From: Chthoniobacteraceae bacterium
GTDB taxonomy: Bacteria > Verrucomicrobiota > Verrucomicrobiia > Chthoniobacterales > Chthoniobacteraceae
Reading direction: 5' to 3'
Assembly: GCA_031409335.1 (NCBI GenBank)
Contig: JANNWY010000095.1
Coordinates: 1-64,000 of the forward strand
Length of the DNA stretch: 64,000 bases
Shown here: piece by piece, positions 1-64,000 of the stretch
Numbering within the stretch: position 1 is the first letter of the stretch
How the letters are laid out: each line of letters begins with the position of its first letter
Translations under genes and position numbers: made by a program
Notes under the pieces: generated by a model
Seen by the model: only the letters and a program-made list of their open reading frames with translations
Told to the model about the DNA's origin: nothing
The model's database searches: none

Positions 1-969
1 GCCTGCAACTATGAGGAAGAGGATCGGCGGGATCGCGCCAATCGGTTCGTGATCGATGCCTTCAACGGGCGCGTGGATGCCATTCTCAGCCGCACCAAGC
101 ACGATAACTACGGGACTTTGGAACGAGAGATTCGCGACGCCTTCAGCGTAGTGAACTTGAATGGGTTGGTCTTTCGCGACGCGCGCATTCTTCCTGCCTA
201 TCTCGACGCGCGTCTTGCCGAGCTGAAGTGGGCCGTGGTCGTCCAGGAGCCGAGGCTCAAAGAACGAGAAGAGCAGCGCGCGATTCAGGAGCGGATTCGC
301 GAAGAGGAAAAGGCGCGGCGCGAATATGAGCGAGCGATGCAAGAGGCCGCGCGCGAAGAAGCCGCGATCAAGCAAGCGATGGACAAAGCGCGTGCCGAAG
401 CCGAGCACGCCAGCGCTGGCGAACGGGCCAAGTTGGAAGCCGAACTGGCCGAACTCACGCAGCGCCTCGCGGAGGCCGAAGCAAAAGGCCAGCGCGCGCT
501 TTCAATGGCCCAGCAGACCCGCGCCGGAAACGTCTATGTGATTTCAAACGTCGGCTCTTTCGGCGACGACGTGCTCAAGATCGGCATGACACGCCGCCTC
601 GTTCCGGAAGATCGCATCAAGGAACTCGGCGATGCTTCGGTGCCCTTTGGTTTCGATGTCCATGCCATGATCCGAAGCGAGGATGCGCCGGGCCTCGAAA
701 GCATGCTTCACTCGGCTTTCGACGATGCGCGAATCAACAAGGTGAACTACCGGAAAGAGTTCTTTCGCATTCCGCTGGAACGCATTCGCACCTTCACCGC
801 CGAGAAAGGACTGGAAGTGACCTTCACCATGGCTGGCGATGCCCGCGAATATCGCGAGACATTGGCGCTCGAGAAAATGACTCCGGAAGAGCGGGAGAAG
901 TATCACCTGCGGCAGAGTGCGGAGAAAGAAATGCTCGCCGAGGAAGCAGCCGGACTTTCCGGGGAATGA
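1..969 (+). CDS. DUF4041 / T5orf172 (GIY-YIG-like, MUG113) domain protein, 5'-truncated by the window edge
   Basis: Frame is open from base 1. Long coiled-coil followed by GNVYVISNVGSFGDDVLKIGMTRR...DASVPFGFDVHA...RKEFF, typical of the T5orf172/MUG113 C-terminal domain. Confidence 0.85.
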   Translation, partial: ACNYEEEDRRDRANRFVIDAFNGRVDAILSRTKHDNYGTLEREIRDAFSVVNLNGLVFRDARILPAYLDARLAELKWAVVVQEPRLKEREEQRAIQERIREEEKARREYERAMQEAAREEAAIKQAMDKARAEAEHASAGERAKLEAELAELTQRLAEAEAKGQRALSMAQQTRAGNVYVISNVGSFGDDVLKIGMTRRLVPEDRIKELGDASVPFGFDVHAMIRSEDAPGLESMLHSAFDDARINKVNYRKEFFRIPLERIRTFTAEKGLEVTFTMAGDAREYRETLALEKMTPEEREKYHLRQSAEKEMLAEEAAGLSGE

Positions 970-990
970 TGACCTATTCGAGCTTGAGGA

Positions 991-1746
991 ATGAGTGCGA
1001 CCGCTAGTGAAACGAGCGACGAAGCAAAACGCCTCGGCTTTCTCGATGTCGCGGTGTTGGTGCTCTCGCTCTACGTGCTCGCCGCGCTGCTCGCGGAGAC
1101 GTGCTTCGCGCTGCCGCCGGCGGTCAGCGCGCTCCTCCAGCGCGTCGATCTCGCGGTCTGCCTCTTTTTTCTCGCCGACTTCGGCATCCGTTTCCGCCGC
1201 GCGCCTTCGAAGCTCGCGTTCCTTCGCTGGGGCTGGATCGACCTGCTCGCGAGCATTCCGGCCTACGACTTCCTGCGCTGGGGCCGGCTCGTGCGTGTGG
1301 TGCGGATCATCCGGGTGCTGCGCGCCTTTCGTTCCGCGCGGCATCTCGCCGTGGTGCTCTACCGCACCCGCACCCGCAGCCTCGCGTTCACCGCGATCCT
1401 CACGACCTTCCTGCTCGTTACGTTTTCCTCGGTCGCGATCCTTGTCTTCGAAACGGACGCGCAGTCGAACATCCGCACGCCCTTCGACGCGCTCTGGTGG
1501 GCCATCTCGACGATGACCACCGTCGGCTATGGCGACAAATTTCCCGTGACCGTGGAAGGCAAGGTCGTCGCGATGATCCTGATGATCATGGGCGTCGGCC
1601 TCTTCGGCGTCCTCACCGGCTTGTTCGCGCGGTTGTTTGTGGCGCCCGACTTGAAGCGGGAAGATGCGGACATAGCCGCGCTGACAGCGGAGGTCCGCGC
1701 GCTGCGCGAGCGTCTCGAAAAGAATTTGCGTGAACCCAAGGCGTGA
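991..1746 (+). CDS. Voltage-gated-type potassium channel (ion transporter)
   Basis: Multiple TM segments, Arg-rich S4 (RLVRVVRIIRVLR), selectivity filter TTVGYGD, GAGGA SD upstream. Confidence 0.92.
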   Translation: MSATASETSDEAKRLGFLDVAVLVLSLYVLAALLAETCFALPPAVSALLQRVDLAVCLFFLADFGIRFRRAPSKLAFLRWGWIDLLASIPAYDFLRWGRLVRVVRIIRVLRAFRSARHLAVVLYRTRTRSLAFTAILTTFLLVTFSSVAILVFETDAQSNIRTPFDALWWAISTMTTVGYGDKFPVTVEGKVVAMILMIMGVGLFGVLTGLFARLFVAPDLKREDADIAALTAEVRALRERLEKNLREPKA

Positions 1747-1802
1747 GAGGCGACCCCATCGGCGCTGCCGAATTGCAGACACCGACGGGGCATTTCCTCC
1801 TC

Positions 1803-2235
1803 TCAATCGGCGAGCGCGTAGCGGCAGAAGAAGCCGTTCGGCTCCTCCGCTTCGCCGGCGCCATCGTCCGGCTCGTTGAGCGCTTCGAGCCTTGGCAGTT
1901 CGGCTTCGATTAGGCGCGAGAGCACTTCGACGGGCGGGGCGACCGCCAGCTCGTCGCCGGCCTGTTTGCGCGCGACGAGTTCAGCGAGCGCGGCACGCAC
2001 GCGGGCTTCGTCGAGCACGCTCTCCACGAGTTGTGCGAAGAGCATCGGCAACCTGGCCGAGCTGGCGCTCGATTCAGCGGCACGCGAGCAGCGGCGGGTT
2101 GCTCTTGCGGAGCAGGCGCAGCGCCTTGCGCAGCTCCCAGCCGCTCACGTCGAGTCGTCGGCGATGGGCTGTTCGATGATGTCGCGCCGGTCCTCGACCG
2201 AGAGATACCAGTTGCGCCGGTGGAGGCAGCAGTTG
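1803..2235 (-). pseudogene. Decayed nucleotidyltransferase (YcgL / Pol-beta-like 'Nuc-transf' family)
   Basis: Family-typical fragments lie in different frames: HRRNWYLSVEDRRDIIEQPI, LDVSGWELRKALRLLRKSNPPLL, and PMLFAQLV...LVARKQAGDE. The N-terminus and the middle are missing. Confidence 0.75.
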
Positions 2236-2366
2236 CGAAGACTCGTATTTGCCCGCCACCGAGGAAGCACCGACGAATATTTCGGCGTGAGGCGCACCTT
2301 GGCGGGGCCCGCGCCCGGCACCGTTGACATCGCGCGGGTGCGCCCCGATGCTTCGCGCCCTTTCAC

Positions 2367-4157
2367 ATGAACGCACCCATTTCCTGGATCGAATGCCCCG
2401 CGTGGGAACTCGATTTTTTCGCCCTTCCTCACCTTATTCCATGGCCCTCCGACGTCCCCGCGGAGAACGCGACCAAGGTGCCATTCGACGCGCCGAGTCT
2501 GCTGCGCGCGATCGAGACTTTGGAGGAAACGGATCCCGCGTCCGCGGGTCCGTGGACGGGTTTTTTGAATGCGGCGGAGCACATTCAGGAGCTGAACGAA
2601 GCGCTCCAGGATAGTGAATACGTGCAGGCCACCGAGTTGCTCGACAAGATCGAAGCCGCGCATCCCGGCACGCCATTTCGGCTTTTCCACGCGGCATTCA
2701 TCGAGCGGCAGAATGGCCGCGACGCCGAGGCGCTGGCGATGTACGAAGTCGCCGCGCAAAAGGCGCCGGCGCTCGGTTTCCTGTGGTCGCACGCGGGCGG
2801 GATGCTCGGTGAAGCCGGACGCCGCGATGAGGCGATCGCGGCTTTCAAGACCGCGCTGCAATCGAATCCGAATGACCAAATCGCGCTGGAAGGGCTCGTG
2901 CAATTTCGCGTCGCCGTGAAACTGCTGCGCGATCCGAAGGATCAGAAATCGGTCATCTATGTGCCGGTCGAGCAATACCGCGGCATGGTGGCGCAACAAA
3001 TCGAGCAACTCACCAAGGAGCCCGATAAACTCGTCGCATTTGGCGAACACATGCTCCGCGAGGGACTCGTGCCGGAGATCGGCGTGCAGGCGCTGGAAAA
3101 GGCGCTCGAACTCCGCCCCGATCACGCCCGCACGATGGTCTCCCTCGGCGCGGCGTATCGGATGAGCGGGAACAATGAACGCGCGATCGAGCTGCTCCGC
3201 CGCGTCACGGAAATCGAACCGCAAAATGCGTGGGGATTTTTTCATCTCGCGCAGGCATTCAATGCCGCGGGCGACAAGGCGGGCGAGACGCAGGCGCTCG
3301 ACGACGTGCTCACGCGCGATCCGAATTTTCAGCAGGCGATCGGCATTCGTTTTGGCATCGATCCGGCCAATCCGAGCAAGGAAGTCGAGGATCGCATCGC
3401 CGCATTTGCCGCGGAGCGGAATTCGTGGATGGCATTCCTCGTCGCAAGCAGCCTCGCGCGGGATCGGAAAGATTTTGCGACGGCGCAGCAGTGGGCCGAG
3501 CGCGCCTACGCGATCAATCCCGAAGCGGAGGAAGTGCTCCTGCATTACTCCTCCATCCTCGCGGACAACAAAGACGGCGAAAAACTCGCCGAGGCGATCG
3601 AGCCCGCGGTGCGTCGCGGAAAATATTCCAAGCGGCTCGACTGGAACTACGCGCAGGCGCTTCACGCGCTGGACCGCACGACCGGCGCGATCGCCCTGCT
3701 GCGCGACGCGGCGGCGTCCGAAGGCGCGCCCGCCGATTTCAAGCAAGCGGCCGCCGTGACGATCGACTTCTGGAAAGGCCTGCTCGCCAATGGCGGCCTC
3801 CAGCTCGAAACCCACCGCGCCGGAGCCCTGCGCCGGCCCGTGCTGCTGACGCTCGATGATGGCGACGGCGGCGTGATTCTCGGTGGTGCCAAACCGCTTC
3901 CCGCCGAGCACCGTTTTCCCTTCCGCACCCGCGCCGCCGGGGACACTCAGGTCGCGATCCGCTTTCAGCAGGGCCAGTCGGGTGGAAATCCCGCGCCGCG
4001 CGACTTGGGAACTTTCACTGTGTCGGGCATCCGCGCGTCCTCGACCGGCCACACGAATATCGAATGTTACGCCGGAGCAACTCCCGAGGGTGAGCTGCGG
4101 ATGGGCTCGATGCAAGACGGGCGCAAGCTCGCGGTCGCGTGGTCTCCGCCGGCGTAG
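2367..4157 (+). CDS. Tetratricopeptide-repeat protein with C-terminal Hsp70 substrate-binding-like beta domain
   Basis: Many TPR-like helical pairs (ALEKALELRPDH, LLRRVTEIEPQN). The C-terminus resembles the DnaK SBD-beta. Candidate TTGACA-N17-GATGCT promoter near 2324. Confidence 0.8.
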   Translation: MNAPISWIECPAWELDFFALPHLIPWPSDVPAENATKVPFDAPSLLRAIETLEETDPASAGPWTGFLNAAEHIQELNEALQDSEYVQATELLDKIEAAHPGTPFRLFHAAFIERQNGRDAEALAMYEVAAQKAPALGFLWSHAGGMLGEAGRRDEAIAAFKTALQSNPNDQIALEGLVQFRVAVKLLRDPKDQKSVIYVPVEQYRGMVAQQIEQLTKEPDKLVAFGEHMLREGLVPEIGVQALEKALELRPDHARTMVSLGAAYRMSGNNERAIELLRRVTEIEPQNAWGFFHLAQAFNAAGDKAGETQALDDVLTRDPNFQQAIGIRFGIDPANPSKEVEDRIAAFAAERNSWMAFLVASSLARDRKDFATAQQWAERAYAINPEAEEVLLHYSSILADNKDGEKLAEAIEPAVRRGKYSKRLDWNYAQALHALDRTTGAIALLRDAAASEGAPADFKQAAAVTIDFWKGLLANGGLQLETHRAGALRRPVLLTLDDGDGGVILGGAKPLPAEHRFPFRTRAAGDTQVAIRFQQGQSGGNPAPRDLGTFTVSGIRASSTGHTNIECYAGATPEGELRMGSMQDGRKLAVAWSPPA

Positions 4158-4212
4158 CCATCGCATCCACCATTCACTGGCGGGGCGCGCGCCGCGTGCC
4201 ATAGTCGGACGC

Positions 4213-5283
4213 ATGTTCCTCCCCAAAACGCTGAAGGCCATCGCGCTCGCCTCGCTCTTTGGCGCGTCCGCGTCCGCGTTCGATATCCAACTCGATGCGA
4301 GCCCCGGCCTTTCCGCGAATCCCGCCGCGCTCAGCGCCTTCGAGCGCGCCGCCGCCGCATGGGAAGCGCGGATCGCGGACCCCATCACCATCGTCATCAA
4401 AGCCGATCTCGAACCGCTCGGTCCTGCCATCATCGGCTCGACCAGCAGCATCTACCTTTCCGGTGATAACTTCGCAGAAATCCGCGACGCCATGGCGGCG
4501 GACGATCTCGCGGAAGGCGGCACGCTCGGCCAGTTCCTGCCGACTTTCGCGCAGCTCAATGTCGTGCTGCCCGCGGGACGGACGGTCTTCAACAGCATGT
4601 CCGCGACGCAGGCAAACTTGAAGGCGCTCGGCTTCCCCAGTTCGCTGCTCGAAATCATTTCCGGCCACCGCGAAGACGCGACGATCAGCTTCAGCACAAA
4701 TTTCAACTTCGACTTCGACAGCTCCGACGGCGTCGGCGTCGGCCTCGTCGATTTCCAAACCGCCGCCACGCACGAACTCGCGCACGCGCTCGGCTTCGTC
4801 TCCGCCGTCGATAACATCGACTACACCACCGTCGCGGAGTATTCGCGGATATACCTGAATCCGCTCGATCTTTTCCGCTTCGGAAATGTCCCCGGCGCCG
4901 ATCCCGCGACCCCCGCCGATTTCACCACTTTCGCGCGCGATCTCAGGCCCGGTTTCGCGGCCCACTTCGACGACCTCATCAACGAATTTGAAATGGCCAC
5001 TGGGTTCAATGGCGGTGACGGCAGGCAGGCGAGTCATTGGAAAGATGACCAACTCACCGGCACCATCGTCATCGACGAAAACGGCTACCACTATGAGCCC
5101 GGCATCCTCATCGGCATCATGGATCCGACGCTCGATTTCGGCGTCTCGTACGGTCCCTCCGAAGCCGATTTCGCGCTGCTCGACGCCATCGGCTACCAGA
5201 TTCTCCCGGCCATTCCCGAGCCATCCGCTGCGCTGCTCGCGCTGCTCGGCGGCGCCACTTTTTTGCGCCGTCGCCGGGGATAG
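4213..5283 (+). CDS. Secreted zinc metalloprotease (NF038122-like) with PEP-CTERM sorting signal
   Basis: Signal peptide, HELAHALGF zincin motif, QASHWKD and GIMDPT motifs, C-terminal IPEPS-TM-RRRR. Confidence 0.88.
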   Translation: MFLPKTLKAIALASLFGASASAFDIQLDASPGLSANPAALSAFERAAAAWEARIADPITIVIKADLEPLGPAIIGSTSSIYLSGDNFAEIRDAMAADDLAEGGTLGQFLPTFAQLNVVLPAGRTVFNSMSATQANLKALGFPSSLLEIISGHREDATISFSTNFNFDFDSSDGVGVGLVDFQTAATHELAHALGFVSAVDNIDYTTVAEYSRIYLNPLDLFRFGNVPGADPATPADFTTFARDLRPGFAAHFDDLINEFEMATGFNGGDGRQASHWKDDQLTGTIVIDENGYHYEPGILIGIMDPTLDFGVSYGPSEADFALLDAIGYQILPAIPEPSAALLALLGGATFLRRRRG

Positions 5284-5338
5284 CGCGGGCCGTTGACACA
5301 GCCGGAGCGCTGTTCAACTATGCCGCCCCTTTTTCCAA

Positions 5339-6559
5339 ATGAGTCTGATCGTCCAGAAATACGGCGGCACATCCGTCGGCAATCCCGAGCGCATCCTGAA
5401 TGTCGCGCGGCGGGTGATCGCCACGCAGGAAGCCGGACATCAGGTCGTGGTGGTCGTGTCCGCGATGAGCGGCGTGACGGATGGGCTGATCAAACTCGCG
5501 CGCGACGTTTCGCCGAGTCCGAGCGAGCGCGAGATGGACGTGCTGCTTTCCACTGGCGAGCAGACGACGATCGCGCTCACCGCGATGGCCATTCACGGGC
5601 TCGGGAAAAAAGCGGTGTCCCTCACCGGCGCGCAGGCTGGCATCATCACCGACGGCGTTCACACGCGGGCGAAGATCGCGAACATCACGCCGAAGCAAAT
5701 CCACAAACACCTCGACGAGGGCAACGTCGTCATCGTCGCCGGCTTTCAGGGCGAGACCACGGACGGGCGCATCACCACGCTCGGTCGCGGCGGCTCCGAT
5801 CTCACCGCGATCGCCATCGCCGCGGCGATCAAGGCCGACGTTTGCCAGATCTATACCGACGTGGACGGCGTCTATACCTGCGATCCGCGCATCGTTCCGA
5901 ATGCCACGAAGATCGACGTGATCAGCTACGACGAGATGCTCGAAATGGCATCCAGCGGATCGAAGGTCATGCAGTCGCGCTCGGTCGAGTTTGCAAAAAA
6001 ATTTGGCGTCGTCTTTGAAGTCCGCAGCAGCTTTAACAACAACCCTGGAACCCTCGTGAAGGAGGAACACATGAGCATGGAAAATGTCGTCGTACGCGGC
6101 GTCAGCATCGAAAAAAATCAGGCCAAAGTCACCATCCGCCAGGTCCCCGACCAGCCCGGCACTGCCGCGAAAATCTTCAGCGCGCTTGCCGGTGCGAACA
6201 TCAGCATCGACATGATCGTGCAGAGCGAAACGCTCGGTGACACCAACGACATTTCCTTCACGCTGAACAAGGACGAACTCCCCAAAGCCCAAAAAGCTCT
6301 CGCCGGTCCGGTGAAAGAACTCGGCGCAAAAGAAATCTCGACGCTCGATGGCATCGCCAAACTCAGCATCGTCGGCATCGGCATGCGCTCGCACAGCGGA
6401 GTCGCGGCGAAACTTTTCGAAGCCCTGAGCGTCGGCGGGATCAACATCCAGCTCATCTCCACGAGCGAAATCAAAACCGCCGTCATCATCGACGAATCCA
6501 GAATTGTCGAAGCCGCGAACCTCGCGCACGAGGCGTTTGGCTTGAGCAAGGGGCGGTAA
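5339..6559 (+). CDS. lysC: Aspartate kinase (two ACT domains)
   Basis: VQKYGGTSV, TTLGRGGSD, YTDVDG, ISTSEIK motifs. Confidence 0.96.
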   Translation: MSLIVQKYGGTSVGNPERILNVARRVIATQEAGHQVVVVVSAMSGVTDGLIKLARDVSPSPSEREMDVLLSTGEQTTIALTAMAIHGLGKKAVSLTGAQAGIITDGVHTRAKIANITPKQIHKHLDEGNVVIVAGFQGETTDGRITTLGRGGSDLTAIAIAAAIKADVCQIYTDVDGVYTCDPRIVPNATKIDVISYDEMLEMASSGSKVMQSRSVEFAKKFGVVFEVRSSFNNNPGTLVKEEHMSMENVVVRGVSIEKNQAKVTIRQVPDQPGTAAKIFSALAGANISIDMIVQSETLGDTNDISFTLNKDELPKAQKALAGPVKELGAKEISTLDGIAKLSIVGIGMRSHSGVAAKLFEALSVGGINIQLISTSEIKTAVIIDESRIVEAANLAHEAFGLSKGR

Positions 6560-6668
6560 AGCGAGCGCCCCGCGCCCGCTATTCCCAGCGGGTCGCGCCA
6601 TCGCGCAGATTCAGCCCAACGACCCGCTGGCTGCGCTGGTGCAGCCAGACGTGATGGGTGTGAACAAA

Positions 6669-6879
6669 CCTAAAAACGGCGCCGGAGATTGCCGCGGAGA
6701 ACTCGGAGGACGCGGAAAACGCGGAAGAGGAGGGACTTCGCTGCGAAGCGGCAGAGACGATCGCATTCACCGGATGGGTGAGATCGAGTTGGTTTCGGGT
6801 GTGCCATCCAAATTACTACTCCTCTGCGTCTTCCGCGTTTTCCGCGTCCTCCGTGGCAATTCCCATCGCCTTTTCTAGG
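6669..6879. repeat. MITE/REP-like inverted-repeat element
   Basis: Perfect 25-bp inverted arms at 6704-6728 and 6829-6853 (CGGAGGACGCGGAAAACGCGGAAGA), plus imperfect outer arms CCTAAAAACGGCG...CGCCTTTTCTAGG. Confidence 0.75.
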
Positions 6880-7142
6880 ATAAAGGCGGCGCGGAAGGAG
6901 AGGGGCGAATGCTATATATAATATAATTTATACTTTTTTCGGCATCTGGTTAAATAGCCCTACCCATGAATCAGGGCTCGCGATCCGTTGCGATTTCGCT
7001 TTACGGCGTGTAGGACGCGCGCCTATCTGTGGGCGTTTCGGTCGAGCAGTGGCCAAAGAATAACACCGGGCTTCGATTTATCCGGTGGCTCCGCTGCCGC
7101 ACTGGAACGTCAACACAACTTTTACCCTGTAGAAACTTCGGA

Positions 7143-8186
7143 ATGCTTAATGGATTATTTGGGCTGTTTTCAAACGACATTGGGATCGATTTAGGAACCG
7201 CGAATACACTCGTCTATGTGAAGGACCACGGCATCGTGCTCCGCGAGCCGTCGGTCGTGGCGGTGCAGGCGGGGACGAACCGCGTGCTTTCCGTGGGCGA
7301 TGAGGCGAAGCGAATGCTCGGGCGCACGCCGGGGAATATTATCGCGATTCGTCCGCTCAAGGACGGAGTCATCGCGGACTTCGAGATCACCGAGGCGATG
7401 CTGCGGCACTTCATCCAGAAGGTGCATGGCAAGCGCACGTTCTTCCGCCCGCGTCCGCGGGTGGTGATTGCCGTGCCAAGTGGCATCACGGAGGTGGAAA
7501 AGCGCGCGGTGAAAGAGTCGGCGCTCCATGCCGGAGCGCGCGAGGTGCATCTGATCGAGGAGCCGATGGCGGCGGCGATCGGCTGCGGGCTGCCGGTGCA
7601 GGATGCGGCGGGGAATATGATCATCGACATCGGCGGCGGCACGACCGAGGTGGCGCTGATTTCGCTCAGCGGCATCGTCTTTTCGCGCAGTGTGCGGGTT
7701 GCGGGGGATGAGCTGGATGAGGCGATCATCCAGTACATGAAGCGGGCTTACAATTTGATGATCGGCGAGCGCACGGCGGAGGACATCAAGATCAAGATCG
7801 GATCGGCGTATCCGATGGAAAAGGAGACGACGATGGAAGTGAAAGGCCGCGATCTCGTGGCCGGACTTCCAAAGACTTTAACCATTACCTCGCAGGAAGT
7901 GCGCGAGGCGTTGCTGGAGCCGATTTCGACGATCGTCGATTCCGTCCGGGTGACCCTCGAGCGCTGCCCGCCCGAACTTTCCGCTGACCTCGTTGACCGT
8001 GGGCTGGTGCTCGCGGGCGGCGGGGCGTTGTTGCGCGGACTCGATCGTTTGCTCACCGAAGAAACAGGACTCCCGGTTCATGTGGCCGAGGATCCGCTCA
8101 GCGCAGTCGCCGAAGGGACCGGCCGCGCATTGAGCGAGATCAAATTCCTGCGTCAGGTGGCGACGAGCGATTCGCGCTTTAACTAA
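7143..8186 (+). CDS. mreB: Rod shape-determining protein MreB
   Basis: [34 protein letters not shown] motifs. Confidence 0.97.
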
Positions 8187-8209
8187 TCGCGCGACATGAG
8201 TGACGGATT

Positions 8210-8292
8210 GTCGAAGGTCGAAGGCCGAAGGTCGAAGGCTATTGCACCGGCGCGGCGTCCGATCCTTCGACCTTCGACCTTCGACTTTCGAC
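8210..8292. repeat. Inverted heptamer-repeat hairpin (GTCGAAG)n ... (CTTCGAC)n
   Basis: About 4 units at 8210-8238 and about 4 complementary units at 8264-8292, between mreB and mreC. Confidence 0.8.
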
Positions 8293-8302
8293 CTGCTTCC
8301 CG

Positions 8303-9118
8303 ATGAAGCAGCGCATGCACATCGCCGCCGTGGTGGCGTTCGTGATCCTCGTCACGGTGACTTTCATCGTGCTCGGCCAGGGGCACACGACGCAGCGTTT
8401 GCAGTCGGCGTTTCTCGGGATGATCTCGCCTTTTCTCAAGCAGGGCTCGTCGCTCGACCGGAAGTACACGGAGATGCGCGAGGGTTTGAAATCATTGAAG
8501 CGGCTCGAGGAGGACAACAAGCGGCTGACCATCGCGAACAAGGATCTCAGCGCGACGAATCAGACGCTGCGCGACATGGAGGCGGAGAACAACAAGCTGC
8601 GCAACGCGCTCGGCTATCGTGAGCGCTCCGTGTTCAAGCTGATGCCAGCGCGCATCATCGCGCGCGATGCCGACACGTGGTATCAGACCGTCAAAATCGA
8701 CCGGGGAATGGCGGAGGGCGTGCGCAAAGACATGCCGGTGCTGACCGAGGAAGGGCTCGTGGGAAAGACGACCGTGGTTTCCGATCATGCCGCGACGGTG
8801 ATCCTGATTGCGGACGAAAACTGTGGCGTCGCGGCGAACATCGAGGGCAGCAATCACAAGGGAATCGTGCGCGGCGAACGCCTGCCGAATCGAGGCATCC
8901 CGGCGATCGGACTCGGCCTGCTTTCAAAGGATGCCAATCTCACGAGCGGGCAAAAAGTGTATTCGTCCGGCGTCGGCGGCGTCTTTCCGTCCGGCGTGCT
9001 GATCGGCGCGGTGAAGGAGTTCCAAGTCCGGCAGTTGGAGGGATACGCGACGCTCGTCCCCGCGGTCGATCTTACCACCATCGACGATGTTTTCGTCGTC
9101 ATCAGCGGGAGCAAATGA
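8303..9118 (+). CDS. mreC: Rod shape-determining protein MreC
   Basis: N-terminal TM, coiled coil, GLVGK and SGVGGVFPSG motifs; operon position. Confidence 0.93.
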   Translation: MKQRMHIAAVVAFVILVTVTFIVLGQGHTTQRLQSAFLGMISPFLKQGSSLDRKYTEMREGLKSLKRLEEDNKRLTIANKDLSATNQTLRDMEAENNKLRNALGYRERSVFKLMPARIIARDADTWYQTVKIDRGMAEGVRKDMPVLTEEGLVGKTTVVSDHAATVILIADENCGVAANIEGSNHKGIVRGERLPNRGIPAIGLGLLSKDANLTSGQKVYSSGVGGVFPSGVLIGAVKEFQVRQLEGYATLVPAVDLTTIDDVFVVISGSK

Positions 9119-9663
9119 TGTTCTTCGCCGTCCTCGTGCTCAGCATGTTCGTATCGCTGATCATCCAGCACTTCATCGGGCCGCTCCCGTACATCGAGGC
9201 GCGCGTGCTGCTCATGCCGATCATCATGTTTTACGGCGCGCTCGCGCTGCCGCTTCCCGGAATGCTCACGCTGACTTTTCTGGGCGGGCTCATGTGGGAC
9301 GCGCTCAACACCCAGCACGTGGACGCCGCCGTTGAAATCTCCGCGGGCTGGTCCATTATCCTGTTCGCCTCACTCGGCGCGATCATGAGCGGATTCCGTC
9401 CCCTGTTTTTACGCGGTCGTTGGGAAATTCACTGCCTGCTCACCGGCGTTTGCACGTCGGTGCTCGTGCTGGCGGAGTATTTGATGATCACGATTCGCCG
9501 GCAGCCGGTGCATTTTATTTTTAACGATGAAGTCTGGTGGCGCATCGGCGGCGCCGGGCTGGCCGCGGCGTTTCTCGCGCCGCTGATCTTTTTCATCTTC
9601 AACTACCTCGCCGCGCTCACCGGCTACGAATTGCAACCCGAGCGGCCCGAACCCAAAATCTGA
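9115..9663 (+). CDS. mreD: Rod shape-determining protein MreD
   Basis: Polytopic hydrophobic protein (GGLMWDAL) between mreC and mrdA; ATGA overlap with mreC. Confidence 0.8.
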   Translation: MMFFAVLVLSMFVSLIIQHFIGPLPYIEARVLLMPIIMFYGALALPLPGMLTLTFLGGLMWDALNTQHVDAAVEISAGWSIILFASLGAIMSGFRPLFLRGRWEIHCLLTGVCTSVLVLAEYLMITIRRQPVHFIFNDEVWWRIGGAGLAAAFLAPLIFFIFNYLAALTGYELQPERPEPKI

Positions 9664-9664
9664 G

Positions 9665-11980
9665 ATGGCCTCCATCATCCCGCAAATCCGTCGCGGACCA
9701 CGAGTCGAGTGGCGCATCTTTTTCCTCGCGATAATGATGCTCTCCGGGCTCGGCGTGCTGGTCGCCAAGCTCTGGTGGGAGCAGGTGGCGCGCGGACCTT
9801 TCTGGACAAAAAAAATCGCCGGGCGCTCGCAAGTCACCGTGCGCATCCCGTCGGTGCGTGGAGAAATCCGCGATCGCAACGGCATCACCCTTGTCGCGAA
9901 TCGCGCCAGCTACGAAGTGGATTTTTACCTGCCCGCGATGGTGAAGGGATTCAAGGAGCAAAACAAGTGGGTGCCGGTGACGAAATACAAAGCGCCCGTG
10001 CGCCAGATGCTCACGGAAAAGAACGAGGCGGACATCGTCCAAATCGTGAACTCGAGCATCATCCCGCGGCTCGAGGAATTGAAGCTCGCGAAGGACTACA
10101 GCTCGGAGCGGCTCCAGAAACATTACCGCAACGACACCGAGGTTCCCTTCACCTATCTCGAAGGCATCGACTTTGAAACTGTGGCGCGATTTGCCGAGCA
10201 CGACGTCGGCCTGCCCGGCGTGGACATCGCCGTGCGGCCCGTGCGCGAATACCGTTTCAAGGCGCTCGCCGCCCATCTGCTCGGCTACGTCGGCGCGCCC
10301 AATGACATCGACAAGCTGCCCGACGTGGACAAGTACACGTTTTACCAGCCCGACGTGGAGGGCAAGGCGCAGGTGGAACTCGCGCTCGACAAATGGATCC
10401 GCGGCACGCCCGGCGTGAAGGTGCTCCAGCGCAGCGTCAAGGGTGTGATCGAGAGTGAGGACAAGGCTCAAAGCGTTCTCCCGAAACCGGGCAACAACAT
10501 TTACCTGACGATCGACGCCCGCATCCAATACATCGCCGAACGCGCCTTGCGCGACGCGGGCATCGGTCGCGGCGCGGCGGTCGTCGTCGATCCGAGCACG
10601 GGCGAAATCCTCGCGATGGCTTCCGTGCCGAGCTACGATCCGAATACCTTCATCCCCAGCATCTCGACGGCGGACTGGGACGCGCTCAACGACGACGACA
10701 CCGATCCGCTCACCAATCGCGCGATCCAAGGCTACGCGCCGGGCTCCACCTTCAAGTGCGTGACCGCGCTCGCCGGACTCCGCGCCGGGCTCGATTCGCG
10801 GATGACGCTGAACTGCGGCGGCGGCTACACCTACGGCAGCAAATTCATGAAATGCTGGGTCACCACCCAGCACATGTCGCCGCACGGCGGCCTGAATCTG
10901 CCGGATGCGCTGAAGAACTCGTGCAACTCGTTTTTTTACCAATGGGGCAACAAGGCGGAGATCGAAAACATCCTCGCCGTCGCCGATTCGCTCGGGCTCG
11001 GGCAATCGACCGGGGTGCCGCTCAGCGGTGAAAACGGCGGCCTCATTCCCGGCCCGAAATGGCTCGCGCAAGTCAGCCCGAGCGAGCGCTGGTCGGATGG
11101 CTACACCGCGAATGTTTCCATCGGCCAGGGCGCGGTCGAGGCGTCGCCGCTCCAGATGGCGATGGTCACCGCGACGATCGCAAACCGCGGCATCTCCTAC
11201 TATCCGAAGCTCGTCCACCGCGTGCTCACCCAGGAGGGTCTGGACGCGCGGGATGAAAACGGGAATCTCGCGATGCCGCATGAGCCGAGGATTCGCGCGG
11301 ACCTGCACAAGGCTGGCATCACCGATCCGCAGATCGAACTCGTGCGCGAAGGCATGAGGCGCGTGGTCGCGACGGGCACTGGAAAAAAGTCGCAGATCAA
11401 AGGCATCACCGTCGCCGGCAAGACTGGCACCGCGCAGTTTTGGCGGCTCGAAAAGGAGAACGGCAAGGTGGTCAAAATCCAGGACAACCACACGTGGTTC
11501 ATCACCTTCGCGCCGTATGAGCAGCCGAAATATGCGGTCTGCATTTTTGTGCAGGGCGCGAAATCAGGCGGCGGCGTCTCCGCGCCGATCGCGCAGAAAA
11601 TCATGGAGGAAAGTCTCGCGCTGGAAAAAGGTTACGATCCCGGCCTGCAAGCGCTCGAACCTGCGAAGGGAAGTTTCCGGCAGATCGAGATGGTCGATTA
11701 CAAAAAGAGCGTCGTGCCGACCGACCAGAAGCCCGAGGAGGAAGAAGCCACCAGCACGGAGATTTCCGACAAGAGGATTGAGAAACAGCGGGCCGCCAGA
11801 CCGAACATCCGCGCGGAAGCCGACTCGGGCGGACGGGTCGCCAAACGCGCGACGCTCGTGCAACCGCCGCCAGCGGAAAAACGCAATTTCCTTCAACGCA
11901 TCTTCGGCATCAAATCGAAGGAACCACCACCTGCCAGCGACCGTCCCCCAACCAAACCATTCAAGCCGGGTGGTCGTTGA
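9665..11980 (+). CDS. mrdA: Penicillin-binding protein 2
   Basis: RGEIRDRNG, STFK (SxxK), SCN (SxN), KTG motifs. Confidence 0.94.
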   Translation: MASIIPQIRRGPRVEWRIFFLAIMMLSGLGVLVAKLWWEQVARGPFWTKKIAGRSQVTVRIPSVRGEIRDRNGITLVANRASYEVDFYLPAMVKGFKEQNKWVPVTKYKAPVRQMLTEKNEADIVQIVNSSIIPRLEELKLAKDYSSERLQKHYRNDTEVPFTYLEGIDFETVARFAEHDVGLPGVDIAVRPVREYRFKALAAHLLGYVGAPNDIDKLPDVDKYTFYQPDVEGKAQVELALDKWIRGTPGVKVLQRSVKGVIESEDKAQSVLPKPGNNIYLTIDARIQYIAERALRDAGIGRGAAVVVDPSTGEILAMASVPSYDPNTFIPSISTADWDALNDDDTDPLTNRAIQGYAPGSTFKCVTALAGLRAGLDSRMTLNCGGGYTYGSKFMKCWVTTQHMSPHGGLNLPDALKNSCNSFFYQWGNKAEIENILAVADSLGLGQSTGVPLSGENGGLIPGPKWLAQVSPSERWSDGYTANVSIGQGAVEASPLQMAMVTATIANRGISYYPKLVHRVLTQEGLDARDENGNLAMPHEPRIRADLHKAGITDPQIELVREGMRRVVATGTGKKSQIKGITVAGKTGTAQFWRLEKENGKVVKIQDNHTWFITFAPYEQPKYAVCIFVQGAKSGGGVSAPIAQKIMEESLALEKGYDPGLQALEPAKGSFRQIEMVDYKKSVVPTDQKPEEEEATSTEISDKRIEKQRAARPNIRAEADSGGRVAKRATLVQPPPAEKRNFLQRIFGIKSKEPPPASDRPPTKPFKPGGR

Positions 11981-12028
11981 TCCCCACCACCCACAGTGTT
12001 CAGCAAACTCTACCCAAAAATACTTTCC

Positions 12029-13600
12029 ATGACCGAACGTGTAAAACGTGTCCTCGGCCTCGCGCCCAGGCAGACAGGCAACAAAATCGTCATCAACTGC
12101 GAGAAGCTCGAACGCCGCGTGGCGCTCCTCGAAAACGGCCAGCTCGAGGAATACAGCATCGAGCGGCAGACCGATCGCAACATCGTCGGCAGCATTTTCA
12201 AAGGCCGCGTGAAAAACATCGAGCACGGCCTCAAGGCCATGTTTGTCGATATCGGCTTCGAGAAAAATGCGTTCCTCCATTTTTGGGACGCACTGCCCGC
12301 GGCGCTCGATAGCGGCATTGAAGAAGTCGAGCGCGCCAGTGGCAGGAAGCAGGCAAAGCGCATCACCGCGAAAGACATCCCGAGCATTTACCCCGTCGGC
12401 AGCGAAGTGCTCGTGCAAGTCACCAAAGGCCCGATCAGCACCAAAGGCCCGCGCATCACCACCAATCTCAGCCTCGCCGGACGCTACCTCGTGCTCATGC
12501 CCTACAGCGACCAGAGCGGCATCTCGCGAAAGATCGAATCGCCAAAAGAGCGCGAGCGGCTCCGCAAAATCCTCAAGGATCTCGACATCCCGGAAGGCAT
12601 GGGCCTCATCGTCCGCACCGTCGGCGAGGGGCAGCGCGAGCGTTACTTCGTGCGCGATCTCGGCCTGCTCGTCGAGCAATGGCGCGCCATCGAAGCCGCG
12701 ATGAAAGAGAAGCCCGCGCCGAATTGCGTCTTCGCCGAACCCGATCTCATCGAGCGCACTGTGCGCGATTTTTTGACCGACGAAATCGACGCCGTCCTCT
12801 GCGACGATGAAAACGCCGTGAAGCGCATGATCGACCTCGTCGGCCAAATCTCCCGGCGCTCGACCCACCGCATCCAGCACTACAGCGGCGCGCAGCCGAT
12901 CTTCGAAAGCTTCGGCGTGCAAAAGCAGATCGACGACGCCTTTCACCGCCAGGTCTGGCTGAAGTGCGGCGGCTACATCGTCATCGATGAAACCGAGGCA
13001 CTCATCGCCATCGACGTGAACACTGGCCGCAACAAAGGCGGCAAGGACGTCGAGAAAACCATCCTGCAAACCAACCTCGAAGCCGTCGATGAAATGGCCC
13101 GCCAGATGCGCCTGCGGAATATCGGCGGACTCATCATCGGCGACTTCATCGACATGAAATCGCGCAAGGATCAGCAGAACGTCTATCAGCGCATGAAGGA
13201 CCGCTTGCGCCGCGACAAGGCGAAGACCCACGTCATCCCGATTTCCCCGCTCGGCCTCATGGAAATGACGCGCCAGCGCGCGCAGGAATCCATCAGCGGC
13301 AGCGTTTATGAACCCTGCCCGTATTGCTATGGCCGCGGGAAAATCAAGAGCGCCATGACGATGAGCGTCGAGCTTCAGCGCGAGCTGCATCAAGTGATGC
13401 GCAAGTATCCCGAAGTCCACGAGGTCAAGATCATCATTCATCCCACCGTGCTCGAGCGCCTGCGGACCGAAGACGAAGAGCTGCTCATCGACATCGAGCG
13501 CAAGTACGCCGGACGGCTCTCCTTCCGCAGCGATCCCACAAGCCATCAGGAAAAATTCACGATCACCGATGCCAACACCGGCGCGGAATTGAAGGTGTAG
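12029..13600 (+). CDS. Rne/Rng family ribonuclease (RNase G-sized)
   Basis: S1 domain, IDVNTG, LRNIGGLIIGDFIDM, CPYCYG Zn-link. Confidence 0.93.
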   Translation: MTERVKRVLGLAPRQTGNKIVINCEKLERRVALLENGQLEEYSIERQTDRNIVGSIFKGRVKNIEHGLKAMFVDIGFEKNAFLHFWDALPAALDSGIEEVERASGRKQAKRITAKDIPSIYPVGSEVLVQVTKGPISTKGPRITTNLSLAGRYLVLMPYSDQSGISRKIESPKERERLRKILKDLDIPEGMGLIVRTVGEGQRERYFVRDLGLLVEQWRAIEAAMKEKPAPNCVFAEPDLIERTVRDFLTDEIDAVLCDDENAVKRMIDLVGQISRRSTHRIQHYSGAQPIFESFGVQKQIDDAFHRQVWLKCGGYIVIDETEALIAIDVNTGRNKGGKDVEKTILQTNLEAVDEMARQMRLRNIGGLIIGDFIDMKSRKDQQNVYQRMKDRLRRDKAKTHVIPISPLGLMEMTRQRAQESISGSVYEPCPYCYGRGKIKSAMTMSVELQRELHQVMRKYPEVHEVKIIIHPTVLERLRTEDEELLIDIERKYAGRLSFRSDPTSHQEKFTITDANTGAELKV

Positions 13601-13648
13601 CCCGAGCCACGTGGATGGCGTCGCTCAGCGCGCCATGCCACTGAAAGC

Positions 13649-13993
13649 ATGGCCCGCAAAGCACGCGTCGAACTTGAGGGAGCGGTTTACCACGTGTTGG
13701 ACCGCGGGATCGGCGCGAGGCGATTTTCAAGGACGATACAGACCGGCGTCGGTTTCTGGAAACTCTGAGGAGAGCGTGTGCCGACGGGCTGGCGCGTGCG
13801 TGCCTTTGTGTTGATGAGCAATCATGACCATCTGAGGAGGCTGCGCTGGCTCGGATTGCAGCGGGAAGAGCTGGCTGGATTGAAAAAATGGGATGCACCA
13901 AAAGCAGCAATCGCCGCGCTGATCCGACAGCGGACCACAGTGACCACCGCGTGGATCGCCCGGGAGCTTGCGCTTGGAAATGCGGCTAAGTAA
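13649..13993 (+). pseudogene. Decayed REP-associated tyrosine transposase (RAYT / Y1 HUH)
   Basis: MARKARVELEGAVYHVLDRG, then a frameshift to DRREAIFKDDTDRRRFLE...GWRVRAFVLMSNHDHL (HUH-like), fused directly to a C-terminal TTVTTAWIARELALG segment. The central part is deleted. Confidence 0.85.
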
Positions 13994-14316
13994 TTCATTT
14001 TGTTGAAAATATACAGAGTGAACCAGTGCGAAAACTGGAGAAATGCCGTTGAAAAGGAGCGGATTTCAAGAGGCACCCCCTTTCACTTTCACACCTTTCA
14101 CACCCGCCTGTGCCATGAAAATGCGATCCCGGTTGATTTTGGGCTGGACATTGGCGGCGCGCGTGGTGCAATCGCGTCCGCGTCTTACTTCGTTATGGAT
14201 CGCGCACGCTTCACTGCCCCGCCGCTCCCGGCACCAAGGATTCGGCGCATTCGATGCCTATTCGGGCGTTCCCCCTTTTCCGTGACCAACTCAGTAACCA
14301 ACAACAACGCATCGCC

Positions 14317-17300
14317 ATGTACACACATCGCAATACACCCGTTCATGCAGCAATCGCCCGAATCGCAGTCCGAGCCCGAAATCTCCTCGTGCTGCTTGCA
14401 TTATCCTTCTCCGTCTCACCGCCCGCACCGGCGGCTGAGGATGGATTTTCGCCAATCTTCAGCGGGACGCTGAACGGCGATTTTGTCACCGCGGGGAGTT
14501 ATTCGCGCGTGTTCGATGCGCCGACTTCGCAGACCGATCCGTTCGCCGTGACGCTCGGTGGCATCCCGGCCGGGAGCACGGTGGTGAAGGCGTTCGCGAA
14601 CTGGACTTATCTCACCGACCTGCCGGGCGATCCCGGCGAGGCGAGCATTACCATCAATGGCAATCCGGTGGTGGGCACGCTGGCGCTGGGTTCGCCGGAT
14701 GTCGGTTGGGGAAAATCCTCGTCCGCTTCATACACGGCGGATGTCACTTCCTTGGTGAGCGGCAATGGCGTTTTCAGCATCGGCAGCGCGATCGACGATG
14801 TGGTGTCGGAGGCGTACGGCGAAGGGTTTTCGCTGGTGACGGTGTTCAGCAATCCGGCCCTGCCGCGCAGCGACATTTATGTCTATTCCGGCCTCACCTC
14901 GAACACGTCGAATCCGCCGGAGGGTTTCGCGCCGGCACTGGCGGACTATCAATTCACGCTCGGGGCCTACAACGGTGGTCCGGCACATTTCTTCATCAAT
15001 GCCTTCGACGGCCAGACGGGGGCGGATACGTTTTCGATCAACGGCCTGAATGCGGGCGGAATCCTCGGCGGCACCGGCTCCGCGCTGGATGCGTGGCAGG
15101 GCAAGCTCGGGCCGGCGGCGGCGGGAAATCTTTATGATCACGGCGAGGGAAATGTGGCGGCGTTCATGTCCGTGGGGCAGACTTCGCTCACGGCGCGCAC
15201 GGCGATCGGAGCGGGCGCGGCGGGCGATGCGGTGGGGCACAGCTTCGGCGCGATCCGATTCTCCTCCGGCGCGATCCCGGAGCCGGGCACTGCGCTGTTC
15301 GGCGTGGGCACGCTAATGGCAATGCTGTGCGCGCGGCGGCGGCGGCGGCGCGGGATGCTGTGCGTGCTCGGCGCGCTGACGATGCTCGGCGCGGCGCAGG
15401 CGGGAGCGCAAACTCTCACTTGCCCGAAGCAATCGACCCCCATCGCCATCGGATTTTTAGAATCCCGGCTGGTGTGTGTGAATCCCGATCAAGACACCAT
15501 CTCGCTCTTTGATCCGGCGACCCCATCGCCCACGAAGCTCGCGGAGATCGCCGTCGGCGCGGAGCCAAACAGCGTGGCGATTCAGCCATCCGTCCCGTTC
15601 GCCTACGTGGCGAATTCGGTGAGCGGCACGGTCTCGGTGGTGAACCTCACGGCGCAACTGACCACCGCCACCATCCCGGTGGGTGCGGAGCCGAGGGCGC
15701 TGGTGCTCTCGCCGAATGGCACGCGGCTCTACGTGTCGAATCATTCGTCGAACACGCTCAGTGTCATCGATACGGGGTCGCTCAGCGTCATCGCCACGGT
15801 GGACTTGCGCGCCTTTGGCTCCGCGCCGGGCGCGCTCGCCGTGACCCACGATGGCGACACCGACGACACCGACGAGACGGTGCATGTCGCGCTGTTTTTC
15901 GGCCAGCTCCGGCCGGGAAAAGGGAGCGTCGATGAAGGCCAGGACGACCAGCGCGAGGGCCGCGTCGTGGCGATTTCGGCGGCGACGAACACGGTGCTCG
16001 GGAACGCGGTGCTCGGGCCGCTGGCCAACGCCGGCTTCAACTCGAACGGCCGGCTCGCACCCGCGCCCGGCCAGGTGCCCGCCGTCGCCTCGACGAATCC
16101 GCAGACTTTCACCACGCCGACCGGCGCGTATCCGAATCAGCTCGCCGCCATCGCGCTCCATCCCACCACGGGCCGCGGCTATGTCGTGAGCACGGGCGCT
16201 TCGCCCAATGGCCCGCTGCGTTTCAATCAAATGGCGCAGGGGCTCGTCTCCGTTTTCAACGCGGCGACGCGCACCGAGATCACCGCGGCGCAGACCGATC
16301 CCACCGTGCGCCGCACCGCGCCGCTCAATCTCAACCAAGGCGTCAACCTCGCCACCACGCCAGCGCCCCGGCTTTTCCTCACGAATCCCGTGGCGCTGGC
16401 GTGGCGGCCCAATGGTTCGGATGCGTGGGCGGTGATCCAGAATGGCAATCTCGTCGTGCGGCTCACCGTCGATGCGAACGGCATCCCGTCCGCGGGCGCG
16501 CCGCTCGTCGCGGGACCGAGCACGATCGTGCGCGTGGATTTGCAAAACCCGCCCGCCGGTCTGCTCGTGGGCAAAGCCCCGCGCGGCATCGTCATCAACG
16601 ACACCGGCACGCGCGCCTACGTGTACAATTTCGTCAGCCGCTCGATCAGCAACATCGACATCACGAATCCCGCCGCGCCCGTCATCGTCGGCACCGTGCA
16701 GGCGAGCGCGCCGCCCGCGCCGGGGACGATCGGTTTCACCGCGCAGTTGGGCGCGGAACTTTTCTTCACCGGACGCGGGCCGCAGGAGCGCATGTCGAGC
16801 GAAAGCTGGGGCGGCTGCATCGTGTGCCATCCGTTCGGCGGGCGCGCGGATGGCGTGACGTGGATGTTCGACGCGGGGCCGCGGCAGACGATCCCGCTCG
16901 ATGGGATGTTCGATCCGAACAACACCGCCGATCAGCGGCTGCTGAACTGGAGCGCGGTGCGGGATGAAAATCACGACTTTGAACTCAACACGCGCGGCGT
17001 CTTCGGAGGGCGCGGCCTCATCGACGACGACCGGCTCTTTCTCGCCATCGGCGGAGTGAACGGCGCGACCCCCGCGGACACGGCGCTGATCGAGCAATTC
17101 CACAATGCCAACGGCGCGGTCACGACGACGAACGATCTGCGCAATGGCACGGCGCTGCCGTCGCTCGCAGCGTTCGGGGCGCGGCGGGATTTCGCGGTGG
17201 CGACGCTTTCCGACGACCGCGTTTACATCCTCGGCGGGCGCAGCGGCGCGGGACAGGGGACGCTGATCTCTGGCGCGAATACGGTGCTCGAATTCAACCC

Positions 17301-18723
17301 GCGCACGAACATCATCCGCACGCGCAGCGCGGTCGGCTTCACGCCGCGTCATTCGCTCGGCGCGGCGGCGGTGAAGACCTCGGGCGGGCCGCGCATCTAC
17401 GCCGTCGGCGGCTACGCGGGCACGTTGGCGTCGGCTTCTCCGACCGCCACCGTCCAGGAGTACAATCCGGCCACCAATACGTGGCGCACCGTCGCGTCGC
17501 TGCCCACGGCCGTCGCCGAGTTTGGCATCACCGCCGCGGGCGGGGTGAATACCGCGGAGCCGCTCGAACTCATCCACGTAGTCGCGGGGAACACCGGCTC
17601 GGAAGCGGCACCCTCGCTGACGATCGCGAACCCTGTGCAGCGCTTCCAGGCCGATCCCACCGGGCCGGGTACGTGGAGCACCTTGAATCCCTCGGGCCTC
17701 GGCCTCACCCCGCGCCGCCTGCTCGGCGCCGCCGTCGCGTTGCGCGGCGTGATTTCGCGCATCTTTGTCATCGGCGGTGTGAATGCCGCCGGCACCGTGC
17801 TCGACACCGTCGAGGAATATACCGCGCAAAGCGTGCTGCTCGTCGCCACGCCGCACACCGCGCTGCCCGCGCCGCGCGCGCGTTTCGGGGTCGCGAGCAC
17901 GACTTCCTCCAATCAGATCTATGTCGTGGGCGGCGTCGATGCGGGAGGCGCTGACCAGACGAGCGTCTTCGAGTACACCATCGCCGCCAATGGGCCGGTC
18001 GCCGGTCCCGCCGGCACGCCGAGCGGGACGTGGGTGACGCGCGGAAATCTGTCCGCGCCGCGCCGCAGCCTCGCGCTCTCGAATCCGCCGGGCGTCACGA
18101 ATTTCCTCACCGTGCGCAACAGCGGACGCAACGCGAGCCAGGACGCCATCGCCGTGTGGGTCGCGCGCAATCTGCGCTCCGCCGTCGCGCCCGTGGCGGC
18201 AGCCGATCCGCAGGCGGTCGCGGGCCGCACACTCTTCGGCACCGCCGGTCTCGTGCAGGCGGGCATTAGCTGCGCGACGTGTCACGGCGGTGGAAAATGG
18301 ACGCGCTCGAACCGGCCCTACGTCGGACCGCCTTCGCCAGAAATCGGCCTCGGCCTCGGCAACGAGCGCGTGATCGGCGCGGAACTGCGCGTCACCGCCG
18401 CGCAGCCCGCCGTGCTCACCAACGTCGGCACGTTCACCCTCGGCGGCGGGCGCACGAACGAAGTGCGTTTCAACGGCGCGGACATCAGCCAGGCGATCAA
18501 TCCGCTCGGAGCAAACGGCTTCAACATTCCCTCGCTGCTCAGCGTCCACGAGACCGCGCCGTATTATTACAACGGCCTCGCGCAGACGCTCGAAGAAGTG
18601 CTCAACGGCTCGCAAGACAGCAACGGCGGGACGCGCCATCACTTCGTCACGAATGCCGCACAGCGCGCGCAACTCATCGCCTTCCTGCGCTCGATCGACG
18701 AGACGACGCCGGTCTTTCCGTGA
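14317..18723 (+). CDS. Multidomain exported protein: DUF3344-like domain + internal PEP-CTERM + second signal peptide + YVTN beta-propeller + di-heme cytochrome c (CCP/MauG-like) with Kelch insertion
   Basis: Signal peptide. IPEPG-TM-RRRRRR at 15274-15351. AYVANSVSGTVSVV / LYVSNHSSNTLSVID repeats. CIVCH at 16816 and CATCH at 18271. Kelch GG...EY/W repeats. IPSLL...APYYYNG motif. Confidence 0.85.
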   Translation: MYTHRNTPVHAAIARIAVRARNLLVLLALSFSVSPPAPAAEDGFSPIFSGTLNGDFVTAGSYSRVFDAPTSQTDPFAVTLGGIPAGSTVVKAFANWTYLTDLPGDPGEASITINGNPVVGTLALGSPDVGWGKSSSASYTADVTSLVSGNGVFSIGSAIDDVVSEAYGEGFSLVTVFSNPALPRSDIYVYSGLTSNTSNPPEGFAPALADYQFTLGAYNGGPAHFFINAFDGQTGADTFSINGLNAGGILGGTGSALDAWQGKLGPAAAGNLYDHGEGNVAAFMSVGQTSLTARTAIGAGAAGDAVGHSFGAIRFSSGAIPEPGTALFGVGTLMAMLCARRRRRRGMLCVLGALTMLGAAQAGAQTLTCPKQSTPIAIGFLESRLVCVNPDQDTISLFDPATPSPTKLAEIAVGAEPNSVAIQPSVPFAYVANSVSGTVSVVNLTAQLTTATIPVGAEPRALVLSPNGTRLYVSNHSSNTLSVIDTGSLSVIATVDLRAFGSAPGALAVTHDGDTDDTDETVHVALFFGQLRPGKGSVDEGQDDQREGRVVAISAATNTVLGNAVLGPLANAGFNSNGRLAPAPGQVPAVASTNPQTFTTPTGAYPNQLAAIALHPTTGRGYVVSTGASPNGPLRFNQMAQGLVSVFNAATRTEITAAQTDPTVRRTAPLNLNQGVNLATTPAPRLFLTNPVALAWRPNGSDAWAVIQNGNLVVRLTVDANGIPSAGAPLVAGPSTIVRVDLQNPPAGLLVGKAPRGIVINDTGTRAYVYNFVSRSISNIDITNPAAPVIVGTVQASAPPAPGTIGFTAQLGAELFFTGRGPQERMSSESWGGCIVCHPFGGRADGVTWMFDAGPRQTIPLDGMFDPNNTADQRLLNWSAVRDENHDFELNTRGVFGGRGLIDDDRLFLAIGGVNGATPADTALIEQFHNANGAVTTTNDLRNGTALPSLAAFGARRDFAVATLSDDRVYILGGRSGAGQGTLISGANTVLEFNPRTNIIRTRSAVGFTPRHSLGAAAVKTSGGPRIYAVGGYAGTLASASPTATVQEYNPATNTWRTVASLPTAVAEFGITAAGGVNTAEPLELIHVVAGNTGSEAAPSLTIANPVQRFQADPTGPGTWSTLNPSGLGLTPRRLLGAAVALRGVISRIFVIGGVNAAGTVLDTVEEYTAQSVLLVATPHTALPAPRARFGVASTTSSNQIYVVGGVDAGGADQTSVFEYTIAANGPVAGPAGTPSGTWVTRGNLSAPRRSLALSNPPGVTNFLTVRNSGRNASQDAIAVWVARNLRSAVAPVAAADPQAVAGRTLFGTAGLVQAGISCATCHGGGKWTRSNRPYVGPPSPEIGLGLGNERVIGAELRVTAAQPAVLTNVGTFTLGGGRTNEVRFNGADISQAINPLGANGFNIPSLLSVHETAPYYYNGLAQTLEEVLNGSQDSNGGTRHHFVTNAAQRAQLIAFLRSIDETTPVFP

Positions 18724-18734
18724 CCGGGAGCCCG

Positions 18735-18811
18735 TTCAACATCCAACACCCAGCTCCAATGGACCTCGCGGATGTTCGCGAGCAACATTGGGTGTTGGAA
18801 GTTTGATGTTA
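18735..18811. repeat. Degenerate inverted heptamer-repeat hairpin
   Basis: TTCAACATCCAACACCCAGCTCCAA ... TTGGGTGTTGGAAGTTTGATGTTA right after the stop of the large ORF. Confidence 0.6.
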
Positions 18812-18849
18812 GGCGGCATCACACACGTCAGCAGTTTCCAATCAAAACT

Positions 18850-19107
18850 ATGAACGCAATGAACACACAGATGAAAGCTACTTGGCGGAAGATGGTCGGC
18901 ACCGCGCTACTGTGGGTGGCCTTCGCTGCCCTCGTTTACGTTCCGTCATCCGGCGGCGGTGCGAGAGGCACGATCGTCGCGTGTATTGGATTGTTGTCCT
19001 TCGCTTCCGGTCTCGCGCTGTTCGCGGACGGCCTGAAGCGCGACATCGTTGAGCAGCTTCGCGGAGACCGAAGTGCGCAGAGAAACGCAGAGAAGTGTCC
19101 GAGCTAG
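18850..19107 (+). CDS. Small two-TM membrane protein, hypothetical
   Basis: Two hydrophobic segments separated by a Gly-rich loop; AC-rich leader before the ATG. Confidence 0.6.
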   Translation: MNAMNTQMKATWRKMVGTALLWVAFAALVYVPSSGGGARGTIVACIGLLSFASGLALFADGLKRDIVEQLRGDRSAQRNAEKCPS

Positions 19108-19445
19108 AATTTCAACATATTTTCGGCCATGACCGGTCTGGAAATGAGGTCGCTTTTTTCCAAAACTAAAGCACGGAGGAAAAAGGTAACGACATGACGA
19201 CGTGGGTGTATGTGGCCGGGACGACACTCGTGCAGCAAAAACCGGATGCTGCGGGATTTGGCGCGGAGGAGGTGGCAAGAGGCAGCGGCGCGCGGTGGTC
19301 GCAAGGCTGGCACCGAATCTTCGCGCGGCACTTCGGCGCGACAACCGCATGAGGGCGGCACTCCACCGAGTTCCGCTGCCGGGGATTCTCCGCTTTTGTT
19401 TTCGCTTTTCGCTGCGGCGTGGATGCGGCACGTTCACCGCCCACT

Positions 19446-20771
19446 ATGAGCCAGCCTGTTCGCGTTCGATTCGCGCCTTCACCCACCGGATATCTGCACG
19501 TCGGAGGAGCGCGCACGGCGCTTTTCAACTGGCTCTTTGCGAAGCATACGGGCGGCAAATTCATCCTCCGTGTCGAGGATACCGACAAGGCGCGCAACAC
19601 GGCGGAAGCGTTGCAGGTCATCTACGACGGGTTGCGCTGGCTGGGGCTGGATTGGGATGAAGGTCCGCAGGTCGGCGGGCCTCACGGGCCGTATTGCCAG
19701 AGTGAGCGTGAGGCGGTTTATCAGCGTTACTTCGACCGGCTGAAGGACGGCAATTTTCTCTACGACGACGGCGGCGCGTGGCGCTTTCGGTTTGCCCGCG
19801 AGGTGGTGGAAGTCGATGACCTGATTTGCGGCAAGGTGCCGTTTGATTTCAACAATCTGGAGATCACGCCGGATATGACGATCCGCCGGCCGGATGGCTC
19901 TTGGATTTTTCATTTCGTGAATGTGGTCGATGACATCGAGATGGAAATCACGCACGTCATTCGCGGCGAGGATCACCTTTCCAATACGCCGAAACATCTC
20001 CAGCTCTTCCGCGCGCTCGGCGCGGAGCCGCCGCGCTACGGGCACATCCCGCTCATCTTGAACAAGGACGGCTCGAAGATGAGCAAGCGCGATCAGGGCG
20101 CGAGCATCACGAGCTATATCGACGGCGGTTACGTGCCGGCGGCGGTGCGGAATTATCTGTGCCTGCTCGGCTGGTCGCCGAAGGATGATCGCGAGAAGCT
20201 CGACCTTGATGAAATCGTGCGGCTGTTCGAGCCGTCGAAGATCAATCGCAAGGCGGCGCAATTCGACATCGAGAAATGCAACTGGCTGAACTGGCAGTAT
20301 CTCGTGGCGATGTCGCTCGACGAGTTCACGGATGCCGCGCTGCCTTTCATCGAAAAAGCGGGAATCCCATTTGGAACGCGGGCCGCGCTGGTGCCGGTGC
20401 TCGCGATGGTGAAAGAGAAAATCAAACAGCTTCCGGAGACGCCGGGCTGGCTGCCGTATTTTTTCGCGGACGAGTTTGTTTTTGAAAAAGACGCGGAGGA
20501 GAAATTGAGGAAACCCGGCGCGCTCGAAACGCTCGCGTCCTTGCGTGAAGGTTATGCTTCGCTCGCCGAATGGAACGCCGCCTCGCTCGAAGCGAAGCTC
20601 AAGGAACTGGCGAAGGCGCGTGGCGTGAAAGCCGGGGAACTCGTGCATCCCGCGCGCGCCGCGGTGAGCGGGCGGACCGTCGGGCCGAGCCTGTATCACA
20701 TGCTCGAAGTGCTCGGGCGCGAGCGTGTGCTGGCGCGGATGGATCGAGCGGCGTCGATGTTCGCGGGATGA
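19446..20771 (+). CDS. gltX: Glutamate--tRNA ligase
   Basis: RFAPSPTGYLHVGG (HIGH), IRGEDH, KMSKR motifs. Confidence 0.95.
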   Translation: MSQPVRVRFAPSPTGYLHVGGARTALFNWLFAKHTGGKFILRVEDTDKARNTAEALQVIYDGLRWLGLDWDEGPQVGGPHGPYCQSEREAVYQRYFDRLKDGNFLYDDGGAWRFRFAREVVEVDDLICGKVPFDFNNLEITPDMTIRRPDGSWIFHFVNVVDDIEMEITHVIRGEDHLSNTPKHLQLFRALGAEPPRYGHIPLILNKDGSKMSKRDQGASITSYIDGGYVPAAVRNYLCLLGWSPKDDREKLDLDEIVRLFEPSKINRKAAQFDIEKCNWLNWQYLVAMSLDEFTDAALPFIEKAGIPFGTRAALVPVLAMVKEKIKQLPETPGWLPYFFADEFVFEKDAEEKLRKPGALETLASLREGYASLAEWNAASLEAKLKELAKARGVKAGELVHPARAAVSGRTVGPSLYHMLEVLGRERVLARMDRAASMFAG

Positions 20772-21664
20772 AGGAAGTCTATACGCTCGAAGATTTGCGG
20801 CGCTGGCCAGCAGAACAGCCGCCGCTGCGACTCGCGGTTTGTGGCGATCCAGTGGCCCATTCCGCCTCGCCGCAAATGCACAATGCGGCGCTCGCGGAAT
20901 GCGGGATCGACGCGCGCTACACGCGGTTGCATCTTCGCGCGGAGGAAATCGCCGACGCGTTTCGTCTGCTTCCAGCGATCGGTTTCATTGGCGTAAATTG
21001 CACGATCCCGCACAAGTTCGCCGCGCTCGCGCTCGTGGACCGCGCGGACGATCACGCGCGCCGGATTGGCGTCGTGAACACGGTCGTTGTCGAAGGCAAC
21101 CAGCTCGCTGGCTACAATACCGACGGCCCCGGCCTCGTGCGTGCGATCCGCGCGGAACTCGGCGTCGCGCTGCGCGAATTGCGCGTGATGATCCTCGGCG
21201 CCGGCGGTGGCGCGGGCCGGGCGATCGCGATGCAATGCGCGATCGAGCAGTGCCCGCGGATCACGCTCGTGAATCGCACGCGCGAAAAACTCAACCCGCT
21301 CGTCGCGGAACTGGGCGCGTTTTTTCCCGGAGAAAACCTGGCCGCCACCGACTTCGAGACCGGCTCGATCAAGACGCAGTTGGCGCAAAGCGATCTCATC
21401 ATCAATTGCACGTCGCTCGGCATGAAACCCGACGAGCCTTCACCGATACCCGGCGACCTGATCGAGCCGCGTCACTTTCTCTACGACACGATTTACACCG
21501 CCGCGCGCACGCCGCTGCTGCTCGCGGGCGATGCCGCCGGAGCGCGCGGCACCAACGGATTTTCAATGCTCCTGCATCAAGGCGCGCTCGCTTTCGAGAT
21601 TTGGTTTCAGCGCGACGCTCCGCTCGAAGTCATGCGCGCGGCTTTGCTCGGCCCGGCGAAATAA
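20768..21664 (+). CDS. aroE: Shikimate dehydrogenase
   Basis: GDPVAHSASP, NCTIPHK, VNT, NTDG, GAGGGA, NRT, MLLHQG motifs. Confidence 0.95.
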   Translation: MKEVYTLEDLRRWPAEQPPLRLAVCGDPVAHSASPQMHNAALAECGIDARYTRLHLRAEEIADAFRLLPAIGFIGVNCTIPHKFAALALVDRADDHARRIGVVNTVVVEGNQLAGYNTDGPGLVRAIRAELGVALRELRVMILGAGGGAGRAIAMQCAIEQCPRITLVNRTREKLNPLVAELGAFFPGENLAATDFETGSIKTQLAQSDLIINCTSLGMKPDEPSPIPGDLIEPRHFLYDTIYTAARTPLLLAGDAAGARGTNGFSMLLHQGALAFEIWFQRDAPLEVMRAALLGPAK

Positions 21665-21728
21665 AAGCGGCGGTTCCCGCGATTGCATTCCGCGCCTAAT
21701 CCCGCTTCCCTCGCGGGATTCTCTCGCC

Positions 21729-23054
21729 ATGAAACTTCCCGCCCGCCGCACTCTCGCCGTCCTCACTTTCGTCTGCACCGTACTTTGCGCGCGCGCCGAA
21801 AACTGGGGCCAGTGGCGCGGCCCGAATTTCAACGGCTCCTCGCCCGAGAAAAATCTACCTTCGACGTGGAGCGGCACCGAGGGCGTGAAATGGAGCACGC
21901 CGCTGCCCGGTGCGAGCGGAGCGACGCCGGCGGTTTGGGGCGATTCCGTGTTTGTCTCGACGCCCGATGACAACAAAGACCTGCTGCTTTTCTGCCTCGA
22001 TCGGAAGGACGGAAAAGTGCGCTGGAAGAAACCGCTCTCGACCGGAAACATCACGCCGAGAGGCGGTCGTGGAAACATGGCCTCACCCTCACCCGTAACC
22101 GATGGGAAAAGCGTCTTCGCGTTCTACGGCAACGGCGATCTCGCGGCGTTGGATTTCAACGGAAAAATCCTCTGGCAGCGCAACCTCGGCGCGGACTACG
22201 GACGCTTCGCGATCATGTGGGGGTATGGCTCCAGCCCGCTGCTTTTCGGTGGAAAGCTCTACATTCAAGTGCTGCAACGCACGCCCGCGCCTAGCGACTA
22301 TCCAAACATGGCCGGCGGTGATGGCGACCGCGAAAGCTATCTGCTCGCGCTGAATCCCGCGGACGGAACAACGCTTTGGAAACATGTGCGCCCGAGCGAT
22401 GCGCGGATGGAATCCATGGAGAGCTACGCGTCGCCCGTGCCACACATCGGCGCGGATGGAAAAGTGCAGCTCCTCGTCGTCGGTGGCGATTGCATCAGCG
22501 GACACGACGCGGCGACGGGCGCGGAATTGTGGCGCGGCCTCGGGCTGAATCGTAAACGCGGCGAGTGGATGCGCATCGTGCCGAGTGCGGTGAGCGTCGG
22601 GGGAATGGCGATCGCGTGCGGGCCAAAGAAGGAGCCGCTGATCGCGTTTCGCACGGACATGAGCGGCGACATCACGGAAAAAGGGGTGGCTTGGAGCTTG
22701 GACGACAAGCAAAGCCCGGACGTTTGCACACCGGCGTTTTACGAAGGAAAACTTTTCAGCCTGAACGGCGACTCGCAAACGCTCACGTGCCTCGATCCCG
22801 CCACGGGCAAGGCGAAGTGGCAGGGCAATCTCGGCGATCGCACGGTGATCCGCAGTTCGCCGACCGCGGCGGATGGGAAAATCTACATCGTGAATGAAAA
22901 GGGCACCGTCTTCGTGTGCGGCGCGGGCGATGAATTCAAAATCCTCGCGACGATCCCGATGGGCGGCGCGGAGGCGACACGCTCGTCGATCGCCGTCGCG
23001 AGCGGCCAGCTTTTCATCCGTCTGCCAGAGCGGATCGTCTGCGTCGGGAAGTAG
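21729..23054 (+). CDS. PQQ-binding-like beta-propeller protein (PVC-type)
   Basis: Signal peptide, ENWGQWRGP, repeated G...W propeller motifs. Confidence 0.88.
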   Translation: MKLPARRTLAVLTFVCTVLCARAENWGQWRGPNFNGSSPEKNLPSTWSGTEGVKWSTPLPGASGATPAVWGDSVFVSTPDDNKDLLLFCLDRKDGKVRWKKPLSTGNITPRGGRGNMASPSPVTDGKSVFAFYGNGDLAALDFNGKILWQRNLGADYGRFAIMWGYGSSPLLFGGKLYIQVLQRTPAPSDYPNMAGGDGDRESYLLALNPADGTTLWKHVRPSDARMESMESYASPVPHIGADGKVQLLVVGGDCISGHDAATGAELWRGLGLNRKRGEWMRIVPSAVSVGGMAIACGPKKEPLIAFRTDMSGDITEKGVAWSLDDKQSPDVCTPAFYEGKLFSLNGDSQTLTCLDPATGKAKWQGNLGDRTVIRSSPTAADGKIYIVNEKGTVFVCGAGDEFKILATIPMGGAEATRSSIAVASGQLFIRLPERIVCVGK

Positions 23055-23103
23055 GCGAATATCGCGTGCGTTCGCGCGCTTCCCGGCGATAGTCCGCGCC
23101 CTT

Positions 23104-24393
23104 ATGCCATTTAGCGCCCTCGGTCTCGACGCCCTCATTCTCAAAGCCATCCAGGAAGCCGGCTATACCGAGCCGACTCCGATCCAGGCCGCGGCGATCC
23201 CGCTCGTGATCGAAGGCCACGACGTGATCGGCATCGCGCAGACGGGCACGGGAAAAACCGCCGCTTTCACCCTGCCGATCCTCGCGAAACTCGCCGCGGC
23301 AGGCGCGCCGCAGAAACGCGGGACGCGCGTGCTCGTCGTCGCGCCGACGCGCGAACTGGTGGTGCAGATCGAGGAAAATGTGCGCGCTTACGGCAAACAT
23401 TTGCCGCTGCGCATGGCCACGGTTTTTGGCGGTGTCGGCGAGCGTCCGCAGATCGACGCGCTGCGTGGCGGCGTGGACATCATCATCGCGACGCCGGGCC
23501 GGTTGCTGGATCTTTTCCGGCAGGGAAACTTTACCGGCCTGCAATATCTCGTGCTCGATGAAGCCGACCGAATGCTCGACATGGGCTTCCTGCCATCCAT
23601 CCGGCAGATCGTGAAAGGCCTGCCGAAAAACCGGCAGACGCTGATGTTTTCGGCGACGCTCTCGAAGGAGATCGAGACGCTGACGCACGAGTTTCAGCGC
23701 GCACCGAAGATCGTGCAGATCGGCCGCCGCTCGAATCCGGCGGAGACCGTGACGCAGTTCGTTTATGAAGTCGGCAAGCACTTGAAGCCGTCGCTGCTCG
23801 CCCATCTGATGCGCGATCCCGCGCTCGACAGCGTGCTGGTTTTCACCCGCACGAAACACGGCGCGGACCGCGTGGCGCGAAAGCTGGAGAGCACCGGGAT
23901 CAAGACGGGCACGCTGCACTCGAACCGCTCGCAAAATCAGCGTCTGCGCGCGCTGAACGATTTCAAGGCGGGCACGGTGCGCGTGCTCGTCGCCACGGAC
24001 ATCGCCGCGCGCGGCATCGACGTGGATGGCATTTCGCACGTGATCAATTACGACTTTCCTATGCACGCCGAGGACTACGTGCATCGCATCGGGCGCACGG
24101 GCCGCGCAAATCAAGTCGGCGACGCGATCAGCTTTGTGAGTTCCGACGAACACGCGGCGTTGCGGACGCTGGAGCGTTTCATCGGACGCGGCATCGTGCG
24201 GAAACGCGCGGAGGGTTTTAACTACGACCAGGCCGCGCCGCCGATGACCGAAGCCGAGCGCGGTGAGCGGCGTTTTGGCCCGCGGCCCGGTCAGCAGAGT
24301 AGGGGACCGCGGGGTGGTGGTGAGCGCCGCGGCGGTGGCGGTGGTGGGGAACGGCGCGGCGGCTACGGCGGCGGAAGACGGCAGTCGCGCTGA
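23104..24393 (+). CDS. DEAD-box RNA helicase (RhlE-like) with RGG-rich tail
   Basis: GTGKT, PTREL, DEAD, SAT, ARGID, HRIGRTGR motifs. Confidence 0.95.
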   Translation: MPFSALGLDALILKAIQEAGYTEPTPIQAAAIPLVIEGHDVIGIAQTGTGKTAAFTLPILAKLAAAGAPQKRGTRVLVVAPTRELVVQIEENVRAYGKHLPLRMATVFGGVGERPQIDALRGGVDIIIATPGRLLDLFRQGNFTGLQYLVLDEADRMLDMGFLPSIRQIVKGLPKNRQTLMFSATLSKEIETLTHEFQRAPKIVQIGRRSNPAETVTQFVYEVGKHLKPSLLAHLMRDPALDSVLVFTRTKHGADRVARKLESTGIKTGTLHSNRSQNQRLRALNDFKAGTVRVLVATDIAARGIDVDGISHVINYDFPMHAEDYVHRIGRTGRANQVGDAISFVSSDEHAALRTLERFIGRGIVRKRAEGFNYDQAAPPMTEAERGERRFGPRPGQQSRGPRGGGERRGGGGGGERRGGYGGGRRQSR

Positions 24394-24471
24394 TCGAACA
24401 CCTTGAACATAGCGTGACATGCGCGCGCGGGCTGGCTTAGCGTCACCCGCAAATAATCACTCCAATCAGCT

Positions 24472-25014
24472 ATGACTAAATCCTCTGTAATGAAATCGTG
24501 CCTCGTGGTCCTCATTTCCGGTGCATTCGCATCGCCGATTTTCGCCGCGCCCGCCGAGCCGGCCATCGTCGCCGCACCGCCCGGGGTCGCGATCGACTTT
24601 TATCAGGTGAGTCCGACTCGCACCAAGGGCGCGAAATACATCAATACAAAGTCGCTCCCCAAAGTCGGCTATGTCGCGGGAGCGCCTGCGCTGCAGGTCG
24701 AGCGTCTCCGCTCGGTGAAAAAAATCCAGACGACCGTGACGAAGAAGATCGAATCCGCGGACGGTAAAGTCCGCAAGATTTCGAACACGGTCCCGGCGAT
24801 CGAGATGACGCTTTCAAACCCGGACGCGCGGGCTTTCACCGGGCTCATGAAAAAGTCGATCGGGCAGCGCATTCTGATCGAAGCGGAAGGCACGCCGATC
24901 TACGCACCACTGGTGCGCGATGCGACGAGCGCGACGACCATCAGCTTCTCGCTCGCAGACGATGCGCAGCTCGAAGAGGTCTATCGGAAGCTCGCGCGCT
25001 TCGTGAAGAAATAG
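24472..25014 (+). CDS. Secreted protein with SecDF P1 head-like subdomain
   Basis: Signal peptide; AIEMTL...ARAF...KKSIGQRILIEAEG...APLV resembles the SecD P1 head. Start could also be 24490. Confidence 0.6.
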   Translation: MTKSSVMKSCLVVLISGAFASPIFAAPAEPAIVAAPPGVAIDFYQVSPTRTKGAKYINTKSLPKVGYVAGAPALQVERLRSVKKIQTTVTKKIESADGKVRKISNTVPAIEMTLSNPDARAFTGLMKKSIGQRILIEAEGTPIYAPLVRDATSATTISFSLADDAQLEEVYRKLARFVKK

Positions 25015-25029
25015 CGGGCGACTCGCGGC

Positions 25030-27372
25030 TCAATCCACGAACGCAAACTCGTTCGTTTCGAGCAGCACCTGCGCGTATTTTTCCCACTGGCTCAGCGGTG
25101 CCGGGCCGGATGGCTCGCCGGGCTGCGCGAGAAATTTTAGCGCGGCTTCGACTTCCGCGGGCTCGGCGGAGCGCGCGAGGACTTTGGTGTAAAGCTGCTG
25201 CACTTGCGCGGCGGTCGGTTGCGATTCCTTGAAGGCGGGTTGCGCCACGAGCGCGCGCGCCTGCTCGATGACGAACGGGCTGTTCATCAAATAAAGCGCC
25301 TGCTGCGGGACGGTGGTGACGTAACGCTGCGGGCTCGTGGTGTCGGGGCTCGCGAAGTCGAAGGTGCGGAAGACGCCGGGCAGGTTTTGGCGGTCGATGA
25401 AACTGTAAACGGTGCGGCGGCGCGGGGCGGGCTGGGCGCTGATGTCGAACGGGCGTCCGCCGAGCGCGGTGTCGAGGCGGTCGGCCACGCTGAGCAGCGA
25501 ATCGCGCGTGGCCTCAAAGTCAAGGCGGCGGCGGTTCATGCGCCAGACGAGTCGATTCTCGGGATCGGCGAGCGCGGCCTTGGGATTCTCGTCGCTGCTT
25601 TGCTGATACGCGGCGGAGAGCATCATGCGGCGGTGCAGCTTTTTCACCGACCAGCCGTCCTCGACGAAACGCGAGGCGAGCCAGTCGAGCAGCTCGGGAT
25701 GCGTCGGCGCATCGCCGCGCACGCCGAAATCGCCGGGCGTGCGAACGAGCGCCTTCCCAAAGTGGTAGAGCCACACGCGATTGACCAAAACGCGCGCCGT
25801 CAGCGGATTATCCTTCGAGGCGATGGCCTGCGCGAGTTCGAGGCGGCCGCTGCCGTCCTTGAAAGGCTCGGCGTTTTCGCGGGAGAGCACCGTGAGGAAA
25901 CGGCGCGGGACTTTTTCCCCAGGCATTCCGGCGTTGCCGCGCTTGAAAACGTGCGGTTCCACCAGCGGTCCATCGACCATTGCCATCGCCCGTGGTGGCG
26001 CGAGCGGGCCGGCATTCAGCGCATCGATTTTGTTCGCTAGTTCGCGGGCTTTGTCACGTTCGGCGCGATTGATCAGGCCCTTCAAATTTTCGCGCGGAAC
26101 TGCTGGAAGGACCACCGGGATGCCAGTGAGCGCGCTCGAAGCCAGCGCGATTTCGCCGCACTTTTCCGCAAAAAAACGATCGACAGCCTGTTCGAGTTTC
26201 GTGCGCTCCGCCTGATAACGCGAGGCGGTTTCGGGGTCGCTTTCCACGGGCAGGAGCGGGAGATCCTTCGGTTCGACCGACGACGCGAAGACGCCGTAAA
26301 GCGCGTAGTAATCCTTCTGCGAAACCGGATCGAATTTGTGATCGTGGCAGCGCGCGCAGGAAACCGTGAGCCCCATCGTGCCGCGGGCGATGACGTCGAT
26401 TCGGTCGTCGATGATTTCCTGCTGATTGTTCAGAAAGCGCCGACCGAGCGTGAGAAATCCCAGCGCCGCAAGCGGTCGATTGTCGTCCGGTTTGGCGATG
26501 CGGTCCGCGGCGATTTGATGGATGAGAAACTGATCGTACGGCAGGTCGTCATTGAACGCCTTGATGACCCAATCGCGATACGTGTAGGCAAAACCGTAGC
26601 GGCGTTCCTCTTGAAAAACGTAACCCTTCGTATCGGCGTACCGCGCGACATCCAGCCAGTAGCGCCCCCAGCGTTCCCCATAGCGCGGCGAAGCCAGCAG
26701 CCGATCAATCACTTTCGCGAAGGCATCCGGGGCGGTGTCGCTTTCAAACGCGGCCACTTCCGCGGCAGTCGGCGGCAGGCCTGTGAGGTCGAAAGTCGCG
26801 CGGCGCAGCAGCACATATTTTGAAGCCGGCGCGGAAGGTGCGATTCCGGCCGGTTCGAGCTTCGCGAGAATGAAGCGGTCGAGTTCGGATTTCACCCAGT
26901 TTCCGTGATCGGCGATGGCTGGTGCTGCGGAGTCGCGGACCGGTTGAAACGCCCAATGTTTCTTCGCAGCTTCGTCGCGCGCGTTTGGCGCGGCGTTGTC
27001 ACTTTCCGGCCACGGCGCGCCCATCCGAACCCACTCGCTGAGCGCGGCAATCTGCGCGTCCGGCAGCTTGTCCTCCTTCTCCGGCATCTTCGAGTCGCCT
27101 TGATGGCGGATGGATTGGATCAGCGAACTTTCATCCGGCTTGCCGACGACGACGACGGGACCGAGGTCCGTGCCCTTCAGCACCGCAGCGCGCGAATCGA
27201 GCCGCAGTTCGGCCTTTTGTTTTTCCGGCCCGTGGCATTTGTAGCAATGCTCCGCCAAAACCGGGCGCACACTTTTCTCGAAGAATTCCGCCTGCTCCGG
27301 CGGGAGAGCGCGCGCTTCTCCCAGCAGGAGCAGGAGGCAGCCTGTCGATAAAATCTGAAAGCGCTTTGGCAT
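25030..27372 (-). CDS. Planctomycete cytochrome c / DUF1549-DUF1553 (PSCyt1-PSCyt2-PSD1) protein
   Basis: CYKCH, HWAFQP, YGERWGRYWLDVARY, CARCHDHKFDP, HPELLDWLA, PQQAL, NEFAFVD motifs. Confidence 0.93.
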   Translation of the reverse strand: MPKRFQILSTGCLLLLLGEARALPPEQAEFFEKSVRPVLAEHCYKCHGPEKQKAELRLDSRAAVLKGTDLGPVVVVGKPDESSLIQSIRHQGDSKMPEKEDKLPDAQIAALSEWVRMGAPWPESDNAAPNARDEAAKKHWAFQPVRDSAAPAIADHGNWVKSELDRFILAKLEPAGIAPSAPASKYVLLRRATFDLTGLPPTAAEVAAFESDTAPDAFAKVIDRLLASPRYGERWGRYWLDVARYADTKGYVFQEERRYGFAYTYRDWVIKAFNDDLPYDQFLIHQIAADRIAKPDDNRPLAALGFLTLGRRFLNNQQEIIDDRIDVIARGTMGLTVSCARCHDHKFDPVSQKDYYALYGVFASSVEPKDLPLLPVESDPETASRYQAERTKLEQAVDRFFAEKCGEIALASSALTGIPVVLPAVPRENLKGLINRAERDKARELANKIDALNAGPLAPPRAMAMVDGPLVEPHVFKRGNAGMPGEKVPRRFLTVLSRENAEPFKDGSGRLELAQAIASKDNPLTARVLVNRVWLYHFGKALVRTPGDFGVRGDAPTHPELLDWLASRFVEDGWSVKKLHRRMMLSAAYQQSSDENPKAALADPENRLVWRMNRRRLDFEATRDSLLSVADRLDTALGGRPFDISAQPAPRRRTVYSFIDRQNLPGVFRTFDFASPDTTSPQRYVTTVPQQALYLMNSPFVIEQARALVAQPAFKESQPTAAQVQQLYTKVLARSAEPAEVEAALKFLAQPGEPSGPAPLSQWEKYAQVLLETNEFAFVD

Positions 27373-27455
27373 GTCGCCAACGTAACCGCTCCCGCCTCGC
27401 TTTCATTAGCGGAAATGGGGCTGCCGCAGTGTCTGGCTGGGATTCCGCGCGTCGC

Positions 27456-28079
27456 CTAGCGCGGCTGCGGCTGCGACATTTCCGTGCGAAATTTCGGCAA
27501 CTTCGGACCGCCACCGCCACTGACGAGACTGAGCTTTTCCTTCGCGAGCGGAAGCGCCTTTTGCGCGAAAGTCTTGATGTCAGGATCCTCGAATTCCGCG
27601 GCATCGGCGAAGTTGGCGACCGCCTTTTCGTTGAGTGCCACGATCTCCCCGATCCAGGTGCTATCAAACTGATCCGGTGACACCTTCGAGAATTTTCGTA
27701 CGAGCCCGTCCCGCGCGGCGGCGTCGCGGTCCGCGACGTTGATGCCCTTGAGCTGCGCGAGCCTGGAAATCTTGATGTTCTCCTCCTTCTGCGTTTGTGA
27801 AAGGACGTTGGCGAGCGCCTTCACGCGATCGGACTGCGCGCCGCTCGTGGCGAGGCTGGCGAGGAAGACCTGGCTGAGTCCGAGTTCGACGGCATCCGCG
27901 AGAAAGCGGAGATCCTTCCCGCCGATTTCCGAGGAGAAGATCTTTCCGGGCGTGGCCGGTTCAGTCGGTTTTGTGATTGGCGGGAGCAGCGGATGACGCT
28001 TGGGCGTCTTGCGGCCAGCGGCTGCGACCTGGCTGTTGAGAAGCGCGAACGGGATGACGAAGAAGAGGAGAGATTTCAT
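27456..28079 (-). CDS. DUF4142-like (ferritin-like) secreted protein
   Basis: Signal peptide; DLRFLADA...VKALA...FDSTWI...DPDIKTFAQKALP pattern. Confidence 0.7.
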   Translation of the reverse strand: MKSLLFFVIPFALLNSQVAAAGRKTPKRHPLLPPITKPTEPATPGKIFSSEIGGKDLRFLADAVELGLSQVFLASLATSGAQSDRVKALANVLSQTQKEENIKISRLAQLKGINVADRDAAARDGLVRKFSKVSPDQFDSTWIGEIVALNEKAVANFADAAEFEDPDIKTFAQKALPLAKEKLSLVSGGGGPKLPKFRTEMSQPQPR

Positions 28080-28169
28080 CGGTCTGAGAAAATCATATCG
28101 CTGCGCCATGCGCGATTGCGAGGAATTCGGCAGCGGGAGGTTTGCGGGTTGGATCAGGCCGCAGCACAG

Positions 28170-28466
28170 CTAGCCGCCAGCCATCGCGCCCACGATCAAG
28201 AATGGCTCTGCACCGCTGACCACTGGCTCCGGGAGCGGAGTGTCGGATGGTTCGTGCGACAGGTCTTCCTGGCAGGCGAAAAAGCGGACGAATGCCCGGC
28301 GGCGGAGTGTGCCGTGATCGCGGATGGTCCCACGCAGCGCGGGATAGGTGGCTTCCAAGGTATCGAGCACGGCACCGATGGTTGCGGGGCTTGCAACATT
28401 CACCCGCACCTCGTCGCCGACGCGCGCGAGATTGCGCAGATGGTAGGGCAGCACCACCCGGATCAT
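28170..28466 (-). CDS. MoaD/ThiS family ubiquitin-like protein
   Basis: 98 aa beta-grasp pattern ending in AMAGG. Confidence 0.9.
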
Positions 28467-29623
28467 GCCAGCGTCTGGACTTCGACTGATAGCACGGCTG
28501 GCAGATCGCGGACGATCGCCTTCCACGAATCGCCGGAATCAGCGGAGCAATAGACCTGCCCGCCGGTGGTGCCGAAGTAGATGCCGCACGAGTCGAGCGA
28601 ATCCACGGCCATGGCATCGCGGAGCACGTTGACGAAGCAGTTCTCCTGCGGCAGGCCGTTCGTGAGCGCCTCCCACTCGTTGCCACCCGTCCGGCTGCGA
28701 TAGACGCGGAGTTTTCCATCCGGCGGGAAGTGCTCGGAGTCACTCTTGATCGGCACGACATAGATCGTCTCGGGTTCGTGAGCGTGGACTTCGATGGGAA
28801 AGCCGAAATCAGTCGGAAGATTGCCGCTCACTTCGTACCACATATCGCCCGCGTTATCGGAGCGCATTACGTCCCAGTGCTTTTGCATGAAGAGCACGTC
28901 GGGCCGCGATGGGTGCATGGCAATGCGGTGGACGCAGTGGCCGACATCGGCATTCGGGTCGGGAAGTTCGTAGGCGGATTTCAAGCCGCGGTTGATGGGC
29001 TTCCAAGTGGTGCCTCCGTCGTCCGTGCGAAAAGCACCCGCCGCCGAAATGGCAGCATAGATGCGCTGGGGATTGGTGGGATCGAGGATGATCGTGTGCA
29101 GGCACATGCCGCCCGCGCCGGGCTGCCAGAGCGTGCCTTTCGCGGCGCGAAGTCCGGGGAGTTCCTGCCATGTCGCGCCGCCGTCCGTGGACTTGAAAAG
29201 CGCCGCGTCTTCGACTCCGGCGAAAACGGTGTCCGGCTCGGTAAGCGATGGCTCCAGATGCCACACGCGCTTGAACTCCCACGGGTGCTGCGTGCCGTCA
29301 TACCACTTATGGGTTCCGACCTCGCCGTCATACGCGAACTTGTTACTCTCGCCGCCGGGCGGAGCGTCGGGGGAAGGCGGTGGCACGCCGTCGGGCGTTG
29401 CCCATGTCTTTCCGCCATCGTCGGACCGCTGGATGACCTGGCCAAACCAACTGCTGGTTTGCGACGCATAAATGCGATCCGGGTTCAGCGGCGAGCCTTT
29501 GAGATGATACATCTCCCAGCCGGCGAAGTGCGGCCCACTTACTTCCCACTGCTCGCGCCTGGCATCGGCGGTGAGGATGAACGCACCCTTCCTGGTGCCG
29601 ACGAGGACTCTTACTTTGCTCAT
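28463..29623 (-). CDS. BNR/Asp-box beta-propeller protein (sialidase/WD40-like, cytoplasmic)
   Basis: Repeated SxDGGxTW Asp-boxes; VLVGTRKG start; no signal peptide. Confidence 0.88.
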
Positions 29624-29635
29624 GTAGGCAGGGAG

Positions 29636-30019
29636 TTAGTTGCTGAGACTCGCGAAGGCTTTGCGACCGACCCACAGGAGGTAAAGGGCGAGAAGCACGA
29701 TCACGATTAACATCGGGTCAGCAAGGCTCTGGCCTTTCATGATGAAGACATGGAAGGCGAGGATGTTCACGACGATGGGTCCAAGGATGAGCAGGCCGAA
29801 ATTCCGGGTGCGCGGGATGGCAACCAGGATGCCTCCCAGGAGTTCCAGCACTTTGACAAACGTCATGTAACCCGTCGGGCCAAACGCGCCGAAGAACATC
29901 GCGGCTGGCGTGTCCGCCTGAGGAGGCGGCATCTGGACGAGGTTGAAGAGAACCACGACGGAAGACATGACGAAGAGCAGGCCGAGCAAAATGCCGGCGA
30001 TGGTGGGTGCGTATTTCAT
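29636..30019 (-). CDS. DoxX-like membrane protein
   Basis: Four TM segments, ELLGG and PIVVNILAFH motifs. Confidence 0.75.
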   Translation of the reverse strand: MKYAPTIAGILLGLLFVMSSVVVLFNLVQMPPPQADTPAAMFFGAFGPTGYMTFVKVLELLGGILVAIPRTRNFGLLILGPIVVNILAFHVFIMKGQSLADPMLIVIVLLALYLLWVGRKAFASLSN

Positions 30020-30153
30020 GGGATTGTGGAGGCGGATGGTTGGTGGCGGCGCGGCTGGACACCAGCTTCGTATTGCTTAGTTGGTTGCTTTCACATTTGC
30101 AAAACCCATCGTTCCACCGGCAAAGGTTGCGGCTTTGCGGTTGTTGGTAAAAC

Positions 30154-30180
30154 GACGAACGTCCGACTGGATTTGGGACA
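30154..30180 (-). promoter_or_regulatory. Candidate ECF41/ECF42-type sigma promoter
   Basis: Minus strand reads TGTCCCA-N16-CGTC, versus the published ECF41 consensus TGTCACA-N16-CGTC, upstream of DoxX-BNR-MoaD. Confidence 0.55.
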
Positions 30181-30203
30181 TCAAATCGCCCTTTCCACAG
30201 GGC

Positions 30204-30445
30204 TGTTTGCAAACTCCACCATCGGAAAGCCTGAAAGGATGAAAGGCTGAAACAACTCAGCCCAGGGCAACGCCCTTGGTCGTCGGTGGAAAGAAACCAC
30301 AGCCCTGAAAGGGCGGAACAACAAGATGGCGGGGGATGTCCCGCCCATTCAGGGCTGACACCGTTGGGCGGGCGTTACCCAGGGCGTTGCCCTGGGCTTT
30401 GTTGTTTCAGCCTTTCAGGCTTTCTGAAGATGGAGTTCGCAAACA
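30204..30445. repeat. Nested REP-like palindromic element
   Basis: Outer arms TGTTTGCAAACTCC..GAAAGCCTGAAAGG / CCTTTCAGGCTTTC..GGAGTTCGCAAACA. Inner arms AGCCCAGGGCAACGCCCT / AGGGCGTTGCCCTGGGCT and AGCCCTGAAAGGGCG / CGCCCATTCAGGGCT. Confidence 0.85.
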
Positions 30446-30495
30446 CGCTCCAAGAGTCTTTCCCGATTCACTGCTGGCGAGGAGGAGTCTTTCGA

Positions 30496-31503
<1,008 letters not shown>

Positions 31504-31529
31504 CGCTTTCAGATCAGGCAAGCAATTTT

Positions 31530-33884
31530 TCAAGCGAGTCCTTTCTTCCTGCGAAGTCCCCATTCCACAACGAAACACGCGAGCGCGAACAGAAACATCG
31601 CGGGCGTGTGCCAGATCGGGCGCGTCCACGTTTCCGTCACCGGCGCGCGGCGCGACGGCAGGTCGCGCACGAATTCATCGAGCTTTTCCGGCGCGACCAC
31701 CTGCCCGCCGGTCTGCGTCGCGAGCGATTCCATCAGCGCGCGATTCGGCGTGAGCGAGCGAAATTCCGCCGCCGCCAGATCCGTGGTCCAGCCTGCCTGC
31801 GCCTTGCCCGCGACCGCTCCGCCGGAGTCCGTCACGCTCGCCTCGACGCGATAGCCGCCGCTCTCGCGCGGCACATACGTCGCTTCATACAAACCCGCTT
31901 CGCCCGCCGACGCCTCCGCCGGCAGCGTGATCGTCGCGCTTTCCCCCGCCCGCCCGACCGCCTGCACCTGAAGGCTCACCGTCGCATTGTCGAGCGCCTG
32001 AAATTTTGCATCGCGCGCGCGCACCTGAATCTGCATCGCCTGCGCATCCGGCTTTGGCTCGAGCCGCACTTCGACCGGCGCGGGGACATCCGCCACGAGC
32101 CAGCGCGACATCTGCCGCCACGCGCGTTCGAGATCCTTCATCCGCGCTTCATCGCCGAGCCCCGACTGCCAGAAATCGCCGATCAACATCGACGCCGTGC
32201 GCCCGCGCCCAAATCGCTGCGTGAGCAGCGCGGGAAACGTATGCTCGCCATCCGTCACCGTCGCCACCACGGTCGCCGCCGGCTTCGCGTCACCCGCCGG
32301 ATTCAGCACATCGAAAGTCGGCAGCGCCGCGAGTCGCGCCTCCTCCTCCGACTCCTTCGCGCGCAGCCGCGCCCACGGTTGCAGCCAGCCGTCGCGATGC
32401 AGCGCCAGCCGCAATCCCGCGCCCGGTGCGTTCGCGCTCACGCGATCGAGATACACCGGCAGCATGTCGCCGATCGCGGTGCGCTGAAAAGCGCCGTCGT
32501 GAAACGATTCCGCGCCGCCAAGCATCAGCAAACTGCCACCGCGCTCGGACACGAAACGCTGCACGAGGCTCATCTGATCCGCCGTGAAAAACGCGGCCTC
32601 CAGATCGTCGATGATTACTGCCTCGTATTTGAAAAGCTCGTCCGCGGTCTTTGGAAAACCGCCCTTCAATTCAAACTCATCCTCCGTGTTCAGCCGCACG
32701 AGCACCGGTTTGTCGTATTGCTCGATCTCTTCCTTCGACTGATTTCCAAAGCCGCGAAACAGCGGATTGCTCGACTCGCCGGTGCGCCCGCGAAATTCAA
32801 ATTTCGGCTCGCGTTTCGCCACGCGGATCAGCCCGACGAGCTGCGTCTGGTCATCACCCTCGACCGCGCGCGAGAGGAATTTGTATTCCCAATTTGGCCG
32901 CCCGCTCACGTAGAGCATCCGATGCGGCCCGCGTCCGCGATCGACGGCGAGGATCGTCTCGTTGTTCGCCATCGTGGCCTCGATCGCGCTCTCGCCGGGC
33001 GTGACGCGGAGGCGGTAGAAAAGGACGCCGCTTTTCTCCGGGCGAAGCTGAAAACGAAACGCGATTTTGTCGGTGTCGTCAGGAATCCGGATCGTTTGTT
33101 CGCCGACAATTTTTTCCACCGCGCCCGGCGCGCCGGCTTCGATTGCGGTCAGTTTTCCGATGACTTCGCGCCCGCGAAATCCGGTCGCGTTCACCTCGGC
33201 CTGCACGCTGACGGGTGCGTCTTCGAATGAAGTCTGCGTCGTTGCCGTGGTCGTGATCGCGATGTCATTGGCGGCGCGATCATTTCCAAAAACGACGGGA
33301 AAGATCGGCGGCAAACCTTGCAGGCTGGCCGGGTCGGTGAGATCGCCCGCGACGCCATCGGTCATCAGCAGCACGCCGGCGAGCGGCTGGCCGTTGTGTC
33401 GTTCGGCGAGCAGGCGCAGCGCATTTCCGAGCGCGGAGGTGCGTCCGTCAAAGGTGATCTCCGCGAAGTTCTGGGTGCCTTGCAGATGAGAGTCGGCGAG
33501 GTAATTGCGGACCTCGAAATTCTCGGCGAGCACGGTGCGCCACTGGTTGCTTTTCTCGTCGGTCAGAACGCGCGCGAGCACCGCGGCGCGGCTCTCTGTT
33601 TCATCCGGCCCGTGCAACGTCATGCTCTGGCTGTTGTCGGCGATGATCGCGATGATGTTCGCGCCGGGCCGTGCGCGTTCGCCGGTCCACATCGGCTCGA
33701 GCAGGCACGCGGCGAGCGCGGCGAGGCCGAGGATTTTCAAAGCGGCGCACGTGAGCCGGGTGCCGCGCGGGGCATTGGCGGTCGTGTAAGACCACGCGAC
33801 GAAAACGAGCGCAAGGCCGAGCGTGATGGCAGATGGCCAGAGCCACTCCCGTCCTGCGAGAAAAAGTGCGCCGGTCACGATCAT
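31530..33884 (-). CDS. Membrane-anchored vWA-like + class I glutamine amidotransferase-like domain protein
   Basis: N-terminal TMs, DNSQSM and MTDG MIDAS-like motifs, FVSERGGSLLMLGG, C-terminal EWGLRRKKGL. Confidence 0.8.
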   Translation of the reverse strand: MIVTGALFLAGREWLWPSAITLGLALVFVAWSYTTANAPRGTRLTCAALKILGLAALAACLLEPMWTGERARPGANIIAIIADNSQSMTLHGPDETESRAAVLARVLTDEKSNQWRTVLAENFEVRNYLADSHLQGTQNFAEITFDGRTSALGNALRLLAERHNGQPLAGVLLMTDGVAGDLTDPASLQGLPPIFPVVFGNDRAANDIAITTTATTQTSFEDAPVSVQAEVNATGFRGREVIGKLTAIEAGAPGAVEKIVGEQTIRIPDDTDKIAFRFQLRPEKSGVLFYRLRVTPGESAIEATMANNETILAVDRGRGPHRMLYVSGRPNWEYKFLSRAVEGDDQTQLVGLIRVAKREPKFEFRGRTGESSNPLFRGFGNQSKEEIEQYDKPVLVRLNTEDEFELKGGFPKTADELFKYEAVIIDDLEAAFFTADQMSLVQRFVSERGGSLLMLGGAESFHDGAFQRTAIGDMLPVYLDRVSANAPGAGLRLALHRDGWLQPWARLRAKESEEEARLAALPTFDVLNPAGDAKPAATVVATVTDGEHTFPALLTQRFGRGRTASMLIGDFWQSGLGDEARMKDLERAWRQMSRWLVADVPAPVEVRLEPKPDAQAMQIQVRARDAKFQALDNATVSLQVQAVGRAGESATITLPAEASAGEAGLYEATYVPRESGGYRVEASVTDSGGAVAGKAQAGWTTDLAAAEFRSLTPNRALMESLATQTGGQVVAPEKLDEFVRDLPSRRAPVTETWTRPIWHTPAMFLFALACFVVEWGLRRKKGLA

Positions 33885-33899
33885 CGTGCGCAAAGAGTT

Positions 33900-34066
33900 C
33901 CGGGGAGCGCGCTCGTCCCGAGTGCTGGCGAAGGCGTCCCGCCTTCGCGGACTTCAAAAACTGCCGATGGTCTGAGACTCCACGCACATTTCAGAAATCG
34001 CGCGCGAAACGAAGTTCGTTTCGGCGGGACGCCGAAACCGGCACTCGAGACGAGCGCGCTCCCCGG
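33900..34066. repeat. REP-like palindromic element (Chthoniobacterales style)
   Basis: CCGGGGAGCGCGCTCGTCCCGAGTGCTGG ... CCGGCACTCGAGACGAGCGCGCTCCCCGG with internal hairpins; intergenic. Confidence 0.85.
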
Positions 34067-34098
34067 GATATGTCGCGAGCGCGCAAACGAAAACTTCA

Positions 34099-37000
34099 TC
34101 ACCGGCTGCGCCCGAGTTCCTCGTAGTAGCGGCGGACGTGCTCGCTGTACTTTGGCGGGACGGGATCGCGGTCGATCGGCACCAGCGCTTGCTTGGAATC
34201 GCGACGCGCGAGTTCTTCGGTGAGACGATTGCGCAACTCGGCGAGCGGGGCGCCGATTTTCGATTTCACGAGATCCCATTTGATGTCCGCGCCGTGCCGC
34301 TTGAATTCCGCGCGCATTGCCTGCGCCACTTCGCGGACCTGCGCCACTTCATTGCGCAGCTTGGGCTCATCGAGCATTTCCTCGACGCTCCGCAGCCGGT
34401 CCGACCACTCGACAAATCCATCGCCAGTCAAAGGCCCTTCGGCAGTATCGAGGCCGCCGCCGCGATCATCTCCGCCACCACCGGCCCCGGTGCGAATCCC
34501 GCCGCGCTGCATCTGGCTCTGCGCCAGCTCACGCAAACGCGAACCCTGACGCTCAGCCTGCGGGCTATTCGGATCGCCAGTCGGCGAACCATTCGCATCA
34601 CTTCCACCGCCGCCATTGCCTGGCTGCCCGCCTTCTCCCGGTTGTGAACCTTCACCAGGCTGTTGCCCTTCGCCGGGTTGCTGCCCTTCGCCGGGTTGCT
34701 GCCCTTTGCCGGGCTGTTGCCCTTCACCGGGTTGTTGTCCTTCACCGGGTTGTTTGCCTTCGCCGGGCTGTTGACCTTCGCCGGGTTGCTTGCCTTCGCC
34801 GGGTTGCTTGCCTTCGCCGGGTTGCTTGCCTTCGCCGGGTTGCTTGCCTTCGCCGGGTTGCTTGCCTTCGCCGGGCTGCTTGCCTTCGCCGGGCTGTTTG
34901 CCTTCGCCGGGTTGTTGCCCTTCACCGGGCTGTTGGCTTTCGCCATTTTCCTGATCGGGATTCGGTGTTCCCGTTTCGCCACGCTGCTCGCCGGGTTGCT
35001 GCCCGTTTTGTTTTTCGCCCGTTTTGTTCGCGATTTCCCGATTGAGCTGCCGCGCCGCTTCGTCGATTTCCGCGCGCGCGGTCCGGAGCGCTTCAGCTTC
35101 GCTGCCGAGCACACTCTCGGCGGCGCGCTCCACGCCAGCCTTCAACTCATCAATCTCCATCCGCGCTTTCTCCTCAAATTTGCGCGCATCCTTCGACATG
35201 CCGCGTGTCGCGAGCTCGCCTGCCTTCTTGAGCGTTTCGTCCGTCCCGGCCTGCGTGTTTTTGCGGAGCGAATCGTAAAGCTCTTTGGAAAGCAGCGGCT
35301 CCGCGGTCTCGGCACGATCGGAAACATCCTTCATGTCCTCGCGCAGCCCGCCCAGCGCCTTCTGCTGCTGATCAAATTTTCGTTCGAGCATTTCCTTCGG
35401 ACTCGACGCATCAAGCGTGCGGCGCGTCTCCGGTTCCGCCTCCGCGAGTTTTTGCCCGAGTTCTTCCTGCCGCTGCGCGAGTTCGCGCGCCTCGCTGCGC
35501 ATCTGGCGAAGATCATCGTTGAACTGCCCCGCGCTCTTTTTCCGAAACTCATCGCTGAGTTCCTTTAGCTCCCGCTCCGCGCGAGTCCCGGACGCCAGCG
35601 CCTGCGACGGATCATTTTTCTCCATCGCCTCCGCCGCTTTCTGCGTCTCGCTGCGCGTCTGCTCGAGCTGCTTGCGATTCTCCGCCATTTCCGACGCGGA
35701 CGCCGACTGCTCCATCTTCTGTTTCGTCTCATCCATGTCGGCGAGAAGCTGCTGCTCTTCCTCGCGGAGCCGTTTGAGCTGCCGCTTCAGCTCCTCTTTT
35801 TCCTTCTCGGTCTTCGCCGCCTGGAGCGCCGTCTGCAATTCTTTCAGCCGCTCATTGATGTCGTTCTGCCGTTGCGCGAGCTCCTTCAGCCGGTTGAAAA
35901 TCGCGAGCTGTTCGCGCTGCTCCTCTTTCTCCTGCGGCTGCGCGTCGCGTTTGTTTTCGTAGCGATCCTTCTCCTCCTTCAATTCGAGTTCCGCCAGTTC
36001 CTCCTGGCGCTGCTGGCCCTGCGCACTCTGTTCGCCACTGCTGCTCTGCTGACGCGAAACTTGAAACTCATCCGCCGCGAGTTTGAGCAGCGCATTGTAG
36101 GCGGCCTGCTCGGCAGTCAATGCATCGGGCAAAGGCACGGGCGTCTCGGCGGCGGCGGTGAGATGAGTCACCGCTGTCTTCATCGCGTTGATCGCGTCCT
36201 GCATGAGAGCCTTCGACTTTGCGCTTTCGATCTTTTCCAAATACTCGTTCGCCTTTTCCAGAGCAGCCTCCTGCGCCTCCCGCACGACCGGGATGTCCTT
36301 CAAATATTTTTCGGAAGCCGGCGGAAAACTGTGTGCATCCGCGCTGCGCTTGATGTTCCAGGTCGCGACGATGATCTGCTTCTGCGCATTCGCCTGCTCC
36401 TGCGCTTCACCGCCCCCGGCTGGCTGTCCGCCTTCGCCGCCCTCGGGTCCCTCGCGCATGATCTCTTCAAACGAGCGGACCTCCGCGAAATACATGTCGC
36501 CCGCCGTGCGGCGCACTTTTCCATCCGGCCCGACATCGTCCGCCCACAGATACCAGGTCACGAGCTGTTTCGTCGTCACGCTCAGCTCCTCGAATTTCAG
36601 CATGTGCTCCATCACGAGCTTCTCGTCCGGCTTGGAATCGTGCCCGAGCACGACATCCTTTTCCGGCTGCCCGGCGACCGTGTAGCTGAGCCCGTAGGCC
36701 GGCATTCCGAAATCATCGAACGCCGTCGCCTTGAAGGAAACTTCCTGCAACGCCGTGACCGTCTGGTCGCCTTTCGGCGCGTCGAATTTCAACTCGGGCC
36801 GCTTGTTCGGGCGCACATCGACGACGAGTTGCGCGGGCATTTTGTTCGCGCGGCCATCGGTGTCTTCGAGCTTCAGTTCGTAAGTTTCGCCTGCCTTGAG
36901 TTCGAAGTCTTTCAACGTCGCCACCACCTTCTGCGGATCGACCGTGAGCGGGATTTCCGACTTATCCTTGCCAACGAGCTTCGCGGATTTCACCGGCTTG

Positions 37001-37914
37001 TTGAGCTGGAAATCGACGCCGAGTTTGCTGCCCTCGACCGCACTCACGCGGCGCGTGTCGGGAATCTGCTTTTCGGAAAGATGCGTGTATTCGGGATACT
37101 TGATCGTGGCGTCGGCGCGTTCGAGGCGCGGATGCTCGAAGACGGTGACTTGGAAATCCGGCGTGGATTTTCCCGCATACTCGATGCGGTAGCTCATGTC
37201 GGTATCGACCTCGGGCAGCCCGCCGCCAAACACGGGATCGTCGAGGTTCTTCACGAGCGGCATCCGCTGCGCCGGCGCGTTCTTCGGCTGAAACACGAGC
37301 GTCGCCTCGCTCGGCAAATCGCTTCCAAATTTCGCGAGCACCACGATGCTCGATCCGCGCTCGAGCGAGACATTTCCCGGCGTGACTTCCACGCCTTCTT
37401 TCAAGACAGGACCGACCGTCGCGGCGATTTGCTCCGCGCGTTCCAGCCGCATCAGCGAAAAGCCGAGCAGGAAGAGGAGCGCAAACTGCACCGCCAGCGC
37501 GCCCGCCATCCGGCGTGCGGGAACGGCGTCGATCCACGAATGTTTGCGGCTCGCCGCCAGCGCATCCTGGACGACGCGCTTTTGGAGGAAATGCAGTTCG
37601 CCGGTCCGCGCATCGGGGCGCTGCTCGACGGCCGTGACGAGCAGCGCGTGCAGCTCCGGGTGCTTCACTTCCACGAGATTCGCGATGTCGCGGTAATCTG
37701 GCTCCCAGCGCGCGTTCCTTTTCCAAACAAACCACGCCGCGAGTCCCGCGATCAGCGCGAGCAGCGGCGCGGGAAAGTGAACTCCCGCATTGGCGAGACC
37801 GAGCGCGACCAGCGCCATGAATCCCCAGCAAATCGCGAGTCGCCACATCAGACGCGCGCGGCGGCGGCGTTCGACGATCGGGGCGAGGGCGAGTTTGAGC
37901 ATCGGTGTGATCAT
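34099..37914 (-). CDS. Large membrane-anchored coiled-coil protein (DUF4175-like) with hexapeptide repeat
   Basis: N-terminal TMs, Ig-like region (YPEYT, DDFG), long coiled coils, C-terminal DPVPPKY..VRRYYEEL. Confidence 0.8.
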   Translation of the reverse strand: MITPMLKLALAPIVERRRRARLMWRLAICWGFMALVALGLANAGVHFPAPLLALIAGLAAWFVWKRNARWEPDYRDIANLVEVKHPELHALLVTAVEQRPDARTGELHFLQKRVVQDALAASRKHSWIDAVPARRMAGALAVQFALLFLLGFSLMRLERAEQIAATVGPVLKEGVEVTPGNVSLERGSSIVVLAKFGSDLPSEATLVFQPKNAPAQRMPLVKNLDDPVFGGGLPEVDTDMSYRIEYAGKSTPDFQVTVFEHPRLERADATIKYPEYTHLSEKQIPDTRRVSAVEGSKLGVDFQLNKPVKSAKLVGKDKSEIPLTVDPQKVVATLKDFELKAGETYELKLEDTDGRANKMPAQLVVDVRPNKRPELKFDAPKGDQTVTALQEVSFKATAFDDFGMPAYGLSYTVAGQPEKDVVLGHDSKPDEKLVMEHMLKFEELSVTTKQLVTWYLWADDVGPDGKVRRTAGDMYFAEVRSFEEIMREGPEGGEGGQPAGGGEAQEQANAQKQIIVATWNIKRSADAHSFPPASEKYLKDIPVVREAQEAALEKANEYLEKIESAKSKALMQDAINAMKTAVTHLTAAAETPVPLPDALTAEQAAYNALLKLAADEFQVSRQQSSSGEQSAQGQQRQEELAELELKEEKDRYENKRDAQPQEKEEQREQLAIFNRLKELAQRQNDINERLKELQTALQAAKTEKEKEELKRQLKRLREEEQQLLADMDETKQKMEQSASASEMAENRKQLEQTRSETQKAAEAMEKNDPSQALASGTRAERELKELSDEFRKKSAGQFNDDLRQMRSEARELAQRQEELGQKLAEAEPETRRTLDASSPKEMLERKFDQQQKALGGLREDMKDVSDRAETAEPLLSKELYDSLRKNTQAGTDETLKKAGELATRGMSKDARKFEEKARMEIDELKAGVERAAESVLGSEAEALRTARAEIDEAARQLNREIANKTGEKQNGQQPGEQRGETGTPNPDQENGESQQPGEGQQPGEGKQPGEGKQPGEGKQPGEGKQPGEGKQPGEGKQPGEGKQPGEGQQPGEGKQPGEGQQPGEGQQPGKGQQPGEGQQPGEGQQPGEGSQPGEGGQPGNGGGGSDANGSPTGDPNSPQAERQGSRLRELAQSQMQRGGIRTGAGGGGDDRGGGLDTAEGPLTGDGFVEWSDRLRSVEEMLDEPKLRNEVAQVREVAQAMRAEFKRHGADIKWDLVKSKIGAPLAELRNRLTEELARRDSKQALVPIDRDPVPPKYSEHVRRYYEELGRSR
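34612..34935 (-). repeat. In-frame 18-bp tandem repeat, 18 units encoding (Q/K)QPGEG
   Basis: Counted from the translation and the coordinates (324 bp). Confidence 0.92.
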
Positions 37915-37921
37915 GGCAGGA

Positions 37922-38064
37922 AAGTAGGGCAGGCACCCCGCCTGCCAAAAGTCCCGCGGGCGCCCCGCCCGCAGCAGGCAAGTCCGCCGGCCGGTGCGGC
38001 TTCGGGACACATAGCAGGCGGGGCGCCTGCGGAACGCATGGCAGGCGGGGCACCTGCCCTACTT
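37922..38064. repeat. GTAG-type REP doublet (REPIN-like)
   Basis: AAGTAGGGCAGGCACCCCGCCTGCC ... GGCAGGCGGGGCACCTGCCCTACTT. Confidence 0.8.
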
Positions 38065-38091
38065 GCCCGCTTGGTGTGCGTGGACGTTAAG

Positions 38092-40170
38092 TTAGATCGC
38101 GGCATGGCTCGGTGAAGCGTGCGAGACTCTGGCGGCAATCAGCGTCTCAATCAACAGAACAGCGAGCGCGGCAACTATTAGCCATCGCCACATTTTTTGC
38201 CGGCTTTCCAGCTCCGCGGCCTGCGCGCGCGCGGCCTCCTCGGGCGAATGCGGCACCAATGGTTTCAGCATCGAAGCCAGTGGCACGCCGAGGCTGCCGA
38301 GCCGGTCCGCGCCGATTGGCGTGAGTTTGCTTTCATCGGGCGCGAGATTCACCGCGAACCGCAGCGTCCCCGGTGTCACCCCATAAATCCCCGGCTGATC
38401 CGTGTCGGCGAACGAACTTCCCGCCGCGGTCTCGATCTCCACGCCGTCTGGTTTGCGCACTTTGAAAGGCTGCGCGCCCGGCGGCAGCGGCACCTCTTCG
38501 CCGACAAAATACTGCGCCTTCCGCGGCGGCAATTTGCTGCTCTGCTCCAGCATCGCATACAGCAGCGGCACGAATTTCGACGACAGCGCGAGCTGGCTGT
38601 CCGCCGGCCGCCAGGTGCTCGCGAGAATGATGACGCGGCCCTTTCCGAGCGGCACCTCGACGATCGCGGGATTCTTGTCGTCGAACGACGCGAGGACGCG
38701 CGCGCCAGTCAGCGCTGTGGTTTCGATGCGGCGATGTTTCCAAAAATGGATCTTCGTAAAATCGCTGAACCGCGGATCGGCAAACGCGCTGAACAGCGGA
38801 TGCTGAAAGTCGATCTGCGCGAGCATCCCGTAGTCCTTCACGTTGGCTTCGGTCGCGGTGAAAGCCGGCGCTTCTAGCAGCCGCGCGAGCGTCCCGGCGC
38901 TGGCCGCGTTCGCGAGCGGGGCGAACACCGTTTTACCATCGCTGACAAACTGCCGAATGCCCGGCAGCGCCGCGTCACCGGTCATTTCGCCGAGCACGAT
39001 CATCTGCGCTTCCTGAAGCTGGAACGCCGGCACCGGCGCATCGCCGCGAGTCGCGCGCACATCGACGCGCAGCGACGGCGTTTTCTGAAATGCGCGCCCG
39101 AGAAAATAGAACGCGCCGGTGGAATCCTCGTTCGCGTCATTGCCGACGTAGAGCAGCGGAGCCTGCACGGGTTGCGGTTTCAGGATGAAAAGCGCGTTGT
39201 CGAAACTCACCTCATCGCCCAACAGCGCGAGCCGCTCCGCGCCCGGCTCCGGCAGCGGAGGCCGCGCCACGCGCACCTGCCCCGCTGGCACATAGACGTC
39301 GAGCTTTTCGGCAGGCGCGCCATTTTTCGCCGACCACTCCAGCGCGAACTGCTCACCGTGCGCTTCCGCGCTGTTCATCACGCGAATGCGCGGCCCGGAT
39401 TTCTCGTTGGCAGTTTCCACCTCCTCGCTGTCGGCGATCCATTGCGCCGCCGCATTTGCCAGCTTCTTCGCGACGACCGGCTCGACGCGCACCGTGATCC
39501 CGCGCTGCCATTCATAGCCCTGCAAACCATCGAAGCGGCTCCCTTCCTGCATGTCGCTGACGATCACGATCTCCAGCGCCGGGCTCTGCCCCTCGCTCGG
39601 CGAATTCAGCATCTCCGCCGCTTGCAGCAGCGCCGTCCCGAGCCCCGTGCCGCTCCATCCGGGCACCACCGTTTGCATTTTCTGCATCGCTTGGGCGACC
39701 CGCGCATCCGGCGTCGCCTTGCGCCATTGCTCGAAATTCAGAAGCGTCCGCGGCGCGCGATCGAAGGCAAGCAGGGCGATTTCATCCTCCGCCTTCGCCG
39801 CCCGCACGATCGCCTCCGCCTTCGCGCGCGCCTGCGCCGCCAGGTCCTCGCGCTGCATGCTCGCGCTCGTATCCACGAGAATCACCGTGCGTTTCCCCGC
39901 GCTTGCGCCGGGCAGCGCCAGCGCATTTTCCTTTTGTAAAAAGGGCCGTGAAAATCCCAGCGCCAGCAGCGCGATGACGAGACAGCGCAGCAGCAGCAGC
40001 CAGAGATTTTCCAGGCGACTGCGGCGCGTGACGCGCGGCGGCGTCGCTTTCAAAAACATCAGCGAACTGAACGGCGTGACCTCGCGCGTCGTCCGCCGGA
40101 TCAGGTGAAAAATGACCGGCCCCGCGATGGCCAGCGCGCCGAGGAGGAAGAGCGGAGCGAGGAAGTTCAT
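38092..40170 (-). CDS. BatA-domain / vWA protein
   Basis: MNFLAPLFLLG..PVIFHL..FSSLMFL..LLLLRCL (BatA); DTSASM and SDMQ MIDAS motifs. Confidence 0.88.
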   Translation of the reverse strand: MNFLAPLFLLGALAIAGPVIFHLIRRTTREVTPFSSLMFLKATPPRVTRRSRLENLWLLLLRCLVIALLALGFSRPFLQKENALALPGASAGKRTVILVDTSASMQREDLAAQARAKAEAIVRAAKAEDEIALLAFDRAPRTLLNFEQWRKATPDARVAQAMQKMQTVVPGWSGTGLGTALLQAAEMLNSPSEGQSPALEIVIVSDMQEGSRFDGLQGYEWQRGITVRVEPVVAKKLANAAAQWIADSEEVETANEKSGPRIRVMNSAEAHGEQFALEWSAKNGAPAEKLDVYVPAGQVRVARPPLPEPGAERLALLGDEVSFDNALFILKPQPVQAPLLYVGNDANEDSTGAFYFLGRAFQKTPSLRVDVRATRGDAPVPAFQLQEAQMIVLGEMTGDAALPGIRQFVSDGKTVFAPLANAASAGTLARLLEAPAFTATEANVKDYGMLAQIDFQHPLFSAFADPRFSDFTKIHFWKHRRIETTALTGARVLASFDDKNPAIVEVPLGKGRVIILASTWRPADSQLALSSKFVPLLYAMLEQSSKLPPRKAQYFVGEEVPLPPGAQPFKVRKPDGVEIETAAGSSFADTDQPGIYGVTPGTLRFAVNLAPDESKLTPIGADRLGSLGVPLASMLKPLVPHSPEEAARAQAAELESRQKMWRWLIVAALAVLLIETLIAARVSHASPSHAAI

Positions 40171-41078
40171 GCGGCCGCCTTTCTTCGCACGATTTTCCCG
40201 CGCGCGCGCCGGGCGTTCAGGAAATCGAACAGCGCGAGTTCGAGCGGCTGATCGGTGATGAGCCGGTGATGCGTGATGCCGAGCCGCTCGCAAATCGCGT
40301 GGACCGCCGCGAGATGCGCGTCGCGCTGCCGCGTGTATTCCGCCCGCGCGACGGCGGGTTCGAGGAAAAGATCACGGCCTGTTTCCAGATCGAGAAAGCG
40401 CGCGGGCGCGGCGAAATCGAACGTGATCTCCGCCGGATCAGCGAGATGAAAAAGCAGCACCTCGTGCCCGCTGGCCGTGAGCATCGCGAGACTCGTTTCG
40501 AGCGTTTCCACCGGCGCGAGCAGATCGGAAATCAGCACCACAAGCCCGCGCTTGCGCACGAGTTCCGCGATTCGTTTCAACGGTGCCGCGAGATCGGTCG
40601 CCGCGCCACCTGGCGCCTTTTCCAGCGCGAGCATGAGCTGCCGCAAATGCCCCGGACGATTCCGCGCCGGCAGATATTCGCGCACCGCTTCATCGAAAGT
40701 CAGCAGCCCGACCGCATCGCCCTGCTGCGAGAGAAAATAGGCGAGCGTCGCCGCGAAAGTATTCGCGTAAGCGGCCTTCGTGAAACCGCGCGAACCGAAC
40801 GTCATCGACTTGCTGTTATCGACCAGCAGATGGCAGCGCAGATTCGTCTCGTCCTCGAATTTTTTGATGTAATACCGATCCGTCCGCCCCACGAGTTTCC
40901 AGTCCAGATACCGCGGATCATCCCCCGGCGCATAAGGCCGGTATTCCGTGAATTCCACGCTGAACCCATGATAAGGCGACCGATGCAACCCATGCCAAAA
41001 CCCTTCGACCACCGAGCGCGCCCGCAATTCCAAATTGCGGATGGCCATGAGTGCGGCGGGATCGAGGTAATTGCTCAT
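40167..41078 (-). CDS. DUF58 domain protein
   Basis: GLHRSPYHGFSVEFTEYRPY.PGDD.R.LDWK motif. Confidence 0.93.
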   Translation of the reverse strand: MSNYLDPAALMAIRNLELRARSVVEGFWHGLHRSPYHGFSVEFTEYRPYAPGDDPRYLDWKLVGRTDRYYIKKFEDETNLRCHLLVDNSKSMTFGSRGFTKAAYANTFAATLAYFLSQQGDAVGLLTFDEAVREYLPARNRPGHLRQLMLALEKAPGGAATDLAAPLKRIAELVRKRGLVVLISDLLAPVETLETSLAMLTASGHEVLLFHLADPAEITFDFAAPARFLDLETGRDLFLEPAVARAEYTRQRDAHLAAVHAICERLGITHHRLITDQPLELALFDFLNARRARGKIVRRKAAA

Positions 41079-41380
41079 TTCCGGTTTAACCACGCGGGCT
41101 CAGGATGCACGTTCCGCCCGTTCACCCATCGTCGGGAAATGAACTCGACTTCGACCGGCCCCATTGCTTCGTGAATGAGGTCGTTCGTTACCGTCGAGTC
41201 CTTTGAAAACAAACGCGCAAGTCGCTTGTCGCGGGCGTTCAAGTGCCCGCCATAATGCGCCTTCAACCAGATGCGTGCAGCCACACGGGCCTTATGCCGG
41301 CTTGGATCAAGTTTCTCGCACTTCGCCATGGTGGTTTCAATAGCAACACCTTCACCGTTCGCGAGCGCGGAGTGTGTCAT
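41075..41380 (-). CDS. Small hypothetical protein inserted in the MoxR operon
   Basis: 101-aa ORF filling the gap, with a 4-nt stop/start overlap with DUF58 and atypical codon usage. Confidence 0.5.
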   Translation of the reverse strand: MTHSALANGEGVAIETTMAKCEKLDPSRHKARVAARIWLKAHYGGHLNARDKRLARLFSKDSTVTNDLIHEAMGPVEVEFISRRWVNGRNVHPEPAWLNRK

Positions 41381-41390
41381 GCGATTGAGC

Positions 41391-42395
41391 TTACTTCACA
41401 GTCTCCAGCACCCGCTCGATCACCTTCCCCACATTCACCCCCTCCGCCTCCGCGCGGTAATTCACCAGCACGCGATGGCGCAGCACCGGTGCGGCCAGCG
41501 CGACGATGTCCTCCTTCGTCACATGCGCCCGGCCTTGCAAAAGCGCGCGCGCCTTTGCCCCGAGCACGAGGAATTGCGCCGCGCGCGTCCCCGCTCCCCA
41601 GCTTACCCAGCCGTTCACAAATTCCGGCGTCCCGGTTTGCCGCGGGCGCGTGCTCGCGGCGATGCGGACGGCGAAGCGCACGAGGTCTTCTGCTACGGGC
41701 ACTTTCTTGACGAGTTCGTGGAAACGCAGCACGTCTTCGCCGGTAAAAAGCGCCTCGATCTTCTCGCCGCCGACGGTGGTGGTGCGCTGCACGACGGCGA
41801 CCTCGTCGGCCTCCGGCAGATAGTCGATCACCACATTGAACATAAACCGGTCGAGCTGCGCCTCCGGCAGCGGATACGTCCCTTCCATCTCGATCGGATT
41901 CTGCGTCGCCAGCACGAAGAACGGCTCCGGCAGCGCATACCGCCGCCCGCTCGCCGTTACCTGATGTTCCTGCATCGCTTCCAGCAGCGCGGCCTGCGTC
42001 TTCGGCGGCGTGCGATTGATTTCATCGGCGAGCAGCATGTTTCCAAAAACCGGCCCCGGCACAAAAACCAGCGCGCGACCCTCTGCGCCTTTGTCCTGCA
42101 AGATCTCGACGCCGGTGATGTCCGTCGGCATGAGGTCCGGCGTGAATTGAATGCGGCGGAATTCCAGATGGAAAATTTGCGCGATTGATTTCACGAGCAG
42201 CGTCTTCGCCAGACCCGGCGCGCCGGTGATGAGGCAATGCCCGCCCGCAAACAGCGCGATGAGGATTTGCTCGATCACATCGTGCTGGCCGACGATGACC
42301 TTGCCGAGTTCACGCGCGATGCGCGGCTTGACGAGATGGAGTTCGGCGAAGGTCTTTGCGTCGGCGTCGGGAAGGGCGGGTGGCTGTGGAGTCAT
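41391..42395 (-). CDS. MoxR family AAA+ ATPase
   Basis: GAPGLAKT, RIQFTPDLMP, LADEINR, ATQNPIE, PEAQLDRF motifs. Confidence 0.95.
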   Translation of the reverse strand: MTPQPPALPDADAKTFAELHLVKPRIARELGKVIVGQHDVIEQILIALFAGGHCLITGAPGLAKTLLVKSIAQIFHLEFRRIQFTPDLMPTDITGVEILQDKGAEGRALVFVPGPVFGNMLLADEINRTPPKTQAALLEAMQEHQVTASGRRYALPEPFFVLATQNPIEMEGTYPLPEAQLDRFMFNVVIDYLPEADEVAVVQRTTTVGGEKIEALFTGEDVLRFHELVKKVPVAEDLVRFAVRIAASTRPRQTGTPEFVNGWVSWGAGTRAAQFLVLGAKARALLQGRAHVTKEDIVALAAPVLRHRVLVNYRAEAEGVNVGKVIERVLETVK

Positions 42396-42485
42396 GTGCG
42401 AAGTGGGCAGAAGGAATGCGAAATCCCGCGGGAAAGCGAGCACGACTGCAATCCGGCGAATGTCGAGGCCCCGCGTTTTTTCCCC

Positions 42486-43151
42486 TTACGCGCAGGCATT
42501 CCGGCAGCAGCCATCCTCCCGCACGCCGATGCAGGCTGGGATGGCGAGCAATGCTCCGACCAGCGGGGCGACGAGATAGAGCCAGAGGGTGTGGATGTTT
42601 CCGCTGACGACCGCGGGGGCGAGGGAGCGGGCGGGATTCATGGAGGCGCCGCAGATGGGTCCGGCGAACATGGCTTCGATGGCGATGACGGCGCCGATGG
42701 CGATGCCGGCGGTGATGCCTTTTTCCTTTGCGCCGGTGGAGACGCTGAGGACGACGAGCATGAGGAGGAAGGTGAGGACTATTTCCAGGATGAATGACTG
42801 GTGCCATGCGCCGGCGGGGAGTGTGGCGCCGAGGGTGGCATGGGTGGGGAATAGGAAACGGAGCAGACCGCTGGCGGCGAAGGCACCGGCGATTTGCGCG
42901 GCGATGTAGGGAAGGACGCGGCTGGCATCGAAGCGACCGGCGGCGCAGAAGGCGATGGTGACGGCGGGATTTAAGTGCGCGCCGGAGACGTCGCCGAGGG
43001 TATAGATCATGGCGAGGACGATGAGCCCGAAGGTGATGGCGATGCCTGCATGGCCGATGGCGCCGCCGCTGATGTCGTTGACGACGATGGCTCCAGTGCC
43101 GGCAAAGACGAGGGCGGCGGTGCCGAGGAATTCCGCGAAGAGGGGTTTCAT
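42486..43151 (-). CDS. MIP/aquaporin family channel (arsenite-efflux context)
   Basis: SGAHLNPAVT and SMNPARS motifs; adjacent to arsC. Confidence 0.92.
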   Translation of the reverse strand: MKPLFAEFLGTAALVFAGTGAIVVNDISGGAIGHAGIAITFGLIVLAMIYTLGDVSGAHLNPAVTIAFCAAGRFDASRVLPYIAAQIAGAFAASGLLRFLFPTHATLGATLPAGAWHQSFILEIVLTFLLMLVVLSVSTGAKEKGITAGIAIGAVIAIEAMFAGPICGASMNPARSLAPAVVSGNIHTLWLYLVAPLVGALLAIPACIGVREDGCCRNACA

Positions 43152-43157
43152 CGGGAT

Positions 43158-43604
43158 TTAATGGCTGGGCTGGCAGGCACCGATTTTTTCGATGCACCAA
43201 GTGGAGATGGTGGCGGCGATGGCCTCGCGGACGGTGCGGGTGGCGGCGAGCTTTTCCGTGTGGGTACCGGGGAAGGCGGATGGGTCAGGGAAGCCCCAGT
43301 GGAGACGCTGGGTGCCGCCGGGGAAGATCGGGCAGCGTTCGGCGCTGGTTTCGTCGCAGACGGTGATGACGTAGTCGAAGTGCTGTCCGCTTGCGATCAT
43401 TTGGGCGACGGATTTGGTCGCGTTGCCGGAGATGTCGATGCCTTCCTCGGCCATGGCTTCGATGACGATGGGATTGAGCTTGCCGGGCTCGATGCCTGCG
43501 CTCTGGGCGTGGAATTCGGAGCCGCAGAGGCGGTTGAGGAATGCTTCGGCCATTTGGGAGCGGGCGCTGTTGTGGATGCAGACGAAGAGGACTTCGGTTT
43601 TCAT
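43158..43604 (-). CDS. arsC: Arsenate reductase, LMW-PTP/thioredoxin type
   Basis: [19 protein letters not shown]...CP, HWGFPDP motifs. Confidence 0.9.
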
Positions 43605-43747
43605 GGATGGGCGAGAGGGTGCGCTTTGGCGCGGGCGCGGGCAAGTGCGGGGCGGGAGTGTTGCGCAATCTTTACAGACGTGCCGTGAGAAAATCCGGCG
43701 CGCGGATTCACAGTGGCGCGAAGATGTGATTCATTGGCGGCTCTTTT

Positions 43748-45217
43748 ATGAAAATCCATCAGCGCAATCTTCCACGGGTCGTCATCATCGGTGGAGGTTT
43801 CGGGGGGCTGGAGGCGGCGAAGGCGATGCGCAAGATGCCGGTGCGGGTGACGCTGCTCGACCGGCAGAATCATCACCTTTTCCAGCCGCTGCTTTACCAG
43901 GTGGCGACGGCGGCGCTGTCGCCGGCGGATATCGCGGAGCCGCTGCGGCACATTGTGCGGAAGCAGGAAAATTGCGAAGTGATCCTCGCGGATGTGGCGC
44001 GGATCGATGTGGCGGGGCAGGCGGTGGTGACGAATGATGGGCCGGTCGCTTTTGACTATCTGGTGATCGCGGCGGGGGCGCGGCATTCGTATTTCGGGCG
44101 GGCGGAATGGGAAAAATTCGCGCCGGGTTTGAAGAGTCTGGACGATGCGCTTGAGATTCGGCGGCGGATGCTACTGGCTTTCGAGATCGCGGAGAAGACG
44201 ACGGATGACGCGGAGCGGGAGGCGGCGATGACATTCGTGGTGATCGGGGCGGGGCCGACGGGAGTGGAAATGGCGGGGGCGATTTCGGAGATTGCGCGGG
44301 TGACGCTGGTGCGGGATTTTCGCCACATCGACTCGAAGCAGGCAAAGGTGATCCTGCTCGACGGGGCGGCGCGGGTGCTGCAGGCGTACGTGGCGGAGCT
44401 GTCGGAGAGTGCGCAGCGGCAGTTGTGCGATCTCGGGGTGAATGTGCGACTGAATGCGCAGGTGGAGGATTTAACCGGCGCGGGAGTGACGCTGAAGGAC
44501 GGGACCGTGATCGCGACGAAGACGGTGATCTGGGCAGCGGGCAATGCGGCGTCGCCACTCGGCGCGAGTCTCGGTGTGCCGCTGGACAAGCAGGGGCGCG
44601 TGATCGTGAACGCGGATCTGACGATCCCGGGACACGCGAATATTTTTGTGATCGGAGATATGGCGCACTTCGCGCCGGGCGGGGGCGCGCCGCTGCCGGG
44701 GCTGTCGCCGGTGGCGATGCAGCAGGGGAGGCATGTGGCGAAAAATATCCGCACGCATCTGGCGGGTGGCTGGCTGGCGGCGTTCGACTATTGGGACAAG
44801 GGGACGATGGCGACGATCGGGCGGCATCGGGCGGTGTGCGATGCGGGGTTTATGCGGTTCGGGGGATTTTTGGCGTGGTGCGCCTGGCTTTTCATCCACC
44901 TGATTTTCCTGGTGAGTTTCCGCAACAAGGTGACGGTCCTGATGAGCTGGGCTTACGCGTATCTTACGTACGGTCGCGGGGCGCGGCTGATCACGGGCCG
45001 CGAATCGGAGGAGCCGCCAGCGATTGTTCCCGTCCAGATGTCGGTGGTTGAAACGCCGGTGATCGCGGCACCGATCGAGGTGCCCGTGATCAAGGCTACC
45101 GTCAAACAACGTGCGGCATCACCACCCGCGATGAAGCAACCTGCGAAGAAGTCGATCGCGCCGAAAAAGCCCGCTGCGAAGAAATTGACTCCGAAGAAGA
45201 TTGCCCGGAGGAAATAG
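43748..45217 (+). CDS. ndh: Type II NADH dehydrogenase with Lys/Pro/Ala-rich tail
   Basis: [36 protein letters not shown] motifs. Confidence 0.9.
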
Positions 45218-45228
45218 CCAGGCGGCGT

Positions 45229-46740
45229 TCAGCGGCGTCCGCCGAAGAGTGAGCCGAGGACGCCGCGGATGATTTGCCGCCCGAGTCCGCTGCCGATGGA
45301 ACGGACGGCGCTCCCGGCCATTTTTTCGACGAGGCCGGGGTGTTTCCCACCGCGGGGACCGGTCGAGCCGAGCACCATTTCGGAGATCATGCCAGCGACG
45401 CCGGAGGAGGATTTTCCGCCGGCTGGGGAATTCGGTGCGGCGACGCCGCCGGTGGGCACCCCTTGCTGCGCGCGGGCGGCGAGGATTTCGGACGCGCTTT
45501 CGCGATCAATCATCTTTTCGTACGTGCCGTAAATTAGCGAGGTCTGGATGGTCTGCTGGCGCTCGGCGGGAGTGATGGGCGCGAGCTGGCTGTGCGGCGG
45601 GAGGATGAAGGCGCGCTCGACGATGTTGGGCGTGCCATTTTCATCGAGCAGGGAGACGAGGGCCTCGCCGACGGCGAGCTGGGTGATGACTGCGGAGACG
45701 TCGAGCTTGGGATTTTGGCGGAATGTTTCGGCGGCCGATTTGACGGCTTTTTGATCGCGCGGGGTGAAGGCGCGGAGGGCGTGCTGCACGCGGTTGCCGA
45801 GCTGGCCGAGGATTTTGTCGGGGATGTCGAGCGGGTTTTGGCTGATGAAATAAATGCCGACGCCTTTGCTGCGGATGAGGCGGACGACTTGTTCGACTTT
45901 CTCCTGCAAGGCTTGCGGGATGTCGTCGAAGAGGAGGTGCGCTTCGTCGAAGAAGAAAACGAGTTTGGGTTTCTCGACATCGCCGACTTCGGGGAGGCGC
46001 TCGAAGAGTTCGCTGAGTAGCCAGAGGAGCAGCGCGGCGTAGGCGCGGGGATTCGCCATGAGCTGGTCGGCGGCGAGGATATTGATCATGCCGCGCCCGG
46101 CAGCGTCGGTCTGGATGAAGTCGTCGAGATTCATCGCCGGCTCGCCGAAGAACTTGTCGCCGCCTTGCTGTTCGAGAGTGAGGAGATTGCGCTGGATGGC
46201 GCCGACGCTGGCGGAGGAGACGTTGCCGTACTGGGTGGTGAATTGCGCGGAGTTGTCGCCGACGAACTGCAAGATCGCGCGCAGATCTTTGAGATCGAGG
46301 AGGAGGAGACCGTTGTCGTCGGCGATTTTGAAGACGAGGTGCAGCACGCCTTCCTGAGTGTCGTTGAGATTCAACAAACGAGCGAGCAGCAGCGGGCCCA
46401 TTTCGCTGATGGTGGCGCGAACGGGATGTCCGGTTGCGCCAAAGACATCCCAGAATGTGACCGGGAAACCTTCATATTTGAAATCAGAGATTCCCAAAGC
46501 CTTCACCCGTTCCTCCACTTTCGGATGCCCTCCGCCCGGTTTGCCGATGCCGCTGAGGTCGCCCTTTACATCCGACATGAAAACGGGAACGCCGAGCGCG
46601 CTAAACCGCTCCGCGAGCACGCGCAAAGTGATGGTTTTCCCGGTGCCTGTCGCACCCGCGATGAGGCCGTGGCGGTTGGCCATTTTGGGGATGAATGAAA
46701 CGATGTCGGTAGCTTGGGCGAGTGAAAATGGGGCAGCCAT
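45229..46740 (-). CDS. DUF853 / HerA-like ATPase (YjgR-like)
   Basis: [42 protein letters not shown] motifs. Confidence 0.92.
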
Positions 46741-46889
46741 ATTTACTGCTAGAATGACGGGAAGCGTGAAAACGCGCCAGCAGTTTATGCCAATTTCAGC
46801 GGATGCCGAATCCGAAGCGATGTCGCGCAAAAGCAAACAAGCGCGGGATCGAAACCCCGCGCTTGTTTGAACCAACCATGAAAGAGGAT

Positions 46890-48245
46890 TTACGGGCTGA
46901 CCGGAGCCGGAGCCAGCTTGCGGCGGGTGAGGTTTGGCGGGAAGCCAAGGCCACCGGGAAGGTAAGGCGAGCGCTGGCTCAGGAATTCCCCGACGGGCGG
47001 GATGCTCTTGCCATCTTTGTAGTCTTTGAAGTCACCCGAGCCTTTGCTCGAATCGGCGGTATCGCGGCTGCCGCCATTGTCCGAGTTTTGCAGTTCCGCG
47101 ACCGCTTCGGGTGTGAGCGAAAGTTCGTAGTCGTTCAGGGAGACTTCGTTGAAAGCGTTGACTTCGCGCAAGTCGAGATTTTGTCCCGCGGAGTCCGGCG
47201 TCCAGCGCACGAGCACTGCGCTGCCAGCGACGCTGGCGAAGGCGACCGCGTCGCGCGATTTGCTGCCATCGAGGACCAGCGTGGCCGTCGGCGCGAGGCC
47301 AGTGAGCGAAGCGGATGTCGTAGCCAGTGAGCCAACGGCGTTGGCAACTTTCGCGATGTCAGAATCGGTGGTCGTGCCCGTGCTGGTCGTTTGCACGGGT
47401 GCGGACGGGACGACGAAGAATTCGATTTTACCCTTTGCTGGAGCACCACCCGTCTGGACGGCAAATCGTGACACTTGATGGCCAGTTGCCAGTTTAAGCA
47501 CCATCCCCGCAGTATCGGTCGTTGGCGCGAGGGTTACGCCGCTCTCGGGATTCTCGTCGATGGCGCGCTGCCACGAGAGGTAGCTGCCCTGCGAAGCCGC
47601 GTAGGAAACCGTGCTGTGCGCATACAAGGAGGTGATGTTGAACGTCGTTGCGTTGTTCACATAGGGGCCAAAGATGGCGCGCGGATCGATCGTCGTCTCG
47701 CGCTTGCGCAATTGATAATTCACCGACGGGCGATCCCCGTAAACATACAGGCTGAAAAGCGGTCCTGGATCGGCGATGTCGGTTTCAATCAGCAGGTATT
47801 TTGCGAACCGGCTAAAGGGTTGCCCCATTTTCTTTTCGTTGATCGCTTCCACGGGGATTCCCTTGGCGACGGCGGTCCATGATTTGGCACCCGGCGCGGC
47901 AGGTTCATCGCCCACATAAACGGTCACCGTCCCGGCGGCAGGCCGGGTGGAAAGGGCGATGTTCGTGACGAGGCTCGGTTCCGACAGAGTGAGGAGATAG
48001 TGCTGCTGTCCGGCCATCACCGGCCAGCCGGTCGTGACGTCATCGTCCAGCCATGCCGCCGCAGCCTCGGTCGGTTGGAATTTCTGCCTGGCGGGGTTGA
48101 AAAGGAACAAGTTCGATCCGACGTGCTGCCGTGCGAGATTTTTCGGGAACACTTGCAGTTGCTTGTTCGATGAATCCGCTTCTCCAATGGCGAAGGCTGT
48201 GGCTGAAGAGAGCAGGATGATCGACGTGAGAGGCTTGATGTTCAT
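46890..48245 (-). CDS. Secreted hypothetical protein, possibly two discoidin/carbohydrate-binding-like domains
   Basis: Signal peptide; two similar beta-rich halves ([13 protein letters not shown] / [11 protein letters not shown]). Confidence 0.65.
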
Positions 48246-48470
48246 ACTTGAGATATGTCTTATATCGAATTCTTTGGTTTAACGGAATAGAAATCTTGCG
48301 TGGTCCAGCGTTATTATGGAAATTGCGAATAATGTAGATTGTTCGGTTTATTGCGCAACAATTATTTTCATCCTTTTTCACTCACCCCAATCCCTGTCCT
48401 GATTGTTGTTTCCCCAATGCACTATTTTGAGTTGGCATTGTCCCTGTAACTTGAATATGTCTCTACGGAG

Positions 48471-48486
48471 TGGCGCATCCTTTGCT
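48471..48486 (+). promoter_or_regulatory. Candidate sigma54 (-24/-12) promoter
   Basis: TGGCGCATCCTTTGCT has the exact GG-N10-GC spacing, lies about 75 bp upstream of the kinase ATG, and follows an AT-rich stretch. Confidence 0.65.
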
Positions 48487-48559
48487 ATCGCATTCATGTT
48501 GTAGTCCAGCGATGCCCTTCTGAAAACAACCATTCGCATCGAAGAGACCAAGAAAGCTC

Positions 48560-51500
48560 ATGCAAACCGCCCAAAATCCCACTGATCTGCCACGAAGCGT
48601 CGCTTCCACTGTTTTTCCGCTATTGAAGTCCGGTGACAAGCTGGCGGGGTGCTATGTCCTCAAAAGCGAGAAATATTCGAGCGAGACGACCTCGATTTGG
48701 CACGCGCACGACGAAGTCCTCGACAAGGATGTCGCTTTGCATTTCGTCCCGCAGTCGATTCGCCGCGATGACAAAGCCATGGATGCGATGCGCCAACTCA
48801 CCAAGCGCAACCGGCAATTGATCCACCCGAACATTTTGCGCATCTACGATTTCATCGAGGACGACGGCTGGGCGGCGATTTCCACGGACCCTGTGGAGGG
48901 CGATTGCGTGGCGGATTTGCGGCGCGCACGGGCAGGCGGCCATTTCGAGGTGGCTGAGATCAAGCCCTGGCTCGCGCAGGTTTGCCAGACGCTGGATGAC
49001 GCGCACAAGATTCAGCTCGTTCACGGCGATCTCTCGCCGGAGCATTTGTTCGTGGACAAGCGCGGACGTGTGACCGTGTCCGATTTTGGGATTGGACGAT
49101 GCGTCCGCGATGCTGCGTGGCGTGCGAAAGGCGCGGACGGAGGGGTGCCGCCCGTCGAGAATCTCAGTCCGCAAATGCTGGACGGCCAGGCGCCGACGGC
49201 GGCGGATGATTTGTATTCGACAGGCGTGCTGTTGCACGAATTGCTCGTCGGTCAGCCGCCCTTCACGGACCCGGACGTACCATCCAAGATTCGCGGTGCT
49301 GCCGCGCCCAAGGTGCTTCAACGCCGCGCGGAACTTCAAAAAGCGGGTGGTCCAGTGCCGCCAGTTTGGGAAAAAGCGATCGCTGCCTGTCTGGAGAAGG
49401 TTGCCGAGCAGCGCCCGAAGAATTTGGCGGATTTGAGCGTCCGCCTGACACTTCCGAAATCGAATTCAAAAGCCGAGGAATCGGAGCCGTCCGACAAGGT
49501 GATCGAGGCAGTGGCTGAGACGCCGAAAGCTGGCGATGAGCCAGTGATCCCAGTCGTGAAGAAAGCGTGGGTCGGCTCAACGACTTCCGCCCCGGTTTTC
49601 GGCGGAGCCGTGGTCGCAAAAGGGCGGCGCGCGGATGCCAAAATCGCTGACAAGGAAGTGGATATGAGCGACTCCGTGGAATCGCTCGATGATCGATTGA
49701 GCGTGAGAAACTCGCTGGCGGAAGCCTCGCGAAGCGGCCAAAGTCGCAGATCTGGATTCCCGGTCACAGGGGTCGCGGCCGCCGCTCTTTTGGGAGGACT
49801 TTGTGTTTATGCTGCAGTCTCCGGTGTTTTTCAGAAGGACGCGCAGGCTGATCCCGATCCATTGATACACGCGGTCGCAGCCAGCGAACCAGAATATGCG
49901 TCGGTGGCTAATTCTACCGTGGAATCGACCGGCGAGACGAAATCAAGCGCAGAAGCGCTGCCCGAGACAAAACCGGCAGTCGAGCCCGTTCCGGTGCCGG
50001 TGCAGGCCGAACCCATCGCCGCGACCGTTGTCAGCGCGCCACCCGCCCTCGCTACCCCGGATCCGATTCCCGCGGTGACGCCAACGATTCCGCCGAAGCC
50101 TGAGAGCCAAACCGCGCTGACGCTGGTAGCGAATACCAAGCCGCCAAAGAAGCCGGCACCCGCTGTCGCGACTCCGATTCCCGCCACCGCCGGTTCATCC
50201 GTTGCCGCAAAAGCCGCTGCGCTGGAAGAAACGCGAAGGTCCGTCGATGAGTGGGAAAAGGCCCATTCAACAATGTTGAAAAAGAAGGAGCAGGCAGAAG
50301 CCGCCATCGCCGCGGCGAAAAGTGCATTGAATGAAAAGATCAAGGTCGTCGGCCCGATGCTGAAAGCCTCCGAGGAAGTCGCGGCTATCAAGCAGCAGCG
50401 CGAAGAGGCAATGCGGGCAGCGGACCTCGCTGCGGTGGAAGCGAAAAAAGCTGCCGACGAAAAAGCGCGGCTGGCGGAGGAAGCGAGGAAAGCGGTGATC
50501 AACGTCGAGAAGGACAATCGGGATAAGCTCGTCGGGCAGAAACAGGCTGAGGCGGAACTCGATGAGATCAAAAAAGTGATCGCCGACAATGAGCGGCTCG
50601 CAGCGGAGAGTGTGAAGCTCGCCGAAGGTGCGATGGCCAAGAAAACCGAGCAAGCCGCGCTCGTGAAACAGAAGGAACAGGAAGTGGCCATGGCAATGGC
50701 CGCAGCCGAAATCGAGATTCAAAAGAAGCGCGAACTGGAGGAAAAAAGAGGCCGGATCATGAAGGAAATGGATGAGGCCAAGCGCCTCTTTGAAGATCGG
50801 ATGAAAGCGCTCGAATCTTCCCTGAAAGAGCCCGATGCCGGGACCATCCCGCCCAAGCCTGCGATCGAGAAGGCACCCGCAGCCCCTACGACGCTCCCAC
50901 CTGCGGCTGTGAATCCGCCCGCACCAGCCCCGACAGTCGAAGTTGCCAAACCTGTGACAGCTTCCGCCGGGCCGACACTGCTCGCTGCCGATTCCACTTT
51001 GCTGGCGAAGATGGAGAAGCCGCCAGTAGTCCCCGCCGTGGAGCCGAAAGAGCCCGCGGCTTCCGTTGGGAATACTTCCGTTAACAGCCTTGGCATTCGT
51101 TTTGTTCCAGTGGGTGACGTGCAATTCGCGGTCTGGCCTACCCGGTTGAAAGACTTTGAAGCGTTTGCCACGGCAACGGGCTTGAAATCCAGTCTCTGGC
51201 GCGACCCCGGTTTCAAGCAAGGGCCCGATCATCCCGTGGTGAACGTAACTTGGATGGAGGCGATGGCGTTCTGCAAATGGCTGACTTTCAAGGAACAGCG
51301 GGAAGGCACTCTGCCCGCGGGAAAAGCATACCGTCTTCCGACCGATCTCGAATGGAGCCGGGCGGTGGGTTTGCCGGATGAAACCGGAAAGACCGCAGAA
51401 GCTCGCGACATGGGTATTCCGGACGTGTATCCGTGGGGAACCACATGGCCACCGCCGCAGGGCGCGGGCAACTACACGGGCGAAGAAACTGGCTCGGATG

Positions 51501-51793
51501 TCGCAATCAAGAACTACTCGGATGGGTTTCCGTGGACTTCTCCAGTCGGCAGCTTTCCTCCGAACAAGTCCGGGATCGCCGACATGGGCGGCAATGTCTG
51601 GCAATGGGTGATGGATCCTTGGAACACGGATTCCAATTCGAAAGTGCTCCGCGGAGCTTCTTGGTACAATGGCGCGCTCAAGCTCAGCTTGCTGTCTTCG
51701 TGCAGGGTTCACGCTGCGCAGGATAGCAGCACCGACAACTACGGTTTTCGTTGCGTAATCGCCGTGGATTCCTCAAAAGCCGCGAAGCGCTAA
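48560..51793 (+). CDS. Ser/Thr protein kinase-like domain + TM + coiled coil + FGE/SUMF1-like domain
   Basis: HPNILRIYD, HGDLSP, DFG; C-terminal HPVVNV.W, RLPT..EW, YPWG, DMGGNVWQW, LRGASW, GFRCV. Confidence 0.88.
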   Translation: MQTAQNPTDLPRSVASTVFPLLKSGDKLAGCYVLKSEKYSSETTSIWHAHDEVLDKDVALHFVPQSIRRDDKAMDAMRQLTKRNRQLIHPNILRIYDFIEDDGWAAISTDPVEGDCVADLRRARAGGHFEVAEIKPWLAQVCQTLDDAHKIQLVHGDLSPEHLFVDKRGRVTVSDFGIGRCVRDAAWRAKGADGGVPPVENLSPQMLDGQAPTAADDLYSTGVLLHELLVGQPPFTDPDVPSKIRGAAAPKVLQRRAELQKAGGPVPPVWEKAIAACLEKVAEQRPKNLADLSVRLTLPKSNSKAEESEPSDKVIEAVAETPKAGDEPVIPVVKKAWVGSTTSAPVFGGAVVAKGRRADAKIADKEVDMSDSVESLDDRLSVRNSLAEASRSGQSRRSGFPVTGVAAAALLGGLCVYAAVSGVFQKDAQADPDPLIHAVAASEPEYASVANSTVESTGETKSSAEALPETKPAVEPVPVPVQAEPIAATVVSAPPALATPDPIPAVTPTIPPKPESQTALTLVANTKPPKKPAPAVATPIPATAGSSVAAKAAALEETRRSVDEWEKAHSTMLKKKEQAEAAIAAAKSALNEKIKVVGPMLKASEEVAAIKQQREEAMRAADLAAVEAKKAADEKARLAEEARKAVINVEKDNRDKLVGQKQAEAELDEIKKVIADNERLAAESVKLAEGAMAKKTEQAALVKQKEQEVAMAMAAAEIEIQKKRELEEKRGRIMKEMDEAKRLFEDRMKALESSLKEPDAGTIPPKPAIEKAPAAPTTLPPAAVNPPAPAPTVEVAKPVTASAGPTLLAADSTLLAKMEKPPVVPAVEPKEPAASVGNTSVNSLGIRFVPVGDVQFAVWPTRLKDFEAFATATGLKSSLWRDPGFKQGPDHPVVNVTWMEAMAFCKWLTFKEQREGTLPAGKAYRLPTDLEWSRAVGLPDETGKTAEARDMGIPDVYPWGTTWPPPQGAGNYTGEETGSDVAIKNYSDGFPWTSPVGSFPPNKSGIADMGGNVWQWVMDPWNTDSNSKVLRGASWYNGALKLSLLSSCRVHAAQDSSTDNYGFRCVIAVDSSKAAKR

Positions 51794-51903
51794 CGATTCG
51801 CGTTCCTGACCGCTTCTCGGATATTCTGCCGACGCAAAATAACATTGCATCTTTCGCCAAATCGCCCGCAAATACGCGAGCCAATTATCTTCTTTCGTAA
51901 TCT

Positions 51904-53274
51904 ATGAACCAAACACCGAAATTGTCCGCTTCACTCTTTGCTCTTGCCTCGTTGCTTACGGGAGCGACTGCGAGCGCACAGGACTTTTTTCGCGACTTCG
52001 GGACCTCGCGTTCTTCCGGCGGGATCGGTCCGGTCGTTGCATCGGAATATACCTACACGGACACAACGCCAGTCGGCCTTCGGCCACTGGCAAGTCCTGA
52101 TCTCGCTGAGGAGTCCGACAAATATAATTTTGCGCTCGGACCGATGCGCTTCACCATCGCTGCCGGTGTGGGCTTGGAGTTCAACGACAACATCTTCCTG
52201 TCCGATCGCAATCGGGAATCTGACTTCATCCTGCGGCCCTCGATCTCGATCGACTCGTCGTGGAAATTGAGCGAGCGGAACACGCTGCGACTGGGTGTCG
52301 AGCTGAGCTATGCCAAGTATTTTGACCACAGCGAACTCGATACCGATGGCGTCCTCGTCTCACCCACCTCGGAGCTCGCCTTCACATTCGAGATTGGTGC
52401 GGTAAAGGTCACCCTGCGGGGCCGCGGCTCCTATCAGGAGGACACATACGATGTTCCGGTTTTGAGCGACGTCGTCCAGTATCGTCGGGCTGAGACTCAA
52501 ATCGGCATTCAGGCCGATTGGGCGATCAATCAGAACGCGACGCTCGTAGGCGGATACGACCATTTCAATCTGTGGACGTTCGACGAGGAATTCTCTGCCG
52601 ACGAGCGTTCGGTGGACACCTTCTTCCTGAAGCCATCCTATCAATTCACTCCGACAGTCAAAGCAGGCATTGTCGCGGCCTTTAGCGCCATCACTTTCAA
52701 TGAGGATCTGCGCCAGGACGGAACCAATGTCCTAGTCGGGCCCTTCATCGAGTGGAAGCTGTCGGAAGTGATGACACTCTATGTGGAGGGTGGCTTTCAG
52801 GATTTGAGTTTCGATGGCAGTTCGTCGTTCGATGAGGATTTCCTGCGCGGCCTTACCGATGAGGAAAGAACGCTGTTCGAGGATGACGAGGACTCATCCA
52901 CTTGGTATGTGAAGTTCGAGTTAAACCATCAGGCGAACGACTATTTTTCGCATAAACTCGCGGGCTCCAAGACTTCCGAAATCGGCATTGGCTCCGACTT
53001 CTACGACCTCTATCACATCGAATACACCGCAAACTGGAAGAACTTCTTCGCCAAGACGGAATTTAGCCCCACCCTATTTTTCGAGCACTACGAAACTTCC
53101 GGGTTCGGCGGCGAGGAGGCCAATCGTTTCGGCGCAGCGCTTGGAGTGCGCTATAATTTGACGAATTCCATCACACTCGGGCTCGATTATCGCTTTATCT
53201 GGAAGGACTCCGATCAGGAAGATGCAGACTACTACCAGAATCTCGCCTTCCTCAGCATCTACTACAAATTCTAA
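51904..53274 (+). CDS. Outer-membrane beta-barrel, exopolysaccharide-export associated
   Basis: Signal peptide, alternating beta pattern, terminal YKF; upstream of wza/wzc. Confidence 0.8.
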   Translation: MNQTPKLSASLFALASLLTGATASAQDFFRDFGTSRSSGGIGPVVASEYTYTDTTPVGLRPLASPDLAEESDKYNFALGPMRFTIAAGVGLEFNDNIFLSDRNRESDFILRPSISIDSSWKLSERNTLRLGVELSYAKYFDHSELDTDGVLVSPTSELAFTFEIGAVKVTLRGRGSYQEDTYDVPVLSDVVQYRRAETQIGIQADWAINQNATLVGGYDHFNLWTFDEEFSADERSVDTFFLKPSYQFTPTVKAGIVAAFSAITFNEDLRQDGTNVLVGPFIEWKLSEVMTLYVEGGFQDLSFDGSSSFDEDFLRGLTDEERTLFEDDEDSSTWYVKFELNHQANDYFSHKLAGSKTSEIGIGSDFYDLYHIEYTANWKNFFAKTEFSPTLFFEHYETSGFGGEEANRFGAALGVRYNLTNSITLGLDYRFIWKDSDQEDADYYQNLAFLSIYYKF

Positions 53275-53291
53275 CCCGACCTACCCAGCCT

Positions 53292-53993
53292 ATGCGTGAC
53301 CGCCTGATTCATTGGATAAATCTCGCAGTCGCAGTGCTGGCATTGCCGGTTGGAAGTTTAGCGCAGGAGAACGTCCGGCGCGCCGAGCCTGTAAACCCAG
53401 GTTTGTTGTATGAAAACTCTCCCGGAGGTTCGACCGCGACGCTGATGCAGCGCACGGTGCTGGTTGACCCGAACAAGCGGCTGGGTGTCGGAGATCAGGT
53501 TGCGATTGAGATTGTTGAGGATCGTGAAGGTCCCACTTCGCGACTCATCACCGCGACCGGTGATCTGGAAGTCCCGCCGCTCGACCGCGTGCATGTCGCC
53601 GGAAAAACCACCACTGAAGCCGCCGCCGAGATCAAGCGATTGTTGGAGGCAGACTACTACTACCGCGCAACCGTGAAGCTATCCATTGACCGCGTGAACG
53701 TCTCTGCCGCGCTCGGCAAAATCCAGATCTCCGGTGAAGTGGGTATTCCCGGTGTCCTTGAGTTTAATCTCGCGGATCCGCTGACATTGAATGAAGCCAT
53801 TCTCAAGGCAGGAAACTTCAAGGATTTCGCTGATCCGAAGAAAGTCCGGGTGGCAAGAGTGAAGGGCGGCGCGAAAAAGGAGTTCACTGTCGATGTAAAA
53901 GCCGTCCAGCGCGATGGAGCAGCGGACAAGGACATCACGCTGGAAGACGGAGACCGGGTGTACATTCCAAAGGTGTTCATTCGCTGGAACTAA
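53292..53993 (+). CDS. Polysaccharide export protein (short Wza/OPX, SLBB)
   Basis: LGVGD, AGKT, ISGEV..PG, AILKAG.F, LEDGDRVYIP motifs. Confidence 0.88.
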   Translation: MRDRLIHWINLAVAVLALPVGSLAQENVRRAEPVNPGLLYENSPGGSTATLMQRTVLVDPNKRLGVGDQVAIEIVEDREGPTSRLITATGDLEVPPLDRVHVAGKTTTEAAAEIKRLLEADYYYRATVKLSIDRVNVSAALGKIQISGEVGIPGVLEFNLADPLTLNEAILKAGNFKDFADPKKVRVARVKGGAKKEFTVDVKAVQRDGAADKDITLEDGDRVYIPKVFIRWN

Positions 53994-54011
53994 ATCGGGA
54001 CTACTTTTACG

Positions 54012-56111
54012 ATGGACTCGCCCAATCCCACTCCACCATCACGCTCGCTGAATTCCGTGTTCGGCTTGAAGTTCTACAAGTATCGGAATCTTCTCCGCAA
54101 ACAGTGGTGGATTCTGGCGCTGACGGTGGGTCTTGGGCTGGCGTGGAAAGGTTGGTATCTGTTCACCCAGCCTGACTACTTCGAATCGACAAGCGAGATC
54201 AGCGTGCCCGAAGAAGTGAAAGGCATGGAGGAAAAGCGATTATTCCGGATGGAATTCTACGAGGAATACGTTGGCAATACGATGCGCACCTTGCAAAGCC
54301 CGGAGGTCGCGGAGGCTGCCAGGAAGCGCGTTGATTTGGAAATGCCAGATGTCCTTTCGGAGGTTCTGATCACGCCAGTCAATGTTCCGCGAACCATGAT
54401 CTTCTCCGTCACCGGGCGCGGGACGAATCGCGAGTACACCCGTCGTTTCGTGGATGCGATGGTCGGGGAATTCATCGCGTATCGCAAATCACTTCGAAAG
54501 GGTGCCGTTCACGAAACCAGCGGAGACCTGCAAGGGGAGCTCGAGTCGCTTCGCAAGGATTTGACCGCGCGGAAGGCAGAGTTTCAGACATTCATCGAAA
54601 AGAATGGCATGGCTGCGTGGAAGGAGCAGGCCACTGGTGCCAACGCTTTCCTCTCCGGTCTGAAAGCGAAGCAGTCACAACTCGAGCATGACCTGCTTCG
54701 CCTTCAAAACCTGAAGCCAGACCAGCTTCTTCTCTCCACCCAGCCATTGAGCCTTTCCGAGGGTCAGCAGCTTGGAAAGTCTTCAGGCCCTGAGAGTGGT
54801 ACCAAGCCTGACGGCGGTTTTGGTGGAAACGAACTTTACTCGCAGTTTTTGCAAATCTCCCGACTCGTGGTGCAAAAGCAGGCCGATCTGGAGGAGCGGA
54901 GCACGATTTGGAAGCCGAAGCATCCGAAACTGAAATCGTTGGAGCGGGAAGTCGAAGGACTGCAACGGCAGATTGGCGTGATCAAGAAACAGACTGCGGA
55001 AGCCATGGCGTCTCAGGTTGAAGCGATTAAGAGCGACCTGAAAAGTCTCGAAGCAAGCATCGCCGCCTCGACGGAGAAGTTGAATGAGGCAAGCAAGAAG
55101 GACAACGAATACAATCGTCTCGAAACGGAGATCAATCGGCTGCAAAAGCAGGAGGAGCAATTGGTCGCGGACCTGCGGAAAGTCGATGCGAAAACCGGAT
55201 TGGATTCTGGCCTGCCCACGGTCAAACGCGCCGCGACTTCGCCGATGCCTGTCCCTCGCGGCACGCTCAAGCATTTGTTACTCGGTCTGCTCGCAGGTGT
55301 TGCCTCGGGTGGCTTGGTTCTCTTTTTGATGGGTCGTTCGGATGATCGCCTGTCGTCTTCGACGGAAATTATCGAGCATTTTTCCGAGCCGATTTTGGGA
55401 CAAATCCCGGATGTCTCCGACAGCCGTGATGGCCAAGGACTTCCGCTGCTTGATCCAGAGGACGAGCGCTACACTTACGCGGAAGCCTTCCGAAGCCTGC
55501 GTTCGTCGCTGATCTTCATGCCAAATCAGTCCGAACTGAAGACGCTGATCGTGACCAGCGCCATCCCGAATGAGGGAAAGTCAACCGTCGCAAGCAACCT
55601 AGCGGTGACCATGGCTGCATCCGGCGCGCGCGTGTTGCTGGTGGATGCGGATCTTCGCCGGGGCGATATCGCCGAGTTGTTTCATCTGCAATCGGCAAAG
55701 GGACTCACCAATATCCTCCGCGGCGAGGCGCGTTGGAAGGATGCGGTTCACTCCACAAAGTATCCCTCCCTTTCGATCATCACTCGTGGACCCGTCACCA
55801 ATCAGTCTGGAGAGCTTCTCCTTCGGCCTGCGATGCTATCCCTTCTGGATGAGTTTAAGGAAGCCTACGATCTCACGATCTTTAACACGGCTCCCATTCT
55901 CGCCACCGACGACACACCGACGCTCGCGCCAAATTTCGACGGCTCATTGATGGTCGTGCGCGCTGGATTTACCTCGGCGCATCTGACCAAAAATGCGCTC
56001 AATGCCCTCTATCAGCGCCAGGTGAATGTCCTGGGCCTGATCTTGAATGCAATCGATGCCGAGATGCCGGACTACCACTACTATCGGTATCCAAAGTATT
56101 ACGCGGCGTAG
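54012..56111 (+). CDS. Polysaccharide co-polymerase / tyrosine autokinase (Wzc-like)
   Basis: Two TMs, EAFRSLRS, PNEGKS Walker A, VDADLR, Tyr cluster YHYYRYPKYY. Confidence 0.92.
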   Translation: MDSPNPTPPSRSLNSVFGLKFYKYRNLLRKQWWILALTVGLGLAWKGWYLFTQPDYFESTSEISVPEEVKGMEEKRLFRMEFYEEYVGNTMRTLQSPEVAEAARKRVDLEMPDVLSEVLITPVNVPRTMIFSVTGRGTNREYTRRFVDAMVGEFIAYRKSLRKGAVHETSGDLQGELESLRKDLTARKAEFQTFIEKNGMAAWKEQATGANAFLSGLKAKQSQLEHDLLRLQNLKPDQLLLSTQPLSLSEGQQLGKSSGPESGTKPDGGFGGNELYSQFLQISRLVVQKQADLEERSTIWKPKHPKLKSLEREVEGLQRQIGVIKKQTAEAMASQVEAIKSDLKSLEASIAASTEKLNEASKKDNEYNRLETEINRLQKQEEQLVADLRKVDAKTGLDSGLPTVKRAATSPMPVPRGTLKHLLLGLLAGVASGGLVLFLMGRSDDRLSSSTEIIEHFSEPILGQIPDVSDSRDGQGLPLLDPEDERYTYAEAFRSLRSSLIFMPNQSELKTLIVTSAIPNEGKSTVASNLAVTMAASGARVLLVDADLRRGDIAELFHLQSAKGLTNILRGEARWKDAVHSTKYPSLSIITRGPVTNQSGELLLRPAMLSLLDEFKEAYDLTIFNTAPILATDDTPTLAPNFDGSLMVVRAGFTSAHLTKNALNALYQRQVNVLGLILNAIDAEMPDYHYYRYPKYYAA

Positions 56112-56129
56112 CTTGGTTCGGCACCCGTG

Positions 56130-57647
56130 TCAGGGATTCCCGGCGAGATGACGGGACTGTCTCTTTGGTAAAATGCGACGCGGTGTTTTTCCGGCACCGG
56201 ATTTTTCCAAGAATGGCGGATGCTCGTTTCGTCCGGCACGGTGCCAATCCGCGCGCAGAGCTGCTTCCACCTGCGAGTTCGGCAGTCCACGCTCGGCAGT
56301 CAGAAATATGAAGAGATTCTCCGCCAAAGTCGCCAGCGCGATCGAGTGATGACGACCGATCCTGATGGAAATCCAATCGCTGAAATTTAGAAACGATTCA
56401 AACGGCGAACTCCCGCCCGTCCACAGCATCGGCGCGCTCTCGACGAAGTTGCCGCTATTCCCGACGAGATCCCAAAACCGCGCAAACCGGCGCATCCGCT
56501 GCATCGCCACAAAATCCAGCAGCTTGTTTTGGAGGATTTCGTAAGGCGGATTTGGGCTGTAGATCATCTCCCACTCCGCGTCGTGCCGCGCGATCGGCGT
56601 GCCGCGCAGCTTTTTCAAAATGCCGACCTGGATCTCCTGTGGCCGCAGCGCGAGGAGTCGATCGAATCCGCGTCCGAAGCTCGCCGTGTCTTCCCCAGGC
56701 AGCCCGACGATCAAGTCGGCGTGGATGTGGACGCCGGTGTGTTCGCGGAGGAAACGCAAATTGTCTTCAAGCCGATCGAGGTTTTGCCGGCGGCTGATGT
56801 TCCGCGAAGTCGCCTCATCGAAGGTCTGAATGCCGACCTCGAACTGCAACGCGCCTGGCGGAAACTTTGCGATCACTTCGCGAAGTGGTTCGGGCAGACG
56901 ATCCGGCACCATTTCAAAGTGCATGAACAATCCATCGCGCCAGCGTGCGAGGAAAAACTCCAGGATCGCCCGGCTGGTTGCGAGATTCAGATTGAAGGTG
57001 CGATCCACAAACTTGAACTGCGTCGCTCCGCGCGCAAGCAGGTCATCGAGCGCCGCGAGAAAAGGCGGCAGCGCGAACGCCCGCACTGGAATATCGAGCG
57101 ACGAAAGACAGAACTCGCAAGTGAACGGGCAGCCGCGCGATGCTTCCACGTAGAGCACCCGATGCGCGATGTCGTGATCGGAGTAAAGCTCGTATGGCAT
57201 TCGCAATTGCTCCGGCAGTGGCAGTGGTGCAGCGATCATTTTTGGCAGATCGCGTTTCCCATCAAGGAGCGCGCCGCAGACTTCGGCGAATGCCAAATCG
57301 GCTTCACCCGTGATGACATGATCCGCGAGTCGCACGATCTCCTGCTGGTCGGATTCGTAGCTCACCTCCGGCCCGCCCAAAACGATCTTCAAGTCTGGCC
57401 GCAGCCGCTTGAGCAGCGCCACGACTTCCGTCGTCGGAGCCACGTTCCAGATGTAAACGCCGAGGCCGAGAATGCGCGGCGCATGAGCCATAATCGCATC
57501 GACGATCTCCAGCGGTCGCTGGTTGATATCGAATTCCGCGATGGCTGCTTCATTCCGCAACGCACCCAAATTCGCCATCAGATAGCGAAGGCCAAACGCC
57601 GCATGAATGTAGCGGGCGTTGAGCGTGGCGAGCAGGATTTGAGACAT
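56130..57647 (-). CDS. B12-binding radical SAM protein (DUF4080 type)
   Basis: [35 protein letters not shown] motifs. Confidence 0.9.
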
Positions 57648-57655
57648 TGCAGATG

Positions 57656-58936
57656 CTAAGTCCCAAGCGCCCGCGCCGCGACTTCCGCGGTGCGCGCCAT
57701 GTCCGCGGAGGTGTGCGCGAGGCTGATGAATCCCGCCTCGAATTGCGAAGGCGCGAAGTAGATTCCGCCATCCAGACATGCGTGAAAATAACGCGCGAAC
57801 GCTTTCCGATCGCTGCGTTGTGCGTCGGCGAGGTTGTGAATCTCGCCATCCGTGAAATACAGGCAGAACATCGAGCCGATGCGTTGGAAAACGTAGTCGC
57901 GTCCCGCTTTTTTCAGCGCCGCGCGCGTGCCGGCCTCGAATTCCGCGCCGATTTCTTCGAGCTTCGCCCAGCCATTCACGCACTCCATTTCTCGGAGCTG
58001 CGCGAGCCCAGCCGCCATCGCCAGCGGGTTCCCGGAAAGCGTGCCGGCTTGATAGACCGGGCCATCAGGCGAGAGGCAATTCATGATTTCCGCCGCGCCA
58101 CCAAATGCACCCACGGGCAACCCACCGCCGATCACCTTTCCGAGCGCCGTCAGATCGGGCGCGATCCCGCAAAGTTCCTGATAGCCACCGCGGGCAAGAC
58201 GGAAGCCAGTCATCACCTCGTCGAAAATCAGGACGGCACCGTATTGCGAGCACTGCTGCCGGAGCACTTCCAGGAATCCTTCGCGCGGCAGATAGAGCCC
58301 CGCATTTGCCGGCACCGGCTCGACGATCACCGCCGCGAGCTGGCTTCCCTGCGCCATAAAAAGCGAGCGCAGCGCGGTGACATCGTTGAATGGAAGCGTC
58401 ACAGTGAGCGCGGCGAGCGCGGCGGGCACACCCGCGCTGTCCGGCTGTCCATGCGTCAGCGCGCCACTGCCGGCTTTCACCAAAAGCGAATCCACATGGC
58501 CATGGTAACAGCCTTCAAATTTCACCACGAGATCCCGGCCCGTGAATCCGCGCGCCAGCCGAATGCACGACATCGTCGCTTCCGTCCCGCTGTTCACCAT
58601 GCGGACTTTTTCAATCGACGGCACCCATTCCACGATCGTTCGCGCCATCTCGATCTCGAACGGATTCGGAATTCCAAAACTCACTCCTTTCGCCGCCGCC
58701 GCAGCGATCGCATCGCGCACCACCACCGGCGCATGACCGAGAATCGCCGGCCCCCACGTGCCCACGTAGTCGATCAGCTCATTCCCATCCAAATCCCAAA
58801 CATGAGCACCCTCCGCGCGATCGACGAAAAACGGTTCACCACCCACACCGCGGAAAGCGCGGACTGGGGAATTGACCCCGCCCGGGATGTATTTGCAGGC
58901 TTCAGCGAATGCGGAAGAAGAACGTGAATGATTCAT
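57656..58936 (-). CDS. hemL: Glutamate-1-semialdehyde 2,1-aminomutase
   Basis: [45 protein letters not shown] motifs. Confidence 0.96.
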
Positions 58937-59027
58937 GAGCGATTGCGTCGAACTGCTGAATGCAGAACGACCCACGCCGCAAGAGCAGAGTTTGGACACG
59001 CGCCGAAACAGCGGCTAGTCTCGCACC

Positions 59028-59729
59028 ATGAAAGCGCTCCCGTCCCCGCTCGCCGCGGCACTTTTCCTCGCGCCATTTTTCGCTCAAGCCGGCGCGGTCA
59101 TCCGCGAAGATGGAGCCGTCTATCTCGAAGACTTCATCAAGCAGCCCATCCACCTCACCATTCTCGCGGAAACCAGCATCTTTTACCAAAGCGATCTCAA
59201 GCGCTATCTCGGCACCATCCGAAAAGGGCAGATCGTCGAACTTCAGGCCGTCGGTGAAAACGCGTATCGCATCCGCGGCAAGGCGCAGCAAGGACAGGTC
59301 GCCGGATGGGTGACGGCAGCCTCGCTGAGTCCGCTGAAACAGGAATTTCTCGACAACCTGCGCAAGAACGCCGCGCGTAAATCCGAAGTGGACACGCTCA
59401 TCGCAAAAAACGAAGTCGCCGTGAACATGACCCCGGAAGAAGTCGTGAAAGCGCTCGGCAAAGTGTCGAAGAAAACCTCGCGCCTCGATGCCAATGGCCG
59501 CGAGGAAGTATGGGAATTCATCCGCTACGATCGCGTGCCGCAGCAAGTGACCTCGTATGACCGCAATGGCCGCCTCGTCACGAACATCGTTTACGTGAAA
59601 GTGCCCAGCGGCAAGCTGGCCGTGACATTTCAAGACAACCTCGTGAGCGCGCTGGAAAAAACCGAAGGAACCCTCGACCGCGACGCGCGCGTGAAGATCG
59701 TTTCCGCACCGATCACCGTCGCATTTTAG
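59028..59729 (+). CDS. Exported hypothetical protein (SH3-like plus BamE/SmpA-like segment)
   Basis: Signal peptide; MTPEEVVKALGK...VWEF pattern. Confidence 0.7.
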   Translation: MKALPSPLAAALFLAPFFAQAGAVIREDGAVYLEDFIKQPIHLTILAETSIFYQSDLKRYLGTIRKGQIVELQAVGENAYRIRGKAQQGQVAGWVTAASLSPLKQEFLDNLRKNAARKSEVDTLIAKNEVAVNMTPEEVVKALGKVSKKTSRLDANGREEVWEFIRYDRVPQQVTSYDRNGRLVTNIVYVKVPSGKLAVTFQDNLVSALEKTEGTLDRDARVKIVSAPITVAF

Positions 59730-59788
59730 CGCCCAAGCGGCGGTTGACGCCCGCGGCATTCTCGATTACCTCACGCCTTCACAAAAGC

Positions 59789-59863
59789 GGCGGGGTAGCC
59801 AAGTGGTAAGGCAGGGCTCTGCAAAAGCCCTATTCGAGAGTTCGATTCTCTCCCCCGCCTCCA
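59789..59863 (+). tRNA. tRNA-Cys (GCA)
   Basis: GGCGGGG acceptor pairs with CCCCGCC; D-loop AGTGGTA; anticodon loop CT-GCA-AA; GTTCGATT T-loop; encoded CCA. Confidence 0.95.
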
Positions 59864-60015
59864 TTCAAGGCGGCAGCAAGGTTTGCGGGCGATTGCGTTT
59901 CTGCGAAACAGGAAAACGAGGACCGAAGTCGGAACCCTTTGGCGAAACAGTGTGCCGCCTCGTCAGCGAGAGAATGTTCGCCAATCCGCAATGGGGCGCG
60001 GTAATTTCCAATTGC

Positions 60016-61026
60016 ATGTTTTCCCGTATCTTTTCGATGACCATGACGACGCTCGTTCTCGCCATGCACGCGCAGGCCGATCCGCTTGCGGAACTGGCGG
60101 CGTTTTCCTCTTTCAAAAGCGTCAGTCTCGACAAACTCGCGGGGGGCTCGGTGATGGCGACTCGCGGGCCAGTGATGAGTTCTTCGCGCGGGCTGGCGGT
60201 CGAAAGTTGTTACGTCATTCGCAAGCCGCTGACACGCGCGATCGCGCTGCACCAGCAGTGGAGTCCACTGAAACATCCGGAACTGAAAGTCTGGCTGCAT
60301 GGCGATCTCACGGCGCGGTCGGGGCCTGGCGATTTTCATAGGCTGCGTTCGGCACCGTCGAATGCCGCGGTGAAGGCATTCGTCTTTGCCACGCAAAAGC
60401 TGGCGTCGGGTGGCGCGGATTTGCAGTTGAGCAAGGCGGAGATGGGTGCGTTTGCGGGAACGCCGGGCGCGGATTCGGGGGCGATGCCGGAGAAGGTGGT
60501 GAACTTTTGGGGCGGCGTGCTTTCACAGCGTTTGCAGGCTTATGCAAGCGGCGGCCTTGGACGACTGGCACCTTACGAAAATGCGGGGGAGGCGATCCGG
60601 CCGGCGGATGAAGTGGCGCGTCTGCTGAAGGATGCGAGCAAAGTGCGCGGGCAGTTTTCCGCGCTGATCGATGGCTCGAAGGGCGGGCTCACGCCGACGC
60701 TTTATTGGGAGCTGGTGAATGTGGAAGACTCTGCCGCGGTGAATCTCGGCGCATCTTACGCGAAGCCCGGCACGAACACGTGGCAGGGTCTCGACGTGCA
60801 ATTTTACGCGAGCGGCGGTTACTGCGCGCTGCTGAGTTTCGTGCAGATGTGGCCGGTAAATGTCGGCGGACAGGACGCGACGCTCGTCTGGCGCGGCGAC
60901 CTGATTTCCTCGGCGATGCTGGCTTCACTGAAGGGCGTGGAGCGCATGGGATCGAGCACGGCGATGATGCGCGAGACGCAGAAATTCATCGAGCGCTTCC
61001 TGAGCGACGCGGCAAAGGCACCGTGA
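60016..61026 (+). CDS. Secreted hypothetical protein
   Basis: Signal peptide ending in AQA; coding-like composition; overlaps the next gene. Confidence 0.7.
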   Translation: MFSRIFSMTMTTLVLAMHAQADPLAELAAFSSFKSVSLDKLAGGSVMATRGPVMSSSRGLAVESCYVIRKPLTRAIALHQQWSPLKHPELKVWLHGDLTARSGPGDFHRLRSAPSNAAVKAFVFATQKLASGGADLQLSKAEMGAFAGTPGADSGAMPEKVVNFWGGVLSQRLQAYASGGLGRLAPYENAGEAIRPADEVARLLKDASKVRGQFSALIDGSKGGLTPTLYWELVNVEDSAAVNLGASYAKPGTNTWQGLDVQFYASGGYCALLSFVQMWPVNVGGQDATLVWRGDLISSAMLASLKGVERMGSSTAMMRETQKFIERFLSDAAKAP

Positions 61027-61907
61027 AAACTTTCAACATCATGTTCACTCGGACGTTCGCCAAAATCATCGTCAGCGCGGGACTCGTGGCCACACCAGCA
61101 TTTGCCGCGTCGTGGGAAACCGAGGTCAGTTTCTCTGCGGTCGCAGACTCGAAATTCGAGAGCCGTTCATTTCGTGGCGATGTGAGTGAAGTGGATTTCG
61201 GCGTCCGCGCAGTAGCCTCGCATCAGTTCGGTGGCAGCCCGCTTTTTCGCATGGGTGTCGAGTGGCGGCGATACGATTTCAGCCTGCCGCGGCGCGCGCC
61301 ACTTCCCGACAAGCTGCAATCACTCGCACTCGTTCTCGGCGCGGATTTTCAGATCGGCGATGCCTGGCTTTTCCGACTGGAAGCCACACCCGGTTTCTAC
61401 CACGGCGGCACCGATCTCGGCGCGGATGGTTTTAATGTGCCGGTGCTGTTCGGTGGCTCCTATTTTGTGAATGCCGACCTGCAATTCATCGCGGGCATCG
61501 AGCTGGATGTAAACCGCAAGTATCCCGTGCTCGGCGCGATCGGGGTGCGGTGGAAGTTCGCGACAAATTTCGTGCTGAATGCCGTCCTGCCTGCGCCGCG
61601 TCTGGAGTATAGCTTCAGCAAATCGCTGACTGGCTACATCGGCGCGGACATTCGCGAAACGACCTATCGCATGGAAAGCGGCTTCGGACGCTCGCGTGGC
61701 CAGCGGAAACTCGACAGCGCGATCGTGGACCATACGCAAATCCGTGTCGGCATCGGCGCGACATGGAACATCAATTCGACTTTCACCCTTGAAGCCGAGG
61801 CGGGCATCGTCGCCTATCACGAGCTGAATTATCACCGCGCCGAGGTCGGTGTGAAATCCGATGGCTACCCAGCCTATGGCGGCCTCTCGCTAAAGGCCGC
61901 GTTCTGA
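61023..61907 (+). CDS. Outer-membrane beta-barrel (DUF6268-like)
   Basis: Signal peptide, amphipathic strands, LPAPRLEY, terminal Phe. Start is 61023 (GTG) or 61041. Confidence 0.75.
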   Translation: MKTFNIMFTRTFAKIIVSAGLVATPAFAASWETEVSFSAVADSKFESRSFRGDVSEVDFGVRAVASHQFGGSPLFRMGVEWRRYDFSLPRRAPLPDKLQSLALVLGADFQIGDAWLFRLEATPGFYHGGTDLGADGFNVPVLFGGSYFVNADLQFIAGIELDVNRKYPVLGAIGVRWKFATNFVLNAVLPAPRLEYSFSKSLTGYIGADIRETTYRMESGFGRSRGQRKLDSAIVDHTQIRVGIGATWNINSTFTLEAEAGIVAYHELNYHRAEVGVKSDGYPAYGGLSLKAAF

Positions 61908-61910
61908 TTC

Positions 61911-63104
61911 GTGCCCGCAGTTGTCGCCGATCATCGCACTGCCGACTTCGGCGCAGACGCGCTGCGTTATCGCACGACGAGCGGCGATGCGTGGGTGGTC
62001 GCGTCCGCCGCGCGCATTCCCGCGGAGCTACGCCGCACCGCGCTGGCGGGACGCAACAAGGATTTCCGCTACTACGCGCTGCTGGAGGAAACCCTGCGGG
62101 AACAATTCGACTACCGCTATTTCGTGCTGCGTGACGAAGCCTCCGGCGAGTGGGCGATCCAGCCGCTTTTTTTTGTGAATCAGGATTTACTCGGTGGCCT
62201 GCCAAAGGCGGTGCGTTCGCTCTTTGCACCCATCCGCAAACTGTGGCCGCGCTTCCTCAAGTTGCGCATGATGATGATTGGCTGCGCAGCCGGAGAGGGT
62301 GAACTCGATCACGCCGGGCCTTGGCTCGCGGAGGCATTGCGCGAGACGATTGATGCCTACCGTCCGCACGCGCGCGCGTCGCTGATTTTGTTCAAGGATT
62401 TCCCGTCGATGTATCGGGACTCGCTCCACTCACTCGCAAAGCACGGCTACCAACGCGCACCGAGCATGCCCTCCGCCCGGCTGGAGTTGGACTTCGCGGA
62501 TTTCGAGGAATACATGACCGCCCGGCTGAGCAAAGTCTTCCGCAAAAACCTCCGCCGGAAACTGCGCGCCTCGGAAAGCTCCGCACCGATCACGATGGAA
62601 GTGCTCCCCGACGCGGCGCACTTGGTGGACGAGATATACCCGCTTTACCGCCAGACTTACGAACGCTCGGATTTTAAGTTCGAAGAGTTGAACAAGGAAT
62701 ACTTTGCGCTCATCGGCAAACGGCAGTCGGATCGCGCGCGCTATTTCATCTGGCGGCAGGGCGGACGGATCATCGCCTTCAATCTCTGCCTTATCCACGA
62801 TGGCACCCTGCAAGACCTTGATGTTGGCCTCGACTACTCGGTCGCGCTTGATCTGCACCTTTACTTCCGCACCTGGCGCGACGTCATCGAGTGGTGCCTG
62901 AGCAACGGGGTGACCGCCTATTCCACCGGCCCGCTGAACTACGATCCGAAGCTACACCTCAAGCTCACCCTTTCCCCGCTCGACCTCTACGCGCGCCACA
63001 ACTCTCCTTTCATCAATCCCATCTTTAAGATCGCCATCAAGTATCTCGAACCCACCCGGCACGATCCCATCCTCAAGCGTTTCAGCAACGCGCATGAACT
63101 CTAG
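61911..63104 (+). CDS. GNAT/FemAB-like acyltransferase
   Basis: FADFEEY..LS...RKNLRRK, VGLDY, LYF, YDPK motifs. Confidence 0.8.
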   Translation: MPAVVADHRTADFGADALRYRTTSGDAWVVASAARIPAELRRTALAGRNKDFRYYALLEETLREQFDYRYFVLRDEASGEWAIQPLFFVNQDLLGGLPKAVRSLFAPIRKLWPRFLKLRMMMIGCAAGEGELDHAGPWLAEALRETIDAYRPHARASLILFKDFPSMYRDSLHSLAKHGYQRAPSMPSARLELDFADFEEYMTARLSKVFRKNLRRKLRASESSAPITMEVLPDAAHLVDEIYPLYRQTYERSDFKFEELNKEYFALIGKRQSDRARYFIWRQGGRIIAFNLCLIHDGTLQDLDVGLDYSVALDLHLYFRTWRDVIEWCLSNGVTAYSTGPLNYDPKLHLKLTLSPLDLYARHNSPFINPIFKIAIKYLEPTRHDPILKRFSNAHEL

Positions 63105-63474
63105 CGACGCACGTCACCCATTCGCGCAACTAGCCATCAGCTTCCTGCTCTCCGCAGGCGCGCAAGTGTGGCTGAAGTTGGGCGCGGGCAGCGAGGAAAG
63201 CGCGCTCGGTTTTGCCAGCCTGCAATCGCCGTGGGTCTGGCTTGGCATCGTGGCTACCATCGGCAGCCTGCTCACATGGCTGAACGCGCTTCGCACCGTC
63301 CCGCTGAGTCTCGCATTCGCCCTCGCCGGGATTATTCACGCGTTGGTTCCGCTGGCGTCGTGGCTCTTTCTTGCGGAAGCCATTTCGGGGAAACGCTGGA
63401 TAGGCATCACCCTCGTCATCGCCGGCGTGGTCGTCAGCGCGAAGCCCGCGACGATCGTGGAGGGAAAGCTGTGA
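63094..63474 (+). CDS. EamA/SMR (ArnE/F-like) small transporter
   Basis: Four TMs, PLSLAF, FLAEAIS..RWIG motifs. Confidence 0.82.
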   Translation: MNSSDARHPFAQLAISFLLSAGAQVWLKLGAGSEESALGFASLQSPWVWLGIVATIGSLLTWLNALRTVPLSLAFALAGIIHALVPLASWLFLAEAISGKRWIGITLVIAGVVVSAKPATIVEGKL

Positions 63475-63803
63475 ACCCCGCCAGCATCGCTCTCCTCGCT
63501 CTGTTCCTCGCGTGCTCGATTGCCGGCCAGTTGTTATTCAAATCGGCGATGAGCGACACGACTTCGCGCAGGAATTCCGCGCTGACGCTGACCGGCGGCA
63601 TAGCCTTCATGGCGCTGGGATTCTTTGTCTGGCAGGGCCTTCTCGCGCGTTTCGAACTCAGTTTCCTCTACCCATTCGAGGCGCTGGATCGCCTCTTCAT
63701 TCTCCCTGCGGCTGCGTTTTTTCTCCGTGAAAAAATCACCGCGCAACTCTGGATCGGCGTGTTCCTAATCGTCGGTGGCGTGATGCTCGTCGCCTCCAGT
63801 TAG
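63471..63803 (+). CDS. EamA/SMR (ArnE/F-like) small transporter, second subunit
   Basis: GQLLFK, ELSFLYPF, FLREKIT motifs; GTGA overlap. Confidence 0.82.
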   Translation: MNPASIALLALFLACSIAGQLLFKSAMSDTTSRRNSALTLTGGIAFMALGFFVWQGLLARFELSFLYPFEALDRLFILPAAAFFLREKITAQLWIGVFLIVGGVMLVASS

Positions 63804-64000
63804 AGCGGGCCAGATGGTTTGGAAGGCGCGCAGGTTCGCGTCGAAGCTATGCCGACGAGTTTGTGCGGGGTGATCGAAGTGCGCCGCCACACGCTGAGTC
63901 CACGTCTTGTATTCCTGAGCCGAGTACGCGCCGCATAAGTCTCCGCCGATAATCGTTCCACTCGCCGACAACTCGGCAATCGCCCATTTCAAATCCTCCG
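63765..64000 (-). CDS. C-terminal part of a probable arginase/ureohydrolase-fold protein (5'-truncated)
   Basis: Frame is open to the window end; IIGGDLCGAYS resembles the ureohydrolase terminal strand. Confidence 0.5.
   Translation of the reverse strand, partial: EDLKWAIAELSASGTIIGGDLCGAYSAQEYKTWTQRVAAHFDHPAQTRRHSFDANLRAFQTIWPALTGGDEHHATDD

Follow-up and report, generated by a model that had tools for sequence, protein, structure and literature searches.

A bacterial open reading frame with an internal PEP-CTERM tag and a second signal-like sequence: a predicted secretory polyprotein

Viral secretory polyproteins that signal peptidase cuts are textbook knowledge; in bacteria such precursors are, to our knowledge, rare. 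In the envelope polyprotein of flaviviruses, an anchor helix is followed by the signal for the next protein and by a signal peptidase cut. The locus described here, from an uncultured sediment bacterium, raises the question of whether a single bacterial reading frame could likewise yield two exported proteins. Within the 64,000-nucleotide stretch of DNA that was analysed (the window), one frame carries a PEP-CTERM sorting tag in its interior, followed by what resembles a second signal peptide and a second protein. According to Haft 2006, this tag lies at the C-terminus virtually without exception (PMC1569441).

Reading frame, internal tag and second signal

A preliminary description had reported an uninterrupted frame with an internal PEP-CTERM motif and a second signal-like stretch, and sequence and hydropathy confirmed both this arrangement and its coordinates (Table 1). 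Signal peptide, domain A, PEP-CTERM, six arginines, signal-like stretch 2 and protein B follow one another in one ORF, and the N-terminal signal, the PEP-CTERM helix and the second stretch are three of its four most hydrophobic 15-residue segments. Both signal peptides were called from visual judgement and a rule based on hydropathy rather than with SignalP; the AxA of the first occupies a position common to fused and unfused homologs. As the start of the frame, ATG 14317 has a typical context (56th percentile), whereas ATG 14254 upstream lies at the 4th percentile.

Table 1. Features of the locus in window coordinates
Feature	Position	Strand	Basis
Single ORF, predicted two-unit secretory precursor, 1468 aa	14317..18723	+	stop-free frame; start context of ATG 14317
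First signal peptide, aa 1-39, Sec/SPI by prediction, mature start preceded by AxA	14317..14433	+	hydropathy; homologs
Unit A, aa 40-319, DUF3344-like	14434..15273	+	PF11824 below cut-off; structure model
Internal PEP-CTERM: PEP motif IPEPG 15274-15288, transmembrane helix 15289-15333, Arg6 15334-15351	15274..15351	+	sequence, Pfam, hydropathy
Signal 2: hydrophobic stretch ending in AQA, signal peptidase I predicted to cut after 15402	15352..15402	+	aligned homologs
Unit B, about 1100 aa, predicted to be a di-haem c-type cytochrome of the periplasm with two beta-propellers	15403..18720	+	domain profiles, homologs, model
B, YVTN-type beta-propeller, ends approximate	15424..16713	+	TIGR02276 65 bits; model; PDB 1l0q, 5c2v_B by sequence
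B, haem-binding motif 1 (CXXCH)	16816..16830	+	invariant in alignment A4
B, Kelch beta-propeller between both haem motifs, ends approximate	17035..18048	+	PF01344 74 bits; Foldseek
B, haem-binding motif 2 (CXXCH)	18271..18285	+	invariant in alignment A4

The PEP-CTERM motif is real though low-scoring. All three parts of the tripartite signal, PEP motif, helix and basic cluster, are present. PF07589 scored 16.3-18.6 bits by hmmscan (cut-off 20.7) and 23.4 bits, above the cut-off, in a six-frame search of the genome; the proposed check with TIGR02595, in contrast, gave no match to the ORF at E<=0.1. As expected of an exosortase substrate, the frame has an N-terminal signal and then, by rule-based hydropathy and comparison with homologs, no further membrane helix before the tag; 1123 residues follow, placing the tag away from the C-terminus. 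The genome holds 171 PEP-CTERM motifs, of which 142 end no more than 10 residues from a stop and only 5 are followed by at least 100 residues, which argues that an internal tag is more than chance. Its exosortase-family genes comprise four PF09721 matches above cut-off, all four of which also exceed the cut-off of TIGR04178 and one that of TIGR02602.

Assembled contigs from two other samples of the study that is the possible source span the junction without gaps, one (run X2) over 13900-15708 with 0 differences and the other (run X3) over 15002-15430 with 1 difference. In them no stop or indel follows the arginine run, in agreement with the preliminary description, and, as far as these contigs can tell, the junction is no assembly error. 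In the same comparison, 15325-15360 was flagged as a repeat where records seem to be cut, and among the matches listed for contigs from two other studies no piece crossed the junction.

Relatives of the fusion and recurrence of the junction

The homologs are not all encoded as two genes. Four keep the fusion, with identities of 65-89% in A, 77-90% in B and 38-85% in the junction, which is 43-52 aa long and in frame without exception. Despite this divergence, the succession of helix, basic residues, helix and AxA persists. The AxA retained in the two closest homologs (P0002 and P0003) is AQA|G and not the AGA|Q first proposed, which would place an alternative cut after 15408. Met is absent from the junctions of P0004 and P0005, the latter carrying VPET and a single Arg; PEP is kept in four of the five fused proteins. 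Signal 2 coincides with the place that an N-terminal signal peptide takes in unfused homologs of B, which make up 115 of 120. Most of these start with Met (108/115) and in nearly all of the latter a hydrophobic stretch falls within residues 1-45 (103/108). Given this ordinary N-terminal signal peptide in its relatives, B should reach the periplasm as an exported protein.

In the B tree, from a quick search, the fused rows, P0024, called as a separate gene that starts at the hydrophobic stretch, and a remnant in genome G095 together form one clade (7/18 rows, SH-aLRT 99). In G095, duplication has given A a separate gene, and the gene for B still starts with a copy of the A leader, a short stub, helix, basic run and signal 2, the PEP being deleted. 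Split and fused rows intermingle in the A tree; among 18 shorter homologs of A, 10 stop at the PEP tail and lack B, and two of these are 86% identical to the sequence in the window. A search for related loci with A gave three genome loci and one metagenome locus, none a full fusion. A single loss of the stop between adjacent in-frame genes likely gave rise to the fusion, which was then kept, some lineages having split it again; since split forms are common, fusion is not required. The suggestion of a recent fusion or lost stop holds for the origin and fails for the present state, as the fusion has persisted while A diverged by about 35% and the junction by over 60%.

The same layout is rare among PEP-CTERM genes, yet it recurs with other partners, as the preliminary description had anticipated. 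It joins an unrelated partner elsewhere in this genome (C152) and does the same in six other genomes (G002, G104 with two junctions, G071, G073, G081 and G227). Among the best 150 matches to a profile of the junction, 141 proteins contain internal motifs, with up to ten units per protein and PEP retained in every repeat. Their 260 internal motifs are followed by a second hydrophobic stretch in 253 cases, a proportion open to selection bias because the profile includes signal 2; a less biased but small subset of 17 proteins gave 52 of 53 motifs. A strict AxA accompanies 192 of the 253 stretches, compared with 39 of the 210 hydrophobic stretches found in 2932 control segments, and 185 of the 253 have no Met. 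Of the 150 matches listed from 300 further genomes in the phylum, only 2 cover the whole junction stop-free, and one of these was confirmed. G158 stayed unconfirmed as a further case, and G273, G018 and G123 were excluded by stops. In this genome, the extension of C62 was rejected as non-coding read-through, while C153 and C66, with repeat-derived linkers and broken second units, were kept as ambiguous.

Proposed processing and competing explanations

These data allow us to propose how the product is processed. Translation would begin at 14317, and signal 1 would take A through Sec and then be removed. The PEP-CTERM helix would act as a stop-transfer sequence that leaves the arginine run in the cytoplasm, and the next hydrophobic stretch would re-enter Sec as an internal signal, for which the same arginines would supply the n-region. 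Signal peptidase I would cut at AQA and free B into the periplasm, where haem would be attached; exosortase would cut at PEP, so that A is sorted like a terminally tagged protein, and a two-helix hairpin would remain. We consider it probable (about 0.7) that the single product is a secretory polyprotein cut into two exported proteins, a reading supported by the contigs, the fused homologs and the recurrence alike. Both cuts, the action of exosortase on an internal tag and a 1:1 output are what we infer from it. Signal peptidase I likely frees B and exosortase likely frees A, the latter step being rather probable and less secure than the release of B. With odds slightly better than even, the PEP-CTERM tag and signal peptide together form a reusable bacterial polyprotein joint, by which Sec, signal peptidase I and exosortase would turn one frame into two to ten exported proteins, much as viruses do at the ER. 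Such a joint would arise repeatedly when tandem surface-protein genes lose the intervening stop, because the arginine run of the tag doubles as the n-region of the next signal.

The same chain with the same topology might instead be cut once or never, leaving A and B facing the periplasm on a hairpin tether, or releasing B alone, with exosortase passing over the internal tag so that A keeps its anchor. The low motif scores of the tag in the window, the change of PEP to PET in P0005, with its single Arg, and the deletion of PEP in G095 indicate that cutting by exosortase may not be needed or may not take place; long-tailed PEP-CTERMs, moreover, are suggested to be possibly non-functional in the available part of PMC1569441, and both cuts are deduced from sequence. 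We nevertheless regard this reading as unlikely, given the excess of AxA over the controls, the retention of PEP in most fused proteins and in every repeat of proteins with up to ten units, and the processing of an archaeal internal tag described in the accessible text of PMC9263693.

Translation of B from its own start, with read-through from A being incidental, appears improbable. The junction contains three in-frame ATGs (15316, 15322 and 15355, the last having been named as the only restart candidate), and a start at 15316 or 15322, if used, would provide B with a good signal peptide of its own that has a basic n-region. Met also precedes signal 2 in C152, G071 and P0003, and P0024 was called as a gene of its own. 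The context of the 114 inferred starts of the genome, however, is poor in G (11%) and little structured (mean -2.2 kcal/mol), whereas the junction ATGs score at the 0-1st percentile of these and fold at -18.7 to -22.2 kcal/mol; lying in a G-rich, structured context foreign to the genome's starts, they are unlikely sites of restart. At third codon positions the GC share is 0.91 for the junction, compared with 0.53 for the true leader. Most recurrent junctions have no Met, the first in G104 has no ATG, GTG or TTG between PEP and the predicted cut, and A would in any case still be fused, as no stop follows it. The lack of a Shine-Dalgarno sequence at 15355, invoked earlier, is void as an argument, since SD-like words are equally rare at inferred starts (6/114) and at internal ATGs (24/400). 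From this context, a single start appears to serve one frame over both units.

Least probable, and largely refuted, is a meaningless frame from chance read-through or assembly error, with B mislocalised or decaying. In its favour, high GC makes stops rare, C62 has a long meaningless extension, C153 and C66 have broken second units, and the frame in G073 stops 93 residues past the motif. Such a frame is hard to reconcile with the recovery of the junction in contigs from other samples, with five intact fused proteins that span 23-35% divergence and keep both CXXCH motifs, or with the single clade that fused forms make in the B tree.

Known systems and the two exported units

In Bradyrhizobium japonicum, the cytochrome b-c1 precursor reportedly (Thony-Meyer, 1991) contains an internal signal-like linker that is cut, the downstream product being a c-type cytochrome. 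There too, one bacterial gene yields two proteins; they are, however, one fixed pair, both being subunits of the same complex, without a sorting tag, whereas the junction in the window is a reusable module between unrelated cargos. With PEP-CTERM/exosortase (EpsH, Xrt) sorting, as defined by PF07589, TIGR02595 and PF09721 and in the available text of PMC1569441 and PMC12188702, the locus shares an N-terminal signal, PEP, helix, basic cluster, many tagged copies and exosortases; it differs in the distance of the tag from the C-terminus and in the second export signal and second exported protein behind it. Sorting tags can function mid-protein, according to the parts of PMC11980579 and PMC9263693 drawn on here. 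MXAN_5598 has an internal MYXO-CTERM, ascribed to gene fusion (PMC11980579), and an archaeal ArtA substrate has a non-terminal tripartite signal that is processed (cited in PMC9263693). In both, a normally terminal tripartite tag lies within the protein, and processing is proposed or shown; the tags and proteases are different from those of the window, and the consulted text describes neither a second signal peptide nor multi-unit arrays. MXAN_5598 may hide the same layout, as an outer-membrane barrel lies downstream. Signal peptidase I is described as cutting an internal site in LtaS in the excerpt of PMC12260438. The likeness to flavivirus polyprotein junctions (PMC6756788, in part) is one of working, not of homology, those being viral, at the eukaryotic ER and free of any exosortase tag.

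Literature searches found nothing on an internal PEP-CTERM followed by a signal peptide, where lone mentions could escape and priority may be affected by supplements such as the Haft protein lists and Table S1 of PMC11980579, and nothing on secreted bacterial polyproteins with a signal peptide. Sorting tags within a protein have been published, as has a bacterial precursor of two proteins; the PEP-CTERM form came up in none of the papers listed. If the proposed processing holds, a modular joint would allow one bacterial gene to supply a number of exported proteins at a set ratio, long 'PEP-CTERM domain proteins' would in many cases have been misread as single proteins, and exosortase would need no free C-terminus. 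The natural junction between two reporters would make a simple assay for exosortase, whose cut site is still poorly defined, and the joint could serve co-secretion in engineered bacteria.

Unit A is DUF3344-like as first described, the match to PF11824 being weak (23-26 bits, E 8e-6, cut-off 27.2). It is predicted to fold as two tandem jelly-roll beta-sandwiches (pLDDT 68.7). Foldseek gave no match at E<=0.001, and the best VIA Z was 5.7; as the model is of low confidence, this is no sign of a new fold.

Haem c is attached outside the cytoplasm. B would gain haem only if re-exported, which makes the locus a clean test case. Its prediction as a c-type cytochrome draws on the conserved CXXCH motifs, exactly two in 120/120 homologs, the export signal and the maturation genes of the genome, namely two PF01578 genes. 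Like B, hydrazine synthase beta or beta-gamma and MauG/MbnH-like proteins have a propeller and then two CXXCH. The matches are weak, all curated cut-offs being missed, and B differs in the Kelch propeller between its haems. A hydrazine synthase was rejected (NF052340, 48 of 560 bits; NF052342, 32 of 1250 bits), and the MauG/MbnH-like models TIGR04039 and TIGR03981 gave 15-19 bits, far below their cut-offs. Model confidence is low in the cytochrome parts, and the Foldseek matches were Kelch domains alone, with a TM (target) of about 0.85 for the Kelch part. The family of B counts 376 matches at E<=1e-50, named by domain only.

Organisation of the reading frame

A single frame of 1468 codons, flanked by an RNase E/G-like gene and a glutamate-tRNA ligase-like gene (labelled by eye from their translations), encodes in order a signal peptide, unit A (a DUF3344-like domain), IPEPG, a helix, six arginines, a second hydrophobic stretch with an AxA site, and unit B. 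The full PEP-CTERM motif named in the preliminary description is genuine, yet weak in library scores, giving 16.3-18.6 bits against PF07589 in one search, 23.4 bits in another, and no match to TIGR02595. Within this genome, which encodes exosortases, 142 of 171 PEP-CTERM motifs end no more than 10 residues before a stop and five are followed by at least 100 residues. Canonical PEP-CTERM substrates carry the tag at the C-terminus, whereas here it is internal; lacking the defining terminal position, the product is not a canonical substrate.

The window also holds a further PEP-CTERM-like motif in a 468-codon frame and, immediately 3' of the ORF, a gene for a small predicted membrane protein, the 85-aa core of which has no match in Pfam or NCBIfam.

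Coordinates of the fused frame and related features
Feature	Location	Strand	Remark
ORF with units A and B	window 14317-18723		
Unit B	window 15403-18720		
PEP-CTERM-like motif	window 5209-5277	+	19.5 bits
Small predicted membrane protein gene	window 18772-19107	+	
Second in-genome case	G000:C152:27656-31789 (L014)	minus	two PEP-CTERM units joined directly
C153 joint	C153:35744-35917 (L015)		in frame via repeat-derived linker
C66 joint	C66:23352-23504 (L016)		in frame via repeat-derived linker
G095 tandem duplication	L018:1860-6690		free A gene ending in the tag, B gene after it

Conservation and recurrence of the joint

Fused homologs exist besides this ORF: four proteins of 1455-1472 aa span both units, with 65-89% identity to the window's protein in A, 77-90% in B and 38-85% across the junction, which measures 43-52 residues in the fused proteins and is in frame every time. 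The five fused proteins, a remnant in genome G095 and P0024, a B homolog called as a separate gene, group as a single clade in a quick 18-sequence tree of B (SH-aLRT 99), which suggests that the fusion arose once. Fused and unfused rows are interspersed in the A tree, and 10 of 18 shorter A homologs, two of them 86% identical, end in a PEP tail without B; the fusion is thus old, yet reversible and dispensable. The nearest titled genome locus for A is from Chthoniobacteraceae (L019, 65%), which makes this family (Verrucomicrobiota) the likely one of the host.

The preliminary description had asked whether the architecture recurs with different partners, and it does. Among 150 of 320 matches of a junction profile to 151 family genomes, the joint linked unrelated partners in five genomes: G002, G104 (three units), and G071, G073 and G081, which share one common pair; the G073 frame breaks soon after the joint. 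Against 1.84 billion representatives the profile found 8771 proteins at E<=0.001, of which many surely matched through the terminal tag alone. Among the best 150 of these, 141 proteins held 260 internal motifs; after 253 of them another hydrophobic stretch came within 45 residues, with a strict AxA in 192 and no Met in 185; control windows were hydrophobic in 210/2932, with AxA in 39. This set is biased by the profile, and the 17 proteins passing on the PEP half alone gave 52/53. The 257 downstream units fell into 124 clusters, and ten tags occur in one protein, P0139, named from a Planctomycetales bacterium. Across 300 further genomes of the phylum the joint proved rare: it ran without a stop in 2 of the 150 rows listed (of 626), one of which, in G227, was confirmed.

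Some joints, in P0139 (residue 1937), P0140 (271) and P0152, have a long spacer and a Met ahead of the signal, as if an old intergenic region and its start were still in place. Two loci, L090 (G392) and L091 (G360), hold same-frame tandem PEP-CTERM genes a stop and 7-8 codons apart. There, the tag and stop are followed by a short spacer in the same frame, which leads to an ATG and signal peptide; this is likely a precursor state, one substitution short of the joint.

In the window's own genome, the C152 frame, its 5' end lost at the contig end, passes from a repeated domain with passenger-associated repeats through an internal PEP-CTERM and a signal-like stretch with Met to the same domain and a terminal PEP-CTERM. 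At C153 and C66, 50-60 codons of repeat DNA (at C153 a palindromic element with 178 blastn matches in the genome) separate a PEP-CTERM gene from a second signal-like stretch. The second units there are broken and look frameshifted; G002 carries this gene pair in tightly fused form.

Export of unit B and probable processing of the product

Unit B combines two propellers, one YVTN and one Kelch, with a pair of CXXCH motifs; all 120 B homologs among the matches listed (120 of 376) likewise have exactly two. Haem c attachment occurs outside the cytoplasm, and the genome carries two cytochrome c assembly genes. If the chain crossed the membrane for the last time at the PEP-CTERM helix, B would end up in the cytoplasm, where its CXXCH motifs, retained in all five fused proteins, would serve no purpose. 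Of 115 unfused B homologs, 108 start with Met; 103 of these carry a hydrophobic stretch near the N-terminus, preceded by a basic residue in 97. The window's second hydrophobic stretch lies exactly where these homologs have their signal peptides. Unit B must be exported.

From the frame, motifs, conservation, start context, recurrence and exosortase genes, all seen directly, we infer the membrane topology and cuts. The tag helix would stop transfer, the second signal would re-enter Sec, signal peptidase I would cut at AQA|G (retained in P0002 and P0003) or AGA|Q, and exosortase would cut at the PEP. We give this two-product secretory polyprotein a probability of about 0.7. An incompletely cut hairpin protein is doubtful.

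B might instead arise from an internal restart. Applying a signal-peptide rule to the genome's 170 motif-bearing frames gave 114 inferred starts, whose 20 upstream bases are 11% G with almost no structure and rare SD-like words. ATG 14317 has a typical start context, whereas the junction ATGs 15316, 15322 and 15355 fall in the 0-1st percentile of context score, with structure exceeding that at all 114 starts. The P0004 and P0005 junctions lack Met in their protein sequences, and in the DNA of the first G104 junction none of ATG, GTG and TTG occurs from the PEP to the predicted cut. Possible start codons do occur in other junctions, such as those of G081 and G071, but restart seems decidedly unlikely. 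An accidental fusion is very improbable given its conservation in four other proteins and the support across the junction, where contigs from two sequencing runs (X2 and X3) cross with 0 and 1 differences and zero gaps. These contigs are assemblies from the study that also contains the possible source, and their support is modest; conservation is the stronger evidence against an artefact. Genome-wide, inferred starts are SD-less and unstructured, with G-poor, A/C-rich upstream sequence.

In G095, where A was duplicated as a gene of its own, the B gene still opens with a leader copied from that of A (72% identical in DNA), then a 27-residue piece of A, the helix, a run of basic residues and the second signal; the PEP is deleted, and an acidic Pro-rich linker comes next. 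Such an arrangement is consistent with translation starting at the upstream leader, and it suggests that B export can do without exosortase.

The two-product reading is surprising, and partial precedents exist. Thony-Meyer reportedly described in 1991 one bacterial gene giving two cytochromes. The feature, as judged from sequence, is real and conserved, and would be a new PEP-CTERM sorting variant, polyprotein-like in its working. In Haft 2006 the tag is C-terminal virtually without exception, and long tails are suspected to be non-functional (PMC1569441). Tags in mid-protein have been published for other systems, in MXAN_5598 (PMC11980579) and an ArtA substrate (PMC9263693), and LtaS is cut internally by signal peptidase I (PMC12260438); in passages of PMC12188702, PMC3237569 and bioRxiv 10.1101/2023.06.07.544157 tags are terminal only. 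Our literature search found no paper on PEP-CTERM and signal peptide polyproteins, though lone mentions could escape it.

Relatives of the two units

The model predicted for unit A has two jelly-roll domains; a structural search with it gave no clear match, and a surface role in carbohydrate binding is guesswork. Its tails vary in homologs (P0135, P0133, P0134 and locus L022), the variants being a PEP-less membrane tail of another kind; thrombospondin type 3 repeats; a tag reading VPES, with a second hydrophobic stretch and early stop behind it; and a Thr-rich linker with Cys-rich repeats.

The di-haem family of unit B, unnamed and highly conserved (64-74%), is present in several phyla; the likeness of B to hydrazine synthase and MauG-like models was far below the cut-off. 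Two B paralogs occur in this genome, on C218 (L008) and C86 (L009), one unfused and one more distant; the latter seems to have no Kelch insert, and a PEP-CTERM gene comes next after it.
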